DNA of 64,000 nucleotides from a bacterium (GCA_963674595.2 CAXXFV010000007.1:32001-96000), one strand, 5' to 3'; positions 1 through 64,000 are shown, counted from the stretch's first letter. A program made the numbers and translations. The notes: generated by a model from the sequence alone, not told the origin.

Positions 1-104
1 AGTGTATTAAAGACCCGGAACATGAAGATGTTAAAGCCATCAATATCGATAAAGGCCGGTGGGTAAGCTTTGGTTATGTTATCTGTAAAAAGCCCGGTAA
101 ATAA
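1..104 (+). CDS. 3' end of a CDS entering from the left (possibly a methyltransferase C-terminus)
   Basis: Open frame CIKDPEHEDVKAINIDKGRWVSFGYVICKKPGK* ending at TAA 102-104, followed by a hairpin. Confidence 0.5.
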   Translation, partial: CIKDPEHEDVKAINIDKGRWVSFGYVICKKPGK

Positions 105-155
105 CGCCCTGTCGAAATATTATTGTTCAGAATAAATTTTCTGGTTTTAAATAAT

Positions 156-184
156 GCCCTCAAAGATTTTCAGTCTTTGGGGGC
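156..184 (+). terminator. Hairpin, probable terminator
   Basis: gccctcaaaga...tctttgggggc inverted repeat downstream of the partial CDS. Confidence 0.45.
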
Positions 185-280
185 TGTATTCTTTATTGCC
201 CGGACTTTTCCAAATGAGATGGCTGATAAAGTATCAAAATAGTGTTGTAACTTTTAAATCTTCAATCAGCAGAGGGGAAA

Positions 281-865
281 ATGAATCGTACTAACAGACG
301 TTCAATCCGGTTAAAGGATTATGATTATTCTCAGGCCGGTTATTATTTTGTGACGATTTGCACGCAAAAGCATGTCTGTTTGTTTGGTGACGTGTTAGAT
401 GGGCAAATGGTTTTAAATGAGGTTGGTCAATATGTACAAGGTTGTTGGCAGGAAATACCGAACCATTTCCCGCATGTCAAGTTGGATAATTATTGTATTA
501 TGCCAAATCATATTCATGGAATTATTATCATTGTTGGACCGGTCGATGATAATGAAATACATGTAGGGGCGAAAAATTTTTCGCCCCTACGCCGTTCAAT
601 ACCTGAGTGCACATCAAAATCCTTTTCGCGCCAACATTCAATGCCTCTAGGACCATCCAAAACCATTGGTTCAATAGTTCGGGGTTTTAAAATCGGTGTT
701 ACAAAATGGATGCGGCAACACCACCCGGGGCAAATATTATGGCAGCGAAATTATTACGAACATATTATTCGCGACGAACGCGATTATAACAGGATTTGTA
801 AATATATTGAAACCATTCCGTTAAAATGCGAACAGGATTCCTTAAATCCTGTGTTCGGAGAATAA
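281..865 (+). mobile_element. REP-associated tyrosine transposase (RAYT, Y1/HUH family)
   Basis: RRSIRLKDYDYSQAGYYFVTICT N-terminus, HUH motif MPNHIHGII, WQRNYYEHIIR and KYI catalytic Tyr region. Confidence 0.9.
563..590. repeat. Perfect 28-bp GTAG-initiated REP-like palindrome inside the RAYT gene
   Basis: gtaggggcgaaaaa|tttttcgcccctac is its own reverse complement and is read in frame as VGAKNFSPL. Confidence 0.85.
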
Positions 866-1123
866 ATTGTAAACAAGAATATTTGATTATTTTATTCGAA
901 TCGGCCTGCTATTCAGGAAATTAAGTTTCCATTCCAACAGATCAACTAAATTTTATTTTCTGCTTGTTTGTTGATAAAATATAGATAAATTATCAAGATT
1001 GAATAAATCACCTGGAAACTGCGAATCAAATCAATATTATAAAAGTGCATTAAAAAAAAATCACTTTAATAATACTGAGCATAAATTAACAGAATGATGA
1101 ATATTTAAACGGAATGACCTGAA

Positions 1124-2878
1124 ATGAAATACCTTGCCCTGCTGATAACCTTATACCTGCCTGTTTTTTCTTACGGCCAATCCACGGACTGGCGTTTAAT
1201 CTCCAACGGACAAAAGATATATGAACACGGCTATTGCGACCAACCCTATATCGTAACCACAAGCGACGGCGCCTGGGTTTGCGCCTTTACAACAGCCCCC
1301 GGACATGAAGGCAGCAAAGTCCAGTATATTGTTTCTACCTGCTCTTTTGATAAGGGCAAAACATGGTCCGAACCTGTCGAAATTGAAACGGCGTCTGCCG
1401 GGATTGAAGCATCCTGGGCCATTCCGTTGGTAACGACCTTTGATCGGATTTATGTGTTCTATACCTTTAACGGCGATACCATCCGCCATCTACCGGACGG
1501 AACAGAGATGCGCGCGGACACACACGGGTGGTATTGCTATCGCTATTCCGACGATAAAGGGAAAACCTGGTCTGAACGCTTTCGGCTAAATATGCGCAAA
1601 ACAGCCTGTGACCGGCAAAACGACTTTTCCGGGGACGTACAAATGTTTTGGGGAATCGGCAAGCCTGTTGTTAAAGAAAATGATGTGTGGTTTTCGTTTA
1701 CAAAGCTGGGAAAATATTTTCTTGAGGGGGGTGAAGGCTGGCTCTATTATTCCGATAATATTCTGACTGAAAAGGATGTATCGAACATACACTGGCAATT
1801 GCTTCCGGAAGGCGATCATGGAATCAGGAATCCTGAATTTGGCTCTGTGCAGGAAGAATTCAATGTTCAGCCCATGAATAAAAAGGACGGGTTGTATTGT
1901 GTTTACCGCACCACCCTGGGACAACCGGCTTGTTCCTATAGCTATGATAAGGGGAAAACATGGTCCGGGCCTGAGTTGATGGATTATGCAACCGGATTAC
2001 CTTTGCGTAATCCCCGCGCATGTCCGAGGCTGTGGAAATGTGAAAACGGCAAGTACCTTTTATGGTATCATAACAATGGCGGACAGGATTTTCAACACCG
2101 AAATCCGGCCTGGGTTGCGGGCGGGGTAGAAAAAAACGGTAAAATATATTGGTCGCAGCCGGAAATAATCATCTATGGTCATGACCATTCTTATAAAACA
2201 GGACGATTCAGTTATCCGGATTTGGTGCAGGAGGGCGGCCGATATTGGGTTTCAACCACCCAAAAAACGACCGCGACCATCCATGAAATTCCTGCCGGAT
2301 TTTTTAAAATGATATGGCGACAGTTTGATGAGCCCGCCGTTGTTTCGGACGGGCTTGTTGACAGTTTTGATGATATTGGTGAGAATAAAAAACTAAACTT
2401 TTCTCAACCGTTAACCATGAAAAACGGCGGTTTTGCATTTGATTTGTGGATTAAAATTGACGAGTTTGACGATGCCGTCATTTTAAAGGGAAATGATGAC
2501 AAGAACAAAAATATAAAACTAGCTCTGACAAAAGATGCCAACCTGGAGTTTATCATAACCGATGGTGTTGATACCATAAAATTGAAATCCGACGCAAACC
2601 GGCTCGAAAAAGGAAAAAATCATCATGTCGCTATATTGGTCGATGCTGATGCTGAAATTTGTTATATGCTTATTGATGGAAGCATTTGTGACGGGGGTGG
2701 TCAGGAGATTTTTGGGTTCCGCCGGTTTGGTGATTCGTTGACGGGATTACAGGTCCGTAGCGTGTCCCTCAAGAAATTTTCCGGTAAAATTGATAAGCTA
2801 CGATTGTATGGTCAACGTATGTATACAAGTCAGTTTGTAAATAATTATAATTTTGAAAAACGGGAAATGACGCGATAA
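1124..2878 (+). CDS. Secreted BNR/Asp-box (sialidase-like) beta-propeller protein with C-terminal LamG-like domain
   Basis: Signal peptide; three SxDxGxTWS Asp-boxes (SFDKGKTWS, SDDKGKTWS, SYDKGKTWS); LamG-like HHVAILVD...GKIDKLRLY tail. Confidence 0.8.
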   Translation: MKYLALLITLYLPVFSYGQSTDWRLISNGQKIYEHGYCDQPYIVTTSDGAWVCAFTTAPGHEGSKVQYIVSTCSFDKGKTWSEPVEIETASAGIEASWAIPLVTTFDRIYVFYTFNGDTIRHLPDGTEMRADTHGWYCYRYSDDKGKTWSERFRLNMRKTACDRQNDFSGDVQMFWGIGKPVVKENDVWFSFTKLGKYFLEGGEGWLYYSDNILTEKDVSNIHWQLLPEGDHGIRNPEFGSVQEEFNVQPMNKKDGLYCVYRTTLGQPACSYSYDKGKTWSGPELMDYATGLPLRNPRACPRLWKCENGKYLLWYHNNGGQDFQHRNPAWVAGGVEKNGKIYWSQPEIIIYGHDHSYKTGRFSYPDLVQEGGRYWVSTTQKTTATIHEIPAGFFKMIWRQFDEPAVVSDGLVDSFDDIGENKKLNFSQPLTMKNGGFAFDLWIKIDEFDDAVILKGNDDKNKNIKLALTKDANLEFIITDGVDTIKLKSDANRLEKGKNHHVAILVDADAEICYMLIDGSICDGGGQEIFGFRRFGDSLTGLQVRSVSLKKFSGKIDKLRLYGQRMYTSQFVNNYNFEKREMTR

Positions 2879-2969
2879 ATTATAACTGATAAATATAATG
2901 TTATTTTGAAACGTTATCATGTCTTTTGCAGCTTTAGTCAGATGATAATGTGTTGTTCTGATAAACAAA

Positions 2970-3073
2970 ACCCCGAAGGGGTGAAATTATTGTAGGATAA
3001 AAAAATAATCCCGAAGGGATGACATTATTATAGAATGAAGCAAGAATAAAAAGTAAAACCCCGAAGGGGTGAA
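2970..3073. repeat. Three REP-like hairpin repeats upstream of tnpA
   Basis: accccgaaggggtgaaattattgtag (2970), atcccgaagggatgacattattatag (3008), accccgaaggggtgaa (3058). Confidence 0.85.
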
Positions 3074-3084
3074 AGAGAACTGTG

Positions 3085-3546
3085 ATGCCCGGAACGTTTT
3101 CACAATTATACATCCAAATTGTATTTGCCGTTAAAGGCCGAGAAAATCTCATCTCTGAATCATGGCAAAACGAGTTGCATCAGTATCTGGCCGGAATTGT
3201 TAAAGGCATAGGTCATAAACCGATCATCGTAAATGGAATTCCGGACCATATCCACGCGTTTGTCGGATTGAAACCATCTATGGCTATTTCTGATTTGGTA
3301 CGAGACATGAAAAACAATTCTACTAATTTTATCAATAAGCGGGAATTTGTTCAGGGAAGGTTTTGCTGGCAGGAAGGGTATGGGGCTTTTTCCTATTCGC
3401 ATTCACATATAGAGAATGTGTATAATTATATAAAGAACCAACAGGAACATCATCGGAAGAAATCATTCCGGGAAGAGTATCTAGAGTTTTTATAAAAGTT
3501 TGAAATTGATTACGATGAAAAACATTTGTTTGATTGGTTGGATTAG
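3085..3546 (+). pseudogene. tnpA: IS200/IS605-family (Y1 HUH) transposase with an in-frame nonsense codon
   Basis: QLYIQIVFAVKGR, DHIH HUH motif, WQEGYGAFS, YIKNQQEHH; TAA at 3493-3495 is followed in frame by KFEIDYDEKHLFDWLD* ending 3546. Confidence 0.85.
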
Positions 3547-3552
3547 AATATA

Positions 3553-3617
3553 TCACCCCTTTGGGGTTTGAGAATCAAGGGATAAGGCTTTTATAATAAT
3601 GCCATCCCTTCGGGATT
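3553..3617. repeat. Two inverted REP-like hairpin repeats downstream of tnpA
   Basis: tcacccctttggggtt (3553) and ttataataatgccatcccttcgggatt (3591) are reverse complements of the upstream repeat type. Confidence 0.85.
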
Positions 3618-3741
3618 TAAGGATTATTTGTTTACGTTTTATTTTTTTCGTACTATTGAGTAAGATAGAATTGAAATACCAAGCCGACTATAAACTTTTT
3701 AAAAATGACAGAATTGTTTAATAATTAAGTTTGGATAAAAC

Positions 3742-4830
3742 ATGTTATTACTATTATTCTATTTATTTTTGGCCCTGTTTGTGTCATTTCTCTGTTCCAT
3801 TATGGAAGCAGTGCTTCTTTCAACTCCGCAGTCTTTTTTAATGGTAAAGCAAGATAGTGGAAATGTTTGGGCCAAAACATTTATCGATTTAAAAGCTAAT
3901 ATTGACAAACCGTTGTCAGCCATTTTATCATTAAATACAGTCGCGCATACAGTTGGTGCAGCCGGTGTTGGAGCTCAGGCAGTTAAGCTATTCGGTGAAG
4001 CATCATTTGGAATTGTGTCCGCTATATTGACTATTTTAATTTTGGTCATCACTGAAATTATACCAAAAACGATCGGTGCCAAATTTTGGAAAAATTTGGC
4101 AATGATTTCATCTTTAACGATAAAAGGAATGACAATTATCACCTATCCATTGGTTATTATGTCGGCAAGCATTACGAAACTGATTGCAAAAGATATACAA
4201 GAGCAGACTACCAGCCGAGAGGAAATTGCCGCATTGGCACATATTGGAGCAGATGAAGGTGTTTTTTCAAATAAAGAACATAAAATCATTCAAAATGTAC
4301 TAAAACTCAAAAATGTCAAGGTAGCAGAAATTATGACACCGAGAGTGGTTGTTGCTGTTGCTGATGAAAACCAGTTCTTGATGGATTTTTTAAAAAATAA
4401 GGATTATTTAAAGTTTTCACGTATCCCGATATTTTCAGAGAATGAAGAAAATATAAGCGGATATGTTTTTAGACAGACTATTCTTGAAAAACTGGCAGAA
4501 GACCAGCATAAATTAAAATTAAAAGATTTTAAACGGGACATTGTCGTCGTACCGGATTCTATCGAATTATTTACGTTGTGGGAAAAGCTGTTAGAGGAAA
4601 AAGAGCACATTGCCATAATTGTCGATGAACATGGTGGTATGGATGGAATTGTAACGATGGAAGATATCATCGAAACGTTGCTTGGACTTGAAATTACTGA
4701 TGAAACTGATACTGTAACTGACATGCAAAAATTTGCACGGGACAGGTGGAAGGCGAGACAAATTAAATATAATATGCTTGATGATTTTAATAATGATGAC
4801 CATGCAAAATTACCGCCTGAGAAGGTGTGA
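3742..4830 (+). CDS. CNNM/DUF21 + CBS domain membrane protein (CorB/HlyC-like)
   Basis: SFLCSIMEAVLLS, LSAILSLNTVAHTVGA, EIIPKTIG, CBS pair with FSRIPI and VDEHGGMDGIVTMEDIIE. Confidence 0.9.
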   Translation: MLLLLFYLFLALFVSFLCSIMEAVLLSTPQSFLMVKQDSGNVWAKTFIDLKANIDKPLSAILSLNTVAHTVGAAGVGAQAVKLFGEASFGIVSAILTILILVITEIIPKTIGAKFWKNLAMISSLTIKGMTIITYPLVIMSASITKLIAKDIQEQTTSREEIAALAHIGADEGVFSNKEHKIIQNVLKLKNVKVAEIMTPRVVVAVADENQFLMDFLKNKDYLKFSRIPIFSENEENISGYVFRQTILEKLAEDQHKLKLKDFKRDIVVVPDSIELFTLWEKLLEEKEHIAIIVDEHGGMDGIVTMEDIIETLLGLEITDETDTVTDMQKFARDRWKARQIKYNMLDDFNNDDHAKLPPEKV

Positions 4831-4910
4831 ATTCGTATATTAAAAATAATTTTAATGGTTGTTTAGATTTTTATATTACAACTAAAATAATCAACATGTA
4901 GGAAAATCCT

Positions 4911-5201
4911 ATGAGCTATTATTTTATTGCCCGGATAAAAATTCATGATGATGCAGAGTATCAAAAATACCTGGATCAGGCAGATGATATTTTTAAAAAG
5001 TACAATGGAGAGTATTTAGCTGTTGATGATAACTGTTTGGTTCTGGAAGGTAACCGGGACGATTCCCGTATGGTTATCATCCGTTTTGCAACGCAGAATG
5101 ATTTTAACGCGTGGTATAATTCGCCGGAATATCAACACATCCTCAAACATCGGTTAAAAGCGGCGCATTGTGATACGATTTTAGTGAAAGGAATAAACTG
5201 A
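4911..5201 (+). CDS. DUF1330 family protein
   Basis: YNGEYLA...VLEG...VIIRF...AWYNSPEYQ...HR pattern. Confidence 0.85.
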   Translation: MSYYFIARIKIHDDAEYQKYLDQADDIFKKYNGEYLAVDDNCLVLEGNRDDSRMVIIRFATQNDFNAWYNSPEYQHILKHRLKAAHCDTILVKGIN

Positions 5202-5223
5202 CACACAGAAAGGGAATTTTAAA

Positions 5224-5643
5224 ATGGAAGACATTATTCATATATCAACTGAAAAGTCCTTGTTGGATGTTCACGTTATACATGACTATTTATCCAACCG
5301 ATCCTATTGGGCGAAAGGGCGGAGTATAGAGACTGTAAAAAAATCTATAGAAAATTCGTTTTGCTTTGGCGTTTATACAGGTAACCAACAAATTGGTTTT
5401 GCGCGGGTTGTTACTGATTTTGCTGTTTATGCCTATATTCTGGACGTGTTTATTCTGGAAAGCCATAGAGGCAAAGGATTGGGCAAAAAGCTCATGCAGG
5501 AAATTATGAACCATGAACAGTTGCAAAATCTTCAACGATGGGGCCTTGCCACAAATGATGCTCATGGATTGTATGAAAAATACGGCTTTAAAACCCTGGC
5601 CCATTCTGAGAAACACATGGAGGTTGTAAATAAACCACGCTAA
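5224..5643 (+). CDS. GNAT family N-acetyltransferase
   Basis: SYWAKGRS, QIGFARVVTD, DVFILESHRGKGLGK, DAHGLYEKYGF. Confidence 0.9.
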   Translation: MEDIIHISTEKSLLDVHVIHDYLSNRSYWAKGRSIETVKKSIENSFCFGVYTGNQQIGFARVVTDFAVYAYILDVFILESHRGKGLGKKLMQEIMNHEQLQNLQRWGLATNDAHGLYEKYGFKTLAHSEKHMEVVNKPR

Positions 5644-5694
5644 AACGGTGGTTATATTGTTGGATTATTATCATAAATCAGTTGGAATGCATTG

Positions 5695-6041
5695 ATGGAT
5701 TTTATTATTCGACAAGCACAGTGTTCGGATTTGGAAGAAATTTTTCCTCTGCTTGTTCAACTTTGGCCGGACATGGATTTGGATTTTGTTCTTTAACCAT
5801 AAAAAATAGTTTGTGGCAGTCCGGGCGATTGGGACATGTTGATGAATTGGTCGTTGATAAACAGCATCGGGGAAAAGGGTTGGGTAAAAAATTGTTGGAT
5901 GAAATTGTAAAAATTGCCCTGGAAAATAACTGTAAACGGATTGAGCTTGATTCCGCCTTTCACAGAAAGCAGGCGGATGAATTTTACAAATCATACGGCT
6001 TTGAAAACAGGGCATTTTTGTTTTCGAAAGTTTTAAAATAA
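5695..6041 (+). pseudogene. GNAT acetyltransferase with internal deletion and frameshift
   Basis: A GNAT N-terminus MDFIIRQAQCSDLEEIFPLLVQLWPD starts at ATG 5695 and stops at 5796; the C-terminal half GFCSLT...VDKQHRGKGLGK...FYKSYGF is in another frame from 5781. Confidence 0.7.
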
Positions 6042-6213
6042 ACTGATAAAAACAAGGGCTTTTATTTTTTTTAATCAGATTCTCATTTATTCCATGATTG
6101 AATTTTTTATTGCTTCTGGTGGAAATATAATTATATTAAACTAAAGAAATACTGTTGGGAACCGGGAAAAGTACAAGGGTGAAAAGATATTTTTAAATTT
6201 AATGGAGGCATAA

Positions 6214-6429
6214 ATGATTTGTCCTAAATGCGGTCATGAAAATCCGGATGACGCGGGGCAGTGTTTGAATTGTTGTTATAAATTCAGGTTCGGCTATGCT
6301 TACAAAGACCCCCAGAACATGATGTTTTTTGCATCGACTGGTTCTAAAAAGAACAAATTTTCCAGATATTTATTTGTTGCTCTTTTTCTATTAATATTCG
6401 TTTTAATCATTTTGTCATCTCTCAGATAA
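6214..6429 (+). CDS. Zinc-ribbon protein with C-terminal transmembrane helix
   Basis: CPKCGHEN...CLNC, hydrophobic C-terminus, GGAGG RBS. Confidence 0.75.
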   Translation: MICPKCGHENPDDAGQCLNCCYKFRFGYAYKDPQNMMFFASTGSKKNKFSRYLFVALFLLIFVLIILSSLR

Positions 6430-6456
6430 TTTTAAGCCGGTTTCAGCAGGGTGTCA

Positions 6457-6567
6457 AGTTTTGGGAAAGGTATTCCTTTGTTTGCGAATGTGTCCAAAGA
6501 GACAAGATTTAAAAAGTTAGAAACGTTTGAACCAGGTGTTGCTGCTCTGGTTTATCAAGGGAAATAG
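6457..6567 (+). pseudogene. C-terminal remnant resembling dihydrofolate reductase/RibD-C family
   Basis: Start-less frame SFGKGIPLF...LETFEPGVAALVYQGK* resembles the G.GipLF...f..Gvv.l.Y end of that family. Confidence 0.4.
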
Positions 6568-6569
6568 AA

Positions 6570-7106
6570 TTGATATTGAATAAAGATAATGATTGTGAAA
6601 ATAGCTATTATTCCCAGTGGTTGGGCAAGGATTTATTAGAGAATAATTTCGATTGGAGTTCTGGTTCAGAAATAACAATGTTTGAGTTTTTAAAAAAGTA
6701 TACGTTGCATGATTCAATTTTGATAAATCTAAATGTTTATCCAGATCAAACAGGAATTGTCGCTATACAGTTTGATTCTTATTGGACAAACGGAAGAATT
6801 CCTTTTCCCGGCTCTCATGTTCGGAGATGGCCTATATTATTATTTTATTTTAATTCGTTATATTATATTTCCTGTTCTCATTCGTTATATGGAGATTCTA
6901 TTTCAAACGCAGAATGTAAGATTATATCAGAAGAGAATCAGAGTGAATTAATGGATAAAGAATTAGGAGTAAAGGGTGAGAGAGAGAAATGTTTGTCTAA
7001 AATATTAAATAGCAATGGTGGCTATATTGAAATAGTACATGATGTTTATGTCAAGATTTTATGTTTTGATTCTAAAAAGGATATTCTAAAATTTCCAGAT
7101 ATATAA
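6570..7106 (+). CDS. Hypothetical protein (AT-rich)
   Basis: 178-aa ORF with TTG start and a TLHDS motif; no family recognised. Confidence 0.55.
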   Translation: MILNKDNDCENSYYSQWLGKDLLENNFDWSSGSEITMFEFLKKYTLHDSILINLNVYPDQTGIVAIQFDSYWTNGRIPFPGSHVRRWPILLFYFNSLYYISCSHSLYGDSISNAECKIISEENQSELMDKELGVKGEREKCLSKILNSNGGYIEIVHDVYVKILCFDSKKDILKFPDI

Positions 7107-7145
7107 TTATAGAATGGTATACAATAATTTATTTGAAAGTAATAC

Positions 7146-7862
7146 ATGAGCGAAAAATATACCCGGACCTTTGCCTACCATTATTCGGCCTTTCGGCCGC
7201 CTCTGCATAAAATGATACTGGAACGTGTTCTGGATAATCATAAAGAATTTGAAAATGGTTTGGATGTCGGATGCGGCACCGGTTATTCGGCTGTTGCCCT
7301 GGCAGAATATTGCCGTCATGTCTATGGTATAGATCCGAGTGAAGAAATGTTGAAACAAGCAGCACCGCATCAAAAAATTACCTATGCTCATGGTTCCGGT
7401 GATTCTCTACCTGTACCGGACAATTCGGTGAGTATCGTTACCTTTGCCGGTTCCTTGTTTTATGCAAAATCTCAGGGACTTGTTCGGGAATTACAACGAG
7501 TGTGTAAAAAACAGGCGGTAATTGTTCCCTATGATTTTGAAATTTTACTAGATGATATTTTACAGAAATGTGGTATTTATCTAAAAAAGACAATATCTGA
7601 ATATGACCATAAAGTAAATTTTACGGGAAACCCAAATTTTTCCGAAATTTTGGCAGGCAATGAACAAATAAGCCTTGATGTAACCGCGACTGAGCTGGCA
7701 CATGTAATATTAGCTGATTCGAATTATTTTAAAGTTGTTTCAGAGAAATATAATGTATCTGATCCCTTTTCTGACCTTGTCCGTGAATTGGAAATATTAA
7801 ATACGCACCATAGTTTATCGGCAAATATTTATTTTTCAAAATATATTTTAAAAGCAAATTAA
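7146..7862 (+). CDS. Class I SAM-dependent methyltransferase
   Basis: LDVGCGTG motif I, GIDPSEEML. Confidence 0.9.
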   Translation: MSEKYTRTFAYHYSAFRPPLHKMILERVLDNHKEFENGLDVGCGTGYSAVALAEYCRHVYGIDPSEEMLKQAAPHQKITYAHGSGDSLPVPDNSVSIVTFAGSLFYAKSQGLVRELQRVCKKQAVIVPYDFEILLDDILQKCGIYLKKTISEYDHKVNFTGNPNFSEILAGNEQISLDVTATELAHVILADSNYFKVVSEKYNVSDPFSDLVRELEILNTHHSLSANIYFSKYILKAN

Positions 7863-8005
7863 CGTGTTTTAATTTTCGATAATTTAAATTTATTCTTCAA
7901 TTAAAGTGTTTTAATTAAAGTAGGCTCTGTTTAAAATGGTGGAATTAAACGGCTTGATCTTTTCACTCCGAAATGTGGTCAAAAATAGCTAAAGGAGAAA
8001 ATATT

Positions 8006-8551
8006 ATGGATTGTCCAAAATGTAAAATCGAACTGCACGAAAAAACTATTCAAGGTATCAAGGTTGAAGAATGCTGTAAATGTGAAGGAATCTGGTTTGA
8101 TAAAGATGAACTGCGACAGGTAAAAGATAAAACCGATGCCGATCTTAATTGGGTGGATTTTGAAATTTGGAAACACCCTGAAAATTTTAAAGCCGGTACC
8201 CATAAATATCAATGCTCTCAATGCGGAAATACAATGAGTGTACTTGATTATGCCGATACCCATGTTGAAATAGACTATTGCACCAACTGTCAGTCTATCT
8301 GGCTGGATAAAAATGAACTGGAAAAAATTGTTAGTGTCCTGGAAGATGATCTGCTTACAAAATCTATGGGTGACTATGTAAAGGCCGCTTTGGAAGAGGC
8401 CAAAGAGCTTTTTCAGGGATCAGAGTCCTTTTTTTCCGAATGGAAAGATTTTACAACGATTCTCAGGTTTTTACAGTATAGAATTTTAGCCAATCATCCT
8501 TCGTTGATGAACACAATAACAGAAATTCAGAAAAATCCATTAAATCGATAG
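8006..8551 (+). CDS. Tandem zf-TFIIB-like zinc-finger protein
   Basis: CPKC...CCKCEGIWFDKDEL and CSQC...CTNCQSIWLDKNEL; AGGAG RBS before ATG 8006. Confidence 0.85.
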   Translation: MDCPKCKIELHEKTIQGIKVEECCKCEGIWFDKDELRQVKDKTDADLNWVDFEIWKHPENFKAGTHKYQCSQCGNTMSVLDYADTHVEIDYCTNCQSIWLDKNELEKIVSVLEDDLLTKSMGDYVKAALEEAKELFQGSESFFSEWKDFTTILRFLQYRILANHPSLMNTITEIQKNPLNR

Positions 8552-8643
8552 GTTATCGTTCGTTAAATTGAATGGTACTTTTTAGAACGTCAGTTAGTGT
8601 TGCTTTGCCTGGTTTGAAAATTTTAAGTCGAGAGATAATATTT

Positions 8644-9795
8644 ATGTTTGTGAAAAAGGCTGTTCTTTTATTTTCAATGTTCCTTTTTTTCGTGCAGTGT
8701 GGTATGGAATCCCAAAAGGTCCCTGTTGTTCTTGTTGATAAACAGGCTACCTGTGAAACAAAAAATTTATATCAAAATTTGTTTGCGTTCAGCATGGGTA
8801 AATTACTTTTTGGACACCAGGATGATCCGGCATACGGCATTATGTATAACAGCAAAAAGAGCGATGAGCGTTCGGATGTCAAAATTATTCTGGATGATTA
8901 TCCGGCAGTGGCCGGATGGGACATCGGACATTTGGAAACAGGGAGTACACAAAACCTGGACAGTGTTTCTTTTGATTTGATGAAAAAGTGGATTAACGAT
9001 ATTTTTGAAATGAACGGCATCAATACCATTAGCTGGCATGCCGATAATCCTGTTTCCGGCGGCACTACCTGGGACGCGAGTCATGCTGTTTCTGATATTT
9101 TGCCAAATGGCATGTATCATAGTAAATATATAGCCTGGCTCGATACCCTGGGAGGATTTTTCAATTCGCTTCAAACTACGGACGGCACCAGGATTCCGAT
9201 TATTTTCCGACCTTTTCATGAACATACTCATAGCGCTTTTTGGTGGGGGCAGAATAACTGTACGACAGATGAATTTATTCAATTATGGCGTTTTACAGTC
9301 GATTATTTAAAAAACAATTGTAACGTTCATCATCTGATTTACGCCTATTCACCCCATGATGTCAAAAACTATTCGGAATATATGGAACGTTATCCCGGAG
9401 ATGATTATGTGGATGTTATGGGAGTGGATTATTATTTTTGGGGTGAGGTTGATGAAAATAATATAGCGCATTATATTGACCGGTTGGTGCTGAACTGTAA
9501 AATGGCAGAGAGGGCTGCAAAAGAGCACCATAAAATAGCAGCCTTGACTGAAACCGGCAGAGAAAATCTGGATATAAATAACTGGTTCACCTCATGCTTG
9601 CTAAATCCATTAAAAGAGCATCATCTTTTGCAATCCATGGTTTATGCCCTTGTGTGGCGAAATGCCAGGAAAAACCATCATTTTGCTCCCTACAAGGGAC
9701 ATGCGAGTGAAGCGGATTTTAAACGGTTTTATAATGATAAAACAACGGTCTTTTTAAAAAATATGAGGAATTTATATAAAAAATCGGATAAATAG
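8644..9795 (+). CDS. Glycoside hydrolase family 26 (beta-mannanase), probable lipoprotein
   Basis: FGHQDD, SWHADNP, IFRPFHE (acid/base), FWWG, YPGDDYVDVMGVDYY, ALTETG (nucleophile). Confidence 0.9.
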   Translation: MFVKKAVLLFSMFLFFVQCGMESQKVPVVLVDKQATCETKNLYQNLFAFSMGKLLFGHQDDPAYGIMYNSKKSDERSDVKIILDDYPAVAGWDIGHLETGSTQNLDSVSFDLMKKWINDIFEMNGINTISWHADNPVSGGTTWDASHAVSDILPNGMYHSKYIAWLDTLGGFFNSLQTTDGTRIPIIFRPFHEHTHSAFWWGQNNCTTDEFIQLWRFTVDYLKNNCNVHHLIYAYSPHDVKNYSEYMERYPGDDYVDVMGVDYYFWGEVDENNIAHYIDRLVLNCKMAERAAKEHHKIAALTETGRENLDINNWFTSCLLNPLKEHHLLQSMVYALVWRNARKNHHFAPYKGHASEADFKRFYNDKTTVFLKNMRNLYKKSDK

Positions 9796-9851
9796 AGATG
9801 GTTTGGTAAAATAAATTCCAAGTTAAGTTTATAATTTAAAAGGGGTCAGCT

Positions 9852-10598
9852 ATGAAATATTTTACATTTCTATTTCTGCTGGTGTTTATTAATTCATGTC
9901 AACAGGATTTTATAAATACGGAACCGTTACTCTATTCGGAAAAGGACTTGCAGCCTTTGACTGACTCAATACGAATACTTTACTATGATGATGCCGCATA
10001 TATTGAATTTTGTCAGGTACAAAAAGATCCTTTTGCCAGGTATAACCAGATCGAATTGAATGAGAATCGTATTTTATTCTATCAAAACGATTTGCTGAAT
10101 ATTTATGAAAATTGTTATAAAATGAGCAATTCTCTGGTCGAAAATATTCACCACATCCATACACATGGGACTGTCATCCTTTATGGAACAAGTGTTAGTG
10201 TGGATACAAACAAAACCTGGTCACGAAACTGGCAAAAAGGTAAAGAGACCGGTATCACCGGTATAGATGGTTTGATTAAACAGTATGAACTTGAGGTGAA
10301 TTCTTTATTTGAATCTCATGGTCGTATTTGGTATCACATTGCTTCCTCAAAACCCCTCAACACGGTCGCCCTTGTAGAAAAGTTAAATGATACTGCCGAG
10401 TTTGTTCATGTTGAAAGGGAAGGTATAATCGGTAGCGGGTCCTCTATTCGTTTGGAAAAGGATGGTGAATACAGATATTATAAATATATCTATGGCTGGG
10501 GTGACTGTCCATCCGGTTGTATATATCATCACTATTGGACGATTAAAGTGGGCGGTCGTGAAATTGAGCTTATTAAAGAAGGCGGGGACGATTTGTAA
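9852..10598 (+). CDS. Hypothetical lipoprotein
   Basis: Lipobox-like FINSC; C-terminal YGWGDCPSGCIYHHYW motif. Confidence 0.7.
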   Translation: MKYFTFLFLLVFINSCQQDFINTEPLLYSEKDLQPLTDSIRILYYDDAAYIEFCQVQKDPFARYNQIELNENRILFYQNDLLNIYENCYKMSNSLVENIHHIHTHGTVILYGTSVSVDTNKTWSRNWQKGKETGITGIDGLIKQYELEVNSLFESHGRIWYHIASSKPLNTVALVEKLNDTAEFVHVEREGIIGSGSSIRLEKDGEYRYYKYIYGWGDCPSGCIYHHYWTIKVGGREIELIKEGGDDL

Positions 10599-10754
10599 GA
10601 AAAAATATGGGCATTCAAGGAATTTTTTCTTTTGGAATCTGATAATAATTATGGGTATATTAAAAAATTTTATACCGAAAAAAATCTGGCATTTTTGTAA
10701 AAAATGTTTTATGATATGCCGGTACTATGAACTTTTATTTAACACTATTATTTC

Positions 10755-11159
10755 ATGATTAAGATTTTACTTGTTATCGTTGGTTATATATCTCTGGCGC
10801 TGGGAATCGTTGGGATATTCTTGCCGCTTATTCCCACAACGCCGTTTTTGTTACTGGCAGCCATGTCTTTTTTGCACAGTTCAAACAAGTTGTACAACTG
10901 GCTTGTCACTCATAGAATTTTCGGTACATATATAAACGGTTATTTACAATTTCGGGCTATTTCAACAGCCTCAAAAATTGTTACTATGGTGTTGTTATGG
11001 GGTGTTATCGGCACGACTATAATTTTTCACACAGATATTTTCTGGCTCAGGGTTGTTTTGCTTTTAATTGCCGTATCTGTTTCGGTCCATATTTTAATGT
11101 TACGGACGCTTACCAAAGAGATGATGAAACAATTAAAGGTTGAAAAAGAATCATATTAA
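10755..11159 (+). CDS. ybaN: YbaN/DUF454 family inner membrane protein
   Basis: LGIVGIFLPLIPTTPFLLLA...SS...WL..H..FG.YI signature. Confidence 0.9.
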   Translation: MIKILLVIVGYISLALGIVGIFLPLIPTTPFLLLAAMSFLHSSNKLYNWLVTHRIFGTYINGYLQFRAISTASKIVTMVLLWGVIGTTIIFHTDIFWLRVVLLLIAVSVSVHILMLRTLTKEMMKQLKVEKESY

Positions 11160-11534
11160 TTGTTATTTATCAAGAGTTCTCGCTGAAATGAGAATCCGGA
11201 TTTATTGAAATTTTTCAAATATTTTTAGAAATATAACTTGCACACTAAAAGTATGTTTTGTTATATTCTTTTTTCAAGATTGCTGATTACTTTTAACATG
11301 GGTGTTTATCAGGGTCAGGTAATTCTTTTTTTTATTTTCCTTTTTTCAAGTAAGGGTTTGCTGAACAAAACAAATTAATAAAATCTAATTTCAGGTAATA
11401 TTATGTTCAGTTCAAGTATCAAAATTAATACGTCGGAATGCGAGTTGTTTATATTGGTACTAAAATTTATCCCTAAAAACCGGGTATTTTGTTAAGAAAT
11501 AGTTTTATAATAATTATTAAAGAAAGGGAGCATA

Positions 11535-12692
11535 ATGAAAATACGGTCGATTCCAGTTATTTTAGCAGTCCTGTTTTTATTTTCATGTGGACCAAAACTG
11601 ATAATTGATGAAGATCTAAATAGTCTTTCAAAATCCCTGCAAAATGATCCCAATAGTGCTGTCGCGCATTTTAATGTCGGAGTAAAACACTATTCCATGG
11701 AAGAATTTGACAAAGCGATAAAATATTTCAACTCTTCAATTGAAAGGGATCCTCATTTTGCATTGGCATATTTTGGACTCTATTGTGCCGGCGTAGTAAG
11801 GGATAAGCAGATTCATATAGAAATATTAAAGGAAGAACCTGATCCGGCTTTTAAAAGTACGATTGATTCTTTGAATTACTATTTTAACAGCGCATTGACC
11901 TATGATCCTTTTTTGGACTGGAAGCTCTTTACGTTGTTGCTTCCCAAAAAAGAAACAGCAGCTAATATGTATACGCAGGAGGTTTTGGATGAGCTATATA
12001 AAATCCTTCACGACGGTTTCAGAGAGTTCCTGTTGGGAAATTATAAAAATGCTGTGACAGAGCTTGATTATTCGTTAGCCAAATTACCCGACTTTGATCA
12101 GGCTAAATATGTGCGTGGGCTTGCAAAAGCGCATCTAGCCGATTACAACGGGGCAATAACAGATTTTAAATCTCTTACGGATGAGAAAGAAAAAAATAAT
12201 AAAGAAAAAATATTGCCTATTTATCAAAAATCATCAGAGTTGTATTTTTTAATTGGTTCTGCATATTTGAAATTAAATGATCTGGAAAATGCAAAAAATA
12301 GTTTTGAAAAGGTATTGGAAGAAGACCTGAGTTTTTTTATGGCCCATGTCCAGCTTTCCAATATCTATCAACAACTTGGAAATTATAAAGAAGCGCTGAA
12401 CGAAATAGATGCCGCTTTATTCTTGGAACCTGATGATCCGGTTCTCTTGTACAATAAAGGTGTTTTTTGGGCTAAACTTGGAAAGACTGATAATGCTATA
12501 CAAGCTTACAAGGGCTCAATTGAAAAAAACGAATTTTCATATAAAGCTTTTTATAATCTTGGATATGTCTATGAGAAAATGAATAATAAAAGTGAAGCAA
12601 AAAAATATTATTCAAATTTTATCAAAAAAGCCCCGCTTTCTTCTCAAAAGCTGATTGAACAGACAAAGTCAAAAATTATGAATTGGGAATAA
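11535..12692 (+). CDS. Tetratricopeptide repeat lipoprotein
   Basis: Lipobox LFSC; many TPR motifs (AHFNVG, YVRGLA, LYNKG, FYNLG). Confidence 0.85.
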   Translation: MKIRSIPVILAVLFLFSCGPKLIIDEDLNSLSKSLQNDPNSAVAHFNVGVKHYSMEEFDKAIKYFNSSIERDPHFALAYFGLYCAGVVRDKQIHIEILKEEPDPAFKSTIDSLNYYFNSALTYDPFLDWKLFTLLLPKKETAANMYTQEVLDELYKILHDGFREFLLGNYKNAVTELDYSLAKLPDFDQAKYVRGLAKAHLADYNGAITDFKSLTDEKEKNNKEKILPIYQKSSELYFLIGSAYLKLNDLENAKNSFEKVLEEDLSFFMAHVQLSNIYQQLGNYKEALNEIDAALFLEPDDPVLLYNKGVFWAKLGKTDNAIQAYKGSIEKNEFSYKAFYNLGYVYEKMNNKSEAKKYYSNFIKKAPLSSQKLIEQTKSKIMNWE

Positions 12693-12693
12693 A

Positions 12694-14232
12694 ATGAAAA
12701 AGAGAATATTAATAGTAATTTTTTTTCTAGGATTTGGTGTGAATGCAATTTTTGCGCAGGCGTATAAAGATTTGCGGCTGTTTTCTACTGTTATTAATCA
12801 TGTTACATCCAATTATCTGGTTGAAAAAAACAGCTCCGAATTAATATATTACGCAATAAATGGCGTATTACGGTCTCTTGATCCGCACTGCATTTATCTT
12901 AATCCTGAGCAATTTTCCCGTTTTGCCATGATTAGTCAGGGGAAAATGTATGGGATAGGAATTGAATTATATATGGTGTCCGATTCTCCTCTAGTCGTGA
13001 ATGTCGTTGAAAACAGTCCGGCAGATAAATCAGGTATTATGCCGGGCGACATATTAAAAAAAATTAACGGCGTCTCAATCGGTAATTTAACTTTACCCGA
13101 ATTGAAATTAAAGTTTTATGGTGAGGAGGGAAGCAAGGTTTTAATGACATTTCACCGGCATCATACAGATTCCGACTATGATGTTAATGTAGAAAGAAAA
13201 GAAATTGACCAGCCTTCAATCTCTCATTTTTTTAGGTTGGATAATAACACGATATATTTAAAGTGTACGAATTTTTCTTTAAAAACGGCGGAAGAGTTTT
13301 ATGATCATTTAAAAAAAATTGAACCTGACGATTCTGAAAAATTAATTATTGATTTACGAAATAATCCAGGTGGAGAATTACAAAATACCATAAATGTTGC
13401 AAAATATTTTTTGGCAAAAGGTGATACGATTTCGAAAACAATTGGAAGAAAAACCGGGATAAATGAAGTATATGTTAATAAAAAAAATGGTTTTTTTAAA
13501 TTGCCTGTGATCGTTCTCGTAAACCGCAGTTCTGCAAGTGCATCCGAACTACTGGCAGGAGCATTACAGGATAATGACCGGGGTTTAATAATTGGTACCA
13601 ATACATTTGGTAAAGGTTTAATTCAAAGTACCTTTTATCTTGATAATGGCGGCGCAATACTCATGACTATCGGCAAGTATTTAACGCCCTCGGGCAGGTC
13701 CATTCAAAGAGAATTTAAAGATATCCCTTTTGAAAAATATTACAGCCAGATATATAATACCGATTCTTTGAATTATAAGGAAAACCGTTCTGTTTTTAAA
13801 AGTAAAAATAACAGAGAAATTTACGGTGGGGGTGGGGTCATTCCGGATATTTTTATAGAGAGTCAAAATTTGAAATTTGAAGATTTGGATCCAGGTGATC
13901 TAAAATTGTATTTTATAAATTTTGCTTCGAATTATTTACACGAAAATAAAGGTTTTTATAGCCGGTATATAAAATTTTCTGATTTTGACCGGTCTTTTTA
14001 TCTCACAGAAGAAGCATTTAAAAAGACAAATGGCCTGGTTAAAGATATGGATGAAATAATTGACAAAATTGAATTCAATCAGAGTCTTCACAGGTTGATT
14101 AAATCAAATATTGCTGAAATGGTCTGGGGCCCGGAAGAGGCCTTTCTTGTTTTGTTGAAAACAGATAATCAATTAAAAAAAGCAGTCTCATTAAGATCGT
14201 CTCAGGTTGAATATTATCTAAAGCCACATTAG
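12694..14232 (+). CDS. ctpA: S41A carboxyl-terminal processing protease
   Basis: LDPH, PDZ GIGI...SPADKSGI.PGD, DLRNNPGG, SASASE (Ser), TFGKG (Lys), YLTPSGRSIQ. Confidence 0.9.
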   Translation: MKKRILIVIFFLGFGVNAIFAQAYKDLRLFSTVINHVTSNYLVEKNSSELIYYAINGVLRSLDPHCIYLNPEQFSRFAMISQGKMYGIGIELYMVSDSPLVVNVVENSPADKSGIMPGDILKKINGVSIGNLTLPELKLKFYGEEGSKVLMTFHRHHTDSDYDVNVERKEIDQPSISHFFRLDNNTIYLKCTNFSLKTAEEFYDHLKKIEPDDSEKLIIDLRNNPGGELQNTINVAKYFLAKGDTISKTIGRKTGINEVYVNKKNGFFKLPVIVLVNRSSASASELLAGALQDNDRGLIIGTNTFGKGLIQSTFYLDNGGAILMTIGKYLTPSGRSIQREFKDIPFEKYYSQIYNTDSLNYKENRSVFKSKNNREIYGGGGVIPDIFIESQNLKFEDLDPGDLKLYFINFASNYLHENKGFYSRYIKFSDFDRSFYLTEEAFKKTNGLVKDMDEIIDKIEFNQSLHRLIKSNIAEMVWGPEEAFLVLLKTDNQLKKAVSLRSSQVEYYLKPH

Positions 14233-14322
14233 ATTGATTGATCTGTTTGCAAGGAAAATTCTACAATGAATTTTTTAAAACATTGAGGATTTCAGTTTTT
14301 CTGTTAAACCAGAGGAAAAGTT

Positions 14323-14991
14323 ATGAAAAAGTTTATTTGTGTTATTGCATTCGTTTCACTGTTGTCCTGTTCTTCACCAGGATATTATTCAACTAACAGT
14401 TACGAACCGTCATCAATAAAAGATGGTAGTTATATCGTAGATGGGGTGACTACGGTTGCTGAAATGTCTTTTCAGCGAAAAGTCATTTATGATGTTTATT
14501 TTTCCCTCGAATCCAACCAACCGGATAGTGTGATTAAGGATATTCAGGAGCTTGCTAAAAATTGTCACGGTTATATTGTTTTTACACGTAAAAAGAATAT
14601 TAAAATTCGGGTTCCTGTTAAAGAAACGTCCGGTTTAGTCAACCAAATAGAAACATTGGCCAAGGTCGTCGATAAATATGTTTCAGGGCAGGATGTAACG
14701 GAAGAATATTTTGATCTGGAAATTAAAATTGACAATATTGAAAAGGCGCGCAAAAGATATTTGGAATTATTGGCCAAGGCAGAAAATGTACCAGCAGCGC
14801 TTAGCATTGAAAAAGAGTTGGAGAGGCTTCAACGAGAGCTGGACTTGTTAAAAGGTCGTGAAAACAAACTAGAACATTTAATTGCTTATGTGACAATAAA
14901 TGTTGACGTCAATAACTTTGTCAAGCCTGGTCCTTTGGGTTATATTGGTGTTGGTTTATACAAGGCCGTTAAATGGCTTTTTGTTTGGTGA
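14323..14991 (+). CDS. DUF4349 domain lipoprotein
   Basis: Lipobox LLSC; IRVP, QDVTEEYFD, RYLELLAKA, IEKELER coiled coil. Confidence 0.8.
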   Translation: MKKFICVIAFVSLLSCSSPGYYSTNSYEPSSIKDGSYIVDGVTTVAEMSFQRKVIYDVYFSLESNQPDSVIKDIQELAKNCHGYIVFTRKKNIKIRVPVKETSGLVNQIETLAKVVDKYVSGQDVTEEYFDLEIKIDNIEKARKRYLELLAKAENVPAALSIEKELERLQRELDLLKGRENKLEHLIAYVTINVDVNNFVKPGPLGYIGVGLYKAVKWLFVW

Positions 14992-15058
14992 TGTAAAGAG
15001 TTGGTTTTCTAAAATTAAATGAAATTAGCAATTGTTGGTTAATTCATATTATAAAAAC

Positions 15059-15100
15059 AAAAAAGGCACACTGGTTCACAAATACAGTGTGCCTTTTTTT
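15059..15100. terminator. Bidirectional intrinsic terminator
   Basis: aaaaaaggcacactg...cagtgtgccttttttt between convergent genes. Confidence 0.85.
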
Positions 15101-15115
15101 AAATATTAATCTTCC

Positions 15116-16567
15116 TTAAACCATCATCTCTGCTGTTTCCTTTTTCTCTTCGCGGGTCAACAGCTTATTCAGGTTTTTTAAAGACAATCTTGGACTGCAT
15201 ATAACATTTGGGCCGGATAGACACCCGCCTTCACAGGCCATTACTTCAACAAAGTTTCCGTTAAAACCCTGGGGCAGGCGTTTCAGTTCCCGCATTGTTT
15301 TAGAGTTTAATCCGTCAATTAAAATCGGGTCTTTGAGTGTATCGGGCGCAAAGTGTTCGATTGCTCTTGTAACGCCGCCGGAAACAGGAAATCCACGACC
15401 ATCATTTGAGCCGGTTTGTTGTGCCTCCGATTCATTACATTTTTGAACATCAATATCAAATGCCACAAACAATGCGCCCAATTCCTCGATTGAAAGAACA
15501 TAATCAATACCGCTGTTTTTTAAAGCTTCACTGCGTTTGGCAACACAGGGACTGATAAAGACTTGCACCGCATTAGGTGTTTGTTCCCTGACATGTTTTG
15601 CCGTTAACTGCATGGGACTGGGTGTTTGAGAAACAAACGGCTCCAGTTTTGGGATATGTTTTTTAACCGCTTCAACATAGGCCGGGCAGCAGGAGGTCGT
15701 CATAAATTTTTCTCCGGCTTGTAGGCGTTCTTTTAATTCCTGTGCTTCATGTTCAACTGTCAGGTCTGCGCCAAAGGCAACTTCATACACATCATCAAAA
15801 CCGAGTTTTTTGATCGCTGAAATTATTTGTCCCCATTCGGAAGAAAATTGTCCGACCAGGGCCGGTGCAACCAGGGCCGCAACCGGACGATCCGATTTCA
15901 GACTTTTCAGAACATCCACCATTTGTGAACGTTCCATAATCGCGCCGAATGGGCATTCACGCAAACATTTGCCGCAGCTTATACATTTATCAAAATCTAT
16001 CTGTTCTTTGCCATGTTCGTTTTTGCTGATAGCGTTCACCGGGCAGGCCTCTTCACAAGGCACCGGCATATATATTATAGCGTGATAAGGGCATTCGTTC
16101 ATACACTTGCCGCAATTCACACATTTTTCAGGATCAATAACAGCGTGGTCGTTAACCATGGTTATCGCATTTTTAGGGCAATTCATAATACAGGGACGGG
16201 CCACACAACCCTGACACGCATTGGTTACAAAATAATTATTTTTAACACATGAGCTGCACGCTTCATCCATCACGGTTAATATCGGGGCCGTGCATTCCTC
16301 ACGATTAAAACTTTCACGGGCATAAACGGAAAGCGGTTTTAATTCATCGGTTTCATCTTCAATAGAGTGACCCAACAGGGCCATGAGTCTGTATTTTAAA
16401 ACAGCCCGGTCTTTATAAACACAGCATCGAACGGCTGTTCCGTTTTTGGGCGCCATTTCTAAAGGGATTCGGTTTATGGATTCAATATCATCCGAATTTA
16501 TACTTTTTGCCAAACGGACCATCAACTCACGTTTGATCAACGTTGCATTGTTAATATAATTCATCAC
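15116..16567 (-). CDS. Monomeric group B [FeFe]-hydrogenase (HfsD-like)
   Basis: RCCVYK N-terminus, multiple CxxCxxCxxxCP ferredoxin motifs, H-cluster motifs TSCCPAY, SPCVAKRSE, EVMACEGGCLSGP. Confidence 0.9.
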   Translation of the reverse strand: MMNYINNATLIKRELMVRLAKSINSDDIESINRIPLEMAPKNGTAVRCCVYKDRAVLKYRLMALLGHSIEDETDELKPLSVYARESFNREECTAPILTVMDEACSSCVKNNYFVTNACQGCVARPCIMNCPKNAITMVNDHAVIDPEKCVNCGKCMNECPYHAIIYMPVPCEEACPVNAISKNEHGKEQIDFDKCISCGKCLRECPFGAIMERSQMVDVLKSLKSDRPVAALVAPALVGQFSSEWGQIISAIKKLGFDDVYEVAFGADLTVEHEAQELKERLQAGEKFMTTSCCPAYVEAVKKHIPKLEPFVSQTPSPMQLTAKHVREQTPNAVQVFISPCVAKRSEALKNSGIDYVLSIEELGALFVAFDIDVQKCNESEAQQTGSNDGRGFPVSGGVTRAIEHFAPDTLKDPILIDGLNSKTMRELKRLPQGFNGNFVEVMACEGGCLSGPNVICSPRLSLKNLNKLLTREEKKETAEMMV

Positions 16568-16833
16568 AATTCCTCACTTTCATTGATCATTTTTTCCAGA
16601 ACTCCAATGATTTTGGGAATTGTAGCCTGACTGATAATTTTATCATTTATTTTGACAAACGGCGCTTTACCTGCTGATGTGTCTTTACATATATCCATAC
16701 ACGTGCAGCCGACAATATCTACTTTATTCTTTAATGTTTCAGATAAATTTTCCTCAAGCAGCAAAAGCTCTGCTCCGCCCATTACAAAACAATTTGTTCC
16801 TGTACAAATCGTTATTTTTATTTTATTATCCAT
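16564..16833 (-). CDS. Thioredoxin-like [2Fe-2S] ferredoxin
   Basis: ICTGTNC...CTCMDIC...APFVKIN. Confidence 0.85.
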   Translation of the reverse strand: MDNKIKITICTGTNCFVMGGAELLLLEENLSETLKNKVDIVGCTCMDICKDTSAGKAPFVKINDKIISQATIPKIIGVLEKMINESEEL

Positions 16834-16842
16834 TATGGCTCC

Positions 16843-18027
16843 TCAGATAAATCGTAGTAAAGTTTCTTTTAAATATTTTTTTTCCATTATTTGGACCAGC
16901 CTTTTAAAAATATTTCGTCGTATTTCCAGCTCAACAGGTACATTCGGATCTTGATGGGCATCATTTATTTTTGTGCCGACAACAAAATGGATAATGTCAC
17001 TGTTTAATAAAAGGTCAATAAACTTGCTGAGGCCGTTATTTAAATTGGTGTTGAGAGTTTCGTTTTTCTCCAAAGATTCAACCAGTTTTCCCAATGTAAT
17101 TGTGCCTTCAGTTATCAAATCAACCCCGGACATAATTGAAGTAGGGGGGATTTCCCTGTCAAAAGATTTCATGTCAACGGTAATTTTTTGATTTATTTCA
17201 CGGGCAATAATATTGGCCGTTGTACCGCCGCAAATAATTTTTTTACCCTGAAATGTGGAAATAATCCGGCCCATGTCCTGGTCTTTTGCTTTGTCGATAG
17301 GTGGTCCGGACATGACCAATAGCCGTCTGGGTTCTCTAAAATATATCACGCCGCAGGTGATATCATCCAGGGCCTTGTTATTGTCATTTCGAAAAGCCTG
17401 TTTTACAATTGTTTGTGATAAATCTCTGGCGGAAATTGTCGGTTCGATATTGACCTGCTGCCTGATAAAATCGGCTGTTTTATTTTCACCCCAGCCAAAA
17501 GGGTGTTCCGGTGACCCGATACCGGACTGGGTAACGCCGTCTGAAAAGAGTACAATACGGTCTCCGAGACTTGCTTTAAATTTTGAATAATAAAGCTTTT
17601 TTGTCTCACCTTTTTCGTTGGTAATCTCTATAGGCTCTTTGTGCATGTTTACAATTTTCTTTTGGCTCATCAGCATATAGGAGGGATTGTCATATTCAAT
17701 AATACGCGTTGAACCATCTTTATCAATATCTACTATGGTGAATGTGGAATAACTGATTTTACGGATTTTGCAAACCGGCAGCGTTTTCATAATTACCCGG
17801 GCTGTTTTTCGAATGTCAAAATCATGGGTTGCATAGTTTAACGCCATGGTCGCTGTTAACGTGGAAAGCACATTAGCCTTTACGCCGCTTCCAAGTCCGT
17901 CCGATAAAACGGAAATGATGCGGTTTTTTTCTTTAATTCGTTGTGAAATAAAAGTATCACCGCCAACCAGTTGTTTCTCTTTAAATTTGTTGGAATGATC
18001 AATTTCAATATATGATGAATCCGTCAT
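16843..18027 (-). CDS. SpoIIE/PP2C-type Ser/Thr phosphatase (HfsC-like)
   Basis: SDGLGSGVKAN, ISYSTF, FSDGVTQSG, DDITC, CGGTTA. Confidence 0.9.
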   Translation of the reverse strand: MTDSSYIEIDHSNKFKEKQLVGGDTFISQRIKEKNRIISVLSDGLGSGVKANVLSTLTATMALNYATHDFDIRKTARVIMKTLPVCKIRKISYSTFTIVDIDKDGSTRIIEYDNPSYMLMSQKKIVNMHKEPIEITNEKGETKKLYYSKFKASLGDRIVLFSDGVTQSGIGSPEHPFGWGENKTADFIRQQVNIEPTISARDLSQTIVKQAFRNDNNKALDDITCGVIYFREPRRLLVMSGPPIDKAKDQDMGRIISTFQGKKIICGGTTANIIAREINQKITVDMKSFDREIPPTSIMSGVDLITEGTITLGKLVESLEKNETLNTNLNNGLSKFIDLLLNSDIIHFVVGTKINDAHQDPNVPVELEIRRNIFKRLVQIMEKKYLKETLLRFI

Positions 18028-19748
18028 GATTCATCTCCTTCTGAAAATTCAGAGAATGATTTTATGATTGAATCGAGGGTGATTTCTGTTTCCGACGCAT
18101 TTTCTCCCAGTAAATAGGCGATTTGCTGAACCGTAGCCAGGTTTTTTTCAATCACTTTTTGGGTTTGTTCAATTATTTTTTCTTTATTTAAAATGGCCTT
18201 GGAATAGTTTTGGAAAATACCACCGACAATTCTGTTGGCTTCAATTGTAAAAATAGAACCCAATAATACTTTATCGTTTAATGTGATTTTTTGATTTAAT
18301 AAATCCTCTCCATTTTCTAAAACAGTTTGAAATTTATCAGCGAATGATATGGTTTTTTCAAGATGGGCGCCGCTTAATCCCGGCACCGTTTTATAAACAA
18401 GTTCCGCATCCGTTCCGAGTAAATGAACAAAGTTGTAATTACATTCGATGACATGTAATTTATGATCAACAATGACAACACCCGACGGCATTGTTTTTAA
18501 CAGGGCGTTTGCTTTTTTACCCGCCAGTTTTCTCATATAAGTTACACACATACTCTGTTCGGCTTTTCCGTCCAAAAGAGCATGTGCAAAATCGCGGCAG
18601 TTATCATATCCGCATCCCGAACAGTTCAGCTCATCTTTTTTATCATATTTTCCAATGCTTTCAAGCGTTTTTATTATATTTTCTTCCGTGTGTTCGTGTT
18701 TTTTTATGGTCGTTATTTCCGGTTTATAGTTTATATCCAGGGTCGTTTTACGTGGAATTTTTTCTTCCGGATAGGTTGAATAATTTATAAGGTTCAAACG
18801 TTTTGAGATTGATTTATCTGCCTCGCTGCATCCCGGACCGTTTATGCACCCGTTCCGGCAAGCTAATAATTCCAGAACCAGATTACCGTCTGTTTTCAAT
18901 GTCGGCAAATCATGTAATGCATCAATGACATTATCAACACCGGAAAAAGTCATAAATGTTGTGTCCTTGACTGTACAATTCGCCCGGATTCCGGCAATCA
19001 TACCACCGTCAATCGGATACAAAGCACCTTCCTGGGCCTGTTCCGGCCAGAATTTATCTTGTTTTGTCGGCACTATTTTTTCAAGATCGATCTGTTCCTG
19101 GTCAAGCCACTGTTGTAAATCTTTAAATGTGGCAGCAATATTTAATAAATCCGAATTTTCATCCGCCTCCCACTTTTTGGAAAAACAGGGACCAAAAAAG
19201 ACAATACCAATATCATTTCCCAGTTTTTGCCGGATCATGCGGCAGTGCGTCAACAAGGGGGAAAACATATCTGCCAGCATTGTATTACATTCAGGATAGT
19301 ATTTTTTCACCAGGTTGACAACAGACGGGCATGCCGAAGAGATAATAATTTTGTTTTCCATACTGGAAATTTTCTTTGCCATGTGGGCTGAAACTTCCTG
19401 CGCGCCAAGGGCTGTTTCCGAAACTGCTGTAAATCCAAGTTGTTTTAATGCGTTTATCATTTGCTCCGGTTTGATATTCGGAAAATCGCTGACAAAAGAG
19501 GGGGCCAGGGATGCAACAACTTTGGGTTTTAATGTTAAAAGGCGTTTGATCCGTTCAATATCGTTTCGAACTCTTTTAGCGCCCACCGGACATACCTGAA
19601 CACACATCCCGCACAAAATACACTGTTCCTGAATAACCGATGCGTTACCGTCTTCCAGGTGTATTGCTTTGACCGGACAGGACCGAACGCATTTGTAACA
19701 GTCCTGACATTCGGCTTTTTCAGTATAAATGGGGTAATAAGGATTCAT
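18024..19748 (-). CDS. Group C sensory [FeFe]-hydrogenase with FeS and PAS domains (HfsB/HydS-like)
   Basis: CQDCYKCVRSCP; variant H-cluster motifs SACPS, GPCFSKKWE, ELLACRNGCINGP; NCSGCGYDNC; PAS region after MPSGVVIVD. Confidence 0.9.
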   Translation of the reverse strand: MNPYYPIYTEKAECQDCYKCVRSCPVKAIHLEDGNASVIQEQCILCGMCVQVCPVGAKRVRNDIERIKRLLTLKPKVVASLAPSFVSDFPNIKPEQMINALKQLGFTAVSETALGAQEVSAHMAKKISSMENKIIISSACPSVVNLVKKYYPECNTMLADMFSPLLTHCRMIRQKLGNDIGIVFFGPCFSKKWEADENSDLLNIAATFKDLQQWLDQEQIDLEKIVPTKQDKFWPEQAQEGALYPIDGGMIAGIRANCTVKDTTFMTFSGVDNVIDALHDLPTLKTDGNLVLELLACRNGCINGPGCSEADKSISKRLNLINYSTYPEEKIPRKTTLDINYKPEITTIKKHEHTEENIIKTLESIGKYDKKDELNCSGCGYDNCRDFAHALLDGKAEQSMCVTYMRKLAGKKANALLKTMPSGVVIVDHKLHVIECNYNFVHLLGTDAELVYKTVPGLSGAHLEKTISFADKFQTVLENGEDLLNQKITLNDKVLLGSIFTIEANRIVGGIFQNYSKAILNKEKIIEQTQKVIEKNLATVQQIAYLLGENASETEITLDSIIKSFSEFSEGDES

Positions 19749-20002
19749 TTTGTATCCTCTCGAATGACATGGTCTAAAATATCTATAACCGTAATCGGCT
19801 CAACCTGGTAATAACTTTTATCGTTTATATTAATAACAGGTCCCTGACTACAGTTACTGGTACACAAACACCCCTGGAAATTTATTTCAGATGATAGATT
19901 GTTTCTTTTAATATATTCCTGTATTATTTCTGTGCTTTTTTTATTGCCTCGTGAAAAACAGGAACTTCCAAGGCAAATTGAAATTTTTATTTTATCCGAC
20001 AT
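19745..20002 (-). CDS. Thioredoxin-like [2Fe-2S] protein (HfsA-like)
   Basis: ICLGSSCFSRG...CLCTSNCSQGP. Confidence 0.85.
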   Translation of the reverse strand: MSDKIKISICLGSSCFSRGNKKSTEIIQEYIKRNNLSSEINFQGCLCTSNCSQGPVININDKSYYQVEPITVIDILDHVIREDTK

Positions 20003-20004
20003 GG

Positions 20005-20628
20005 TTATTTTCCTGATAGAGTATTTACTTGAAAGATAAGGGTTTCCATTGCTTGTGTCAGGTCTATGTTGTTGACGAATACTCCTTTTGGCACATTAAC
20101 CTGACGCGATGAAAAATTGAGCAGTCCTTTAATGCCGCAATTAACCAACTGATTAACAACAGCCTGTGACTGATTGTTAGGGACGCACAGTGCGGCTATT
20201 TGAATCAGGTGTGTTTCTATAAACGGTTCCAATGATTCCATCGGTAATATAGGTGGATTGCCATTTGCATTTATTTTAAAATTGTCTTTGTCAAAGGCGG
20301 CAACAATTTCAATTTTGTTTTCATAAAAACCCCGATAATCTACAAGAGAAGCGCCGATTCTTCCATAACCTACTACTATGATTTTACATCTTTCTTCCAG
20401 ACCTAACAATTTTTCAAATGTTTGCATGAGCTGGTCAACATCATAGCCGCCTTTTTTGTTGCCGGTTATGCCTAATACGAAAAAATCTTTACGAACCTGC
20501 ACCGGTTGTACACCGGCTGCGTCTGCCAAATTTTTTGCATAAATTTTATGAATACCGGCATTTTGAAATTCTTTAAGAGCTGCTTTGTATTGTGATAGCC
20601 GAATAACGTGTCTTTGTGGATTATCCAT
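20005..20628 (-). CDS. rex: Redox-sensing transcriptional repressor Rex
   Basis: RLSQY, QVRKDF...G...GY winged helix; Rossmann VGYGRIG; AAFD; GIKGLLNFS. Confidence 0.9.
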   Translation of the reverse strand: MDNPQRHVIRLSQYKAALKEFQNAGIHKIYAKNLADAAGVQPVQVRKDFFVLGITGNKKGGYDVDQLMQTFEKLLGLEERCKIIVVGYGRIGASLVDYRGFYENKIEIVAAFDKDNFKINANGNPPILPMESLEPFIETHLIQIAALCVPNNQSQAVVNQLVNCGIKGLLNFSSRQVNVPKGVFVNNIDLTQAMETLIFQVNTLSGK

Positions 20629-20654
20629 TGGTTTTCTCCTTTAGTTGACAGCCA

Positions 20655-20683
20655 AATTTAATGAATAATTTTACAAAAAGCAA
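20655..20683 (-). promoter_or_regulatory. Sigma70-type promoter with overlapping candidate Rex operator
   Basis: Minus strand TTGCTT (20683-20678), 17-bp spacer, TAAATT (20660-20655); TTGTAAAATTATTCATTA (20676-20659) matches 11 of 14 positions of TTGTGAAnnnnTTCACAA. Confidence 0.65.
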
Positions 20684-20949
20684 GTATATTGTTCTATTAT
20701 GGAACATTATATGTGGTTGTTGGTTAATAAAAGAACTGTAATTTGTTTGAATATTTAAATTTATCGATACTAATCAGTTTTAATCTGTACCAGAATAAAT
20801 TTTATAAAAAACGATAAACATGTTGAATTGATCTGTATTATTTACTAGTTTTTATCTAGTATTTTGATTTGTTGTAAAGGATAAGTTAGGTCACCGAGTT
20901 TGCCTTCATAAAGGCAGATAATTGTTTTTATTAAACAAAGGAGCACAAA

Positions 20950-21354
20950 ATGAACCTAAAGCGATTGATTCCGGCAACATTGGCTGTTTTTATTACTTTT
21001 CAGGTTACAGATTTTCTTATTCATAGTTTAATTCTTGCCTCCTCTTATGCGGCTTTGCAGGAACTCTGGCGGCCGGACATGATGTCAAAAATGTGGATTA
21101 TGACGCTCACTTCTCTCTTTATGTCATTTATGTTTGTGTTTATATTTATCAAGGGTTATGAGAAAAAGGGGATTTGCGAGGGATTCCGTTTCGGGATTAT
21201 TATCGGGCTTTTTATGAGTGTAACCGCTATGTTGAATCAATACGTGGTTTATCCGGTACCCTTTAGCATGGTAATTCAATGGCTGATTTATGGGCTCATT
21301 CAATTTATTCTTGCCGGAATCGTTGTCAGTTTGATTTATAAACCCAAAGCTTAG
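20950..21354 (+). CDS. Four-helix membrane protein, unknown function
   Basis: Four hydrophobic segments, GFRFGIIIG; GGAG RBS. Confidence 0.75.
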   Translation: MNLKRLIPATLAVFITFQVTDFLIHSLILASSYAALQELWRPDMMSKMWIMTLTSLFMSFMFVFIFIKGYEKKGICEGFRFGIIIGLFMSVTAMLNQYVVYPVPFSMVIQWLIYGLIQFILAGIVVSLIYKPKA

Positions 21355-21368
21355 ATTTAGATTGTATT

Positions 21369-21405
21369 GACGACAAGGTAAGGTCTTTGCCTTACCTTGT
21401 CGTTT
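21369..21405 (+). terminator. Intrinsic terminator
   Basis: 14-bp stem acgacaaggtaagg / ccttaccttgtcgt followed by Ts. Confidence 0.8.
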
Positions 21406-21523
21406 AAATAAAAACAAACCTGACGATTGAAAAATCGTTAATAATAATTATTTTATAATGGGTCGGCAAAATTCTCAGAGGTTTTGCTTGAATACAATAA
21501 TTACATACCAAAGGGACAATTCA

Positions 21524-22174
21524 ATGAATATGGGAAAAGTCATTGTACGGACAATTGTTATATTGAGTTTTGCTGCAAGTAGTGCTTTTTGCGATAACAG
21601 CATTATCGGATTTGGCGGAGGTTCCGCACATGCTCTCGGTGAAGGCAGCGAGTATTGGAAAACAGGTTTTAATATGAACGGAGAATTGTTTCAAAAGGTT
21701 TCCGAATATACTTATTTTGGGGTACGTGCATCATTTAACCGGTGGAGTCCTGATCAAAGTAAAGTGGAGAATGATTTAACCAGTGAAGTGAGAAATGATT
21801 ACTGGTATCACTCTACAGTCAATTTGTTGGATGTACATCTCGATGGTTCTTTTACGACTCTTGAAATTATCCCAAGTTTTAAATTTATAACAAAACCAAA
21901 TCCTGATGAACCGTCACAATTATTTGGTCAGCTGGGTGCAGGAATGTATTTTTGCAACGCTGACATAAAAGCAACCGCAAGAGTATCCAGCAGGACTGTG
22001 ACTGTCAAAGTTAATGAAACAGAAAATAGAATCGGTGTAAATGGCGGTGTGGGTTTAATCATTGGAGGAAAAGTAACCAAATTGGCTATCAATTCCATGT
22101 TTCATCTGGTCTTTACGGATGATGAATGGACAAAATATATCAATATCAACCTGAATATTTTATTTTGTAATTGA
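21524..22174 (+). CDS. Outer membrane beta-barrel protein (OmpA/OmpW-like membrane domain)
   Basis: Signal peptide, alternating beta-strands, FGQLGAGMY, IGVNGGVG. Confidence 0.7.
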   Translation: MNMGKVIVRTIVILSFAASSAFCDNSIIGFGGGSAHALGEGSEYWKTGFNMNGELFQKVSEYTYFGVRASFNRWSPDQSKVENDLTSEVRNDYWYHSTVNLLDVHLDGSFTTLEIIPSFKFITKPNPDEPSQLFGQLGAGMYFCNADIKATARVSSRTVTVKVNETENRIGVNGGVGLIIGGKVTKLAINSMFHLVFTDDEWTKYININLNILFCN

Positions 22175-22310
22175 TTTTTTTGTCAGGTTTGTTTTATAAA
22201 TATTTGGATTGATAAAAAAACAAAATTGTCCTTTTTTCATTTCTAATATTTATTATATTTATAAAGAAAGGTGAGTCAGTAAAGCAGTTTTTTATAAACA
22301 GGAGCCTGCT

Positions 22311-24095
22311 ATGAAAAATAAATCATCTCGCCTCCATTATATTTTATCACTGTTCTTTTTCGTTATTGCCATAACGTCCTGTCATCGACAGGAATTATCT
22401 GTCAAAGATGTTATGGATAACATTGTCACGCGGTTTTATGCAACAATGGACGATGCCGAACTGGAACAGCTTGATGACCAGAAAATCATGAATTTGATTA
22501 CCCCGGAAGAAAAACAAGTTCTAGCCACCCGATACTGGACTTTTGATGTAAATGTTCCGGCGGTCGTTTCTGTTATGCAGCATGTGGACCAACCGATTGC
22601 ACCGTTCTGGCTAAAAGAAGCCGGATTTTTTAAGACAGATATGTTTGTTAAGAACGAAGAGTATACCTATCAGGTGTGGCAAAAAAAATTCGATAAAGGG
22701 TCTGTTGCTTTGGGAATTAACGGATTTGACAAACACCGGCCTCATTATTTTGTCGCCGTCGGGCCGCAGGACAAAAATGAAAAACTTGAACTGAGCGGTT
22801 TTTCCCCGGAGAACCAGTATGTTTCCATAATGAAGGAGAGCTCCTTTACCTATCACGATTGGGATGAGCTGGTGTTAACCCAGGTGCCGGAATCTTTAAA
22901 GGGACAGATACTCTTGACGACCATTCGCGGCCGTGCCCGGGAGGCCCATCTCATCGGTGCTTTTCGGACCACCCCTTATCCGTCATCACCTGAACCCGAT
23001 CAAATCATGCTGACCTGGGGTGATGATCCGCAAACAACCGTCAATATTCAATGGCGTACGGACCTTTCCGTTAAAAATGGTGTTGTGCGGTATTGGCAGG
23101 AAAACACACCGGATATAATACGGGAAAAAGCGGCAACACCTAATGTCCTGGAAGACCGGTTACTGCGCAATGACCGTTATATTCATCGGTTTACAGCAGA
23201 GCTGGACTCGTTACAGCCCGGTCAAAAATATTTTTACAAAGTGGGCAATCCGGAAAAAGACCTGTGGAGTGAACAGGCAGAGTTTATAACCGCTCCTTCA
23301 AAACCATCGCCCTTTTCGTTTATATACTTTGGCGATACACACCGGTCGCAGCAATGGGGCAGGTTGATAAATACATCCTTTACGCGTCACCCCAACGTCG
23401 GCTTTTACACCATTGGCGGGGATATTGTCAGCACCGGTTTATATCGTGATGACTGGGACCAGTTATTTGAATATTCCAAAGATGTGATAAAAAACAGACC
23501 TTTGATGCCGGCCATAGGAAACCATGATGATCAGGACGGTCTTGGCGCCGAAATGTTTTATGAGTTATTTGCTTTACCTGAAAACGGTCCGGATACTGTG
23601 GAACCGGAAAAAGCGTTTAGTTTTACCTATGGTAATGCATTCTTTCTGGTCCTTGCCGCCACTTCACCCTATAAAGACCAGGTGAGCTGGATAGAAGAAC
23701 AGCTGGCCAAGTCAACGGCAAAATGGAAATTTGCCATTTTTCATTTTCCGCCCTATTCCATGGAAGAAGATTACCCCCTAATTCGTGAACTATGGTGCCC
23801 GGTTTTTGATAAATATCACGTTGATATGGTAATGTCCGGTCATGTGCATTATTACATGCGGTCCAAACCGATAAACAATGGGCAGGTCGTCAAATCTCCT
23901 GATAAGGGCACGATTTATATGATTTCCATCGGCATACCCAACAGGCAGGTCGATTTGCCGGACGCCGACTTTATCGAAAAACGGTTTGGCGGTGTGATGT
24001 TGTATCAGTATTTTGATATAAATGATAATGTGTTGACGTGCACCAGTTATGACCTTGACGGAAAAGTTTGGGACCGGTTTTCTATTAAAAAATAA
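22311..24095 (+). CDS. Purple acid phosphatase-family metallophosphoesterase with FN3-like domain, lipoprotein
   Basis: FGDTH, GGDIV, IGNHD, FHFPPY, SGHVH; lipobox ITSC. Confidence 0.9.
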   Translation: MKNKSSRLHYILSLFFFVIAITSCHRQELSVKDVMDNIVTRFYATMDDAELEQLDDQKIMNLITPEEKQVLATRYWTFDVNVPAVVSVMQHVDQPIAPFWLKEAGFFKTDMFVKNEEYTYQVWQKKFDKGSVALGINGFDKHRPHYFVAVGPQDKNEKLELSGFSPENQYVSIMKESSFTYHDWDELVLTQVPESLKGQILLTTIRGRAREAHLIGAFRTTPYPSSPEPDQIMLTWGDDPQTTVNIQWRTDLSVKNGVVRYWQENTPDIIREKAATPNVLEDRLLRNDRYIHRFTAELDSLQPGQKYFYKVGNPEKDLWSEQAEFITAPSKPSPFSFIYFGDTHRSQQWGRLINTSFTRHPNVGFYTIGGDIVSTGLYRDDWDQLFEYSKDVIKNRPLMPAIGNHDDQDGLGAEMFYELFALPENGPDTVEPEKAFSFTYGNAFFLVLAATSPYKDQVSWIEEQLAKSTAKWKFAIFHFPPYSMEEDYPLIRELWCPVFDKYHVDMVMSGHVHYYMRSKPINNGQVVKSPDKGTIYMISIGIPNRQVDLPDADFIEKRFGGVMLYQYFDINDNVLTCTSYDLDGKVWDRFSIKK

Positions 24096-24153
24096 TTGAA
24101 TTAAACGGGAACGTAAATTTGAAAAATCAGGTATATAGATAAGGAGAGTTTCC

Positions 24154-24807
24154 ATGAAACGAATTTTATTAACAGTTTTAATATTATCATTTTTTGTTTT
24201 TATGTCAGCGTGTTCACAAAAAGGCCCGGACAAAGATGCTGTAAAATTGTGGAACGGAACGGATTTTTCCGGCTGGGAACGTTATATTCCCTGTGATAGT
24301 GTTGATGTTAATAGCGTATGGTCGGTAACAGAGGGCGCCATTCATTGCCAGGGCGTGCCTACCGGGTATATGCGTACGGTTGATGATTATTCTGATTTTA
24401 TTTTAACCCTGGAATGGCGCTGGCTCAAACTTGCCGGAAACAGCGGTGTGCTGCTTTATGTTCAGGAACCGGACCAGGTCTGGCCGAATTGTGTTGAATG
24501 TCAGTTAAAATCCGGACATGCCGGAGATTTTGTGCTTATCGGTCCCGGCTCTATTACAGTGGATGAAAAAGAGTATGAAAATACCGAGCAATTTTTAGTG
24601 ATCCCCAAAAAATACCAAAGCAACGAAAAACCAATTGGTGAATGGAACCAATATAAAATTGTCAGTGAAAATAATACCATTACCTGTTATGTTAATGGTG
24701 TCAAGCAGAACTATGGAATTAATCCGTCACTTTCTATGGGGAAAATTGCCTTACAAAGTGAAGGTATTCCTATAGAGTTTAAAAATATTTTTATTAAAAA
24801 ACTGTAA
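24154..24807 (+). CDS. DUF1080 (3-keto-disaccharide hydrolase) family lipoprotein
   Basis: LWNGTDFSGW, LEWRW..GNSGV, GEWNQY, IALQSEG.PIEFKNI. Confidence 0.85.
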   Translation: MKRILLTVLILSFFVFMSACSQKGPDKDAVKLWNGTDFSGWERYIPCDSVDVNSVWSVTEGAIHCQGVPTGYMRTVDDYSDFILTLEWRWLKLAGNSGVLLYVQEPDQVWPNCVECQLKSGHAGDFVLIGPGSITVDEKEYENTEQFLVIPKKYQSNEKPIGEWNQYKIVSENNTITCYVNGVKQNYGINPSLSMGKIALQSEGIPIEFKNIFIKKL

Positions 24808-24821
24808 TTAGAGGTATAACA

Positions 24822-25619
24822 TTGTCGATAACTGGCTTTTTTAAAAATAAAAAAAGTAAAAAGAAAAAAATTGGATTAGCGCTCGGAGGCGGGGCTGTTC
24901 TCGGCGCTGTTCATGTCGGTGTTTTACAGGCCATTAAAGAGTATGATATAAAGCTTGAGGCGATATCGGGCACCAGTATAGGCGCTTTTATCGCCGCTTT
25001 ATATGCCTGCGGTAAGACCCCTATGGAAATTCAAAAAATAGCTGAAAAATTGAGCTGGTTTGATATAACTACTATTTCACTGTCTCAATTAGGACTCCTT
25101 TCAAATTCTAAATTTAAAAAAGTCATTGGCGAGACAATTAACAAAGCGACTTTTGAACAGACTGAAATTCCACTTGCAATGGTTGCTGCTGATATTTTAA
25201 CAGGAGAAAAGGTTGTTCTCAAATCCGGTGATATTGCCACAGCAGTTATGGCAAGCACGTGTATACCCGGTGTTTTTGTCCCTGTTGAACATGAAAACCG
25301 TTTGCTTGTTGACGGCGGCATTATGGAAAATGTTCCGGTTTCACCTCTTAAAGATTTAGGGGCTGATTATATTATCGGCGTTGATTTGTTTGCCAAACAT
25401 AGCTATAAAAAACCTCGTCACCTGGTAGAGTTGTTGGTTAATACTCTGGATATTACCATTATGAATGTATCAAACCTGCAAACCCGGGAAGCTGATGTTG
25501 TGATAACACCCGACCTTTCACATTTCAATTTGATTGATATAAATCAGGTAAAAGATTTGATCCGTATCGGATATCGCGAAGCGAGAAAAGCCCTGAATCA
25601 ACATCTGAAACAATTGTAA
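24822..25619 (+). CDS. Patatin-like phospholipase
   Basis: LGGGAVLG, GTSIG, ASTCIPG, VDGG. Confidence 0.9.
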   Translation: MSITGFFKNKKSKKKKIGLALGGGAVLGAVHVGVLQAIKEYDIKLEAISGTSIGAFIAALYACGKTPMEIQKIAEKLSWFDITTISLSQLGLLSNSKFKKVIGETINKATFEQTEIPLAMVAADILTGEKVVLKSGDIATAVMASTCIPGVFVPVEHENRLLVDGGIMENVPVSPLKDLGADYIIGVDLFAKHSYKKPRHLVELLVNTLDITIMNVSNLQTREADVVITPDLSHFNLIDINQVKDLIRIGYREARKALNQHLKQL

Positions 25620-26777
25620 TTGATTAATATGAGGTGTATGTTTAACATAATATTTTTATTAAAACTTTTATTACTAACAGGTTGTAATCAAATTGAACAA
25701 AGCGAGAGTTTGGTTAAAAGGCTTGATGGAATAAATATTGACTCTTTAATTTGTTACCAGGTAAACAACCCGGCAATTCCTGCCATAGCTGTTGGGGTAT
25801 TTGACGATGATACGCTGTTAACTTTTTCGCATGGTGTCAAGGGAATTGACCTCAAAGTTCCTATTGAAAAAGACGATAAATTCAATATCGGTTCATGTAC
25901 AAAAGCTGTTACTGCCTTTTTAGCGGCCAGAATTATTAAAAAAGGATTAATAAAATACAGCACCACAATAGGTGAAATTTTCAGCAGTGATATTTCAATT
26001 AATTCTTATTATCATAACAAAACGCTTGGAGATTTATTATCTCACAGAGCAGGAATTAGAGCCTTTACAGAGGAACATGAATTTAAAAATATTCCTAAAG
26101 AATTATATAAACCGGATGTTCAGAACAAAAGACAATTATTTTCAAAATGGGTTTTGACTTTGCCTCCCGTCGTAGATAAGAGGAAAGAATTTGTTTATTC
26201 AAACGCAGGATACTCTGTTGCTGCGAGTATGATGGAGGCTGTAACCGATAAAACATGGGAAGAGCTGGTTCAGGAAGAAATATTTGATCCTCTGAAAATT
26301 GAAGGATGGTTTGGATGGCCTCATTTATATTCTCCTCAACAAACAAAGGGTCATCTTAATCCACATGAATATGACTTGAAAAGTGAGAATAAACTCGTTC
26401 AGTTTCCCGACTCCTCGGACTATGATATTTCTTTTCTTGAGCCAGGTGGAAATATAACCTTATCTATTAAAGAATTTGTAACTTTTGTGCAAGAGCTTTT
26501 AAAAGGCATTGAGGGTAAAGGGACTTTATTAAATAATAAAGAATATAAAGATTTACTGGTTTCAAATTATACTTATTCAAATGGTTGGTATCAGTATTTA
26601 GTCAATAATCAATTCTATTTAGGCCATGAGGGCAGTAATGGACCGTTTTACGCAAGGGCTTTGATATGCAAAGGCCTGAACTATGGATTGGTTATTTTAT
26701 CAAATTCAGGTAATAAAGAGACAATAAATGGAATACAGCAAATTACAAATGATATAACCAGAGTGCTTGCAGAATAA
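25620..26777 (+). CDS. Serine hydrolase, beta-lactamase/S12 family, probable lipoprotein
   Basis: SCTK (SxxK), LLSHRAG, YSN, HEG; start codon uncertain. Confidence 0.85.
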   Translation: MINMRCMFNIIFLLKLLLLTGCNQIEQSESLVKRLDGINIDSLICYQVNNPAIPAIAVGVFDDDTLLTFSHGVKGIDLKVPIEKDDKFNIGSCTKAVTAFLAARIIKKGLIKYSTTIGEIFSSDISINSYYHNKTLGDLLSHRAGIRAFTEEHEFKNIPKELYKPDVQNKRQLFSKWVLTLPPVVDKRKEFVYSNAGYSVAASMMEAVTDKTWEELVQEEIFDPLKIEGWFGWPHLYSPQQTKGHLNPHEYDLKSENKLVQFPDSSDYDISFLEPGGNITLSIKEFVTFVQELLKGIEGKGTLLNNKEYKDLLVSNYTYSNGWYQYLVNNQFYLGHEGSNGPFYARALICKGLNYGLVILSNSGNKETINGIQQITNDITRVLAE

Positions 26778-26843
26778 CTGTGTAATTGAAATATTTTCAG
26801 TTCGTTTTTAAATATCAAAATTAAAGGAGTCGTTTAACACGTT

Positions 26844-27581
26844 ATGAAAAGAAATCTTTTTCTAGTGATTATATCTGTAATGTTTTTGGGGACAGCTTTA
26901 GCAGAGGACATATACAAATATCCGGATTATGAAAAATTTTCAGAAAAATATCCCCAACGTTTTAAAAATACAGCACAAAATGTTCTTGCACCGGCCTATC
27001 CCTATCTGGCAGAATATCTTGTGGACCGGTATTCTCTCAAAGACAAGTCCGGTATCGGCATCGATATCGGCGGCGGGTCAGGTAATGTGGTCCTCGAACT
27101 CGTAAAAAAAACGGAAAAGTTTTATTGGATCAGCACCGATATTAACACCTATTTTTTTGAAATAATATGTAAAAATGCGGCAGAACAGTCACTTGCTCAT
27201 CGTCTTGGTATTGTTTTCGCCGATGCGCATTGTTTGCCTTTTAAGGACAATTATGCGGATATCGTTGTTTCCCGAGGATCATTTTGGATATGGAAAAATA
27301 AGGAACTGGCCTTTTCCGAAATTTACCGGGTATTAAAACCGGGTGGAACCGCTTTTATCGGCAGGGGTTTTACCGACAATATGCCGCTGAAAGTCGCACG
27401 ACAGATTCGTGAAAAACAAGGCAAAAAATCCCTGAATTACGATCCGGATGAAACAGCCAAAGAACTTGCAGCCATTATGGAAAAGCTAGGAATTGAGAAT
27501 TATAAAATCCATCGGCCAAAGAGTGAGCAGAAAGAAGTGAGCTATGGAGTATGGGTGGAATTTTCAAAATCCGGCAATTAA
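26844..27581 (+). CDS. Class I SAM-dependent methyltransferase with N-terminal signal-like peptide
   Basis: IDIGGGSG, ADAHCLPF, DIVVSRGS, EIYRVLKPGG. Confidence 0.85.
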   Translation: MKRNLFLVIISVMFLGTALAEDIYKYPDYEKFSEKYPQRFKNTAQNVLAPAYPYLAEYLVDRYSLKDKSGIGIDIGGGSGNVVLELVKKTEKFYWISTDINTYFFEIICKNAAEQSLAHRLGIVFADAHCLPFKDNYADIVVSRGSFWIWKNKELAFSEIYRVLKPGGTAFIGRGFTDNMPLKVARQIREKQGKKSLNYDPDETAKELAAIMEKLGIENYKIHRPKSEQKEVSYGVWVEFSKSGN

Positions 27582-27609
27582 TTTACTAATTGCCGGACAG
27601 GTTAAAATA

Positions 27610-28641
27610 CTATTTCTGATATTCTAAAAAACATTCATACATGGCAATAACATTATCAAGCGGGGTTTCCGGCATAACGCTGTGACTGGGGCCGCCGATA
27701 TAGCCGCCGTTAAATGAACCGAATAACTCGATCAGTTTTTTAACTTCATCCTTAACGTCCCGGGGGGTGCCGGTAATAAGCGTTCCCTGAACATCCACAC
27801 CGCCGTAAAAACATACCTTGCCGCCAAACTCTTTTGCCAGTGTCTCCACATTCATGGCCTGAGGCTGGACCGGATTAAGCACATTTAAACCAATATCAAT
27901 AAGGTCCGGTAAAATAGACTGAATATTTCCGCACAAGTGCATCCACACATGTGTTCCGCTTGATAAAACCCGGTCAAAAAGTTTTTTATAGGTGGGTTTG
28001 TAATATTTTCTCCAGTCTTCGGGATTTATCAGCAAACCCTTTTGGCTGCCCCAGTCATCTGAAAAAAAGATACCGTCAACTTTTCTTTCCAGCCATCTGT
28101 CAATAATTTCCAGAGTATAGTCAGTGATTTTATCGCGCAAATAGCAGAATTCCCTTTCATAAAGATAAGGGTCGATCAACATGTTTTCAAATCCTCTAAG
28201 CATCCACATTCTTTCAAAAAGTGTAAACCACACCGACGCCCGCACATAACGATCACCACGTTTTTCGAGAATAGGATCAACCTCATCAAAACGGTCATTG
28301 TTTGTGGCAGAAGGGAATGGATAGGAATCCAGCACGTGATAGCCTTCAACCAAAGGAAATTGTTCTGCTTTTGCTCCGAAACCATCATCTTCCCAGCCGG
28401 TTCCCCATTCATCCACCCAGGTTTTCATATTGTTGGTGGTTACAGGTTCTGTTTGATTTTGTGCTACATGAATGTCGACAATGATGTCGTCTTTAATCTG
28501 TTGCTGCAGTGACCTGATATAGTTTTTTTTGTCTGCATTATCTTCGGAAAGCCATGAAAGATCTGTGTTCAATATTGCTGGAATATATTCCGGTTTTTGA
28601 AACTGGATGGAACGGGTATAGTTCTCTTTTCCTGAAATCAT
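27610..28641 (-). CDS. Uroporphyrinogen decarboxylase/MtaA-CmuA family protein
   Basis: DEWG, LRGFEN, SDDWGSQ, HLCG, LNPVQP, GGVDVQ, GGYI..PSH. Confidence 0.85.
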   Translation of the reverse strand: MISGKENYTRSIQFQKPEYIPAILNTDLSWLSEDNADKKNYIRSLQQQIKDDIIVDIHVAQNQTEPVTTNNMKTWVDEWGTGWEDDGFGAKAEQFPLVEGYHVLDSYPFPSATNNDRFDEVDPILEKRGDRYVRASVWFTLFERMWMLRGFENMLIDPYLYEREFCYLRDKITDYTLEIIDRWLERKVDGIFFSDDWGSQKGLLINPEDWRKYYKPTYKKLFDRVLSSGTHVWMHLCGNIQSILPDLIDIGLNVLNPVQPQAMNVETLAKEFGGKVCFYGGVDVQGTLITGTPRDVKDEVKKLIELFGSFNGGYIGGPSHSVMPETPLDNVIAMYECFLEYQK

Positions 28642-28791
28642 TTTTCCTCCGAATGAATAGTCGTGTGGTGTGGATTAAAATAAAAGGAAATTCTACGAAT
28701 ATATCATTTAAAAAGCAAATAATTTGATTGTGAAATGAGATAATTTTTAACTTAAAATAAGGAGCTTGGATGGCAGGAAACAGGATATAAT

Positions 28792-28825
28792 AAAAAAGAG
28801 CCTTTTTAAAAAAGGCCCTTTTTTT
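28792..28825 (-). terminator. Intrinsic terminator of the C69 peptidase gene
   Basis: aaaaaagagccttttt / aaaaaggcccttttttt hairpin. Confidence 0.7.
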
Positions 28826-28856
28826 ATAAAATTTTTATAAAACAGGCTATATACTA

Positions 28857-30491
28857 CTATTCCTTTTTTTCGAGCTCTTTCATTTCAAAATGATCGCCTG
28901 TTTCATTAACAATTTTTTTATACCATGAAGCAGGGTATCCCGGATGTTTCACTTTGCCATGTTCATTTTTTACATTACCGTCCAGGAATTTATAAATTAA
29001 AAATTCACCCAGTTTTTTCCAGCGTTTAACCGTTTCGTTCCCGGTTGTTACGCTATAGTTTGTTAAATAATCAATCGCCAGTTGTGGTGATTGATTAAAA
29101 AGGGCCAGTGCTGCTTTATCGACGTTTCTAGTTTCAGCGGCAAATTTTCCTTCAAGTTGGCGTTGTACTTTTTGTACTTCCAGGATCATGTCGCTGTATC
29201 GTAAATAGGTATAATTTGAAACGAAATTAAAAACCCAGAAGGCGGATTCCCAGGTAAAATGCTGAAAATCCCCGGTCCCTACGGCATAACTTTCCGGTAT
29301 TCTATTGATCCCACAGTACATGGGTACATAGACAGTACTGTAGGTATCATCAACGCTGAACCACAGGATGCCGCCAATCGGGTCCGGCAACCATGATCTT
29401 GCCTGTGCAACAAAAGAAAACCCGGTTTGCTGGGTGGAAGTAGCGCGTTCATTACAGTATTTAACACTGTCAACAGACCATGTAAGAGGTCGCCATCGGT
29501 AGGGTAATTTATAGGGGCCGGCGCCAATGTCTTTGGTCATATCATAATCCGAACCTTCAAAATGGTCCCGCATCAATTCCATTACATCTCTGGATGAAAG
29601 TTTGTTGTCCGGTTTTATCCATAAAGGCATTGGTTTCGCATTGGGTACACCTTTAACATAATCCATGGAAAGATTTAAAGATGGTGCCGCCCTGTTGAAC
29701 ATACTCCAGACGCGTGCTTCACAAAAACGTAACGCACCATAATCAACCGGAGCATAGGCTTGAAAAAAACTAAAATCCTTGTCTTTACCATCAAACCAGC
29801 CTTTATCACGGGCCAGTTGGATGACATCTTTTTCATATAAACAGTTTTCAGGATCGTTAAGCGGGAATTGACTGATTCGGGCCTGATTGGCATGTGCACA
29901 GATATAACCATCCGGTATTTTTCGGGCAACCCACACGGCGCCTTTTTGCTCCGGTCCTTTGCCGATTATTTCCATAATCCAGACTTCATTGGGATCGGAA
30001 ATAGAAAAAGATTCTCCGGAACTATAGTAACCATATTCTGCCACCAGTTCGCCTATTATTTCGACTGCCTGGCGTGCTGTTTTTGCCCGCTGCAGGGTAA
30101 TATACATCAAACTTCCGTAATCCAAAATTCCTTTTGGATTTTTTAATTCCGATCTGCCGCCATAGGTTGTTTCACCGATGGATACCTGATGTTCATTCAT
30201 ATTGCCGACAACAGAATAGGTGTTTTCAACCTGTTTAATTTGACCGAGATACTTGCCTGTGTCCCATTCGTAAATATCGAGCATTTCATCCTTCAGATGG
30301 GTCGCAGCAGGTGTATAATATAACTCACCATACAGAACGTGAGAGTCCGCAGCATAAGTTATCATTGTTGATCCGTCAGCCGATGCGCCTTTTGTGATAA
30401 GAAAGTTGGTGCAGGGAAATAGCAATGTCGTATTGATAAACTGAAATACCATAATCAGCAGTGAATAAGAAAAAAAACGTCGCATTATCAA
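28857..30491 (-). CDS. C69 family dipeptidase (Ntn hydrolase)
   Basis: Signal peptide then CTNFLIT nucleophile Cys; MNEHQVSIGETT; ANQARI; MRDHFEG. Confidence 0.9.
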   Translation of the reverse strand: MIMRRFFSYSLLIMVFQFINTTLLFPCTNFLITKGASADGSTMITYAADSHVLYGELYYTPAATHLKDEMLDIYEWDTGKYLGQIKQVENTYSVVGNMNEHQVSIGETTYGGRSELKNPKGILDYGSLMYITLQRAKTARQAVEIIGELVAEYGYYSSGESFSISDPNEVWIMEIIGKGPEQKGAVWVARKIPDGYICAHANQARISQFPLNDPENCLYEKDVIQLARDKGWFDGKDKDFSFFQAYAPVDYGALRFCEARVWSMFNRAAPSLNLSMDYVKGVPNAKPMPLWIKPDNKLSSRDVMELMRDHFEGSDYDMTKDIGAGPYKLPYRWRPLTWSVDSVKYCNERATSTQQTGFSFVAQARSWLPDPIGGILWFSVDDTYSTVYVPMYCGINRIPESYAVGTGDFQHFTWESAFWVFNFVSNYTYLRYSDMILEVQKVQRQLEGKFAAETRNVDKAALALFNQSPQLAIDYLTNYSVTTGNETVKRWKKLGEFLIYKFLDGNVKNEHGKVKHPGYPASWYKKIVNETGDHFEMKELEKKE

Positions 30492-30576
30492 TTCTTCCTT
30501 TAGTGTTTTGTGTTGGTCAGGAAATGTACAATTTCGGTTTTTAGATTTTATTTAAAAATGTGGTTTAGAGCACCTA

Positions 30577-31110
30577 TCAGCCAGTATAGGGAGAAACGGT
30601 CACAGTCACATTTACGGCATCGGCAACATCCTCCAACTCTTCTTTCCATTTGTGATAGGGCAGGTCAGGAGGAGCTACAACAATAGCCTTTAACGTGAAA
30701 AGAGAGGTTCCGCTCATTGGGGCTGGAACCATACTGGTATCAACAGATTCCAAATTAATTCCCTTATTGGCCAAATAACTTGTAACACGGTATATAATTC
30801 CCTCGTGGTCGCCACCCTTAACTTCAACCTGGTAAGGAATCCACCCCGAATATTTTTGTGACGAAATAATGTCTGTTTCCCGAATGGTTATTAAAAAACC
30901 TTCACTTACAAGCTTTAACAGACTTTTTTGCAATTTTTCCTGTTTTTCAGGATCAACGGCAATCAGCATCAAAACAGCAAATTCACCACCCAGATGCGCC
31001 ATTTTACTTGATTCCACATTGCCATTGTAGGATAAAATAATTTCCGTGATATGTTCAACAATACCAATTCGGTCAGGACCGGTTAATGTTAGAACAAGGT
31101 GCATGCCCAT
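30577..31110 (-). CDS. gcvR: Tandem ACT domain protein, GcvR-like
   Basis: GPDRIGIV, SKMAHLGGEFA, GGDHEGII. Confidence 0.8.
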   Translation of the reverse strand: MGMHLVLTLTGPDRIGIVEHITEIILSYNGNVESSKMAHLGGEFAVLMLIAVDPEKQEKLQKSLLKLVSEGFLITIRETDIISSQKYSGWIPYQVEVKGGDHEGIIYRVTSYLANKGINLESVDTSMVPAPMSGTSLFTLKAIVVAPPDLPYHKWKEELEDVADAVNVTVTVSPYTG

Positions 31111-31249
31111 ATTTTTTTCTCCCTTTTGTCCGTGTATAAAAAAATATAATTGCTGATATTTTTATTTGTCAAACAATGTACAAGTCTAAAATGTTTTATT
31201 CAATAATTTTAATTGAAAAGAATAAATTAGAGCAGATTTTAAAAAGTGT

Positions 31250-33265
31250 TTAGATAGATAGGGGAGTTTCATAATGTTGAGGAAATTTGATTTTAAATAA
31301 TGTACCGTTATCCCGAATGATTTTTATTTGCCCCTCCAGTTGATTTACGAGAATAGAGACAAGTTTTAAACCTAATGAATCGGCATGATCCAGGTCTATA
31401 TCTGCCGGTAAACCAATCCCGTCGTCTTTAACAATTAACTCAATTTGGTTATTGCTTGTAAAATTGAGAGAAATAAATATACTTCCTTTTTGGTGCGGGA
31501 ATGCATAAGTCAGAGCATTTGTAAATAACTCGTTTATTATTAAACCGCATGGTATCGCTTTATTTATATCCAGGAAAATATCTTTTGTATCCAGAATTAT
31601 TGAAATTTCATTATTATAATTATATAATTGATTCAGTTCTTTAGACATGGTGTCGATATAGTCTTTAAAGTTGATTTCTGAAAAGTCATCGGATTGATAC
31701 AATTTATCGTGGACATGCGCCATAGACCGAATACGGTCCTGACAAATTTTTAAAGCATGACCGGTAAGATTTTTTGTGCTTGAATTCAAAAGTTGGAGAT
31801 TTATAAGACTTGTTATGATATTCAGGTTGTTTTTGACTCTGTGATGTATCTCTTTTAGCAGGATTTTTTTTTCGTCCAGGCTCTTTTTAATATGCAGTTC
31901 TGTTTTTTTACGTTCTGTAATGTCCCTTAAAATACCTTGTATCGCGACACCTTTTTTATAAGAAACGAGAGAAACAGAAACCTCCACTTCTATTTTTTTA
32001 TTATTTTTGGTTTGTGCTGTCAATTCATATCTGTGATTTACCGGGGTATCTGCAGTTAAATTTTTAACCCGTTCGCTTATGTAGGCTTTACTTTCCGGCG
32101 CCACCAATTTCATAAAATGGAAATCCTTTGAATAGATTTCTTTTGGTGTATAACCAAAAAGTTCAATAAAAGTTTGATTAACAAATTGAAATCTGTTATT
32201 ATGTACTAAAAAAATTATATCTTTGGATTGCTCAACCAGGGACCGGTACTTTTCTTCGCTCTCCCGAAGGGCTTTTTCAACTTTTTTTAATATTGTAATA
32301 TCCAGTGCAACCGCTATAAATACAGGTTCATTGGATGGACCTTTTTCAAGTAATGCTGCTGAAACCAGGGCTGTAAATTTGGTGCCGTCGTTTTTTAACA
32401 GTTCAAATTCCTGTAACCGGGTTGAGTGACCGGTTGTCATTAATTTTTTAAATTCTTGGGCAAGAAGTGAACGACTGGAAGGTGAAACCAGTTGTTCGAC
32501 ACTATCTACATATTTGAGCAATTCCGCCACGTTTTTATAACCGTGTAAATCTGCTAAAAATGAATTTGCATACAAAATTTTTTGTTGAACATTTCCTAAT
32601 AAAATTCCAGTTGGTGACATTTCTAAAATTGTTCGGTATAACTCTTCTGCCGAATATGTCATTTCCTGATATTTTTTCATACTATTAACAAGATAACTTA
32701 TGGATATTGAAACTGCCGAAGCAATAAACACAAAATTAATACTTGAAGTTGTCCAGTCGTGTAATTGAATAATCTGATTGTTAAAGTATGGATTGTTAAC
32801 CAGTTGATTTTGAATTGTGGTGTGGTATACTCCGGCTAAGAGGATTGTTATAAAACTTGCAATTATTGATGCAATGGTTGCCCGATAATTCAAAAAAATA
32901 GTGGTCATACCTATAAAACCAAATAAAAATAATCTGCCGTCCCCATATAAACTCGTATTCGCTAAACTAATGACAGCTAAAATATAAAATATTAAAAGAA
33001 TTGTAGAAACACGGAAAGGATAGGAAGCTTTTGAGCGGTTTATGATCAAGAGTGCAATATAGATGGTTGTATAAAAAATTGAAAGAGAGAGAAATAGTTT
33101 TATATTTTGATGGTTTTGATATCTGTAATAAGCAGTAAAAATGCCAAATATTAAAAGAGGGGCCCCTAATATCGTTATTCCGTTTAAAATTTGTTTCAGC
33201 ACATTTTCCTGCCATGTTTTGAATGAAAAAGATGACGTTGGTTGTTTAAAATATGCTGAAATCAT
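31250..33265 (-). CDS. Membrane PAS-domain sensor histidine kinase (HisKA_2 type)
   Basis: N-terminal TM helices, two PAS domains, EIHHRVKNNL, INELFTNA, DDGIG, SLGL. Confidence 0.9.
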   Translation of the reverse strand: MISAYFKQPTSSFSFKTWQENVLKQILNGITILGAPLLIFGIFTAYYRYQNHQNIKLFLSLSIFYTTIYIALLIINRSKASYPFRVSTILLIFYILAVISLANTSLYGDGRLFLFGFIGMTTIFLNYRATIASIIASFITILLAGVYHTTIQNQLVNNPYFNNQIIQLHDWTTSSINFVFIASAVSISISYLVNSMKKYQEMTYSAEELYRTILEMSPTGILLGNVQQKILYANSFLADLHGYKNVAELLKYVDSVEQLVSPSSRSLLAQEFKKLMTTGHSTRLQEFELLKNDGTKFTALVSAALLEKGPSNEPVFIAVALDITILKKVEKALRESEEKYRSLVEQSKDIIFLVHNNRFQFVNQTFIELFGYTPKEIYSKDFHFMKLVAPESKAYISERVKNLTADTPVNHRYELTAQTKNNKKIEVEVSVSLVSYKKGVAIQGILRDITERKKTELHIKKSLDEKKILLKEIHHRVKNNLNIITSLINLQLLNSSTKNLTGHALKICQDRIRSMAHVHDKLYQSDDFSEINFKDYIDTMSKELNQLYNYNNEISIILDTKDIFLDINKAIPCGLIINELFTNALTYAFPHQKGSIFISLNFTSNNQIELIVKDDGIGLPADIDLDHADSLGLKLVSILVNQLEGQIKIIRDNGTLFKIKFPQHYETPLSI

Positions 33266-33452
33266 ATTCGGCGCTTTCTCAAGTATTCCAGGGCTTTTAG
33301 TGTATAGCCATATAATACAAGTACTAAAGAAAACTAGATTCTATTTATTTTGATGTATATAATTCCTTGTAATTTAATTTCATTATAAAATAGTACAATA
33401 TCAATATTTTTTTGATAAAAAAAGTTGGTACTTTTGTAACATTAATATTTTT

Positions 33453-36269
33453 TTAGGGCAAGTTTGATGACGCTCCTAACCTGGCATTGTTATACCAAAT
33501 AGTATAGTCGCTCGTTGTGACCTGTCCGTCGAGGTTTATATCGCTAACTTTATAGCCTGATTCTCCGATCCGTGCTGAATTGTACCAGGTTGTATAGTCT
33601 GTGGTCGTAATTTCGCCGTCCTGATTAACATCACCGGCACAGACGCACCAATATGTTGATTCCTGTTTTTTTGCACTTGAAGCGGAATGGTAAAGTGTAC
33701 TGTCTGAAATAAAATTAATGTTCGTTGTTGTGGTCCAGTCGAAATAGACCGGGTCTTTTGTCATAATTGTCAGATGGTTTCTGTGACGAACAGCCACATA
33801 ATAACTGTCAGCCACAGCATTCATTATTATTTGTGTGGTTGTGCCGTCATCAGCAACGATCTGGCCGTTATTTTTGAGTAAAGCGCTTTTCGTGGCAATG
33901 ATGCTGTCTTTGCTGGTATTGTAAAGTTGCACCATAACCCAGTCGATAATATTAGCCGGCATTGATGAAACGCCTCTGTTGGGATATGCCGGGTCCTGTG
34001 TATAGGGCGAAGACGTTGGCACGGTTATGCTCGTTGTCATAAGTCCGGAGCTGTTATAAGCGCCTTCCAGTAATATTTTAATATTTGCAAACACGCGTGA
34101 TACGTCAATGGTTTGATTAACGGGAATATTTTGCAATTCCAGAATCGAATTATCCGTAAACTGGGCAACAATGTCAACCGTATCATTTGCTGCTGCACCA
34201 AAGTGCAGGGCTGTTTGGTTTTGGCTGATATAGGCGGTATTTGAAACAGACTGCTGAAATCCCAACATTTTACTGCTGTTGTTGATATACCCGCGTTCAT
34301 ATACTTTAACCTTGGTGCCAAAACCGCCGTAATCACCGGCAGGCCCATGACAAAGGATATCTATCCAGTTATAACTTGTTACGGATTCATTGTGTAATAA
34401 ATAATTTTGGCCGTCTGCGCAAGCAAAATAAAGGTCCAGTTTACCGTCATTATCAATATCTGCATAAGCCCCTGCCCTTGGGTCAACGGTTCCCACTTCA
34501 ACACCGGTGGAACTTTGGAGTGTGAGTGTTCCTGTTCCATCGTTTAAATACAATTCCGGTCTGGTCCCTGGCTCTTTTTCATCATTCCTTAGCAAAACCA
34601 AATCCAAATCAGCGTCGTTTTCAACATCTAAAAAGACCGGAGAATAGCCGCTGACTCTTATTCCCATCGCTGCTGATGCGTCAGAAAATACACCACTGCC
34701 GTTATTAACATACACTCTTAAATATGGCAAGTCAGTATCGGTTGTCATTTTTTCGTTCATGACAAACAAATCCAGATCGCCGTCGTTGTCATAGTCTGCA
34801 AAGGTCGCTCCTTTGGAACGGCCGTCCAGGTTCACACCACGTGCCGCTGCATCTTCAGTGAAATTTCCGGAACCATCGTTTATAAAAAGATGGTTATTGG
34901 CTTCACGACGGCAGCAATAAATATCAACATCCCCGTCATTGTCCACGTCGGCAACGGTTACACCCTGTTTGATTTCAGAATCACCCTCTGCACCTCTCGT
35001 CACCAGCGTCATTCTTCCGGTTCCGTCGTTAAAATACATTTTATTCGGGTTTTCAGCATCGTTTATATACATATCCATAAAACCATCGTTGTTAAAGTCT
35101 GCTGCTACAGCGCCTTTCGCACGGTTTAAATCCGTAGAAATACCGGCCCAGTCCGTTATATTGGTGAAACTACCGGTACCGTCGTTTCTGTACATTGCAT
35201 CTCGTCCCAATGCACTGCCGTCGGTTTCCTGCATATTGGCAAAATAGGCATCCAGATCGCCGTCGTTATCAAAATCCGCCGTTACAATTGCATGCGTCAT
35301 ACCCGTATCTGCTGTACCTTTGGAGCTTGCCACTTCGGCAAACGACAGTCCTCCCTGGTTCATATACAATAAATCCGGCACTTGACTATCCCAGAGGCCG
35401 TTACTTACAAACAGGTCATAATATCCGTCCTGATCAACATCGGCAAAAGAAGCCCCATGTCCGTAGCCGCTGCCATTATATCCTATTGTACCTGAACCAT
35501 CTGTAACATTTGTAAAAAATATTTCTGTGCTGGGAGTGCCGCCGCTGTCTTTGGTATAAATTTTTACGTTTTTGTAAATGACACCCGGCATGCCAATGTA
35601 GACATTGTCTTTTCCTAAAAATATCCAGCGAAATGGTTCCACCTGGTTATTAAAGTTTAAAGTGGCTTTAAGATTATTATCCAGAACGCAATAGATATTA
35701 GTGGTTGTCCACACGATTTTAAATTCATAAATTGCACCTAAATCCCATGTTGCGGATTGCATGATTCTGACTTCTTCACGTGAATCCAAATGTTGGGGCG
35801 CGGCTAAAAATTTAAAACCGGCTACACCCGGTCCATCGGAATAGCTTGTTCCTGTTCTTATATTCCACCAGGAACCGGTTGTATAAAAAATATCTTTACT
35901 TCCGTTTTCCTGAGAATAAAGGTTGATGATCTGGTGTTTTGCACCGACATTTTGTGAAACCGGGTCAAAATTGGTCACCTGAACAACCATGGTTCCTTCA
36001 AAAGGCAGTCCGGTTGGTAATGTTATTTTTAGCTGACTGGATGTTGATGTTGATTTCCAGCCACCGCCTGATTGAAAACTGCCGCCGTTATTGGTAACAT
36101 AGCCGATACTTGTATTTCCGGCTGCATCCAAATTGGAAGAATATAATAATAGTGTGTGATCCGGGTAGGTTTGTGCATTTAAAAATGTTGTGTTGAAAAA
36201 TAAGGTAAAGAATAGAATATAGCCGGGAAATAGCTTTAATTTTTTTAAAAGTTTTAATGATAATTGCAT
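33453..36269 (-). CDS. Secreted FG-GAP/CRTAC1-ASPIC-like repeat protein with C-terminal dockerin-like module
   Basis: Repeated DxDNDGDLD motifs, ASPIC-like LHFG segment, terminal GDVNQDG / SDINLDG pair. Confidence 0.85.
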   Translation of the reverse strand: MQLSLKLLKKLKLFPGYILFFTLFFNTTFLNAQTYPDHTLLLYSSNLDAAGNTSIGYVTNNGGSFQSGGGWKSTSTSSQLKITLPTGLPFEGTMVVQVTNFDPVSQNVGAKHQIINLYSQENGSKDIFYTTGSWWNIRTGTSYSDGPGVAGFKFLAAPQHLDSREEVRIMQSATWDLGAIYEFKIVWTTTNIYCVLDNNLKATLNFNNQVEPFRWIFLGKDNVYIGMPGVIYKNVKIYTKDSGGTPSTEIFFTNVTDGSGTIGYNGSGYGHGASFADVDQDGYYDLFVSNGLWDSQVPDLLYMNQGGLSFAEVASSKGTADTGMTHAIVTADFDNDGDLDAYFANMQETDGSALGRDAMYRNDGTGSFTNITDWAGISTDLNRAKGAVAADFNNDGFMDMYINDAENPNKMYFNDGTGRMTLVTRGAEGDSEIKQGVTVADVDNDGDVDIYCCRREANNHLFINDGSGNFTEDAAARGVNLDGRSKGATFADYDNDGDLDLFVMNEKMTTDTDLPYLRVYVNNGSGVFSDASAAMGIRVSGYSPVFLDVENDADLDLVLLRNDEKEPGTRPELYLNDGTGTLTLQSSTGVEVGTVDPRAGAYADIDNDGKLDLYFACADGQNYLLHNESVTSYNWIDILCHGPAGDYGGFGTKVKVYERGYINNSSKMLGFQQSVSNTAYISQNQTALHFGAAANDTVDIVAQFTDNSILELQNIPVNQTIDVSRVFANIKILLEGAYNSSGLMTTSITVPTSSPYTQDPAYPNRGVSSMPANIIDWVMVQLYNTSKDSIIATKSALLKNNGQIVADDGTTTQIIMNAVADSYYVAVRHRNHLTIMTKDPVYFDWTTTTNINFISDSTLYHSASSAKKQESTYWCVCAGDVNQDGEITTTDYTTWYNSARIGESGYKVSDINLDGQVTTSDYTIWYNNARLGASSNLP

Positions 36270-36422
36270 TATAAGGCCCAGTTTTTACATGTGGTTATCT
36301 GTAAATTTATGAATATAATACTAGAATTTAATTAAATTTTGGAAAAATTAGTATTATTAATTTGAAATATTTTGACTCGGGTCAATTTATTCCATTTTTT
36401 ATTATTTTATAAAAACCATTCA

Positions 36423-39400
36423 CTATTTCAAGATAATCATTTTTTTAGTTTTTTCAAAGCGATCCATTTTGATATAGTATAAATAAACTCCGGATGGCAA
36501 GTCTTTTGCCTCAAAGGTAATTTTATAGGAACCGGGTTCTTTTTCATTATCCAAAAGTGTTTTTATTTTTCTGCCCAACAGGTCAAAAACACTCAAAGAG
36601 ACATGACATTTTTCCTTTACATCAAAACATATCGTTGTTGCCGGATTAAACGGATTCGGATAATTTTGATATAATTGGAACGTTTTAGGTAATAATTCGT
36701 CAGTACCCGGATTTTCTGTAACAGAGGTAATGTTGATATTAATTTGAATAGTCGCATAAATACCTGTCAAAGTATCTGTTGCTGTTATATAAAATGTACC
36801 ATACTCCTCTCCGGCAATATAAAAGCCGCTGGAATCTATTGTCCCGCCGGTTGCGCTCCACAAAACGCCTATATCCATTGTTATGTTATTTTGATCATAA
36901 CCGACAGCGTAAAAATATAATGAATCTCCGGGACTTATTGAAACAGAATCCGGGAAAATTGCAACAGACTGCAGGACCGGTGTACTGGCGATAACAAGTA
37001 ATGTGTCGTTAAAAGTGTGGGACGTGTTTTGTTCTATCGCTTCAATAAAAACCTTATTTTGTATTCCATCTGTTGTTCCTTCCTGAACTTTTAATGCAAC
37101 AAAAACCATAGCGCCCATATTATCTGAATAATTGACTGCAAAGGAGGCTGGTGAGGTGAGCCAGCCATTTTCATCTGAAACGTTTATGGTAACAGAACCG
37201 TTCAGGTTTTTAAAATTTTGAAAGGCCAGTGCTACAGAATCCTGGGACCCTGGTGAAATATACAGGGTATCTTTTTCGACCGATCCTATAAATTCAGGTT
37301 CTGCTTCAAGCCAGTTTGTATAATCCGCTGATCCAAATATTTCGTTTGCATTAGGGCCGGATGCGGAACCCCACCAGTTAAGGCTTGCTTCTATTGATAC
37401 AGAGGGATCTGTATTAATTAAATCATACCCGGAGTTGCTGTGAATACTGTTATATTGAATAATCGGATTTGATCCTTTTTCACAGTAAATGCCGTCACCC
37501 AGATCATTAATAATCCTGTTTCCTGAAATATCGGATGTTGAATTTACCAGATGAAAGCCTGAATTTCCGCTGTTTTCATAGACATTATTGCTTCTTTCAA
37601 TATTTCGCCATGTATGGTGCGGTGAATTGATTATAATAAATCCCGGACAATTGTGGGCAATGGTATTGTTATAAATTCGGTTACTCCTTGCCGTTTCAAT
37701 ATGAATTCCAGTGGAGTCATTAAACATAATTTTATTTTGAATAATCGTATTCCAGTTAGTCTCTCTGAGAATGATGCCGACGCCGGTGTTTCCCAAATCA
37801 CTTAAACCGTCAGATTGGGTTCCTATATAGTTAAGATGAATATGGTTTTCACTGCCCCCTGAAATTGAAAGACCATGGCCGTTATTACCGGAAATAATGT
37901 TTCTTTCGCCCAGAATCCGTGAACCAATAACATTATCATCACACCCCCACAGTAATGAAATCCCTTTTTGATTGGGAATGGCATAATTTGCAAAAAAATC
38001 AGCACCTACAACATTGCCGATGATTTTCGTATAGTCCGAAGCTGTGATAAAGATTCCGTATTCAGAATTGCCGGAAACAACGTTAAATTCAATTCGGGTG
38101 CTGTCTGACATGCTCACATTTATCCCGTTCTTGTAATTTGGAACTGCTTCACTACCGTTTTTATTCGTTCCAATACAATTGTTTTTGACAAGACAATGAT
38201 CAGACCAATAAATATTTACACCATTTTTCGAATTTCCTGATATTATATTGCTTTCAATAAAAGTAGAATCAGAGTGCTGGATAACACGGATGCCGTTATC
38301 CAGGTTACCTATAGGTCGATTTTCATCAACCATCCCTATCAGGTTTCTGTAAATTTTGTTATTTTTGGAATTGTTGATCGATACACCGTTTTCTTCATTT
38401 CCTGCAATGATATTGGGCGGAATATTAATGTCCAAACTGCCGATTGTATTTGCCTTTGTATATTGTTCCATTAAAATTCCATTCGAGTGATTTGGTTCAT
38501 TATTCGCCGCAATTTGATATAGACCAATTTGGTTATTAATAATTATATTGTCATGTCCGGAGGACAGGTAAATTCCGTTTTCTCCATTACCGCATATATA
38601 ATTTTTATCTTCAGGATTTGGTCCTCCAATCGTATTATAACTGCTTCTTATATCAATACCATTTGTACCATTTGCAGTTGTTTGACCCAACATATTTACG
38701 CCCACCCAGTTGGAAACAACACGATTACTGTCCGCTCCAGTATTAAGAATAATTCCCTCATCTTCATTACCGGAAACCCAGTTATCGCGAACGAGACAAC
38801 TGTCGGCATAAGACAGGTGAATGCCATAACCGTTTTGAATTGCAGATGTACCGGATTCATCAAGTCCAACCATATTATATTGTACTGTATTGTACCTTGA
38901 GTCGTAAAGACCTATGCCTGCCATGTTGTTGTCTATGCATATATTTCCTGCTCTTCGTGCAGACGTGTCGGCATCTGCACGCATTGATCCGATTTGGTTA
39001 TAATTTCCATATAGGACTGAAATCCCATCAGCAAAACATCTGGATACGGTATTGCTGTATATTTTATTTCTTTGAACGCCTCTACCCTCCAGCCGAATTC
39101 CATGAGCAAAATTTGTTACAAAATTATCGTGAACAATACAATCTTTAACTGATTCTCCATACAAGAGTATACCGGCACCTCCCAGTTCTCTGCTAAGAAC
39201 TGAAAATCCGGCAATTTCTGTTGAATCCCTTTGTACATAAAATGAAATATGTTCATATAATGGTTCGTCATTGACTTTATTTAATGATTCTTCAGGAGGA
39301 GGGATGACAACTGTAACATCCCGCCCATGTGTACTTTTAATCTTTAGTGATTTTGGGAGCGTGACGTTTTCTTCATATACTCCCGGACATACGCTTATAT

Positions 39401-42038
39401 AATGCCCGTTTTGTGTGCCCGGACTGTTTATGGCAGGTTGGATAAGCGGGAACGGGAGATCCGGATTTGTGCTTTTGTTCCATACACAGGCAATTGTTGT
39501 TGTTGGTGAATAAAGTTTTTGAGGGAGTACCGGATCTTTTTGTCCCGGTGGATTGCTTTGCGGTTCAGCATTGACATAGTTGCCTGTTAAGGCGATTCCA
39601 TATTCACGAATGTCTTCCAAAGGGCACGGCATAAATGACGAGTCTGATTTTGACGGGAACAGGAAAAAGTAATAAAGTACCCAGGTCATCGTTTCCCCTT
39701 CAGCAAGCGTTTCGCCAACATTGGCCTGGATTCCTGTTATATATCCTTCCGTGTCTACCTGCAAACGCCCGTTACTGTGTTTGCCACGGAATTCGAGAAC
39801 AACAGAATCAACTTCGGAAGCTTTTGCGTGTCCCGTGGCTTCAAAGCGAACACTGCCAATGTCCCAATTTCCGGTGGCCGCAGCAAAACCACCGGAAGCA
39901 ATGAGTATTTTTTCATCCGCTTCAGGCGGGCACATATCCTGTCCTCCCAGGGCATTTACGGATACGGTCAACACGGGTGTAGGTGTAGACGGCGGAAATT
40001 CGATCTCTAAAATATTTAATCCATATTTTCCAAGCGTTTCCGCATAATATTCATAACCTTTGATAACATATAAATACCAGGGAACATCCTCTTCTGTGTG
40101 CGGTAAAGGATTTTTCCCTCTCATGCTTCGTAAAACAGGAGACGGGTAATATGCGGCCATTTGACGCGGCGCCGGAATTTGCAGGCCCGGGCCGGGTGTA
40201 AGGTTATGGGTTTCTGAATCATAGTCAAAAGTTGCAATACCATAGGAAGGTAAACACATCACAACGCTGTTATTGATGAGCAGTATGTCTGAAATAGCAG
40301 CGCTGATATTCAGATCATACTGACTGGTAAATTGTGGTGCAGCCGGCGCTGAAACATCATAAAAATCAATCTTTGCCGGTCCGTTATCCTGGTCCTGATT
40401 ATGTGTTAAAAATAGCGTATGGTTTGTCAACAAAACACTTTTGGGTAAATAATCCGTTGCTGTTTGAAATACGGATGCAGGAAGCGCGGGATTTGACACA
40501 TTTATAACCTGCAATCCTTTTTGGGTTTCATCCCGGTTATAGGCAATGTAGGCATATTGCCCGTCATCCGACAAAGCCATATCCATGCCGTTTCCTTCCA
40601 ACAGCAGGTTTGCTTCCTCATAAGGTGCTGCCGGATTGCTGATATTCACAATATCCAGGTAACTTTGGTCACCTCCAAAATTGTATGTTAATATATAGGC
40701 ATGATCACCCCAAAAAGCCATGTCCATAACACTGGAATGACATTCATAAGTAGAAATAAAATTGATATTGGACAAATTTGATATATCATATATACTTACA
40801 TTTTTGACCCAATCGGTTAGAAAAAGCATATTGTTGTGGGCAAATACTTTATTTGGATTATTGAACTGAAAGGTATCTATTAAAACAGGTTGCTGAGGAA
40901 TGTTTAAATCATATATCACGACCCTGTCATCCATTTCTGCAACATATAAAACATCATTATATATAACCTGGCTGCGTATAACCGCCGGTTCCAGAATTTG
41001 TGCAGCCTTGACAGGTGTTTGCTGGTTTGTCAAATCCAGTAAATTGAGGGTTGAATTCATACGATAATAAAGATAGGTATTATTGATATAATCCATCTCA
41101 AAAACCTGATTAAAATCATAATCAGTCACATGTTGAATATTCGTGGGAACTGAAATATCTAAAAGAGTAAAATCGGTAAAAGATGTTTTTAAAATTGCAT
41201 AATTTCCGCCTGTTAATATGCCTCGAATAGAATAGTTGTTCGTTCCAAATGTGGAATGGATTGTGGGTGCGGTCGGTGCGGAAATATCATATACTAAAAG
41301 TCCCCCGGTGTTTTCACAAGCGCAGTATAATAAGGTACCATCCAATGCAAGGTCCCTTGCATAAGGAACGTCCACACTGTTTTCCTGCTGAACATTTGAT
41401 TTATTTGCAATGTTTAAAACCAGGAGTTTATTTAACTGGGTGTTCCCGGTGTTTTTTTCTATAACATAAGCATAATTACCAACAGGTATAAAATCGTTCA
41501 GTTCTTTTTCATAAGACCCTTTATAAACAGGAGCTTGTGTGTTTGAAATGTCAATAAAATGTACCTTTTTAATATCCTCTAATCCCGTTCCTGTCATAAA
41601 ATACAAATAATCACCGTCAGCCCTGAGTTGGGTTATCGGATTTTCAATTTCATTAAAAAGAGTCCGTGAAATGTGCTGCGGATTTAAGGGATTGGACACA
41701 TCCACAATTTCAAAATAATTGTTATATGTTCCGCCCCTGTAAGCAATAATAATGTAATTACCGGATAAACACAATTTATAACCCAGCGCCGGTAATGCCA
41801 GGCTGCCGACTTTGACAAGTTGGCCTGCTTGTAATTCATATACAGCTAATTGTGCGCCCTGAATGAGGAATGTATAATCACCCTGTGTAACTGTTTGCTG
41901 CACCACGCCGCCAATGTGACCAATTTCTGAAACGGATTGCGGCGGCTGGGATTGTGCGTTTAAAAATTGCATAAAAAGAACCAATAAGATAATCACGCCC
42001 TTGAATGAAAAATCTGGAGATTTTTTTCCGAGTGTCAT
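36423..42038 (-). CDS. Giant secreted protein: LVIVD repeats + parallel beta-helix + Por/T9SS-like C-terminal domain
   Basis: Repeated IVDVSNP/YDISAP motifs; N.ISGN...GI beta-helix repeats; QNYPNPFNP...LPSGVYLY tail; RBS favours ATG 42038. Confidence 0.85.
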   Translation of the reverse strand: MTLGKKSPDFSFKGVIILLVLFMQFLNAQSQPPQSVSEIGHIGGVVQQTVTQGDYTFLIQGAQLAVYELQAGQLVKVGSLALPALGYKLCLSGNYIIIAYRGGTYNNYFEIVDVSNPLNPQHISRTLFNEIENPITQLRADGDYLYFMTGTGLEDIKKVHFIDISNTQAPVYKGSYEKELNDFIPVGNYAYVIEKNTGNTQLNKLLVLNIANKSNVQQENSVDVPYARDLALDGTLLYCACENTGGLLVYDISAPTAPTIHSTFGTNNYSIRGILTGGNYAILKTSFTDFTLLDISVPTNIQHVTDYDFNQVFEMDYINNTYLYYRMNSTLNLLDLTNQQTPVKAAQILEPAVIRSQVIYNDVLYVAEMDDRVVIYDLNIPQQPVLIDTFQFNNPNKVFAHNNMLFLTDWVKNVSIYDISNLSNINFISTYECHSSVMDMAFWGDHAYILTYNFGGDQSYLDIVNISNPAAPYEEANLLLEGNGMDMALSDDGQYAYIAYNRDETQKGLQVINVSNPALPASVFQTATDYLPKSVLLTNHTLFLTHNQDQDNGPAKIDFYDVSAPAAPQFTSQYDLNISAAISDILLINNSVVMCLPSYGIATFDYDSETHNLTPGPGLQIPAPRQMAAYYPSPVLRSMRGKNPLPHTEEDVPWYLYVIKGYEYYAETLGKYGLNILEIEFPPSTPTPVLTVSVNALGGQDMCPPEADEKILIASGGFAAATGNWDIGSVRFEATGHAKASEVDSVVLEFRGKHSNGRLQVDTEGYITGIQANVGETLAEGETMTWVLYYFFLFPSKSDSSFMPCPLEDIREYGIALTGNYVNAEPQSNPPGQKDPVLPQKLYSPTTTIACVWNKSTNPDLPFPLIQPAINSPGTQNGHYISVCPGVYEENVTLPKSLKIKSTHGRDVTVVIPPPEESLNKVNDEPLYEHISFYVQRDSTEIAGFSVLSRELGGAGILLYGESVKDCIVHDNFVTNFAHGIRLEGRGVQRNKIYSNTVSRCFADGISVLYGNYNQIGSMRADADTSARRAGNICIDNNMAGIGLYDSRYNTVQYNMVGLDESGTSAIQNGYGIHLSYADSCLVRDNWVSGNEDEGIILNTGADSNRVVSNWVGVNMLGQTTANGTNGIDIRSSYNTIGGPNPEDKNYICGNGENGIYLSSGHDNIIINNQIGLYQIAANNEPNHSNGILMEQYTKANTIGSLDINIPPNIIAGNEENGVSINNSKNNKIYRNLIGMVDENRPIGNLDNGIRVIQHSDSTFIESNIISGNSKNGVNIYWSDHCLVKNNCIGTNKNGSEAVPNYKNGINVSMSDSTRIEFNVVSGNSEYGIFITASDYTKIIGNVVGADFFANYAIPNQKGISLLWGCDDNVIGSRILGERNIISGNNGHGLSISGGSENHIHLNYIGTQSDGLSDLGNTGVGIILRETNWNTIIQNKIMFNDSTGIHIETARSNRIYNNTIAHNCPGFIIINSPHHTWRNIERSNNVYENSGNSGFHLVNSTSDISGNRIINDLGDGIYCEKGSNPIIQYNSIHSNSGYDLINTDPSVSIEASLNWWGSASGPNANEIFGSADYTNWLEAEPEFIGSVEKDTLYISPGSQDSVALAFQNFKNLNGSVTINVSDENGWLTSPASFAVNYSDNMGAMVFVALKVQEGTTDGIQNKVFIEAIEQNTSHTFNDTLLVIASTPVLQSVAIFPDSVSISPGDSLYFYAVGYDQNNITMDIGVLWSATGGTIDSSGFYIAGEEYGTFYITATDTLTGIYATIQININITSVTENPGTDELLPKTFQLYQNYPNPFNPATTICFDVKEKCHVSLSVFDLLGRKIKTLLDNEKEPGSYKITFEAKDLPSGVYLYYIKMDRFEKTKKMIILK

Positions 42039-42297
42039 AATTGTTTCCTTTTTTTTACACAATTACAATTCAGATGAATATTATTCATTAAAGATAATCA
42101 AAACAAAGTGGAAATCAAGTGAAATTAAGAATTTTTAAGATACATTCGATTGGCTGCAATACTTTTCACGTTGTGAAAAAGATTAAAATTTTCAATATTA
42201 AAAGTATTGAATAAAAATGGCTTGATTATTATTTATATGAACACCATTTTACGCAGTTAATATTCAGGTATCAGATAAATTTTAAGGATCTAAAAAT

Positions 42298-45200
42298 TTG
42301 AATCTGTTTTGTAAAAAAAAGCTTTTTATACATATCATATATTTCTTTTTGTTTATTAATATATTACCGCTTTGTGCTTTTGATATTTACGTCCCGGAAT
42401 TCAACGATCCCATGGAAGAAGCCTGGCGCTGGCAGGTTTTCCCGGAATTAAGCGGAAGAGGGTGCCGGTGCATGGTGGAAGATGAAAACGGATTGTTGTG
42501 GTTTGGCGTTAATGGGGGACTGTTACGTTATGATGGATTGGAATGGGATTATATTAAATTAAATAACGATTCAACTAAAACAAATGTGGTGGCTTTATGT
42601 GCTGCCGGGGATGGCTCCATTTATGTCGGAACGCCGGATGGAATTTACCGGTTTATAAACGGCACATGGAAACAGTTTGATTGTGATTTGGGTTTTGGTG
42701 ATACTTTGGATTTTCCCAACAACATGTTTCCCATTGTTGAAGGTTCGGATCATTCAATTTGGGTTGGTACACACAAGGGTATGCTGCGCATTAAAAACAA
42801 TTTAATGACTTTATATAATAAAGACCAGGTTTTTACGGATTTTAATGAAAAGACCGGCGTTCCTGAAGAAATACCTTCCTTTAACGTATTCAGTATTTAT
42901 GAACAAACACCGGGAAAAATATGGTGCGGGTTACGCGATGGACGGATTTTTATTTATGAATTTAAAAATGATAGTATAAATATTCCGCCGGTAATAAAAC
43001 AAATCGATAGGGATAAAGGATATAAACGCGCTCAATTTCCGTTTATAATCGGTGCAGGGGACGAAAATATTTATATAGCCAGCGGGCAAATAGACAGGGG
43101 CGTTAATGTCTATGAAAATTCCGAATGGAAGACAATCCGGTTCAGTCAAATGTTCGGGCTGGATGATCTGCATTCCGATGCGCTGGTTTCAAAAGACGGA
43201 ACCGTTTGGGTGGCAAGTTTCGGATGTGTTTTTGCCTGTAAAAATGAAAAATGGTACATGTATAACGGGCCCGGATTACGGCTTCCGGCCAACCGGTGGA
43301 ATTTGTATGAAACCACAAACAACAGTTTATGGATAATCGGTCTGGGAAATGAGGTTTGGCGGGTTGATTTATCAAATGATAAATGGAAGACTTTAAAAGG
43401 TCTGCATTTTCACACTCAAAACCGGAACGGGGATTTGTGGTTTATCGCCTGGGACGATGCGGTTGTAACATGTGATTCTTCGCTGCAAAACTGGAAACAG
43501 TATACAACCAAAGACAATGTGATCGATTGTCCGGTGTCTGTTCTTGCCTCACAGGATGGTAAAATTTGGGTAACCGGCAGCGATAATCAGACGGCAGCAA
43601 TTTCCTGCTATAATGGTGAAAAATGGGTCAAATTTTTACATCCGGAAATTTCCTGGGGAATCGGTCGCCGGGCTGTTTTAGAGGCACAAGACGGGTCTCT
43701 CTGGTTTGGGACGGGTCCCGATTATAGCTTTGGCAATGGACATCTGGGGGGATTTGTGAGATATAAAAATTATCAACATATTTTTGAAACAGGTCCTGAA
43801 CTGGAGTATCATCATTTTAATGACTCATTACGTCTCAGCGCAATTTATGGCATCGGCCAAAGTGCAAACGGATTGATCTGGACGGGACAGCTTGCCTGTT
43901 ATAACTATGATCAAAATATAAAAAAATGGTCACGCGTATTTGAGCCCAAAGGTCTGGATGAGAGTTTTATTGACTGTATTTATACCTCACCGAATGGAAA
44001 TTTATGGATTGGAACAAGGACCAGTGGGGTGTTTTGGTATCTCAGCGAATTGAATGAATGGAGACAATTCACACGAAAAGATGGTCTTTCAAGCAACTGC
44101 ATCGTCAACATTTTTGCCAAATCAGATTCCAATGTGTGGGTGGCAACCGACCAAAACATTTGTCATTTTGACGGCTTTAGCTGGACGGCTGATGTGTTTC
44201 CCAGCTTTTTTCGAATAACCAAAGACGGCATTCTTATAAAATCCACTGACGACGGCGCTTTCTGGTTTAATCAAATTCCGCAGCCCTGGATTAAACGGGC
44301 CATAAATCGTAAAGCCGTGTCACAGGAACTGGCTTCCGAATATATCACCATTCGATATATGCCGGATGATGTTCCGCCTGAAACAGTCATAACATATTCA
44401 CAAGACCGGATTGCACATCCGGGAAATGTGGTATTGTCCTGGACCGGTCACGATCCCTGGAGATCAACGCCTGATGAGCTGTTACAGTATAGCTCTCGAT
44501 TTGACGGCAAAGACTGGTCACCTTTTAATTCGGGAAAAAGTCATATATTTTTAAACGTCAGCGACGGGAAGCATAAATTTGAGCTTCGCGCACGCGACCG
44601 GGACATGAATATTGATCCCGTCCCGGCGCAAGTTGTTTTTTACGTTAATCCGCCTTTGTGGAAACAATACTGGTTTTTGGGTTTGATATTTTTCTTTTTA
44701 GCAACAATAACCGGATTCATTATCTACCTGGTACACCGTAACAATATTATTAAAGAATTGTCGGAATCCAAGGTGCGCTTGTTTGCAAATATTTCCCATG
44801 AACTGTGTACGCCGTTAACGTTGATTGCCGGACCGGTTAAAAATGTCTTAAAGACATTAGATCACAAATCGTCTTTATATCAACAGCTTTCCATGGTCAG
44901 ACGGAACTGTGATCGTTTAATAAAACTGGTCAGCCAGATTATGGATTTTCAAAAAATTGATTCCAACACATTAATGTTTCTTCCTCAAAAAAGTAATATT
45001 GTCTCTTTTATAAAAGATATATTTGATTCTTTCCAACCGTTGGCTTGTGACAAAAAGGTAAATTTTTTATTCAAATCGGAATTAGATTCGCTTGAGATGT
45101 TTTTTGATGGAGACAAGATAGAAAAAATATTTTATAACCTTTTTGCAAATGCTTTTAAATTTACACCGGAACATGGGACCATTTCTATAACCATTCAACG

Positions 45201-46332
45201 AATTTTGGATAATCCGAAATTAAAATTAACATCAGAAAAGGATAAACTCGTTATTACTGTTAAAGACACGGGTATGGGAATTCCGGCTGAAAAAATAGAC
45301 AAAATTTTTAACCGTTTTTATCAGGTAAACGAATCGATTACCCAGGCAGGCGGTGCGGGAATCGGTTTGTCCTTGACAAAAGAACTGGTTGAGCGGCATC
45401 ATGGTAAAATTGAGGTGCAGAGTTTTCCTGAACAGGGCACAGAATTCAGGGTTATCATTCCCATACTATCCGAATATAAAAAATCAGTTCCAACCCACAT
45501 TATTGAACCGGACATAATGGAACATGAAACCGCAGCTTTAATGGTTGATTCAAACACATCAACGCCAAAAAATGAAAAGTTGAAAATACTTCTTGTTGAA
45601 GATAATGCAGATATGCGTGCGTTTATCAAAAGTGAGCTTGATTCCATGTATCACATTGTTGAAGCCGTTGACGGTCAGGATGGTCTGCAAAAAGCGGTTT
45701 CATATACACCGGATATTATCCTCAGCGACATTATGATGCCGAATATGAACGGCATTGAAATGTCAAAAAAATTAAAGGCCGACTATCAAACCAGTCATAT
45801 ACCCATTATATTATTAACGGCGCGTTCTTCTCAGGAACATAAAATAAAAGGTTTGGAAACCGGCGCTGTGGATTATGTTACAAAACCGTTCAACAGCAAA
45901 GAACTCGAACTACGCATCACCAATATAATTCAGTCACGCAAAAACCTGTGGCAGCGTTTTCACCGTGAGGATTCCGTAAAACCGGAAGAATTGAGTATCA
46001 CTTCGGTGGACCAGCAATTTTTAAAACGCGCTGTCGACCTTGTTCACAAAAATATGGATGATCCGGAGTTCAATCCTCAAATCTTTGGAGAAAAAATCGG
46101 TATGAGCCGTGCCGGGTTGTATAATAAAATAAAAATGCTAACCGGTTATTCTGTCAGAGATTTTATTATCTCCATTCGTCTCAAACGGTCGGCACAATTG
46201 TTAAAAGAATCCGGTATGACCATTACACAAATTGCCTATGAAGTCGGATTTAAAGACCCGTCACATTTTACCAGGGCCTTTAAAAAACAGTTTGGTGTTC
46301 CGCCCTCCGAGTTTGCAAAAAAATCAGAATAA
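42298..46332 (+). CDS. Hybrid two-component system sensor/regulator (beta-propeller, Y_Y_Y, HisKA, HATPase, REC, AraC)
   Basis: G.LWFG/IWVGT repeats, ISHELCTPL, DTGMG, GAGIGL, VEDN...DIMMP, YEVGFKDPSHFTRAFKKQFG. Confidence 0.9.
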   Translation: MNLFCKKKLFIHIIYFFLFINILPLCAFDIYVPEFNDPMEEAWRWQVFPELSGRGCRCMVEDENGLLWFGVNGGLLRYDGLEWDYIKLNNDSTKTNVVALCAAGDGSIYVGTPDGIYRFINGTWKQFDCDLGFGDTLDFPNNMFPIVEGSDHSIWVGTHKGMLRIKNNLMTLYNKDQVFTDFNEKTGVPEEIPSFNVFSIYEQTPGKIWCGLRDGRIFIYEFKNDSINIPPVIKQIDRDKGYKRAQFPFIIGAGDENIYIASGQIDRGVNVYENSEWKTIRFSQMFGLDDLHSDALVSKDGTVWVASFGCVFACKNEKWYMYNGPGLRLPANRWNLYETTNNSLWIIGLGNEVWRVDLSNDKWKTLKGLHFHTQNRNGDLWFIAWDDAVVTCDSSLQNWKQYTTKDNVIDCPVSVLASQDGKIWVTGSDNQTAAISCYNGEKWVKFLHPEISWGIGRRAVLEAQDGSLWFGTGPDYSFGNGHLGGFVRYKNYQHIFETGPELEYHHFNDSLRLSAIYGIGQSANGLIWTGQLACYNYDQNIKKWSRVFEPKGLDESFIDCIYTSPNGNLWIGTRTSGVFWYLSELNEWRQFTRKDGLSSNCIVNIFAKSDSNVWVATDQNICHFDGFSWTADVFPSFFRITKDGILIKSTDDGAFWFNQIPQPWIKRAINRKAVSQELASEYITIRYMPDDVPPETVITYSQDRIAHPGNVVLSWTGHDPWRSTPDELLQYSSRFDGKDWSPFNSGKSHIFLNVSDGKHKFELRARDRDMNIDPVPAQVVFYVNPPLWKQYWFLGLIFFFLATITGFIIYLVHRNNIIKELSESKVRLFANISHELCTPLTLIAGPVKNVLKTLDHKSSLYQQLSMVRRNCDRLIKLVSQIMDFQKIDSNTLMFLPQKSNIVSFIKDIFDSFQPLACDKKVNFLFKSELDSLEMFFDGDKIEKIFYNLFANAFKFTPEHGTISITIQRILDNPKLKLTSEKDKLVITVKDTGMGIPAEKIDKIFNRFYQVNESITQAGGAGIGLSLTKELVERHHGKIEVQSFPEQGTEFRVIIPILSEYKKSVPTHIIEPDIMEHETAALMVDSNTSTPKNEKLKILLVEDNADMRAFIKSELDSMYHIVEAVDGQDGLQKAVSYTPDIILSDIMMPNMNGIEMSKKLKADYQTSHIPIILLTARSSQEHKIKGLETGAVDYVTKPFNSKELELRITNIIQSRKNLWQRFHREDSVKPEELSITSVDQQFLKRAVDLVHKNMDDPEFNPQIFGEKIGMSRAGLYNKIKMLTGYSVRDFIISIRLKRSAQLLKESGMTITQIAYEVGFKDPSHFTRAFKKQFGVPPSEFAKKSE

Positions 46333-46370
46333 TCCGAATTATTCCCGGGGAATTTTATAAATACGTTTTG

Positions 46371-46405
46371 TTTAGACGCATATACCGAAAATTTAGATGC
46401 ATGTA
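46371..46405 (+). promoter_or_regulatory. Candidate HTCS (AraC-type) binding site: tandem direct repeat with 21-bp period
   Basis: TTTAGACGCATATA (46371) and TTTAGATGCATGTA (46392) between the HTCS and symporter genes. Confidence 0.6.
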
Positions 46406-46538
46406 AAAGCATTTTATTTATATTATCGTATATTTAAATTGATATGATTTGGTTTTTTATGTGCTGAAATTTTGTTATTCAGTTTTCAAACGAGTATTTA
46501 ATCAATAGGAATATTGTTAACTGTAAATCGAGGTAAAC

Positions 46539-48726
46539 ATGTTTGGACTTCCGTTAATCGATTTGATTGTTATTGTCGTTTATTTTACTGTTGTCATTTT
46601 AATCGGTGTCTGGTCAATGCGCCGTATTAAAAACCAGGAAGATTATTTTCTGGCCGGCCGTCGCTCCGGGAAAATCATTCAAACTTTTGCTGCGTTCGGA
46701 CAGGGGACATCGACAGACAATGCGGTTGGTGTCACCACCACAACCTATACAAACGGCGCCGGTGGCATCTGGAGTTCATTGTTGCTGCTGTTTGCCACTC
46801 CCTTGTATTGGATGACATCACCCTGGTTTCGCCGGCTGCGAGTTCAAACGATGGGTGATTTTTTTCATGATCGTTATAATTCCAAAAAAATGGCGGCATT
46901 GTATGCGGTGATCGGTTGTGTTTCCATTATGGCAACAATATCCATCGGATTTAGTGCCATGACAAAAACCATCGTTGCCATAATCCCCAAACAAGTTTAT
47001 GAACTAAACGAACAGGAAAGAGCGGAATATAACAAGGCATTGGAACACGAAATGCTGAAAAAAAGCGACTATTTGCTGTTGTCTGAAGCAGAAAAAGATC
47101 GATTAACACAACTGGACGTGGAAAAACCAAAAAAGTTATTTCCGCATGTCAGCGAAACAGCCGTGGTATGGATTGTATGTTTGATTGTTATGTTATATGC
47201 TGTTGCCGGAGGGTTGGAAGCGGCTTTCCTCTCGGATACGCTGCAGGGATTTTTTATCATTATTTTATCGTTCATTCTGTTACCCTTTGCCTATGGTAAA
47301 ATCAACTCAATTTACGGGGGTGACACTATGATGGATGCCTTGCGGACCATTCATCACCGCTTACCGGAAGCTTTTTTTGATTTGTTTGGTTCACCTACCT
47401 GTATCGATTTTACCTGGTATTATGTCGCGGCAATTTCATTCATGTTTACGATTAATGTTGTGATGAATCCCAATATGCTGTTAACTATTTCAGCAGCCAA
47501 AGACGAATTTACAGCACGGTTGGGATTTACCAGCGGCAATTATATGAAAAGGTTTTGTACCATTTTGTGGGGTATGCTGGGTTTGGCGGCTGTTGTTTTA
47601 TACGCTGATCAGGTCCATAATCCGGACCTTGTCTGGGGATACACCACCTATGATTTATTAGGATCGTTAAATATGGGGCTTTTGGGATTGATGATTGCCT
47701 GTCTCATGGCAGCGCTCATGTCAACGGCAGATTGTTTGATGATAACCGCTTCCAGTTTAATTATTCATAATTTGTATCGTCCGTTTACCCGTGAAAGAAG
47801 TGAAGAGCATTATGTCTTTGTCGGCCGAATAGCCGGTGCAGGCGTGGTTATCGGCGGGGCTATTATCGCCACCCAGTTTGACAGCATTTTACAAATGCTG
47901 AAATTTACCTGGGAGTTTAATGTTGTTGTTGCCGCCAGTTTTTGGCTTGGCATGAAATGGCGCCGGGCCAATCGAAAAGCTGCGTGGGCATCAATATTGA
48001 CGACGATGATGGTTTTTATGATTGGTTCGATTTTTACACCGGTAATTTTCCCTTCTCTTCGCACAAATCCCTATTTGCTTAAAATGACGAACCCCGAGCC
48101 TTTGGAACGAGTTTTTACCGCCCATGACCGGGACGTTGAGATGCGTGAAAAAGAGATTTTAAAATGGAATGAATTGAATGAAAAGGGCCTTGCACAAACT
48201 GCTGAACCGCAACCTTTAAAAATTGGCGAAAAATTTGTTTAAAATTGACCGTCTTCCTAAAAAAGCGATTTTTTGGACACAGGGCATAAAATACGATAAG
48301 GACGGCCAAAAATATGGCGCCGGGATGATCAGTTTGGAGCTGATTCTTGTGGACAAATTCGGATTTAAACTGGAGAAAAATCCCTATGCCTTTAATGAAA
48401 CAATCCGTGTTATTATTCGAACGATTACACCCTTTTTAATTTTGATCCTGACCGCACTTTTAACACGTCCGGATGATAAAAAGTATCTGGACCGGTTTTA
48501 TGTAAGAATGAAGACAAAGGTCAATTCTGATCCTGAAAAAGATAAAGAGGAAATAGCCCTGTCTTATAAAAATCCGCAACGGTTTGATCATCACAAACTT
48601 TTTCCAAATTCGAACTGGGAACTTTATAAATGGGACAAGGAAGATACCATTGGTTTTGGGGCGGCTGTTGGTGTTTTATTTTTGATAATTTTAATGCTGA
48701 AATTTTTAGTGAATTTAGGCGGATAG
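46539..48726 (+). CDS. Sodium:solute symporter family protein (one apparent +1 frameshift near 48240)
   Basis: EDYFLAGR, YAVAGGLEA...D.LQG, AALMSTAD; the C-terminal part continues in ORF 48223-48726 across gtttaaaa. Confidence 0.85.
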
Positions 48727-48735
48727 GAGTTATAA

Positions 48736-48761
48736 GAGGCCGTTTCCCGAAAAGCGGCCTC
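48736..48761 (+). terminator. Hairpin after the symporter gene
   Basis: gaggccg...cggcctc GC-rich stem. Confidence 0.65.
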
Positions 48762-48778
48762 CTTGCATTTTTGTAATT

Positions 48779-48925
48779 TCAATTAAATTTCCTCAAATAA
48801 AACTCTGTTTCGTTATACTCGGAAACTACAAGCCGGTTCGAATGAACAAGTCCTTCCACAACTGAAAAATTTGTACCTGATTTTTCTGTTAGTTCCGGCA
48901 GGGCTGATTTCTCTATCGGGCGTAC
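48779..48925 (-). repeat. Duplicated 3' end of the radical SAM gene (left direct repeat)
   Basis: 48785-48925 aligns without gaps to 52328-52468; encodes ELTEKSGTNFSVVEGLVHSNRLVVSEYNETEFYLRKFN*. Confidence 0.95.
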
Positions 48926-49327
48926 CAATGATATGTATTATGCTCTGCATGATTCAGGGGTAGAGCATAATTATAATATGTTTTTGATCCGAACATCAAA
49001 ATAAAATATTGCCGTAAAAATGTTACCATTTCTTAAAATGTCCTTGACAATTTCATAAAAACAGTTAAATTAAAGTAATTATCCAAAAAATTTTAACCAG
49101 GCGGTCTTGATATTTAAAAAATATTTGTGAAAATCAGGTACGATTTTAATTCAAGTATTTAAGTTTGATTTTAACCTGTATTATGTTTTTGTAACAGGCT
49201 ATTGTTTCAAAGCTTTATCAATACATTGATTTTTAGCTGATTATATTTGATAGTGTTTTACTAAAACAAAGTATAAAACTGATCCACCTTTAGTATTAAA
49301 GCCAATTATACTATTTATTAGGCTCCA

Positions 49328-49344
49328 GGTTAGCAACCCTAAAA
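49328..49344 (+). repeat. Inverted-repeat arm 1L
   Basis: GGTTAGCAACCCTAAAA just 5' of the AAGGAG RBS; complementary to 49804-49820. Confidence 0.9.
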
Positions 49345-49362
49345 AAATTAAGGAGATCAATT

Positions 49363-49767
49363 ATGAAAAACACATTTTTCAAAATTTTAGCAATTACCAT
49401 CCTTGTTTTAATCTTTTCTTTTAATAGTTCTTATTGCTACACCGGTGCATGGGTTACAGTAACACAATATACAGACGCTAAGCTGGAGGAATTCGTTTAT
49501 CTTACTCCGACAGCATTAAATGTTGATTATGAACTTCACATTTCCTGGAATTATAATACCGGCAGAATTTATGCGGAAGCGACTCTTAATGATGGATATG
49601 ATGATGAATGGAGTTGGGTTGAAAGTGCTCGGGCAGATTATTTTTGCAGTCCTGATCCGATATTTGGCGAAACAGGGCAAATTCTGTCAGGGGCATGGGC
49701 TTATGCTTATGCTGAACGAAAAAATTCCAATGCGACGATTTGTTCATGGGCGTTCTATTCTTATTAG
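49363..49767 (+). CDS. Small secreted beta-rich protein, paralog 1
   Basis: AAGGAG RBS, Sec signal peptide, shares TGAW, YLTP, ELHISW, AEAT, SWVE, SGA.AYAY, CSWAFY with 50096. Confidence 0.85.
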   Translation: MKNTFFKILAITILVLIFSFNSSYCYTGAWVTVTQYTDAKLEEFVYLTPTALNVDYELHISWNYNTGRIYAEATLNDGYDDEWSWVESARADYFCSPDPIFGETGQILSGAWAYAYAERKNSNATICSWAFYSY

Positions 49768-49803
49768 TTTTTATTCTTTTTAAAAAATAATTAAATAGGT
49801 CGG

Positions 49804-49820
49804 TTTTAGGGTTGCTAGCT
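49804..49820 (-). repeat. Inverted-repeat arm 1R
   Basis: TTTTAGGGTTGCTAGCT, 36 nt after the stop codon. Confidence 0.9.
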
Positions 49821-50059
49821 TTTATTTTTTTAATTCGATTAAAATTTAATAAAATTTTTGATCATAAGCTTTAAGAAGGGAAATATGGCATAACGATATT
49901 TTCTGTTTTGGTAGAGATGTTCCAGTTTTCATTTTTTTCAAGACATCTTTGATTCTTTTGGTTACCAAAGGAAATTGTTTTACATGTACAACAACAGGTG
50001 CATTGTTAATATAAAATTGATCCATTATAAATAAATAACAACATTTTTATTAATATTGC

Positions 50060-50073
50060 AAGTTAGCAACCCT
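50060..50073 (+). repeat. Inverted-repeat arm 2L
   Basis: AAGTTAGCAACCCT just 5' of the AAGGAG RBS; exact complement of 50543-50556. Confidence 0.9.
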
Positions 50074-50095
50074 CAAAAAAATAAGGAGATCAATT

Positions 50096-50501
50096 ATGAA
50101 AAATAAATTTCCTATATTTTTTGCTATTATTATTTGTTTATTAATTTTTAGTTTTACGAATTCTTATGCCGTTACTACCGGGGCATGGGCGACTATTGGC
50201 TATGGACCTCCAACAGAAAAAGAAGATGAGGAGTATCTTACTCCTGCAACCGGCGTTGCCTGGGAACTACATATCTCCTGGAGTAATAATTCTGGATACG
50301 TGTCGGCAGAGGCGACCATTAATACCAATGGTGATGGTGTCTATAGCTGGGTTGAAACTAACAGAACCGAGGCATCATATAGTCCTGAACCGGAATGGGG
50401 TGAACCCGTTAACATTTATTCAGGCGCTACGGCCTATGCCTATGTAAAAAGTACGAGTGCGAATACTACGGGTTTGTTCCTGGGCTTTTTATACCTGGTA
50501 A
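50096..50501 (+). CDS. Small secreted beta-rich protein, paralog 2 (apparent +1 G frameshift near 50471)
   Basis: Signal peptide and motifs shared with 49363; removing one G from acgggtt gives the C-terminus VCSWAFYTW* (TAA 50499-50501), matching ICSWAFYSY*. Confidence 0.8.
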
Positions 50502-50542
50502 TTTTAATATTAAATTAAATTTAAATTTGTAGCAAAGTTAAA

Positions 50543-50556
50543 AGGGTTGCTAACTT
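50543..50556 (-). repeat. Inverted-repeat arm 2R
   Basis: AGGGTTGCTAACTT. Confidence 0.9.
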
Positions 50557-50597
50557 TTTATAATTGTTTATGTGTAGTATTTTGCGAGGAAGTCAAT

Positions 50598-52294
50598 ATG
50601 AATGGTAGATTTTTTTCATTGATAATAGTTTTCTTTTTTGGATTTATGTTATTTTGCTCTGATCCTGATAAAAATATAAAAGAAAAAATTGTTCTCAAAT
50701 TAGCTAATATTGAAATTACTCATTATGAAATGCAAAAAAAGAATTGACAGGTTCAAAAAAAAATACAAGCAAATATACCGGCAAGATGCACCAGCGGATT
50801 CTATTGAATCTTATATAAACAGTTTTGCAGATGATGTTTACATATTAGCTGAAGCCTTTAACCGGGGATATTATAACGATGCTGATATTGATTCTCTGGT
50901 AGATTTTATGACCCGAAAAATTTTAACACAGCCAAAACGTGGTCAGGTGTATGAGAGATTGATCCTGGATCGTGTTTAAAATCACGGATGATATACTTTA
51001 TGATGCTTTTAATAAAAACAAAAAAGAGTTTAAATTAAAAATATTAAAATTTGCCGACCATCAGGATATGCACAAAACTCTGGGACCGGACACGCTTTTA
51101 TCTTTGGAACGTTTTGAAAAAGTTGCCCATGAAAATAAAAACAGTCAATTTGTAAATATATTTGAAGCGCCTTTTATTTGGCCGTCTTATGGTATTTGGA
51201 AAGTCCAGGATAAAATATTCCAAATGAAAAAAGGTGAAATTTCACCTCCTTTACATGCTAATGATGGTATTTATATCATTTATGTTAAGGATATTAGTAC
51301 AAGGAACCAAAAAACATTTGAAGAGGAACGTCCATCTCTGGAGTGGAGTTTAAAAAATATTTATGAGGAAAAATTATTTTTAGCGGTAAATGATTCGATG
51401 TTTAAAGCTTGCAATCTGGTTATTAATAATGATGCTTGTGAGGAATTTTTTAAGCTGATTCCATCTTCTTATTCTGTAATATTAGAAAAAGAAACGTTTG
51501 CAGAAATTTTGGGTGATACGATAGAAACCTATCAGTATGACAATGAAAAAAACAATGTTACGGTTGATGGATTTTTAGATTTTTATTCAAAATGTTTAAT
51601 TAAAAAACCAATAATTTCAAAAGATATGTTAAAAGATTATTTAAAAGAGCTGGTTAGGGAAAAGTGCTATTATCAATATGCAAAAAATCATAACATTTTA
51701 GAACAACCCCAATTAAAACTTGATATAAAAAATTATAAAAATAAAGTTGTTTTGTCAAAATTCATTGACAATGAGTTGAAAAAAAATATTAAAGTTTCTG
51801 AAGACGAACTATTACATGAATATGAAAATAATATCAATTCTTTCAAGCAGGTGAAATCAATAATTGCTAATTTGTTTTATTTTAATTCCGATCATCATGC
51901 ATATAAGAGCCTGGAGAAATTAAAAAACTGTTCTGTTGATAGTATTAAATATATTACTAAAGATGGAAATCTGAACGGCTTGTTAAAGACAGAGTTTAAT
52001 AGAAAATTAGATTATAATAGTTCATTGTTTAATGAAATGATTTCAAATAGAATACAAAGACTGCGACCCGAACAATTTAGTTTTCCTCTCAGACTAGAGG
52101 ACGGATCTTTTTTAATTGTACAAAAATTAAATGATCAGGGTAACGTTATTAAATCTTTCGATGAGGTACGAGACTATTTAAATAAAAAATTACTTGATCT
52201 CAAAGTAAATAATGAAAAACCGCTTTTTATTAAAAGTTTGAAAGAGAAATATACACCTGAAATTTCTGTGGATAAAAAACAGTTTTTATTGTGA
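50598..52294 (+). CDS. SurA/PrsA-like parvulin-type peptidyl-prolyl isomerase/chaperone, probable lipoprotein (two apparent +1 frameshifts)
   Basis: GAGG RBS, signal ending MLFC; rotamase-like MKKGEISPPLHANDGIYIIYV and LRPEQFSFPL..EDGSFLIV...KSFDEVR; three ORFs join at A7 (50734-50740) and gtttaaaa (~50975). Confidence 0.75.
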
Positions 52295-52324
52295 TGTTTT
52301 TATAATAGTTATAATCAGGAAAGC

Positions 52325-53258
52325 TCAAAATTTTCTCAAATAAAACTCTGTTTCGTTATACTCGGAAACTACAAGCCGGTTTGAATGAACAAGTCCTTCC
52401 ACAACCGAAAAATTTGTACCCGATTTTTCTGTTAGTTCCAATAGGGCCTGTTTGGTCATCGGATGTACGGATGTTATGCTCAAAATGTCCTTTTCAATGT
52501 TTCCGGTGTATGCAAAATCATTGCCCTCGTAGCCTGTTAGATATTCTACCCGGTCAAAATTTGACTGGAAAATTTGATACAGTTCAATCAGCTTTTGTCC
52601 TTCAGGCGGCTGGGTACGTTTTTCTGCCGGGGGCCGAATGGGTATGCTGATATAGGATTTTTCCGGATTTATTCCTTTAATAAACAGAGATACATTTTTT
52701 ATGTTCTCTGGCGAATCATTTAAATCTTTTACCAGCATGGTTTCGGTAACGAGCGTGCCGTTAAATTCTTGTGAAAATTGAAGGATGCCCTTGAATATAT
52801 CATCGAGACTCAAATCTCTTACAGATCTGTTTATTTTTCTCCACAACGCAGAATCGGCGGCATCAACTTTAACAGAAACCCAATCAGCCTGACATAGTGC
52901 ATCTCTGACATGCTGTGAATGTATAAGCGATGAATTGGTAATAACGGCGATTTTTTTCCCAAACTGTTTCAAGGTTTTTATCAGATTACCAAGATTTTCA
53001 TCCAATGTCGGTTCACCGTCTGCGACAAAAGTCAGATAATCAATGGTTTCTTTGTTTTTTTTCAGCATTTATTATTTTTTCCTGTACGTCATTGATAATC
53101 ATTTCAGGATCATAAAATGTCTGTCGTTTTGATGTCATTTTTCCGGCTTTACCCAGTTGACAGTAAACACAGGAATATGTACATGCCTTTGGTGGTATAT
53201 TGTTAATGCCGATGCTTTTTCCCAATCGCCTTGATGGAACAGGTCCGAATGCAATCAT
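52325..53258 (-). CDS. Radical SAM protein, TYW1-like/COG0731 type (one apparent +1 frameshift at T8 53055-53062)
   Basis: FGPVPSRRLGKSIGIN, CTYSCVYC (CxxxCxxC), DGEPTL, VITNSSL. Confidence 0.85.
52328..52468 (-). repeat. Right direct repeat (3' end of the full-length radical SAM gene)
   Basis: Matches 48785-48925. Confidence 0.95.
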
Positions 53259-53720
53259 ATCAAATCCTATAATAATATTAGTTCTTAACTTTTATATATT
53301 TTGTAAACCAAATTTATAAACCATGCCGGTTTTTCAAAAAAAACATAAAGTAAAATAATAACTGTTATCGGCACGGGAATAAATACGTCGAATACCATTA
53401 AAATCAACAAAACAATTAATGTTATGGTTTTTTCTTTCATAACGATCCATGTTTTTTGTATTAAAGTTATCTTTTTTAAAGCCGTTTGAATGTAATGAAA
53501 TAAAAATAAAATCCAATAAAAAAATGTCCTGTGAGTTTTATGAAAAAAGATTAAAATGATTTTGTGGTTTTTATTTATTAAGTAGTATTTTATAACAGTT
53601 TTTTTTATTTTTAACGGATTCCTTCAAATCCCTGAAAAAAGAAAATTATTTTTATTACTTGCCCGATAACTCCTTTTTGAAAATATTATATATACATTTT
53701 TTATCTGAAACTTGGGAGAT

Positions 53721-55208
53721 ATGATGAATAAATTAGGTATATTAGTTTCTATCCTTTTTTATTGTATTTTTTGTTTTAATGCAGCAGGGCAGGATTCTAC
53801 CCATGTCATTGATATTTCGTCTCAAAAGCAGCTTTTTATAGATGATCTGCTGATTGAATCGTGTCGTGGAATAAGCAAAACCATGAATCTACCGCACCAA
53901 TATGATGAAATTTTATTAGAATGTGATCAGCCCTGGGAAGCCGGACCGGAAAGTAAAGTTGCTGCTTATAGCAGTGTCTTGAAAGAGAAGAATAAAATTC
54001 GATTGTGGTATGATTTGTATAACAGCAAAACGAAAGAACGTTGTGTTGCTTATGCGGAATCAGATGACGGTTTGCATTTTAAAAAACCAAAGCTTGGCTT
54101 AATTAATGTTAACGGTTCACGGGAAAATAACCTGGTTATACCCGGCACAATCGGCGGGTGTTCCGTCTGGATAGATAGGCATGCTCCGGAGAATGAACGA
54201 TATAAAACCCAGGCAAAAATTTATCCAAGCCAGGAATTCCAAATTCACACTTCTGCTGACGGACTCAACTGGAAGTCCTTTGCCAAGCCGAATATCGGTA
54301 ACAAAGACACGCAAACAATTATATTTTGGGATAGTGCTGTATCAAGATATGTTATGTACACCAGAAAGTGGTTTAAATTCGAAAATAAAGATGATAATTT
54401 TAGATGTGTGCGTCGATTAGAGTCTGATGATTTAGTCAACTGGGACAATGAGATGATTGTTATGGAACCGGACTCTCTGGACAGGGCTTTGTATAAAACA
54501 CCAACCGGTCAGTTGCCGGTTGATTATTATGGCGCGCTGGTTTTCAAATACCCGAATGATCAGGGAATGTATATGATGCTGGCGCAAACATTTTGGCACT
54601 GGTTTGGCCGACAGCCCCTAAACCGTTTGGGACCGAATGCTATTGATGTCAGACTGGCTGCAAGTCGGGATGGTAAAAAGTTTTCTTTTTCGGGCAATCG
54701 TATGCCGTTTTTAAACCTTGGACGCGAGGACAGTTTTTATTCCAAAATGGTATGGGCTTTGCCGAATCCGGTTATTATGGATGATGAAATATGGATATAT
54801 TTTGCCGGAAGCAATCAGGACCATGCCGGATATTTAGATCCTACAGTAAAGAGTTTCAAGTCCGGAATAGGACGTGCTGTTTTACGGCTGGACGGATTTG
54901 TTTCAATAGACGCGGACTTTCAGGGCGGAGAGATCATTACACCGTTATTAAAGTTCATGGGCAAAAATCTTGAACTGAACATGCAAACCAGTGGCGGCGG
55001 ATGTGTTCGTGTTGAAATTCTGGATGAAAAAAACCAGCCTATTGATGGCTTTCAATTGTCTGAAGCTGTTCCTCTTTGTGGAAATTCGGTACGAATGCCG
55101 GTTAAATGGGAACAAACAGATGATGTGAGCTGTTTGTCCGGAAAAACTATAAAATTACGTTTTGTTATTAAAGCCTGCAAGTTGTATGCTTTTCAGTTCA
55201 AACAATGA
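53721..55208 (+). CDS. Secreted five-bladed beta-propeller glycosidase-like protein (GH32/43/130 clan-like)
   Basis: Signal peptide, QLFIDD, YAESDDGLHF.KP, SADGLNW, SRDG, LRLDGFVS, LYAFQF tail. Confidence 0.7.
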   Translation: MMNKLGILVSILFYCIFCFNAAGQDSTHVIDISSQKQLFIDDLLIESCRGISKTMNLPHQYDEILLECDQPWEAGPESKVAAYSSVLKEKNKIRLWYDLYNSKTKERCVAYAESDDGLHFKKPKLGLINVNGSRENNLVIPGTIGGCSVWIDRHAPENERYKTQAKIYPSQEFQIHTSADGLNWKSFAKPNIGNKDTQTIIFWDSAVSRYVMYTRKWFKFENKDDNFRCVRRLESDDLVNWDNEMIVMEPDSLDRALYKTPTGQLPVDYYGALVFKYPNDQGMYMMLAQTFWHWFGRQPLNRLGPNAIDVRLAASRDGKKFSFSGNRMPFLNLGREDSFYSKMVWALPNPVIMDDEIWIYFAGSNQDHAGYLDPTVKSFKSGIGRAVLRLDGFVSIDADFQGGEIITPLLKFMGKNLELNMQTSGGGCVRVEILDEKNQPIDGFQLSEAVPLCGNSVRMPVKWEQTDDVSCLSGKTIKLRFVIKACKLYAFQFKQ

Positions 55209-55242
55209 TGATTTGTAAAAATTAATATATAGGAGCTGATTC

Positions 55243-56292
55243 ATGAACAACACCAAATCACTGCCTGTAGAAATTGTTTTTCAACCGTCCTGGTGGTTTC
55301 ATCATGAAGGATTGACTTTTGACGAGGATTTCTTTTTTCATCCGCTAAAAAGGGTGGAGGCTGAAAGAAAAATGGAAAAGGCCCTATACGATAGATGGGG
55401 ACAATATGGCTTTGGCTGCGATAAAGACAAAGACCTGCCGTTAATCGGCGCCACTCATTTGGCTGCCGGATTTTTATTGTCTGAAATGCTGGGCTGTCAT
55501 GTAGAATACAAACAGGATACACCTCCTCAGGTTGTTCCTGCTCATTTTGAAAAACTCTCTGTTTCGGCTGATAAAGCTTTTCAAACAAATGCTTTTAAAA
55601 AGCTTGAAAATCTTGTCGAGAGTTTAAAAAAGAGCTATGGTTATGTTACCGGTGATGTTAACTGGGGCGGTATTTTAAATCTGGCGCTTGATTTACGCGG
55701 GGATATTTTTTTTATCGATCTGTTTGATAATCCGCAGGATTCTATAAAATTCCTCTCTGAAATTAATAATGTCATCGAACAATTTACAGACTATATGTTG
55801 TATAACACAGGTTCCACATCCATAAGTGTGAATAGAAATGTACACAATTTTGACAAGCGTGTTTTTCTTCACAGCGAGTGCAGCCATACCATGATTTCAG
55901 TTGAAGATTATGAAAAATACTTGCAGCCGTTTGATATAAAGTGGAGCCAAAAATATCAACCCTATGGCATTCATTATTGCGGACCGGACCCCGACAGATA
56001 TGCCGAATCCTTTGCCAAAATACCACAGTTGCATTTTCTGGATGTGGGATGGGGCGGTGATATTGCCGCCCTGCGAAAACATTTGCCCAATACATTCTTA
56101 AACATTCGGCTGAGTCCGGTTGATATTGTTAACCAATCGGAAGAGGAAATTCGGACCAGTATTATCGAACGTGTGACCGCATCCGGTAATTTAGAACTTA
56201 CCGGTGTGTGCTGTATTAACATGGATGAACATATCACTGATAATAAAGTGACAACAATACTGGAAACTGTCCGGGACCTCTGGCAGGCATAA
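55243..56292 (+). CDS. UroD/MtaA-like TIM-barrel protein
   Basis: GILNLALDLRG, SECSHTMIS, IHYCG, CCIN. Confidence 0.65.
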   Translation: MNNTKSLPVEIVFQPSWWFHHEGLTFDEDFFFHPLKRVEAERKMEKALYDRWGQYGFGCDKDKDLPLIGATHLAAGFLLSEMLGCHVEYKQDTPPQVVPAHFEKLSVSADKAFQTNAFKKLENLVESLKKSYGYVTGDVNWGGILNLALDLRGDIFFIDLFDNPQDSIKFLSEINNVIEQFTDYMLYNTGSTSISVNRNVHNFDKRVFLHSECSHTMISVEDYEKYLQPFDIKWSQKYQPYGIHYCGPDPDRYAESFAKIPQLHFLDVGWGGDIAALRKHLPNTFLNIRLSPVDIVNQSEEEIRTSIIERVTASGNLELTGVCCINMDEHITDNKVTTILETVRDLWQA

Positions 56293-56375
56293 CACCGCCC
56301 CTTTGCGGTGGATTGATATAAATTTTTAATTATAATTAGTGTTGTGATAAATTTAAACCATCTGTGGAGAATACT

Positions 56376-57146
56376 ATGCGACAATTTAAAACAGCTATTG
56401 TTTCCCTCGTACTCTTGATTACCCTGAGTTCTGTTTTTGCTTTAACTGATGAGAAAACGCAGTATAAAACAACAGTTCCGACGATTCAAACCGTAGAATG
56501 GGCTGTGAAATGGTGGGGACCACGACATGAAGAAAAAGTTCAACAGGTTAAACAGGGAAATGTGGATTTGCTTTTAATCGGTAATTCCATAACTCACGGC
56601 TGGGAAAATGAAAATGGTATTAATGTGTGGAACAAATACTATAAACACCGCCATGCCGTTAATCTCGGATTCAGCGGAGACCGAACCGAACATGTTCTCT
56701 GGCGTTTACAAAACGGAGAAATTGATAATATTTCACCCAAACTCGCAGTGGTAATGATCGGAACAAACAATACCGGTCAACGCCGGGACCCGGTTGAAGA
56801 AACAGCCGCCGGCGTCAAAGCGATTCTTGATCAAGTGCAAAGTAAATTACCTGAGACGAAAATTCTGCTGCTGGCAATTTTCCCCAGATCAGAATTGCCC
56901 GGTGATTCTCTTCGTGTGATGAATGAAGAGATAAACAATATTATTTCCGGATATGCCGATAATCAGCGTATCTATTTCCTGGATATTAATGATAAATTTC
57001 TTGATGACAACGGAGTCCTCACCAAAGAGATTATGCCTGATTTTTTACATCCCAATGAAAAGGGATACCGGATTTGGGCGGAAAGTATGGAACCGATGGT
57101 GAGTGAATTGCTGGGAGACCAGGCTGTATCGAATTGTTCTGAATAA
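56376..57146 (+). CDS. SGNH/GDSL esterase (PAF-acetylhydrolase IB-like), secreted
   Basis: GNSIT, GFSGDRTEHVLWRL, IGTNN, PDFLHP. Confidence 0.9.
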   Translation: MRQFKTAIVSLVLLITLSSVFALTDEKTQYKTTVPTIQTVEWAVKWWGPRHEEKVQQVKQGNVDLLLIGNSITHGWENENGINVWNKYYKHRHAVNLGFSGDRTEHVLWRLQNGEIDNISPKLAVVMIGTNNTGQRRDPVEETAAGVKAILDQVQSKLPETKILLLAIFPRSELPGDSLRVMNEEINNIISGYADNQRIYFLDINDKFLDDNGVLTKEIMPDFLHPNEKGYRIWAESMEPMVSELLGDQAVSNCSE

Positions 57147-57174
57147 AGACGTTTGAGATAACGGTTTAAAATGT

Positions 57175-57215
57175 AAAATCCTCAAAGAAACTGGGAATTT
57201 TTGAGGATTTTTTAT
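57175..57215. terminator. Bidirectional intrinsic terminator
   Basis: aaaatcctcaaa...tttgaggattttt between convergent genes. Confidence 0.75.
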
Positions 57216-57262
57216 TTTTACGGATGTTAAAAGTTATTATAAAAGCTGTATTAGACTAAAGT

Positions 57263-58048
57263 TTATAGTGTGTCTTGAAAAATTTCTCCCTCCCATATAT
57301 TCAAAGCCCCAAACACCCCAAATCCGTTTTCAACTGTTGAAATAGGGGGCTGATAGGTATTGAGTTTCAGAATAACGGGACTGGTAATATATTCCGTCAT
57401 GTTGTGGTCATAGGCGATAATTTTAAGAAAGATACCCTTCTTTGGTGCAGCATCTATAGGGATACTGATTCGCTTCTGATCGCTTTCTTTAATGGTCCTT
57501 TTAAAATATTCCTTACCATCAATGCCGCAATAAATATCATACATCCCCGCAAGTGAATCCGGCATAACTTCAAAAGTCACACTGTTGTTTTCAATTTTCA
57601 GGGAATTCTCTTTTATGTGCGGTTTATAGGGTATGGTTGTTCGGGCTGTTAAAACCGGCCAACCGTTTTTATAACAATAAAGGGAAAATGTTTTGCCGGC
57701 GGTCGGAAAAAACATTTTGTTCCTGTATTCCGGTTCTATATTTTCCCCAAAGTTTGTATAATTAAACCACACCGAATCCGGTGTTGATGCATTTTGGTCT
57801 ATAACGATTACGGTTGCGTCAGGTATATCCGTATCATCCGGTTCTTTTTCCTGGACCGAATAGGACCCTTCCAGGTGAATATAGGATTGTGGCAGTTCCA
57901 TCAGGCTGTCAGGACGTAAAATGCCGAATACATTCAGTTTTGGAACATATCCGTGTTCGTCAATATAAATCGGCTGCGGACCGTATCCTGTTATGGGATT
58001 TTCACAGGAAAGAGATAAAAGAAACAATAAAAAGAATAATTTTTTCAC
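57263..58048 (-). CDS. DUF4249-like lipoprotein
   Basis: Lipobox SLSC, DATV, ARTTIP, STVENGFGVFGA; directly after a TonB receptor. Confidence 0.75.
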   Translation of the reverse strand: MKKLFFLLFLLSLSCENPITGYGPQPIYIDEHGYVPKLNVFGILRPDSLMELPQSYIHLEGSYSVQEKEPDDTDIPDATVIVIDQNASTPDSVWFNYTNFGENIEPEYRNKMFFPTAGKTFSLYCYKNGWPVLTARTTIPYKPHIKENSLKIENNSVTFEVMPDSLAGMYDIYCGIDGKEYFKRTIKESDQKRISIPIDAAPKKGIFLKIIAYDHNMTEYITSPVILKLNTYQPPISTVENGFGVFGALNIWEGEIFQDTL

Positions 58049-58066
58049 GTACCAAATTCCTTTGAA

Positions 58067-60409
58067 TTAAAATTTTATGGTATAACCCACGCCGAATTCC
58101 GGGAAATAATTCGATCCAATAGCGTAAAATTTTTGTTCTTCCATGGGCACATACATCCAGACATTACGCCGTAAGAACAGTATATTGCCAAAACGGACAT
58201 TTAAAAAGGATTCGTCCGCCCCAAGAAACTCGGCCAGTTCCGCTGCAAAACCTTTACGAATTCGTTTTTGCAAACCAAGGTCCAAACGGAGATAAAATGG
58301 CAGCCGGATATTATTTTTTACATCAGCCAGATAAGTGTTTTGTGTGGCCAGTTCACCTGTTTGCGGATCGTAATAATAATAGGTATAGGACGACCGTTCC
58401 AATGTGCGGGGAACACCGGACATAATTTGCAGGGTGCCGCTGATGCCTACGTCCGGGTGTATTTGTTGTGTGCAAACCGCTTTTAAAGAATGGGTACGAT
58501 CATAGTCATAGGGCCAGGATTTGCCGTTCATTATATGCGGAAAGGAACGTGTCGAACGGCTGATGCCGTAGCTGAGCCATCCAGAAAAACGGCGCCAGGT
58601 CCCTTTCCATAAAATTTCCACTCCATAGGCTTTGCCTGTTCCCTGTTTTAGATTATCGGAAAACTGTTGTGTTTCATAAACACTCAGCGTCGGATCGTAT
58701 GTGTAAAGACGTGTCAGGTCTTTATAGTAAAAATCCACTGATAAATGCGAGGAAGGAGTGATCGGTTTTTCAAAACCAAGAATATAATGGGTGGATGCAC
58801 TGGGTTTTGTGTTTTTTAACGGATAGTAATTTTCCAAAAACTGGCTTATTTCATATTCCTGCGAGTTGATGCTGACAATATATTGTAAATATTTTCCCCA
58901 TGCTGCCTTGATTTTCAGGTCGTAGGGAAGATACAACACTCCATTAATGCGGGGTTCTGTGTACCATTTCTCACTGAATTTATATTTTGAATAACGTACT
59001 CCGGGACGAACAGACAAAAGTCCCAATTGAAATTTGTTTTCTACAAAAGCCGCTTTTATAGTTGGTTGCCTTTTTGAAGTGCCAAGATCGATATAATTGA
59101 TTTTAAATCCGTTTTCAAATGAATAATTGCTAAACTCGAATCCGGTATTTAACGTGTTATATTCGTTCAGCTTTACATTTAATGTCGATTTTGTGCTGAT
59201 GTCCTGTATTTTATTTTTAATAAAAGTGCTGTAATAAACTTTAATGTTGAGATCGTCCTCTTCATCCGTATATTCCAGGTCAAGTGTGGTATTGTTGCTG
59301 GAATTAAAAAAAGACCCGGAAACCTGTGTTTGAAAGTAAATTTGAGGTGTGATAACACTTTTCCAAATGGCCGTTACAGCCTGATTGGTCCAGGTGTTGT
59401 TCATAATAAGATCATAATCGTCAAATAAATCCGTTTCAAAAGTTGTGGAAAAATAGGATGAAAAACGGGCAAAACTATAGTCAAACTTGTCGCGCGCGCC
59501 AAAGTAACGAACCAAAAGTCTGTTACGGGGACTGATTTTCCAGTTGACGGCCATGTTGCCGTCAAAAAAATAACTTGGCGAACTGAACAAAAATCTGGAA
59601 ACCAGATCGTAATAGGAACGACCGGAAATCATCATTGTTGCATTTTTATTCAGGGGAAAATCAACAATAAACCTGGAGTGACTTGTGGTTGTTTCCAGTT
59701 CACCATGCAGTGTTTTATTGTTGCCTTCACGGGTGGTGATATATAAAACAGAAGAATTACGTCCTCCATATTCCGCACCAAATCCGCCGACTAGTAACTC
59801 AATGTTTTTTATGGCATATAGATTGAACAAACCTGATCCGGTAATAAAATGATATGGATTGTAAATTGTAACGCCGTCCAGCAGGACCAGATTTTCTCCG
59901 GGATCACTGCCGCGTGCTGAAAACAAGGGCGAAAAAGGATCGATGCCCTGTATGCCCGGCAGGTATTTTATGGCCCGGAAAACATCTTCCCGGCTAGTCG
60001 TTATTTTTTCAATAATTCGCGGTTTCAGTTCCAGATGGCTGCTTTCGATGGAAACATCCGCGATTTCCGATTGTTGTGCTGTCACCTCAATTTCCTGCAT
60101 ATCTACTACAGACGGCTGCAAGCCGATGCTTTTTAAAAACAGGCTTTTTGTCTCAACATTAACAGCTATTTCTTTTGTCGTATACCCCATATAAGAAATT
60201 TTAAGAACATGTTTGCCGGGTTTTACTCCAGTAATGCGAAAAAGACCGTTGCCGTCCGTGGCAGCCCCCTGGTAGGTGCCTGTTATTTGAACATTGGCGC
60301 CGATGAGCGTTTCTCCTGTTGAGGCGTCTGTAATATATCCGGAAAGGGTAAAGGTCTGTGCAAAAACAGGGGTGCAATATAAAAGTAAAAATAGAAAGTA
60401 TTTTCTCAT
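58067..60409 (-). CDS. TonB-dependent receptor with carboxypeptidase-regulatory-like N-domain
   Basis: SGYITDASTGETLIGANV, LPGI, RGS...NLVLLDGV.IYNP.H, GFGAEYGGR.SSV, C-terminal YTIKF. Confidence 0.9.
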   Translation of the reverse strand: MRKYFLFLLLYCTPVFAQTFTLSGYITDASTGETLIGANVQITGTYQGAATDGNGLFRITGVKPGKHVLKISYMGYTTKEIAVNVETKSLFLKSIGLQPSVVDMQEIEVTAQQSEIADVSIESSHLELKPRIIEKITTSREDVFRAIKYLPGIQGIDPFSPLFSARGSDPGENLVLLDGVTIYNPYHFITGSGLFNLYAIKNIELLVGGFGAEYGGRNSSVLYITTREGNNKTLHGELETTTSHSRFIVDFPLNKNATMMISGRSYYDLVSRFLFSSPSYFFDGNMAVNWKISPRNRLLVRYFGARDKFDYSFARFSSYFSTTFETDLFDDYDLIMNNTWTNQAVTAIWKSVITPQIYFQTQVSGSFFNSSNNTTLDLEYTDEEDDLNIKVYYSTFIKNKIQDISTKSTLNVKLNEYNTLNTGFEFSNYSFENGFKINYIDLGTSKRQPTIKAAFVENKFQLGLLSVRPGVRYSKYKFSEKWYTEPRINGVLYLPYDLKIKAAWGKYLQYIVSINSQEYEISQFLENYYPLKNTKPSASTHYILGFEKPITPSSHLSVDFYYKDLTRLYTYDPTLSVYETQQFSDNLKQGTGKAYGVEILWKGTWRRFSGWLSYGISRSTRSFPHIMNGKSWPYDYDRTHSLKAVCTQQIHPDVGISGTLQIMSGVPRTLERSSYTYYYYDPQTGELATQNTYLADVKNNIRLPFYLRLDLGLQKRIRKGFAAELAEFLGADESFLNVRFGNILFLRRNVWMYVPMEEQKFYAIGSNYFPEFGVGYTIKF

Positions 60410-61458
60410 AATTTTACCCCCGCATGAAACAATACACCGTATTCCGTTTTAATATCCATGGAATAGATGTAATAATAATTAAAAAATATCCCCATGCCGA
60501 AGGTTAATGATGACCGGTGCAGGGGATTATATAACAGACTGGTGCTCAGGGATGTGTCCAAAATAAACATGTCATAAATTTCATGCTTTTCGGTTTTATA
60601 GTCATTCCATTTGTTGAATCCGTATAATACCTGTAATTTTCGCTGTGTGAGAAATGATTTATTTATTCTGTAAAACCAGGAATCATTATAAAGACCGAAT
60701 TCTATGGATTCATGATTTTTACCATCGCGATACCGCATACCATAGGCCGTGCGGAAAAATTTTTGTGCGGCTTCCCTTAGCGAAAAGGACATGTGTGCGT
60801 CTACAATACGGCTATCCCGACTGATTAAAATATCTGTTCCGCCTAAAAGATGCACCGGTTTAACCGGTCCTGGGGTTTTTTCCATATTATATAAATTTAT
60901 CTTGCGGCCTTTACTAACGGATTCCGATATTTGGTTCAGGTCGTTAACAACATCAAGTTGCCATTTTTGTATCGTTTGTTCCAGGCCTTTTTCTAGTTTA
61001 TCTTTTAAGAATGGTTTTTTTGTTGTCACCTCTTGTGTCAGTGTTCCCAGGTATATTTTGTCCTTTTGACGTTGATATACATGAATGATGGAAAAGACTT
61101 TATAATGCGGGTATAACAGGCTTTTTACTTTATAAAGTTTAAGTTCTGCCAGTTCAAGCGTAAACTGTAAATTTTGATCGACAGATGTTTTTAGCAATTC
61201 GTTTTTTAGGGGAGTTTGGGAGTAAATGCCGAGATCAACCGGAACAAAAAGATATTTGTTTTTTTCCATAATTCCCAAAAGACGTTCCGGTTTTTGGCGT
61301 ACATCGAGCACACTGTCAATTGACGCACGCAGGGGCAACAGTTCTTTGTCTTTTAAAGAGATAATAAGACTGTCCCGAACGATGGTTTGTGATAATAGAG
61401 TGGGGGGCAAGATGAGAAAACAAATTAAAAGATTGATATTCCTTAACCAGATACTCAC
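60406..61458 (-). CDS. Hypothetical exported protein, possibly outer-membrane beta-barrel C-terminus
   Basis: Signal peptide; overlaps the TBDR start; ends GVLFHAGVKL. Confidence 0.65.
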   Translation of the reverse strand: MSIWLRNINLLICFLILPPTLLSQTIVRDSLIISLKDKELLPLRASIDSVLDVRQKPERLLGIMEKNKYLFVPVDLGIYSQTPLKNELLKTSVDQNLQFTLELAELKLYKVKSLLYPHYKVFSIIHVYQRQKDKIYLGTLTQEVTTKKPFLKDKLEKGLEQTIQKWQLDVVNDLNQISESVSKGRKINLYNMEKTPGPVKPVHLLGGTDILISRDSRIVDAHMSFSLREAAQKFFRTAYGMRYRDGKNHESIEFGLYNDSWFYRINKSFLTQRKLQVLYGFNKWNDYKTEKHEIYDMFILDTSLSTSLLYNPLHRSSLTFGMGIFFNYYYIYSMDIKTEYGVLFHAGVKL

Positions 61459-61692
61459 CGAATAATTCCCTCCGAAAACAGGCAGATGTACAATATAATT
61501 TGATACGTTTATTCTGTTTATATGGTTTCAAAAATATTGAAAAAGCTGCTGCATATACTTGTTTCGCGCCATTTATATAAAATCAGCAAGATTTGTTGAA
61601 ATAATAAAAAAAATGCAGGTGTTAACATAGTAATTTTATTAGAAATAAAAAATAAAAATTCAAAGATATTTAAAAATATCAAGGTTTAGAAA

Positions 61693-62802
61693 ATGAAAAT
61701 AGCCGTATTTAAAGAAATGGAACCCGGTGAGAAAAGGGTCGCCGTAACACCGGATGTCGTGAAAAAAATGGTAAAATTAGGTTTTTCCGTGATTGTACAA
61801 ACCGATGCCGGCAACTCTGCGGATTTTAGTGATGAGCAATATAAAGAGGCCGGAGCTGAAATTGAAAGTTCGGTTAACGCCTTATATGATAAAGCAGACA
61901 TTATTGTCAGGGTGCAGCCGCCGGATAAATCAGAAATTAAAAAAATGAAAGCAGATTCGGTTTTAATCGGATTTTTAGAACCCTATAGAAATCCGGAGAC
62001 TGTAAAATTTCTCGCTGAAAAAGCAATTACCAGTTTCAGTATGGAAACCATCCCGAGAATCAGCCGTGCTCAAAGTATGGATGCGTTATCTTCTCAGGCT
62101 TCTGCCGCCGGTTATAAAGCCGTTTTAATTGCTGCGGAGGCTTTAAAAAGATTTTTTCCCATGTTGACTACTGCTGCCGGAACCGTTGCCCCGGCCAGGG
62201 TTTTTATTATCGGGGCAGGTGTTGCCGGTTTACAGGCAATTGCCACGGCAAAAAGGCTTGGTGCGGTTGTGGAAGGATTTGATATCCGACCGGCTGCAAA
62301 AGGTGAAGTGGAAAGTTTGGGCGCACGCTTTGTTCAGGTTGAGCTTGATCAAACCGCAACGGCCGGCGGTTATGCCCGTGAAATTTCGGATGATGAGAAA
62401 AAGCATGAACACGATGTGATCCGGCAGCATGTTGCGTCAGCCGATGTTGTTATTACCACGGCCCAGGTACCGGGGAAAAAAGCGCCAATGCTGGTGACAA
62501 AAGATATGGTTGCAGAAATGAAACCCGGCAGTATCATTGTCGATTTGGCGGGTCAACAGGGTGGAAATTGTGAACTGACAGAGTATGGTAAACAAATAGT
62601 TTTTAATGGTGTTACCATTATAGGACCTGAAAACCTGCCTGCACAAATGGCTTTTCATGCCAGCCAAATGTATGCCCGAAATATATTTTCCCTGATCACA
62701 CATTTGGTTAAAGACAATGCGTTGGCGCTCGATTTTAATGACCAGATAACTAGCGAAAGCTGTTTGACTCATCAGGGAAAAATATTAAATGCACGTGTTT
62801 AA
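61693..62802 (+). CDS. pntA: NAD(P) transhydrogenase alpha subunit part 1 (PntAA)
   Basis: KE..PGEKRVA.TP, RISRAQSMDALSSQ, GAGVAGLQAIATA, GGNCELT. Confidence 0.95.
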   Translation: MKIAVFKEMEPGEKRVAVTPDVVKKMVKLGFSVIVQTDAGNSADFSDEQYKEAGAEIESSVNALYDKADIIVRVQPPDKSEIKKMKADSVLIGFLEPYRNPETVKFLAEKAITSFSMETIPRISRAQSMDALSSQASAAGYKAVLIAAEALKRFFPMLTTAAGTVAPARVFIIGAGVAGLQAIATAKRLGAVVEGFDIRPAAKGEVESLGARFVQVELDQTATAGGYAREISDDEKKHEHDVIRQHVASADVVITTAQVPGKKAPMLVTKDMVAEMKPGSIIVDLAGQQGGNCELTEYGKQIVFNGVTIIGPENLPAQMAFHASQMYARNIFSLITHLVKDNALALDFNDQITSESCLTHQGKILNARV

Positions 62803-62829
62803 GATTTATCAAAAATAAAAGAGGTTGTT

Positions 62830-63114
62830 ATGTCTCAGGAATTACTAACAGGAATAACAATTTTTATCCTTTCTATCTTTGTCGGATTTGAGGTGATAAC
62901 CAAAGTACCTCCGACACTGCATACCCCGCTCATGTCCGGGGCTAATGCTATTTCAGGAATAGCCGTAATCGGGGCCATTTTGGTTTCCGGGAGAACAGGC
63001 ACCAATCTTGAAATAATATTCGGTTTTATTGCCATTGTATTTGCCACCATAAATGTTGTCGGCGGATTTTTAGTAACAGATCGAATGCTTCAAATGTTTA
63101 AAAAGAAAAAGTGA
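62830..63114 (+). CDS. pntA: NAD(P) transhydrogenase alpha subunit part 2 (PntAB)
   Basis: KVPPTLHTPLMSGANAISG, INVVGGFLVTDRML.MF. Confidence 0.95.
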   Translation: MSQELLTGITIFILSIFVGFEVITKVPPTLHTPLMSGANAISGIAVIGAILVSGRTGTNLEIIFGFIAIVFATINVVGGFLVTDRMLQMFKKKK

Positions 63115-63122
63115 GATACATT

Positions 63123-64000
63123 ATGGAAGCCTTGAGGACATTAATTACGTTATCCTATTTGCTAGCCGCATCATGTTTCATTCTCGGATTAAAGTTAATG
63201 AGTTCGCCGGTTTCTGCCCGCCGCGGGAATATGATTGCAGCGATAGGTATGTTAATAGCTGTTTTGGTTACATTGCTGGACAGGCAGGTACTCAGTTTTA
63301 CCTGGATATTTATCGGTATTTTAGCCGGAAGCTTAATCGGCGTTCTATCGGCACGCCTGGTAAAAATGACGGCCATGCCGCAGATGGTGGGTATTTTTAA
63401 CGGATTCGGTGGCGGCGCATCTGCCCTGGTAGCTATGGCGGAATTTATGCGTTTCAGCTCAAATCCTGGAACGGTTATGCCGATGGATACATCAATAACC
63501 ATTATTTTAAGTATTATTATCGGTAGTGTTACATTTACCGGAAGTTTAATCGCTTTTGCGAAACTTGAGGGAATTATCCATGGTGCCCCTGTAACGTTTC
63601 CCTTTCATAAAGTTTTCAGCGGTCTAGTTTTATTGTTATCCGTTATATTAGGTGCATATATCGTGGAGTGGGGTGCGGATCCGCTTGTTTTTTATCTTAT
63701 CCTGGGTTTAGCTTTGTTATATGGCATTTTGTTTGTACTGCCTATCGGCGGTGCTGATATGCCGGTGGTCATATCGTTGTTAAATTCTTTTTCCGGTTTG
63801 GCTGCCTGTACGGCCGGTTTTGTTGTGCAAAACAATATTTTGATTATTGCCGGTTCGCTTGTAGGGGCGGCAGGTTTGATTTTGACCCAGATCATGTGCA
63901 AAGCTATGAATCGATCTCTGATCAATGTATTGTTTAGTGCTTTTGGAACCGGTGACATGGCGGCAGGCAGTGCGACGGCATCCGGTGAAAAATCAGTCCA
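63123..64000 (+). CDS. pntB: NAD(P) transhydrogenase beta subunit (truncated by window end)
   Basis: ATG 63123 MEALRT...FILGLKLMSSP..ARRGN, KMTAMPQMV..FNG.GG, IGGADMPVVISLLNS, MCKAMNRS. Confidence 0.95.
   Translation, partial: MEALRTLITLSYLLAASCFILGLKLMSSPVSARRGNMIAAIGMLIAVLVTLLDRQVLSFTWIFIGILAGSLIGVLSARLVKMTAMPQMVGIFNGFGGGASALVAMAEFMRFSSNPGTVMPMDTSITIILSIIIGSVTFTGSLIAFAKLEGIIHGAPVTFPFHKVFSGLVLLLSVILGAYIVEWGADPLVFYLILGLALLYGILFVLPIGGADMPVVISLLNSFSGLAACTAGFVVQNNILIIAGSLVGAAGLILTQIMCKAMNRSLINVLFSAFGTGDMAAGSATASGEKSV

What the first reader, a model, noticed from the sequence alone, without database searches (positions are those of the whole stretch)
49327..50556. Each of two paralogous secreted-protein genes is clamped by the same long-range inverted repeat
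Seen: gene 1 lies between AGGTTAGCAACCCTAAAA (49327-49344) and TTTTAGGGTTGCTAGCTT (49804-49821). Gene 2 lies between AAGTTAGCAACCCT (50060-50073) and AGGGTTGCTAACTT (50543-50556). The core TAGCAACCCT is identical in all four arms although the ORFs and spacers have diverged. Left arms end a few nt before the AAGGAG RBS and right arms start ~40 nt after the stop. The two DNA-level mismatches in pair 1 are both G-U pairs on the sense strand, giving an unbroken 18-bp RNA helix. Inference, preferred: a 5'UTR-3'UTR stem that loops out the whole ORF, for RNase III-type excision, stabilisation or circularisation of an abundant subunit mRNA, or for translational gating. Alternatives: recombinase sites for ORF inversion/shuffling (no invertase in the window), or degenerate integron cassette ends (GTTAGCA/TGCTAAC). 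I do not recognise this arrangement from a described system.
Basis: partly seen in the sequence, partly recalled or inferred. Interest (0 to 1): 0.8.

Follow-up and report, generated by a model that had tools for sequence, protein, structure and literature searches.

The report
Complementary mRNA ends clamp twin genes
Two neighbouring copies of a small secreted-protein gene each sit between the same pair of complementary 14-18-base sequences, most likely so that the two untranslated ends of each messenger RNA pair up; the feature is real and conserved, but it resembles a known kind of bacterial mRNA control and could not be proven here.

Summary
All four arms are at the stated coordinates. Pair 1 is an unbroken 18-bp RNA helix with two G.U pairs, and pair 2 is a perfect 14-bp helix. 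The 12-mer core occurs nowhere else in the 6.6-Mb genome and is not enriched in 42 genomes of the same order. The two genes are old paralogs: 48% protein identity and 44% third-codon identity. Their flanks are at random-level identity (32-38%), yet the left arm through the start codon is 33/36 identical and the right arm plus T-run is 15/18. The arms are therefore under selection. Only 4 of 5,529 crude genes in the genome have 14 nt or more of 5'-flank/3'-flank complementarity, and two of those are these genes.

The best reading (about 0.5) is a sense-strand 5'UTR-3'UTR helix of the B. subtilis hbs / S. aureus icaR kind. It abuts a T-run where no strong local terminator hairpin exists. Nothing supports DNA inversion, integron, MITE or regulon-site readings.

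The family is an orphan: this genome plus one near-identical contig. No covariation test was possible, and no RNA run holds the locus. I file it as a new member of a known kind, of moderate interest.

The parts
49327..49344 (+). L1, left arm of pair 1, in the presumed 5'UTR of gene 1
   Evidence: sequence; 18-bp duplex with R1, -26.8 kcal/mol
49804..49821 (+). R1, right arm of pair 1, 36 nt after the stop of gene 1
   Evidence: (I13)
50060..50073 (+). L2, left arm of pair 2, in the presumed 5'UTR of gene 2
   Evidence: 14-bp duplex with R2, -23.0 kcal/mol
50543..50556 (+). R2, right arm of pair 2, 41 nt after the corrected stop of gene 2
   Evidence: corrected stop
49363..49767 (+). Gene 1: 134-aa orphan protein with an N-terminal hydrophobic signal-like segment
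   Evidence: (no Pfam family)
50096..50518 (+). Gene 2, paralog of gene 1 (48% identity). The window ORF is 140 aa because of one extra G at 50470-50472. The true product is 134 aa with its stop at 50499-50501.
49351..49356 (+). AAGGAG Shine-Dalgarno of gene 1, 6 nt after L1
   Evidence: SD-like motifs precede 1393/3390 long ORFs in this genome against 146/3390 at a control offset
50084..50089 (+). AAGGAG Shine-Dalgarno of gene 2, 10 nt after L2
49820..49831 (+). T-run TTTTATTTTTTT overlapping and following the outer end of R1 (putative U-tract)
   Evidence: the local 3'UTR fold is only -4.8 kcal/mol
50555..50559 (+). T-run TTTTT at the outer end of R2. It runs into a TATAAT hexamer (50559-50564) that may instead serve the downstream foldase gene.
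   Evidence: the local 3'UTR fold is -8.2 kcal/mol
49272..49286 (+). Conserved upstream block TATAAAACTGATCCA, a candidate -10/start region of the gene 1 promoter (inferred)
   Evidence: alignment
50010..50024 (+). Conserved upstream block TATAAAATTGATCCA, a candidate -10/start region of the gene 2 promoter (inferred)
   Evidence: alignment

Best explanation
Each paralog is transcribed with its left arm in the 5'UTR, 6-10 nt upstream of the Shine-Dalgarno, and its right arm in the 3'UTR, about 40 nt after the stop. On the mRNA the arms anneal into a 14-18-bp helix that closes the whole ORF into a loop, a 5'/3'-UTR long-range interaction of the B. subtilis hbs type.

I infer two effects. First, the helix hides both UTRs from ribonucleases and so sets mRNA life-time. 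Second, because it is followed directly by a U-run with no strong local hairpin, it may also define or protect the 3' end.

Shown: the arms exist, they are selected in both paralogs, they are unique to this locus, they are G.U-compatible only in the sense RNA, and they pair in predicted ensembles.

Inferred: both arms lie on one transcript, they pair in vivo, and the pairing affects stability or termination.
For: - Conservation islands. The left arm through the ATG is 33/36 identical and the right core plus 8 nt is 15/18. Adjacent non-coding stretches are 19/60, 15/40 and 15/40, and third codon positions are 44% identical over 124 codons (alignment).
- Strand asymmetry. Pair 1 forms 18 bp on the sense strand against 14 bp on the antisense strand. 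A T-run follows R1 and R2, with no mirrored A-run before L1 or L2.
- No room for a promoter between the left arm and the ATG (18-22 nt), so the left arm should be transcribed. No terminator-like hairpin lies between the stop and the right arm.
- The helix is in both the MFE and the centroid folds. Mean pair probability is 0.94 and 0.97 in monocistronic models.
- Rarity. These are 2 of the 4 genes with a flank complement of 14 nt or more, among 5,529 scored.
- The core is not a repeat or regulon site. It is unique in the genome, with 2 single hits in 42 genomes of the order against 23 control hits.
[quoted passage not shown] For icaR see PMC3868564 (abstract read).
- The genome encodes RNase III (two adjacent frames) and an RNase E/G protein.
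Against: - No transcript evidence. No listed run is RNA, so the TSS, the 3' end and co-transcription of the arms are unknown.
- No covariation test is possible. The family exists only in this genome and one near-identical contig.
- The 12-nt core is identical in all four arms, with no compensatory change. That fits sequence-specific recognition by a protein as well as it fits a helix.
- The G.U argument rests on two transitions. By my estimate (no call) the chance of both being G.U-compatible is about 1 in 4.
- In a bicistronic model the fold prefers R1:L2 and L1:R2 (0.95 each) over L1:R1 and L2:R2 (0.04 each).
- Fold z-scores are modest for unit 1: -1.35, with 11/100 shuffles as good.
- There is no genome-wide excess of right arm plus T-tail over controls, 20 against 26.
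- The T-run after R2 overlaps a TATAAT that may belong to the next gene.
- Thermodynamic prediction of loops of about 460 nt is unreliable in translated mRNA.
Confidence: 0.5

Rival explanations
1. DNA-level recombination sites. A site-specific recombinase encoded elsewhere in the genome inverts, deletes or shuffles the segments between the four mutually compatible arms, giving phase variation of the two secreted proteins (inverton or shufflon type).
For: Four arms with an identical 12-nt core in alternating orientation. Strict sequence conservation with no covariation. The genes encode secreted, fast-diverging proteins, a typical phase-variation cargo. The genome has 8 tyrosine-recombinase matches that could act in trans.
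Against: No recombinase, resolvase or integrase domain in 53 window ORFs, and none of the 8 genomic matches lies on this contig. One contig of X1 spans the whole locus in the reference order, and the pieces of X2 agree. No strand-changing joint was reported, though depth is only 3-8 and these are contigs. The arms have no internal dyad symmetry beyond GTT..AAC. The G.U and T-run asymmetries have no meaning at the DNA level.
Confidence: 0.15
2. Protein-binding DNA or RNA sites. One sequence-specific protein binds the conserved TAGCAACCCT core at all four places, for example as an operator pair or DNA loop around each gene, or as an RNA-binding regulator. The complementarity would then be a by-product of site orientation.
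For: The core sequence itself is invariant in all four copies while everything around it has diverged. A second conserved block lies 44-49 nt upstream of each left arm.
Against: The site occurs nowhere else in the genome and is not enriched in 42 relatives, so any regulator would have a two-gene regulon. No regulator gene is adjacent. A non-palindromic site placed after the stop codon in inverted orientation has no obvious operator logic. It also does not explain why pair 1 extends to 18 bp only through G.U pairs.
Confidence: 0.1
3. Relic without present function. The inverted repeat arose once in the ancestor, for example by template switching or as the ends of a defunct mobile cassette. It looks conserved only because of short gene-conversion patches between the tandem copies.
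For: Tandem paralogs 733 nt apart can exchange sequence. The first 25 codons are more alike at third positions (0.64) than the rest (0.38), which could reflect conversion at the 5' end. The locus lies in a low-GC 3.4-kb segment bounded by a 151-nt direct repeat, suggesting an acquired piece of DNA.
Against: The right arm is an 18-nt island (15/18) between stretches at random-level identity (15/40 on each side), which is too short for a normal conversion tract. There are no target-site duplications next to the arms, no other copies in the genome and no transposase nearby.
Confidence: 0.1

Closest known systems
B. subtilis hbs mRNA 5'/3'-UTR long-range interaction (Braun, Durand, Condon 2017, PMC5737220; abstract and section 16 read)
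   Same: A small gene with a strong SD. A 14-nt fully complementary stretch in the 5'UTR pairs with the 3'UTR close to the transcript's end, at similar duplex energy (-19 kcal/mol there, -23 to -27 here). There it modulates RNase access and mRNA stability.
   Different: In hbs the 3' partner lies upstream of a separate canonical terminator hairpin. Here the right arm itself abuts the T-run and no strong local hairpin is predicted. Here two paralogs share the same arms, and all four arms are cross-compatible. No experimental evidence exists here. RNase Y and RNase J are not clearly present: only an N-terminal RNase Y-like fragment and no clear RNase J.
S. aureus icaR 5'UTR-3'UTR pairing (Ruiz de los Mozos et al. 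2013, PMC3868564; abstract read)
   Same: [quoted passage not shown]
   Different: In icaR a UCCCCUG motif masks the SD and blocks initiation. Here the helix ends 6-10 nt upstream of the SD and does not include it.
rRNA-operon processing stalks: the flanks of 16S and 23S rRNA pair and are cut by RNase III (established knowledge, recalled)
   Same: Complementary flanks loop out a whole functional unit. RNase III is encoded in the genome.
   Different: Those stalks are longer, about 20 bp or more (recalled). Here the helices are 14 and 18 bp, and the cargo is an ORF with its own SD.
Invertible DNA segments (invertons, shufflons)
   Same: Inverted repeats of 14-18 bp flanking a segment of a few hundred bp. 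Multiple compatible sites sit in one locus.
   Different: No recombinase nearby, no alternative orientation seen, and sense-strand-only features.

Membership tests
Intramolecular 5'UTR-3'UTR interaction of a bacterial mRNA (hbs/icaR kind) | Complementary segments lie upstream of the start and downstream of the stop of the same gene, on the coding strand | tested here: met
   left arms 19-36 nt before the ATG and right arms 36-41 nt after the stop. Duplexes of 18 and 14 bp.
Intramolecular 5'UTR-3'UTR interaction of a bacterial mRNA (hbs/icaR kind) | Both segments are present on one transcript | not testable with these tools
   No RNA run is listed for the locus. The only argument is indirect: there is no room for a promoter after the left arm and no terminator before the right arm.
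Intramolecular 5'UTR-3'UTR interaction of a bacterial mRNA (hbs/icaR kind) | Pairing is maintained in evolution (covariation or G.U-compatible change) | tested here: inconclusive
   No orthologs outside this species. Both paralogs keep both arms amid saturated flanks. The 2 changes inside helix 1 both give G.U, and there is no compensatory double change.
Intramolecular 5'UTR-3'UTR interaction of a bacterial mRNA (hbs/icaR kind) | Disrupting the pairing changes mRNA stability or translation, and compensatory mutation restores it | not testable with these tools
   This needs an experiment.
RNase III processing stalk | dsRNA of about two helical turns, roughly 20 bp or more (recalled criterion) | tested here: not met
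   18 bp (pair 1) and 14 bp (pair 2). An RNase III gene is present but split into two frames in this assembly.
Invertible DNA segment (inverton or shufflon) | A site-specific recombinase is encoded at or near the locus | tested here: not met
   0 of 53 window ORFs carry a recombinase domain. 8 Phage_integrase matches exist in the genome, none on contig C7.
Invertible DNA segment (inverton or shufflon) | Both orientations are present in sequence data | tested here: inconclusive
   Only the reference arrangement appears in the contigs of X1 and X2. Depth is low, and contigs drop rare variants.
Integron gene cassette / attC | An imperfect palindromic attC of about 57-141 nt between ORFs with R''/R' core sites, plus IntI (consensus recalled) | tested here: not met
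   The R1-to-L2 element is about 270 nt, and only its ends pair (DNA fold z -1.65, 11/200 shuffles as good). There is no integrase in the window. L1 has no partner upstream and R2 none downstream.
MITE or IS-like element with terminal inverted repeats | Multiple copies, target-site duplication, and a cognate transposase | tested here: not met
   The arms are unique to this locus. No direct repeat abuts the arms. The only transposase-like ORFs are IS200-type, about 45 kb away.
Intrinsic terminator | A GC-containing stem immediately followed by a U-run | tested here: inconclusive
   A U-run follows both right arms, but the 5' half of the stem would lie about 460 nt upstream. The local alternatives are weak (-4.8 and -8.2 kcal/mol). 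There is no 3'-end mapping.

The most novel reading that the evidence does not exclude
The long-range helix is itself the stem of a split intrinsic terminator. The 5'UTR supplies the upstream half and the 3'UTR supplies the downstream half plus the U-run. RNA polymerase would then stop after the ORF only when the 5'UTR arm is free. If the arm is occupied, for example by an initiating ribosome or by pairing elsewhere, polymerase reads on into the next paralog and the foldase gene. Because all four arms are cross-compatible, R1 can instead capture L2 in a read-through transcript and disarm the second terminator. The tandem pair would then act as a switch that sets the ratio of the two proteins and their chaperone.
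Probability: 0.12. Interest if true: 0.75.

Novelty: new member of a known kind. Interest (0 to 1): 0.4.

Why it matters
Documented 5'UTR-3'UTR pairings within one bacterial mRNA are few; hbs and icaR are the ones I read. Here two ancient paralogs have kept the same pairing while everything neutral around it has decayed. That amounts to an internal conservation test for an orphan gene family with no orthologs. If the helix also serves as the terminator stem, it would link termination or 3'-end protection to the state of the 5'UTR, a coupling I did not find described. In practice the locus gives a compact test case of about 500 nt for long-range mRNA folding outside the model Firmicutes.

Tried and rejected
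- Orthologs for covariation. Six searches all returned only this genome's two genes, one near-identical 18-kb contig, and two giant T9SS Ig/PKD-repeat proteins that share the domain (P0003 E 7e-8, P0004 E 3e-5; Pfam). The searches were a word-index search, exhaustive HMMER over 1.84 billion representatives, 60 relatives' genomes, genome contigs, and phages and plasmids. A scan for the conserved SD-to-start 22-mer found 6 metagenome and 10 genome loci from unrelated organisms, and 0 of those 16 carry the arm core.\n- RNA evidence. No RNA holder is listed.\n- Inversions. No strand-changing joint appears in the contigs of 4 runs. Only X1 spans the whole locus, depth is 3-8, and X3 and X4 cover only parts.\n- Genome-wide habit. 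462 inverted repeats of 12 nt or more were examined. A right arm plus T-tail occurs 20 times, against 26 for the controls. Flank complements of 14 nt or more number 4 of 5,529, about what the tail of the distribution predicts apart from this locus.\n- Sigma-54 or sigma-70 promoter readings of the arms. I checked these by eye against recalled consensus sequences. The spacing fits for R1 only and is not shared by R2, L1 or L2, so I rejected them.\n- Rfam: 0 matches at E up to 1. No tRNA or tmRNA nearby.\n- Protein fold. The AlphaFold2 model on the 2-row alignment has mean pLDDT 41.3 and is unusable, so no fold search was run. The best ESM Atlas score is 0.85, which gives no lead.\n- attC-like folding of the R1-L2 spacer: rejected.\n- Bacteroidota-type promoter motif TAnnTTTG: not enriched upstream of genes in this genome.

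Full report
**1. The observation**

- L1, 49327-49344: AGGTTAGCAACCCTAAAA
- R1, 49804-49821: TTTTAGGGTTGCTAGCTT
- L2, 50060-50073: AAGTTAGCAACCCT
- R2, 50543-50556: AGGGTTGCTAACTT

The 10-nt core TAGCAACCCT has exactly four exact copies in the 64-kb window, two on each strand. On the sense strand, pair 1 forms 18 contiguous pairs (-26.8 kcal/mol) and pair 2 forms 14 (-23.0). On the antisense strand pair 1 drops to 14 pairs (-21.3). The two DNA mismatches in pair 1 are therefore G.U pairs in the sense RNA only.

L1 ends 6 nt before its AAGGAG and L2 ends 10 nt before its AAGGAG. R1 starts 36 nt after the gene 1 stop.

**2. A correction to gene 2**

The window ORF is 140 aa, but contigs of three runs lack one base at 50470. 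The database protein P0002 is identical up to that point and then ends ...TTVCSWAFYTW, parallel to the ...ICSWAFYSY end of gene 1. The real gene 2 is therefore 134 aa with its stop at 50499-50501, and R2 starts 41 nt after it.

The same contigs lack one base at 49169 and one at 50734. The RNase III gene elsewhere in the genome is split into two adjacent frames. This assembly evidently carries homopolymer indel errors. The arms themselves agree with the contigs of X1 and X2.

**3. Is it more than chance?**

A perfect 14-nt inverted repeat is not rare on its own. The genome has 56 such pairs with at least 4 G/C at 150-1500 nt spacing. Three other results carry the weight.

- Position. Among 5,529 crudely called genes, only 4 have a perfect complement of 14 nt or more between -60..-1 and +1..+80, and two of the four are these genes.
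- Uniqueness. The 12-mer with up to 1 mismatch hits 8 places in 6.6 Mb, four of them the arms, against 27 for the reversed control. In 42 other genomes of the order it has 2 single hits, against 23 for the control.
- Conservation. The proteins are 48% identical. Third codon positions are 44% identical over 124 codons. Ungapped non-coding flanks are 19/60, 15/40 and 15/40 identical, which is random level for this AT-rich DNA. In contrast, the left arm through the ATG is 33/36 identical, and the right core plus 8 nt is 15/18 (alignment).

Both arms have therefore been kept by selection in both copies since an old duplication.

**4. What the genes are**

Both proteins have a hydrophobic N-terminal signal-like segment and match no Pfam family. 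Exhaustive HMMER found only the two clusters and two giant proteins. Each cluster holds two members: this genome and one 18-kb contig. The giant proteins (2769 and 1612 aa) repeat a related domain. They carry Ig-like, PKD-like and T9SS C-terminal sorting domains.

None of 60 relatives has a homolog. Neither phages nor plasmids do. The AlphaFold2 model was unusable, with pLDDT 41.

The next gene downstream has a PPIase (Rotamase_2) domain. It begins with a lipoprotein-like leader and is broken into three ORFs in the window, at least once by the 50734 indel.

The organism uses Shine-Dalgarno sequences widely: 41% of long ORFs against 4% at a control offset. It does not show the Bacteroidota TAnnTTTG promoter motif.

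**5. RNA or DNA?**

Evidence for the RNA reading:
- G.U pairs form only on the sense strand. This is weak. By my estimate the chance of both being G.U-compatible is about 1 in 4 for two transitions in A-U pairs.
- A T-run directly follows both right arms (TTTTATTTTTTT and TTTTT), with no mirrored A-run before the left arms. That asymmetry has meaning only for a + strand transcript.
- The 3'UTRs have no convincing local terminator hairpin (-4.8 and -8.2 kcal/mol over 71-79 nt). Neighbouring genes do have strong GC-rich terminators (48736-48761, after 21354).
- Only 18-22 nt separate the left arm from the ATG, so a promoter must lie upstream and the left arm should be in the transcript.
- A conserved block TATAAAAYTGATCCA sits 44-49 nt upstream of each left arm. 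It could be the -10/start region (inference).
- The helix appears in both MFE and centroid structures. Its mean pair probability is 0.94 and 0.97 in monocistronic models.

Evidence against the RNA reading, or limits on it:
- No RNA run holds the locus.
- No orthologs exist for a covariation test.
- The 12-nt core shows no compensatory change.
- In a bicistronic model the nested alternative (R1:L2 plus L1:R2, 0.95 each) beats L1:R1 and L2:R2 (0.04 each).
- The fold z-score for unit 1 is only -1.35.
- The T-run after R2 runs into a TATAAT that could serve the foldase gene.

**6. DNA-level alternatives**

- Recombinase. No recombinase, resolvase or integrase domain appears in 53 window ORFs. Eight Phage_integrase matches exist in the genome, none on this contig.
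- Orientation. One X1 contig spans the locus in the reference arrangement and the X2 pieces agree. No strand-changing joint was reported, but depth is low and contigs hide rare forms.
- attC. The R1-L2 spacer pairs only at its ends (z -1.65), so it is not attC-like. L1 and R2 have no outer partners.
- Mobile element. The arms are single-locus, no target duplication abuts them and no cognate transposase is near, so a MITE or IS is unlikely.
- Regulon site. A regulon operator is unlikely because the site is unique.
- Known RNA families. Rfam has no match.

**7. Most likely mechanism**

I commit, at about 0.5, to an intramolecular 5'UTR-3'UTR helix that closes each monocistronic mRNA.

The nearest proven case is B. 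subtilis hbs. [quoted passage not shown] It was confirmed by compensatory mutations (PMC5737220). icaR is a second case, but there the 3'UTR masks the SD (PMC3868564). Here the helix stops 6-10 nt short of the SD.

The genome encodes RNase III and an RNase E/G protein. I could not clearly find RNase Y or RNase J. At 14-18 bp the helices are short for RNase III (recalled criterion). I therefore favour protection of both ends over excision.

The distinctive point is that the right arm abuts the U-run directly. The bolder reading, a terminator stem split between the two UTRs, is not excluded, and I give it about 0.12.

**8. Novelty**

The kind is known (hbs, icaR, rRNA stalks). Earlier unchecked notes of this scan report several gene-bracketing RNA stems in phages and CPR bacteria. 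This is a new member. It has two unusual traits: the same arms are kept on two old paralogs, and the right arm is fused to the U-run. I did not find a split terminator of this kind in the literature searches. These searches cover open-access text only.

Noticed in passing
window 48785-48935 and 52328-52478: A 151-nt direct repeat at 87% identity. The second copy is the 3' end of the minus-strand radical-SAM gene, and the first is an orphan fragment of the same C-terminus. The 3.4 kb between them holds an AT-rich leader, the two small genes and the PPIase/foldase-like gene. Its GC is low (22-33% in the foldase gene, against 38.8% for the genome). It looks like an inserted segment bounded by a duplicated gene end, with no integrase inside.
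   Followed up: partly
window 49169, 50470, 50734; G000:C27:421106-421767: The window assembly carries single-base homopolymer insertions that read-based contigs lack. They frameshift gene 2 and the downstream PPIase-like gene, which is split into ORFs 50547-50747, 50710-50979 and 50972-52294. The RNase III gene is likewise split into two frames.
   Followed up: partly
window 21411-21424 and 22182-22195: A second perfect 14-nt inverted repeat (AAAACAAACCTGAC / GTCAGGTTTGTTTT) brackets another family-less secreted-looking gene (about 21524-22174). Here the left arm lies just after the upstream gene's terminator and apparently upstream of a TATAAT. About one such case is expected by chance genome-wide.
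   Followed up: partly
window 49272-49286 and 50010-50024: A conserved block TATAAAAYTGATCCA lies 44-49 nt upstream of each left arm. It is the only other conserved non-coding island between the two units and is a candidate promoter -10/start region.
   Followed up: partly
window 49804-50077: R1 and L2 are also complementary (18 nt at 89%, with 238 nt between them). In a modelled read-through transcript, R1:L2 and L1:R2 pairings out-compete L1:R1 and L2:R2.
   Followed up: partly
G000 contigs C6, C16, C19, C23, C29 (e.g. C23:95194-96556): An element of about 1.35 kb with 14-nt terminal inverted repeats AACTTGAGAAAAGG is present in at least 5 copies. It is presumably an insertion sequence.
   Followed up: no
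G000:C23:97768-98458: A 27-nt perfect inverted repeat about 640 nt apart. Each arm is itself palindromic (GGCACG...CGTGCC), so these are probably two copies of one hairpin element.
   Followed up: no
window 281-862 and 3082-3492: Two ORFs carry IS200-like Y1 transposase domains.
   Followed up: no
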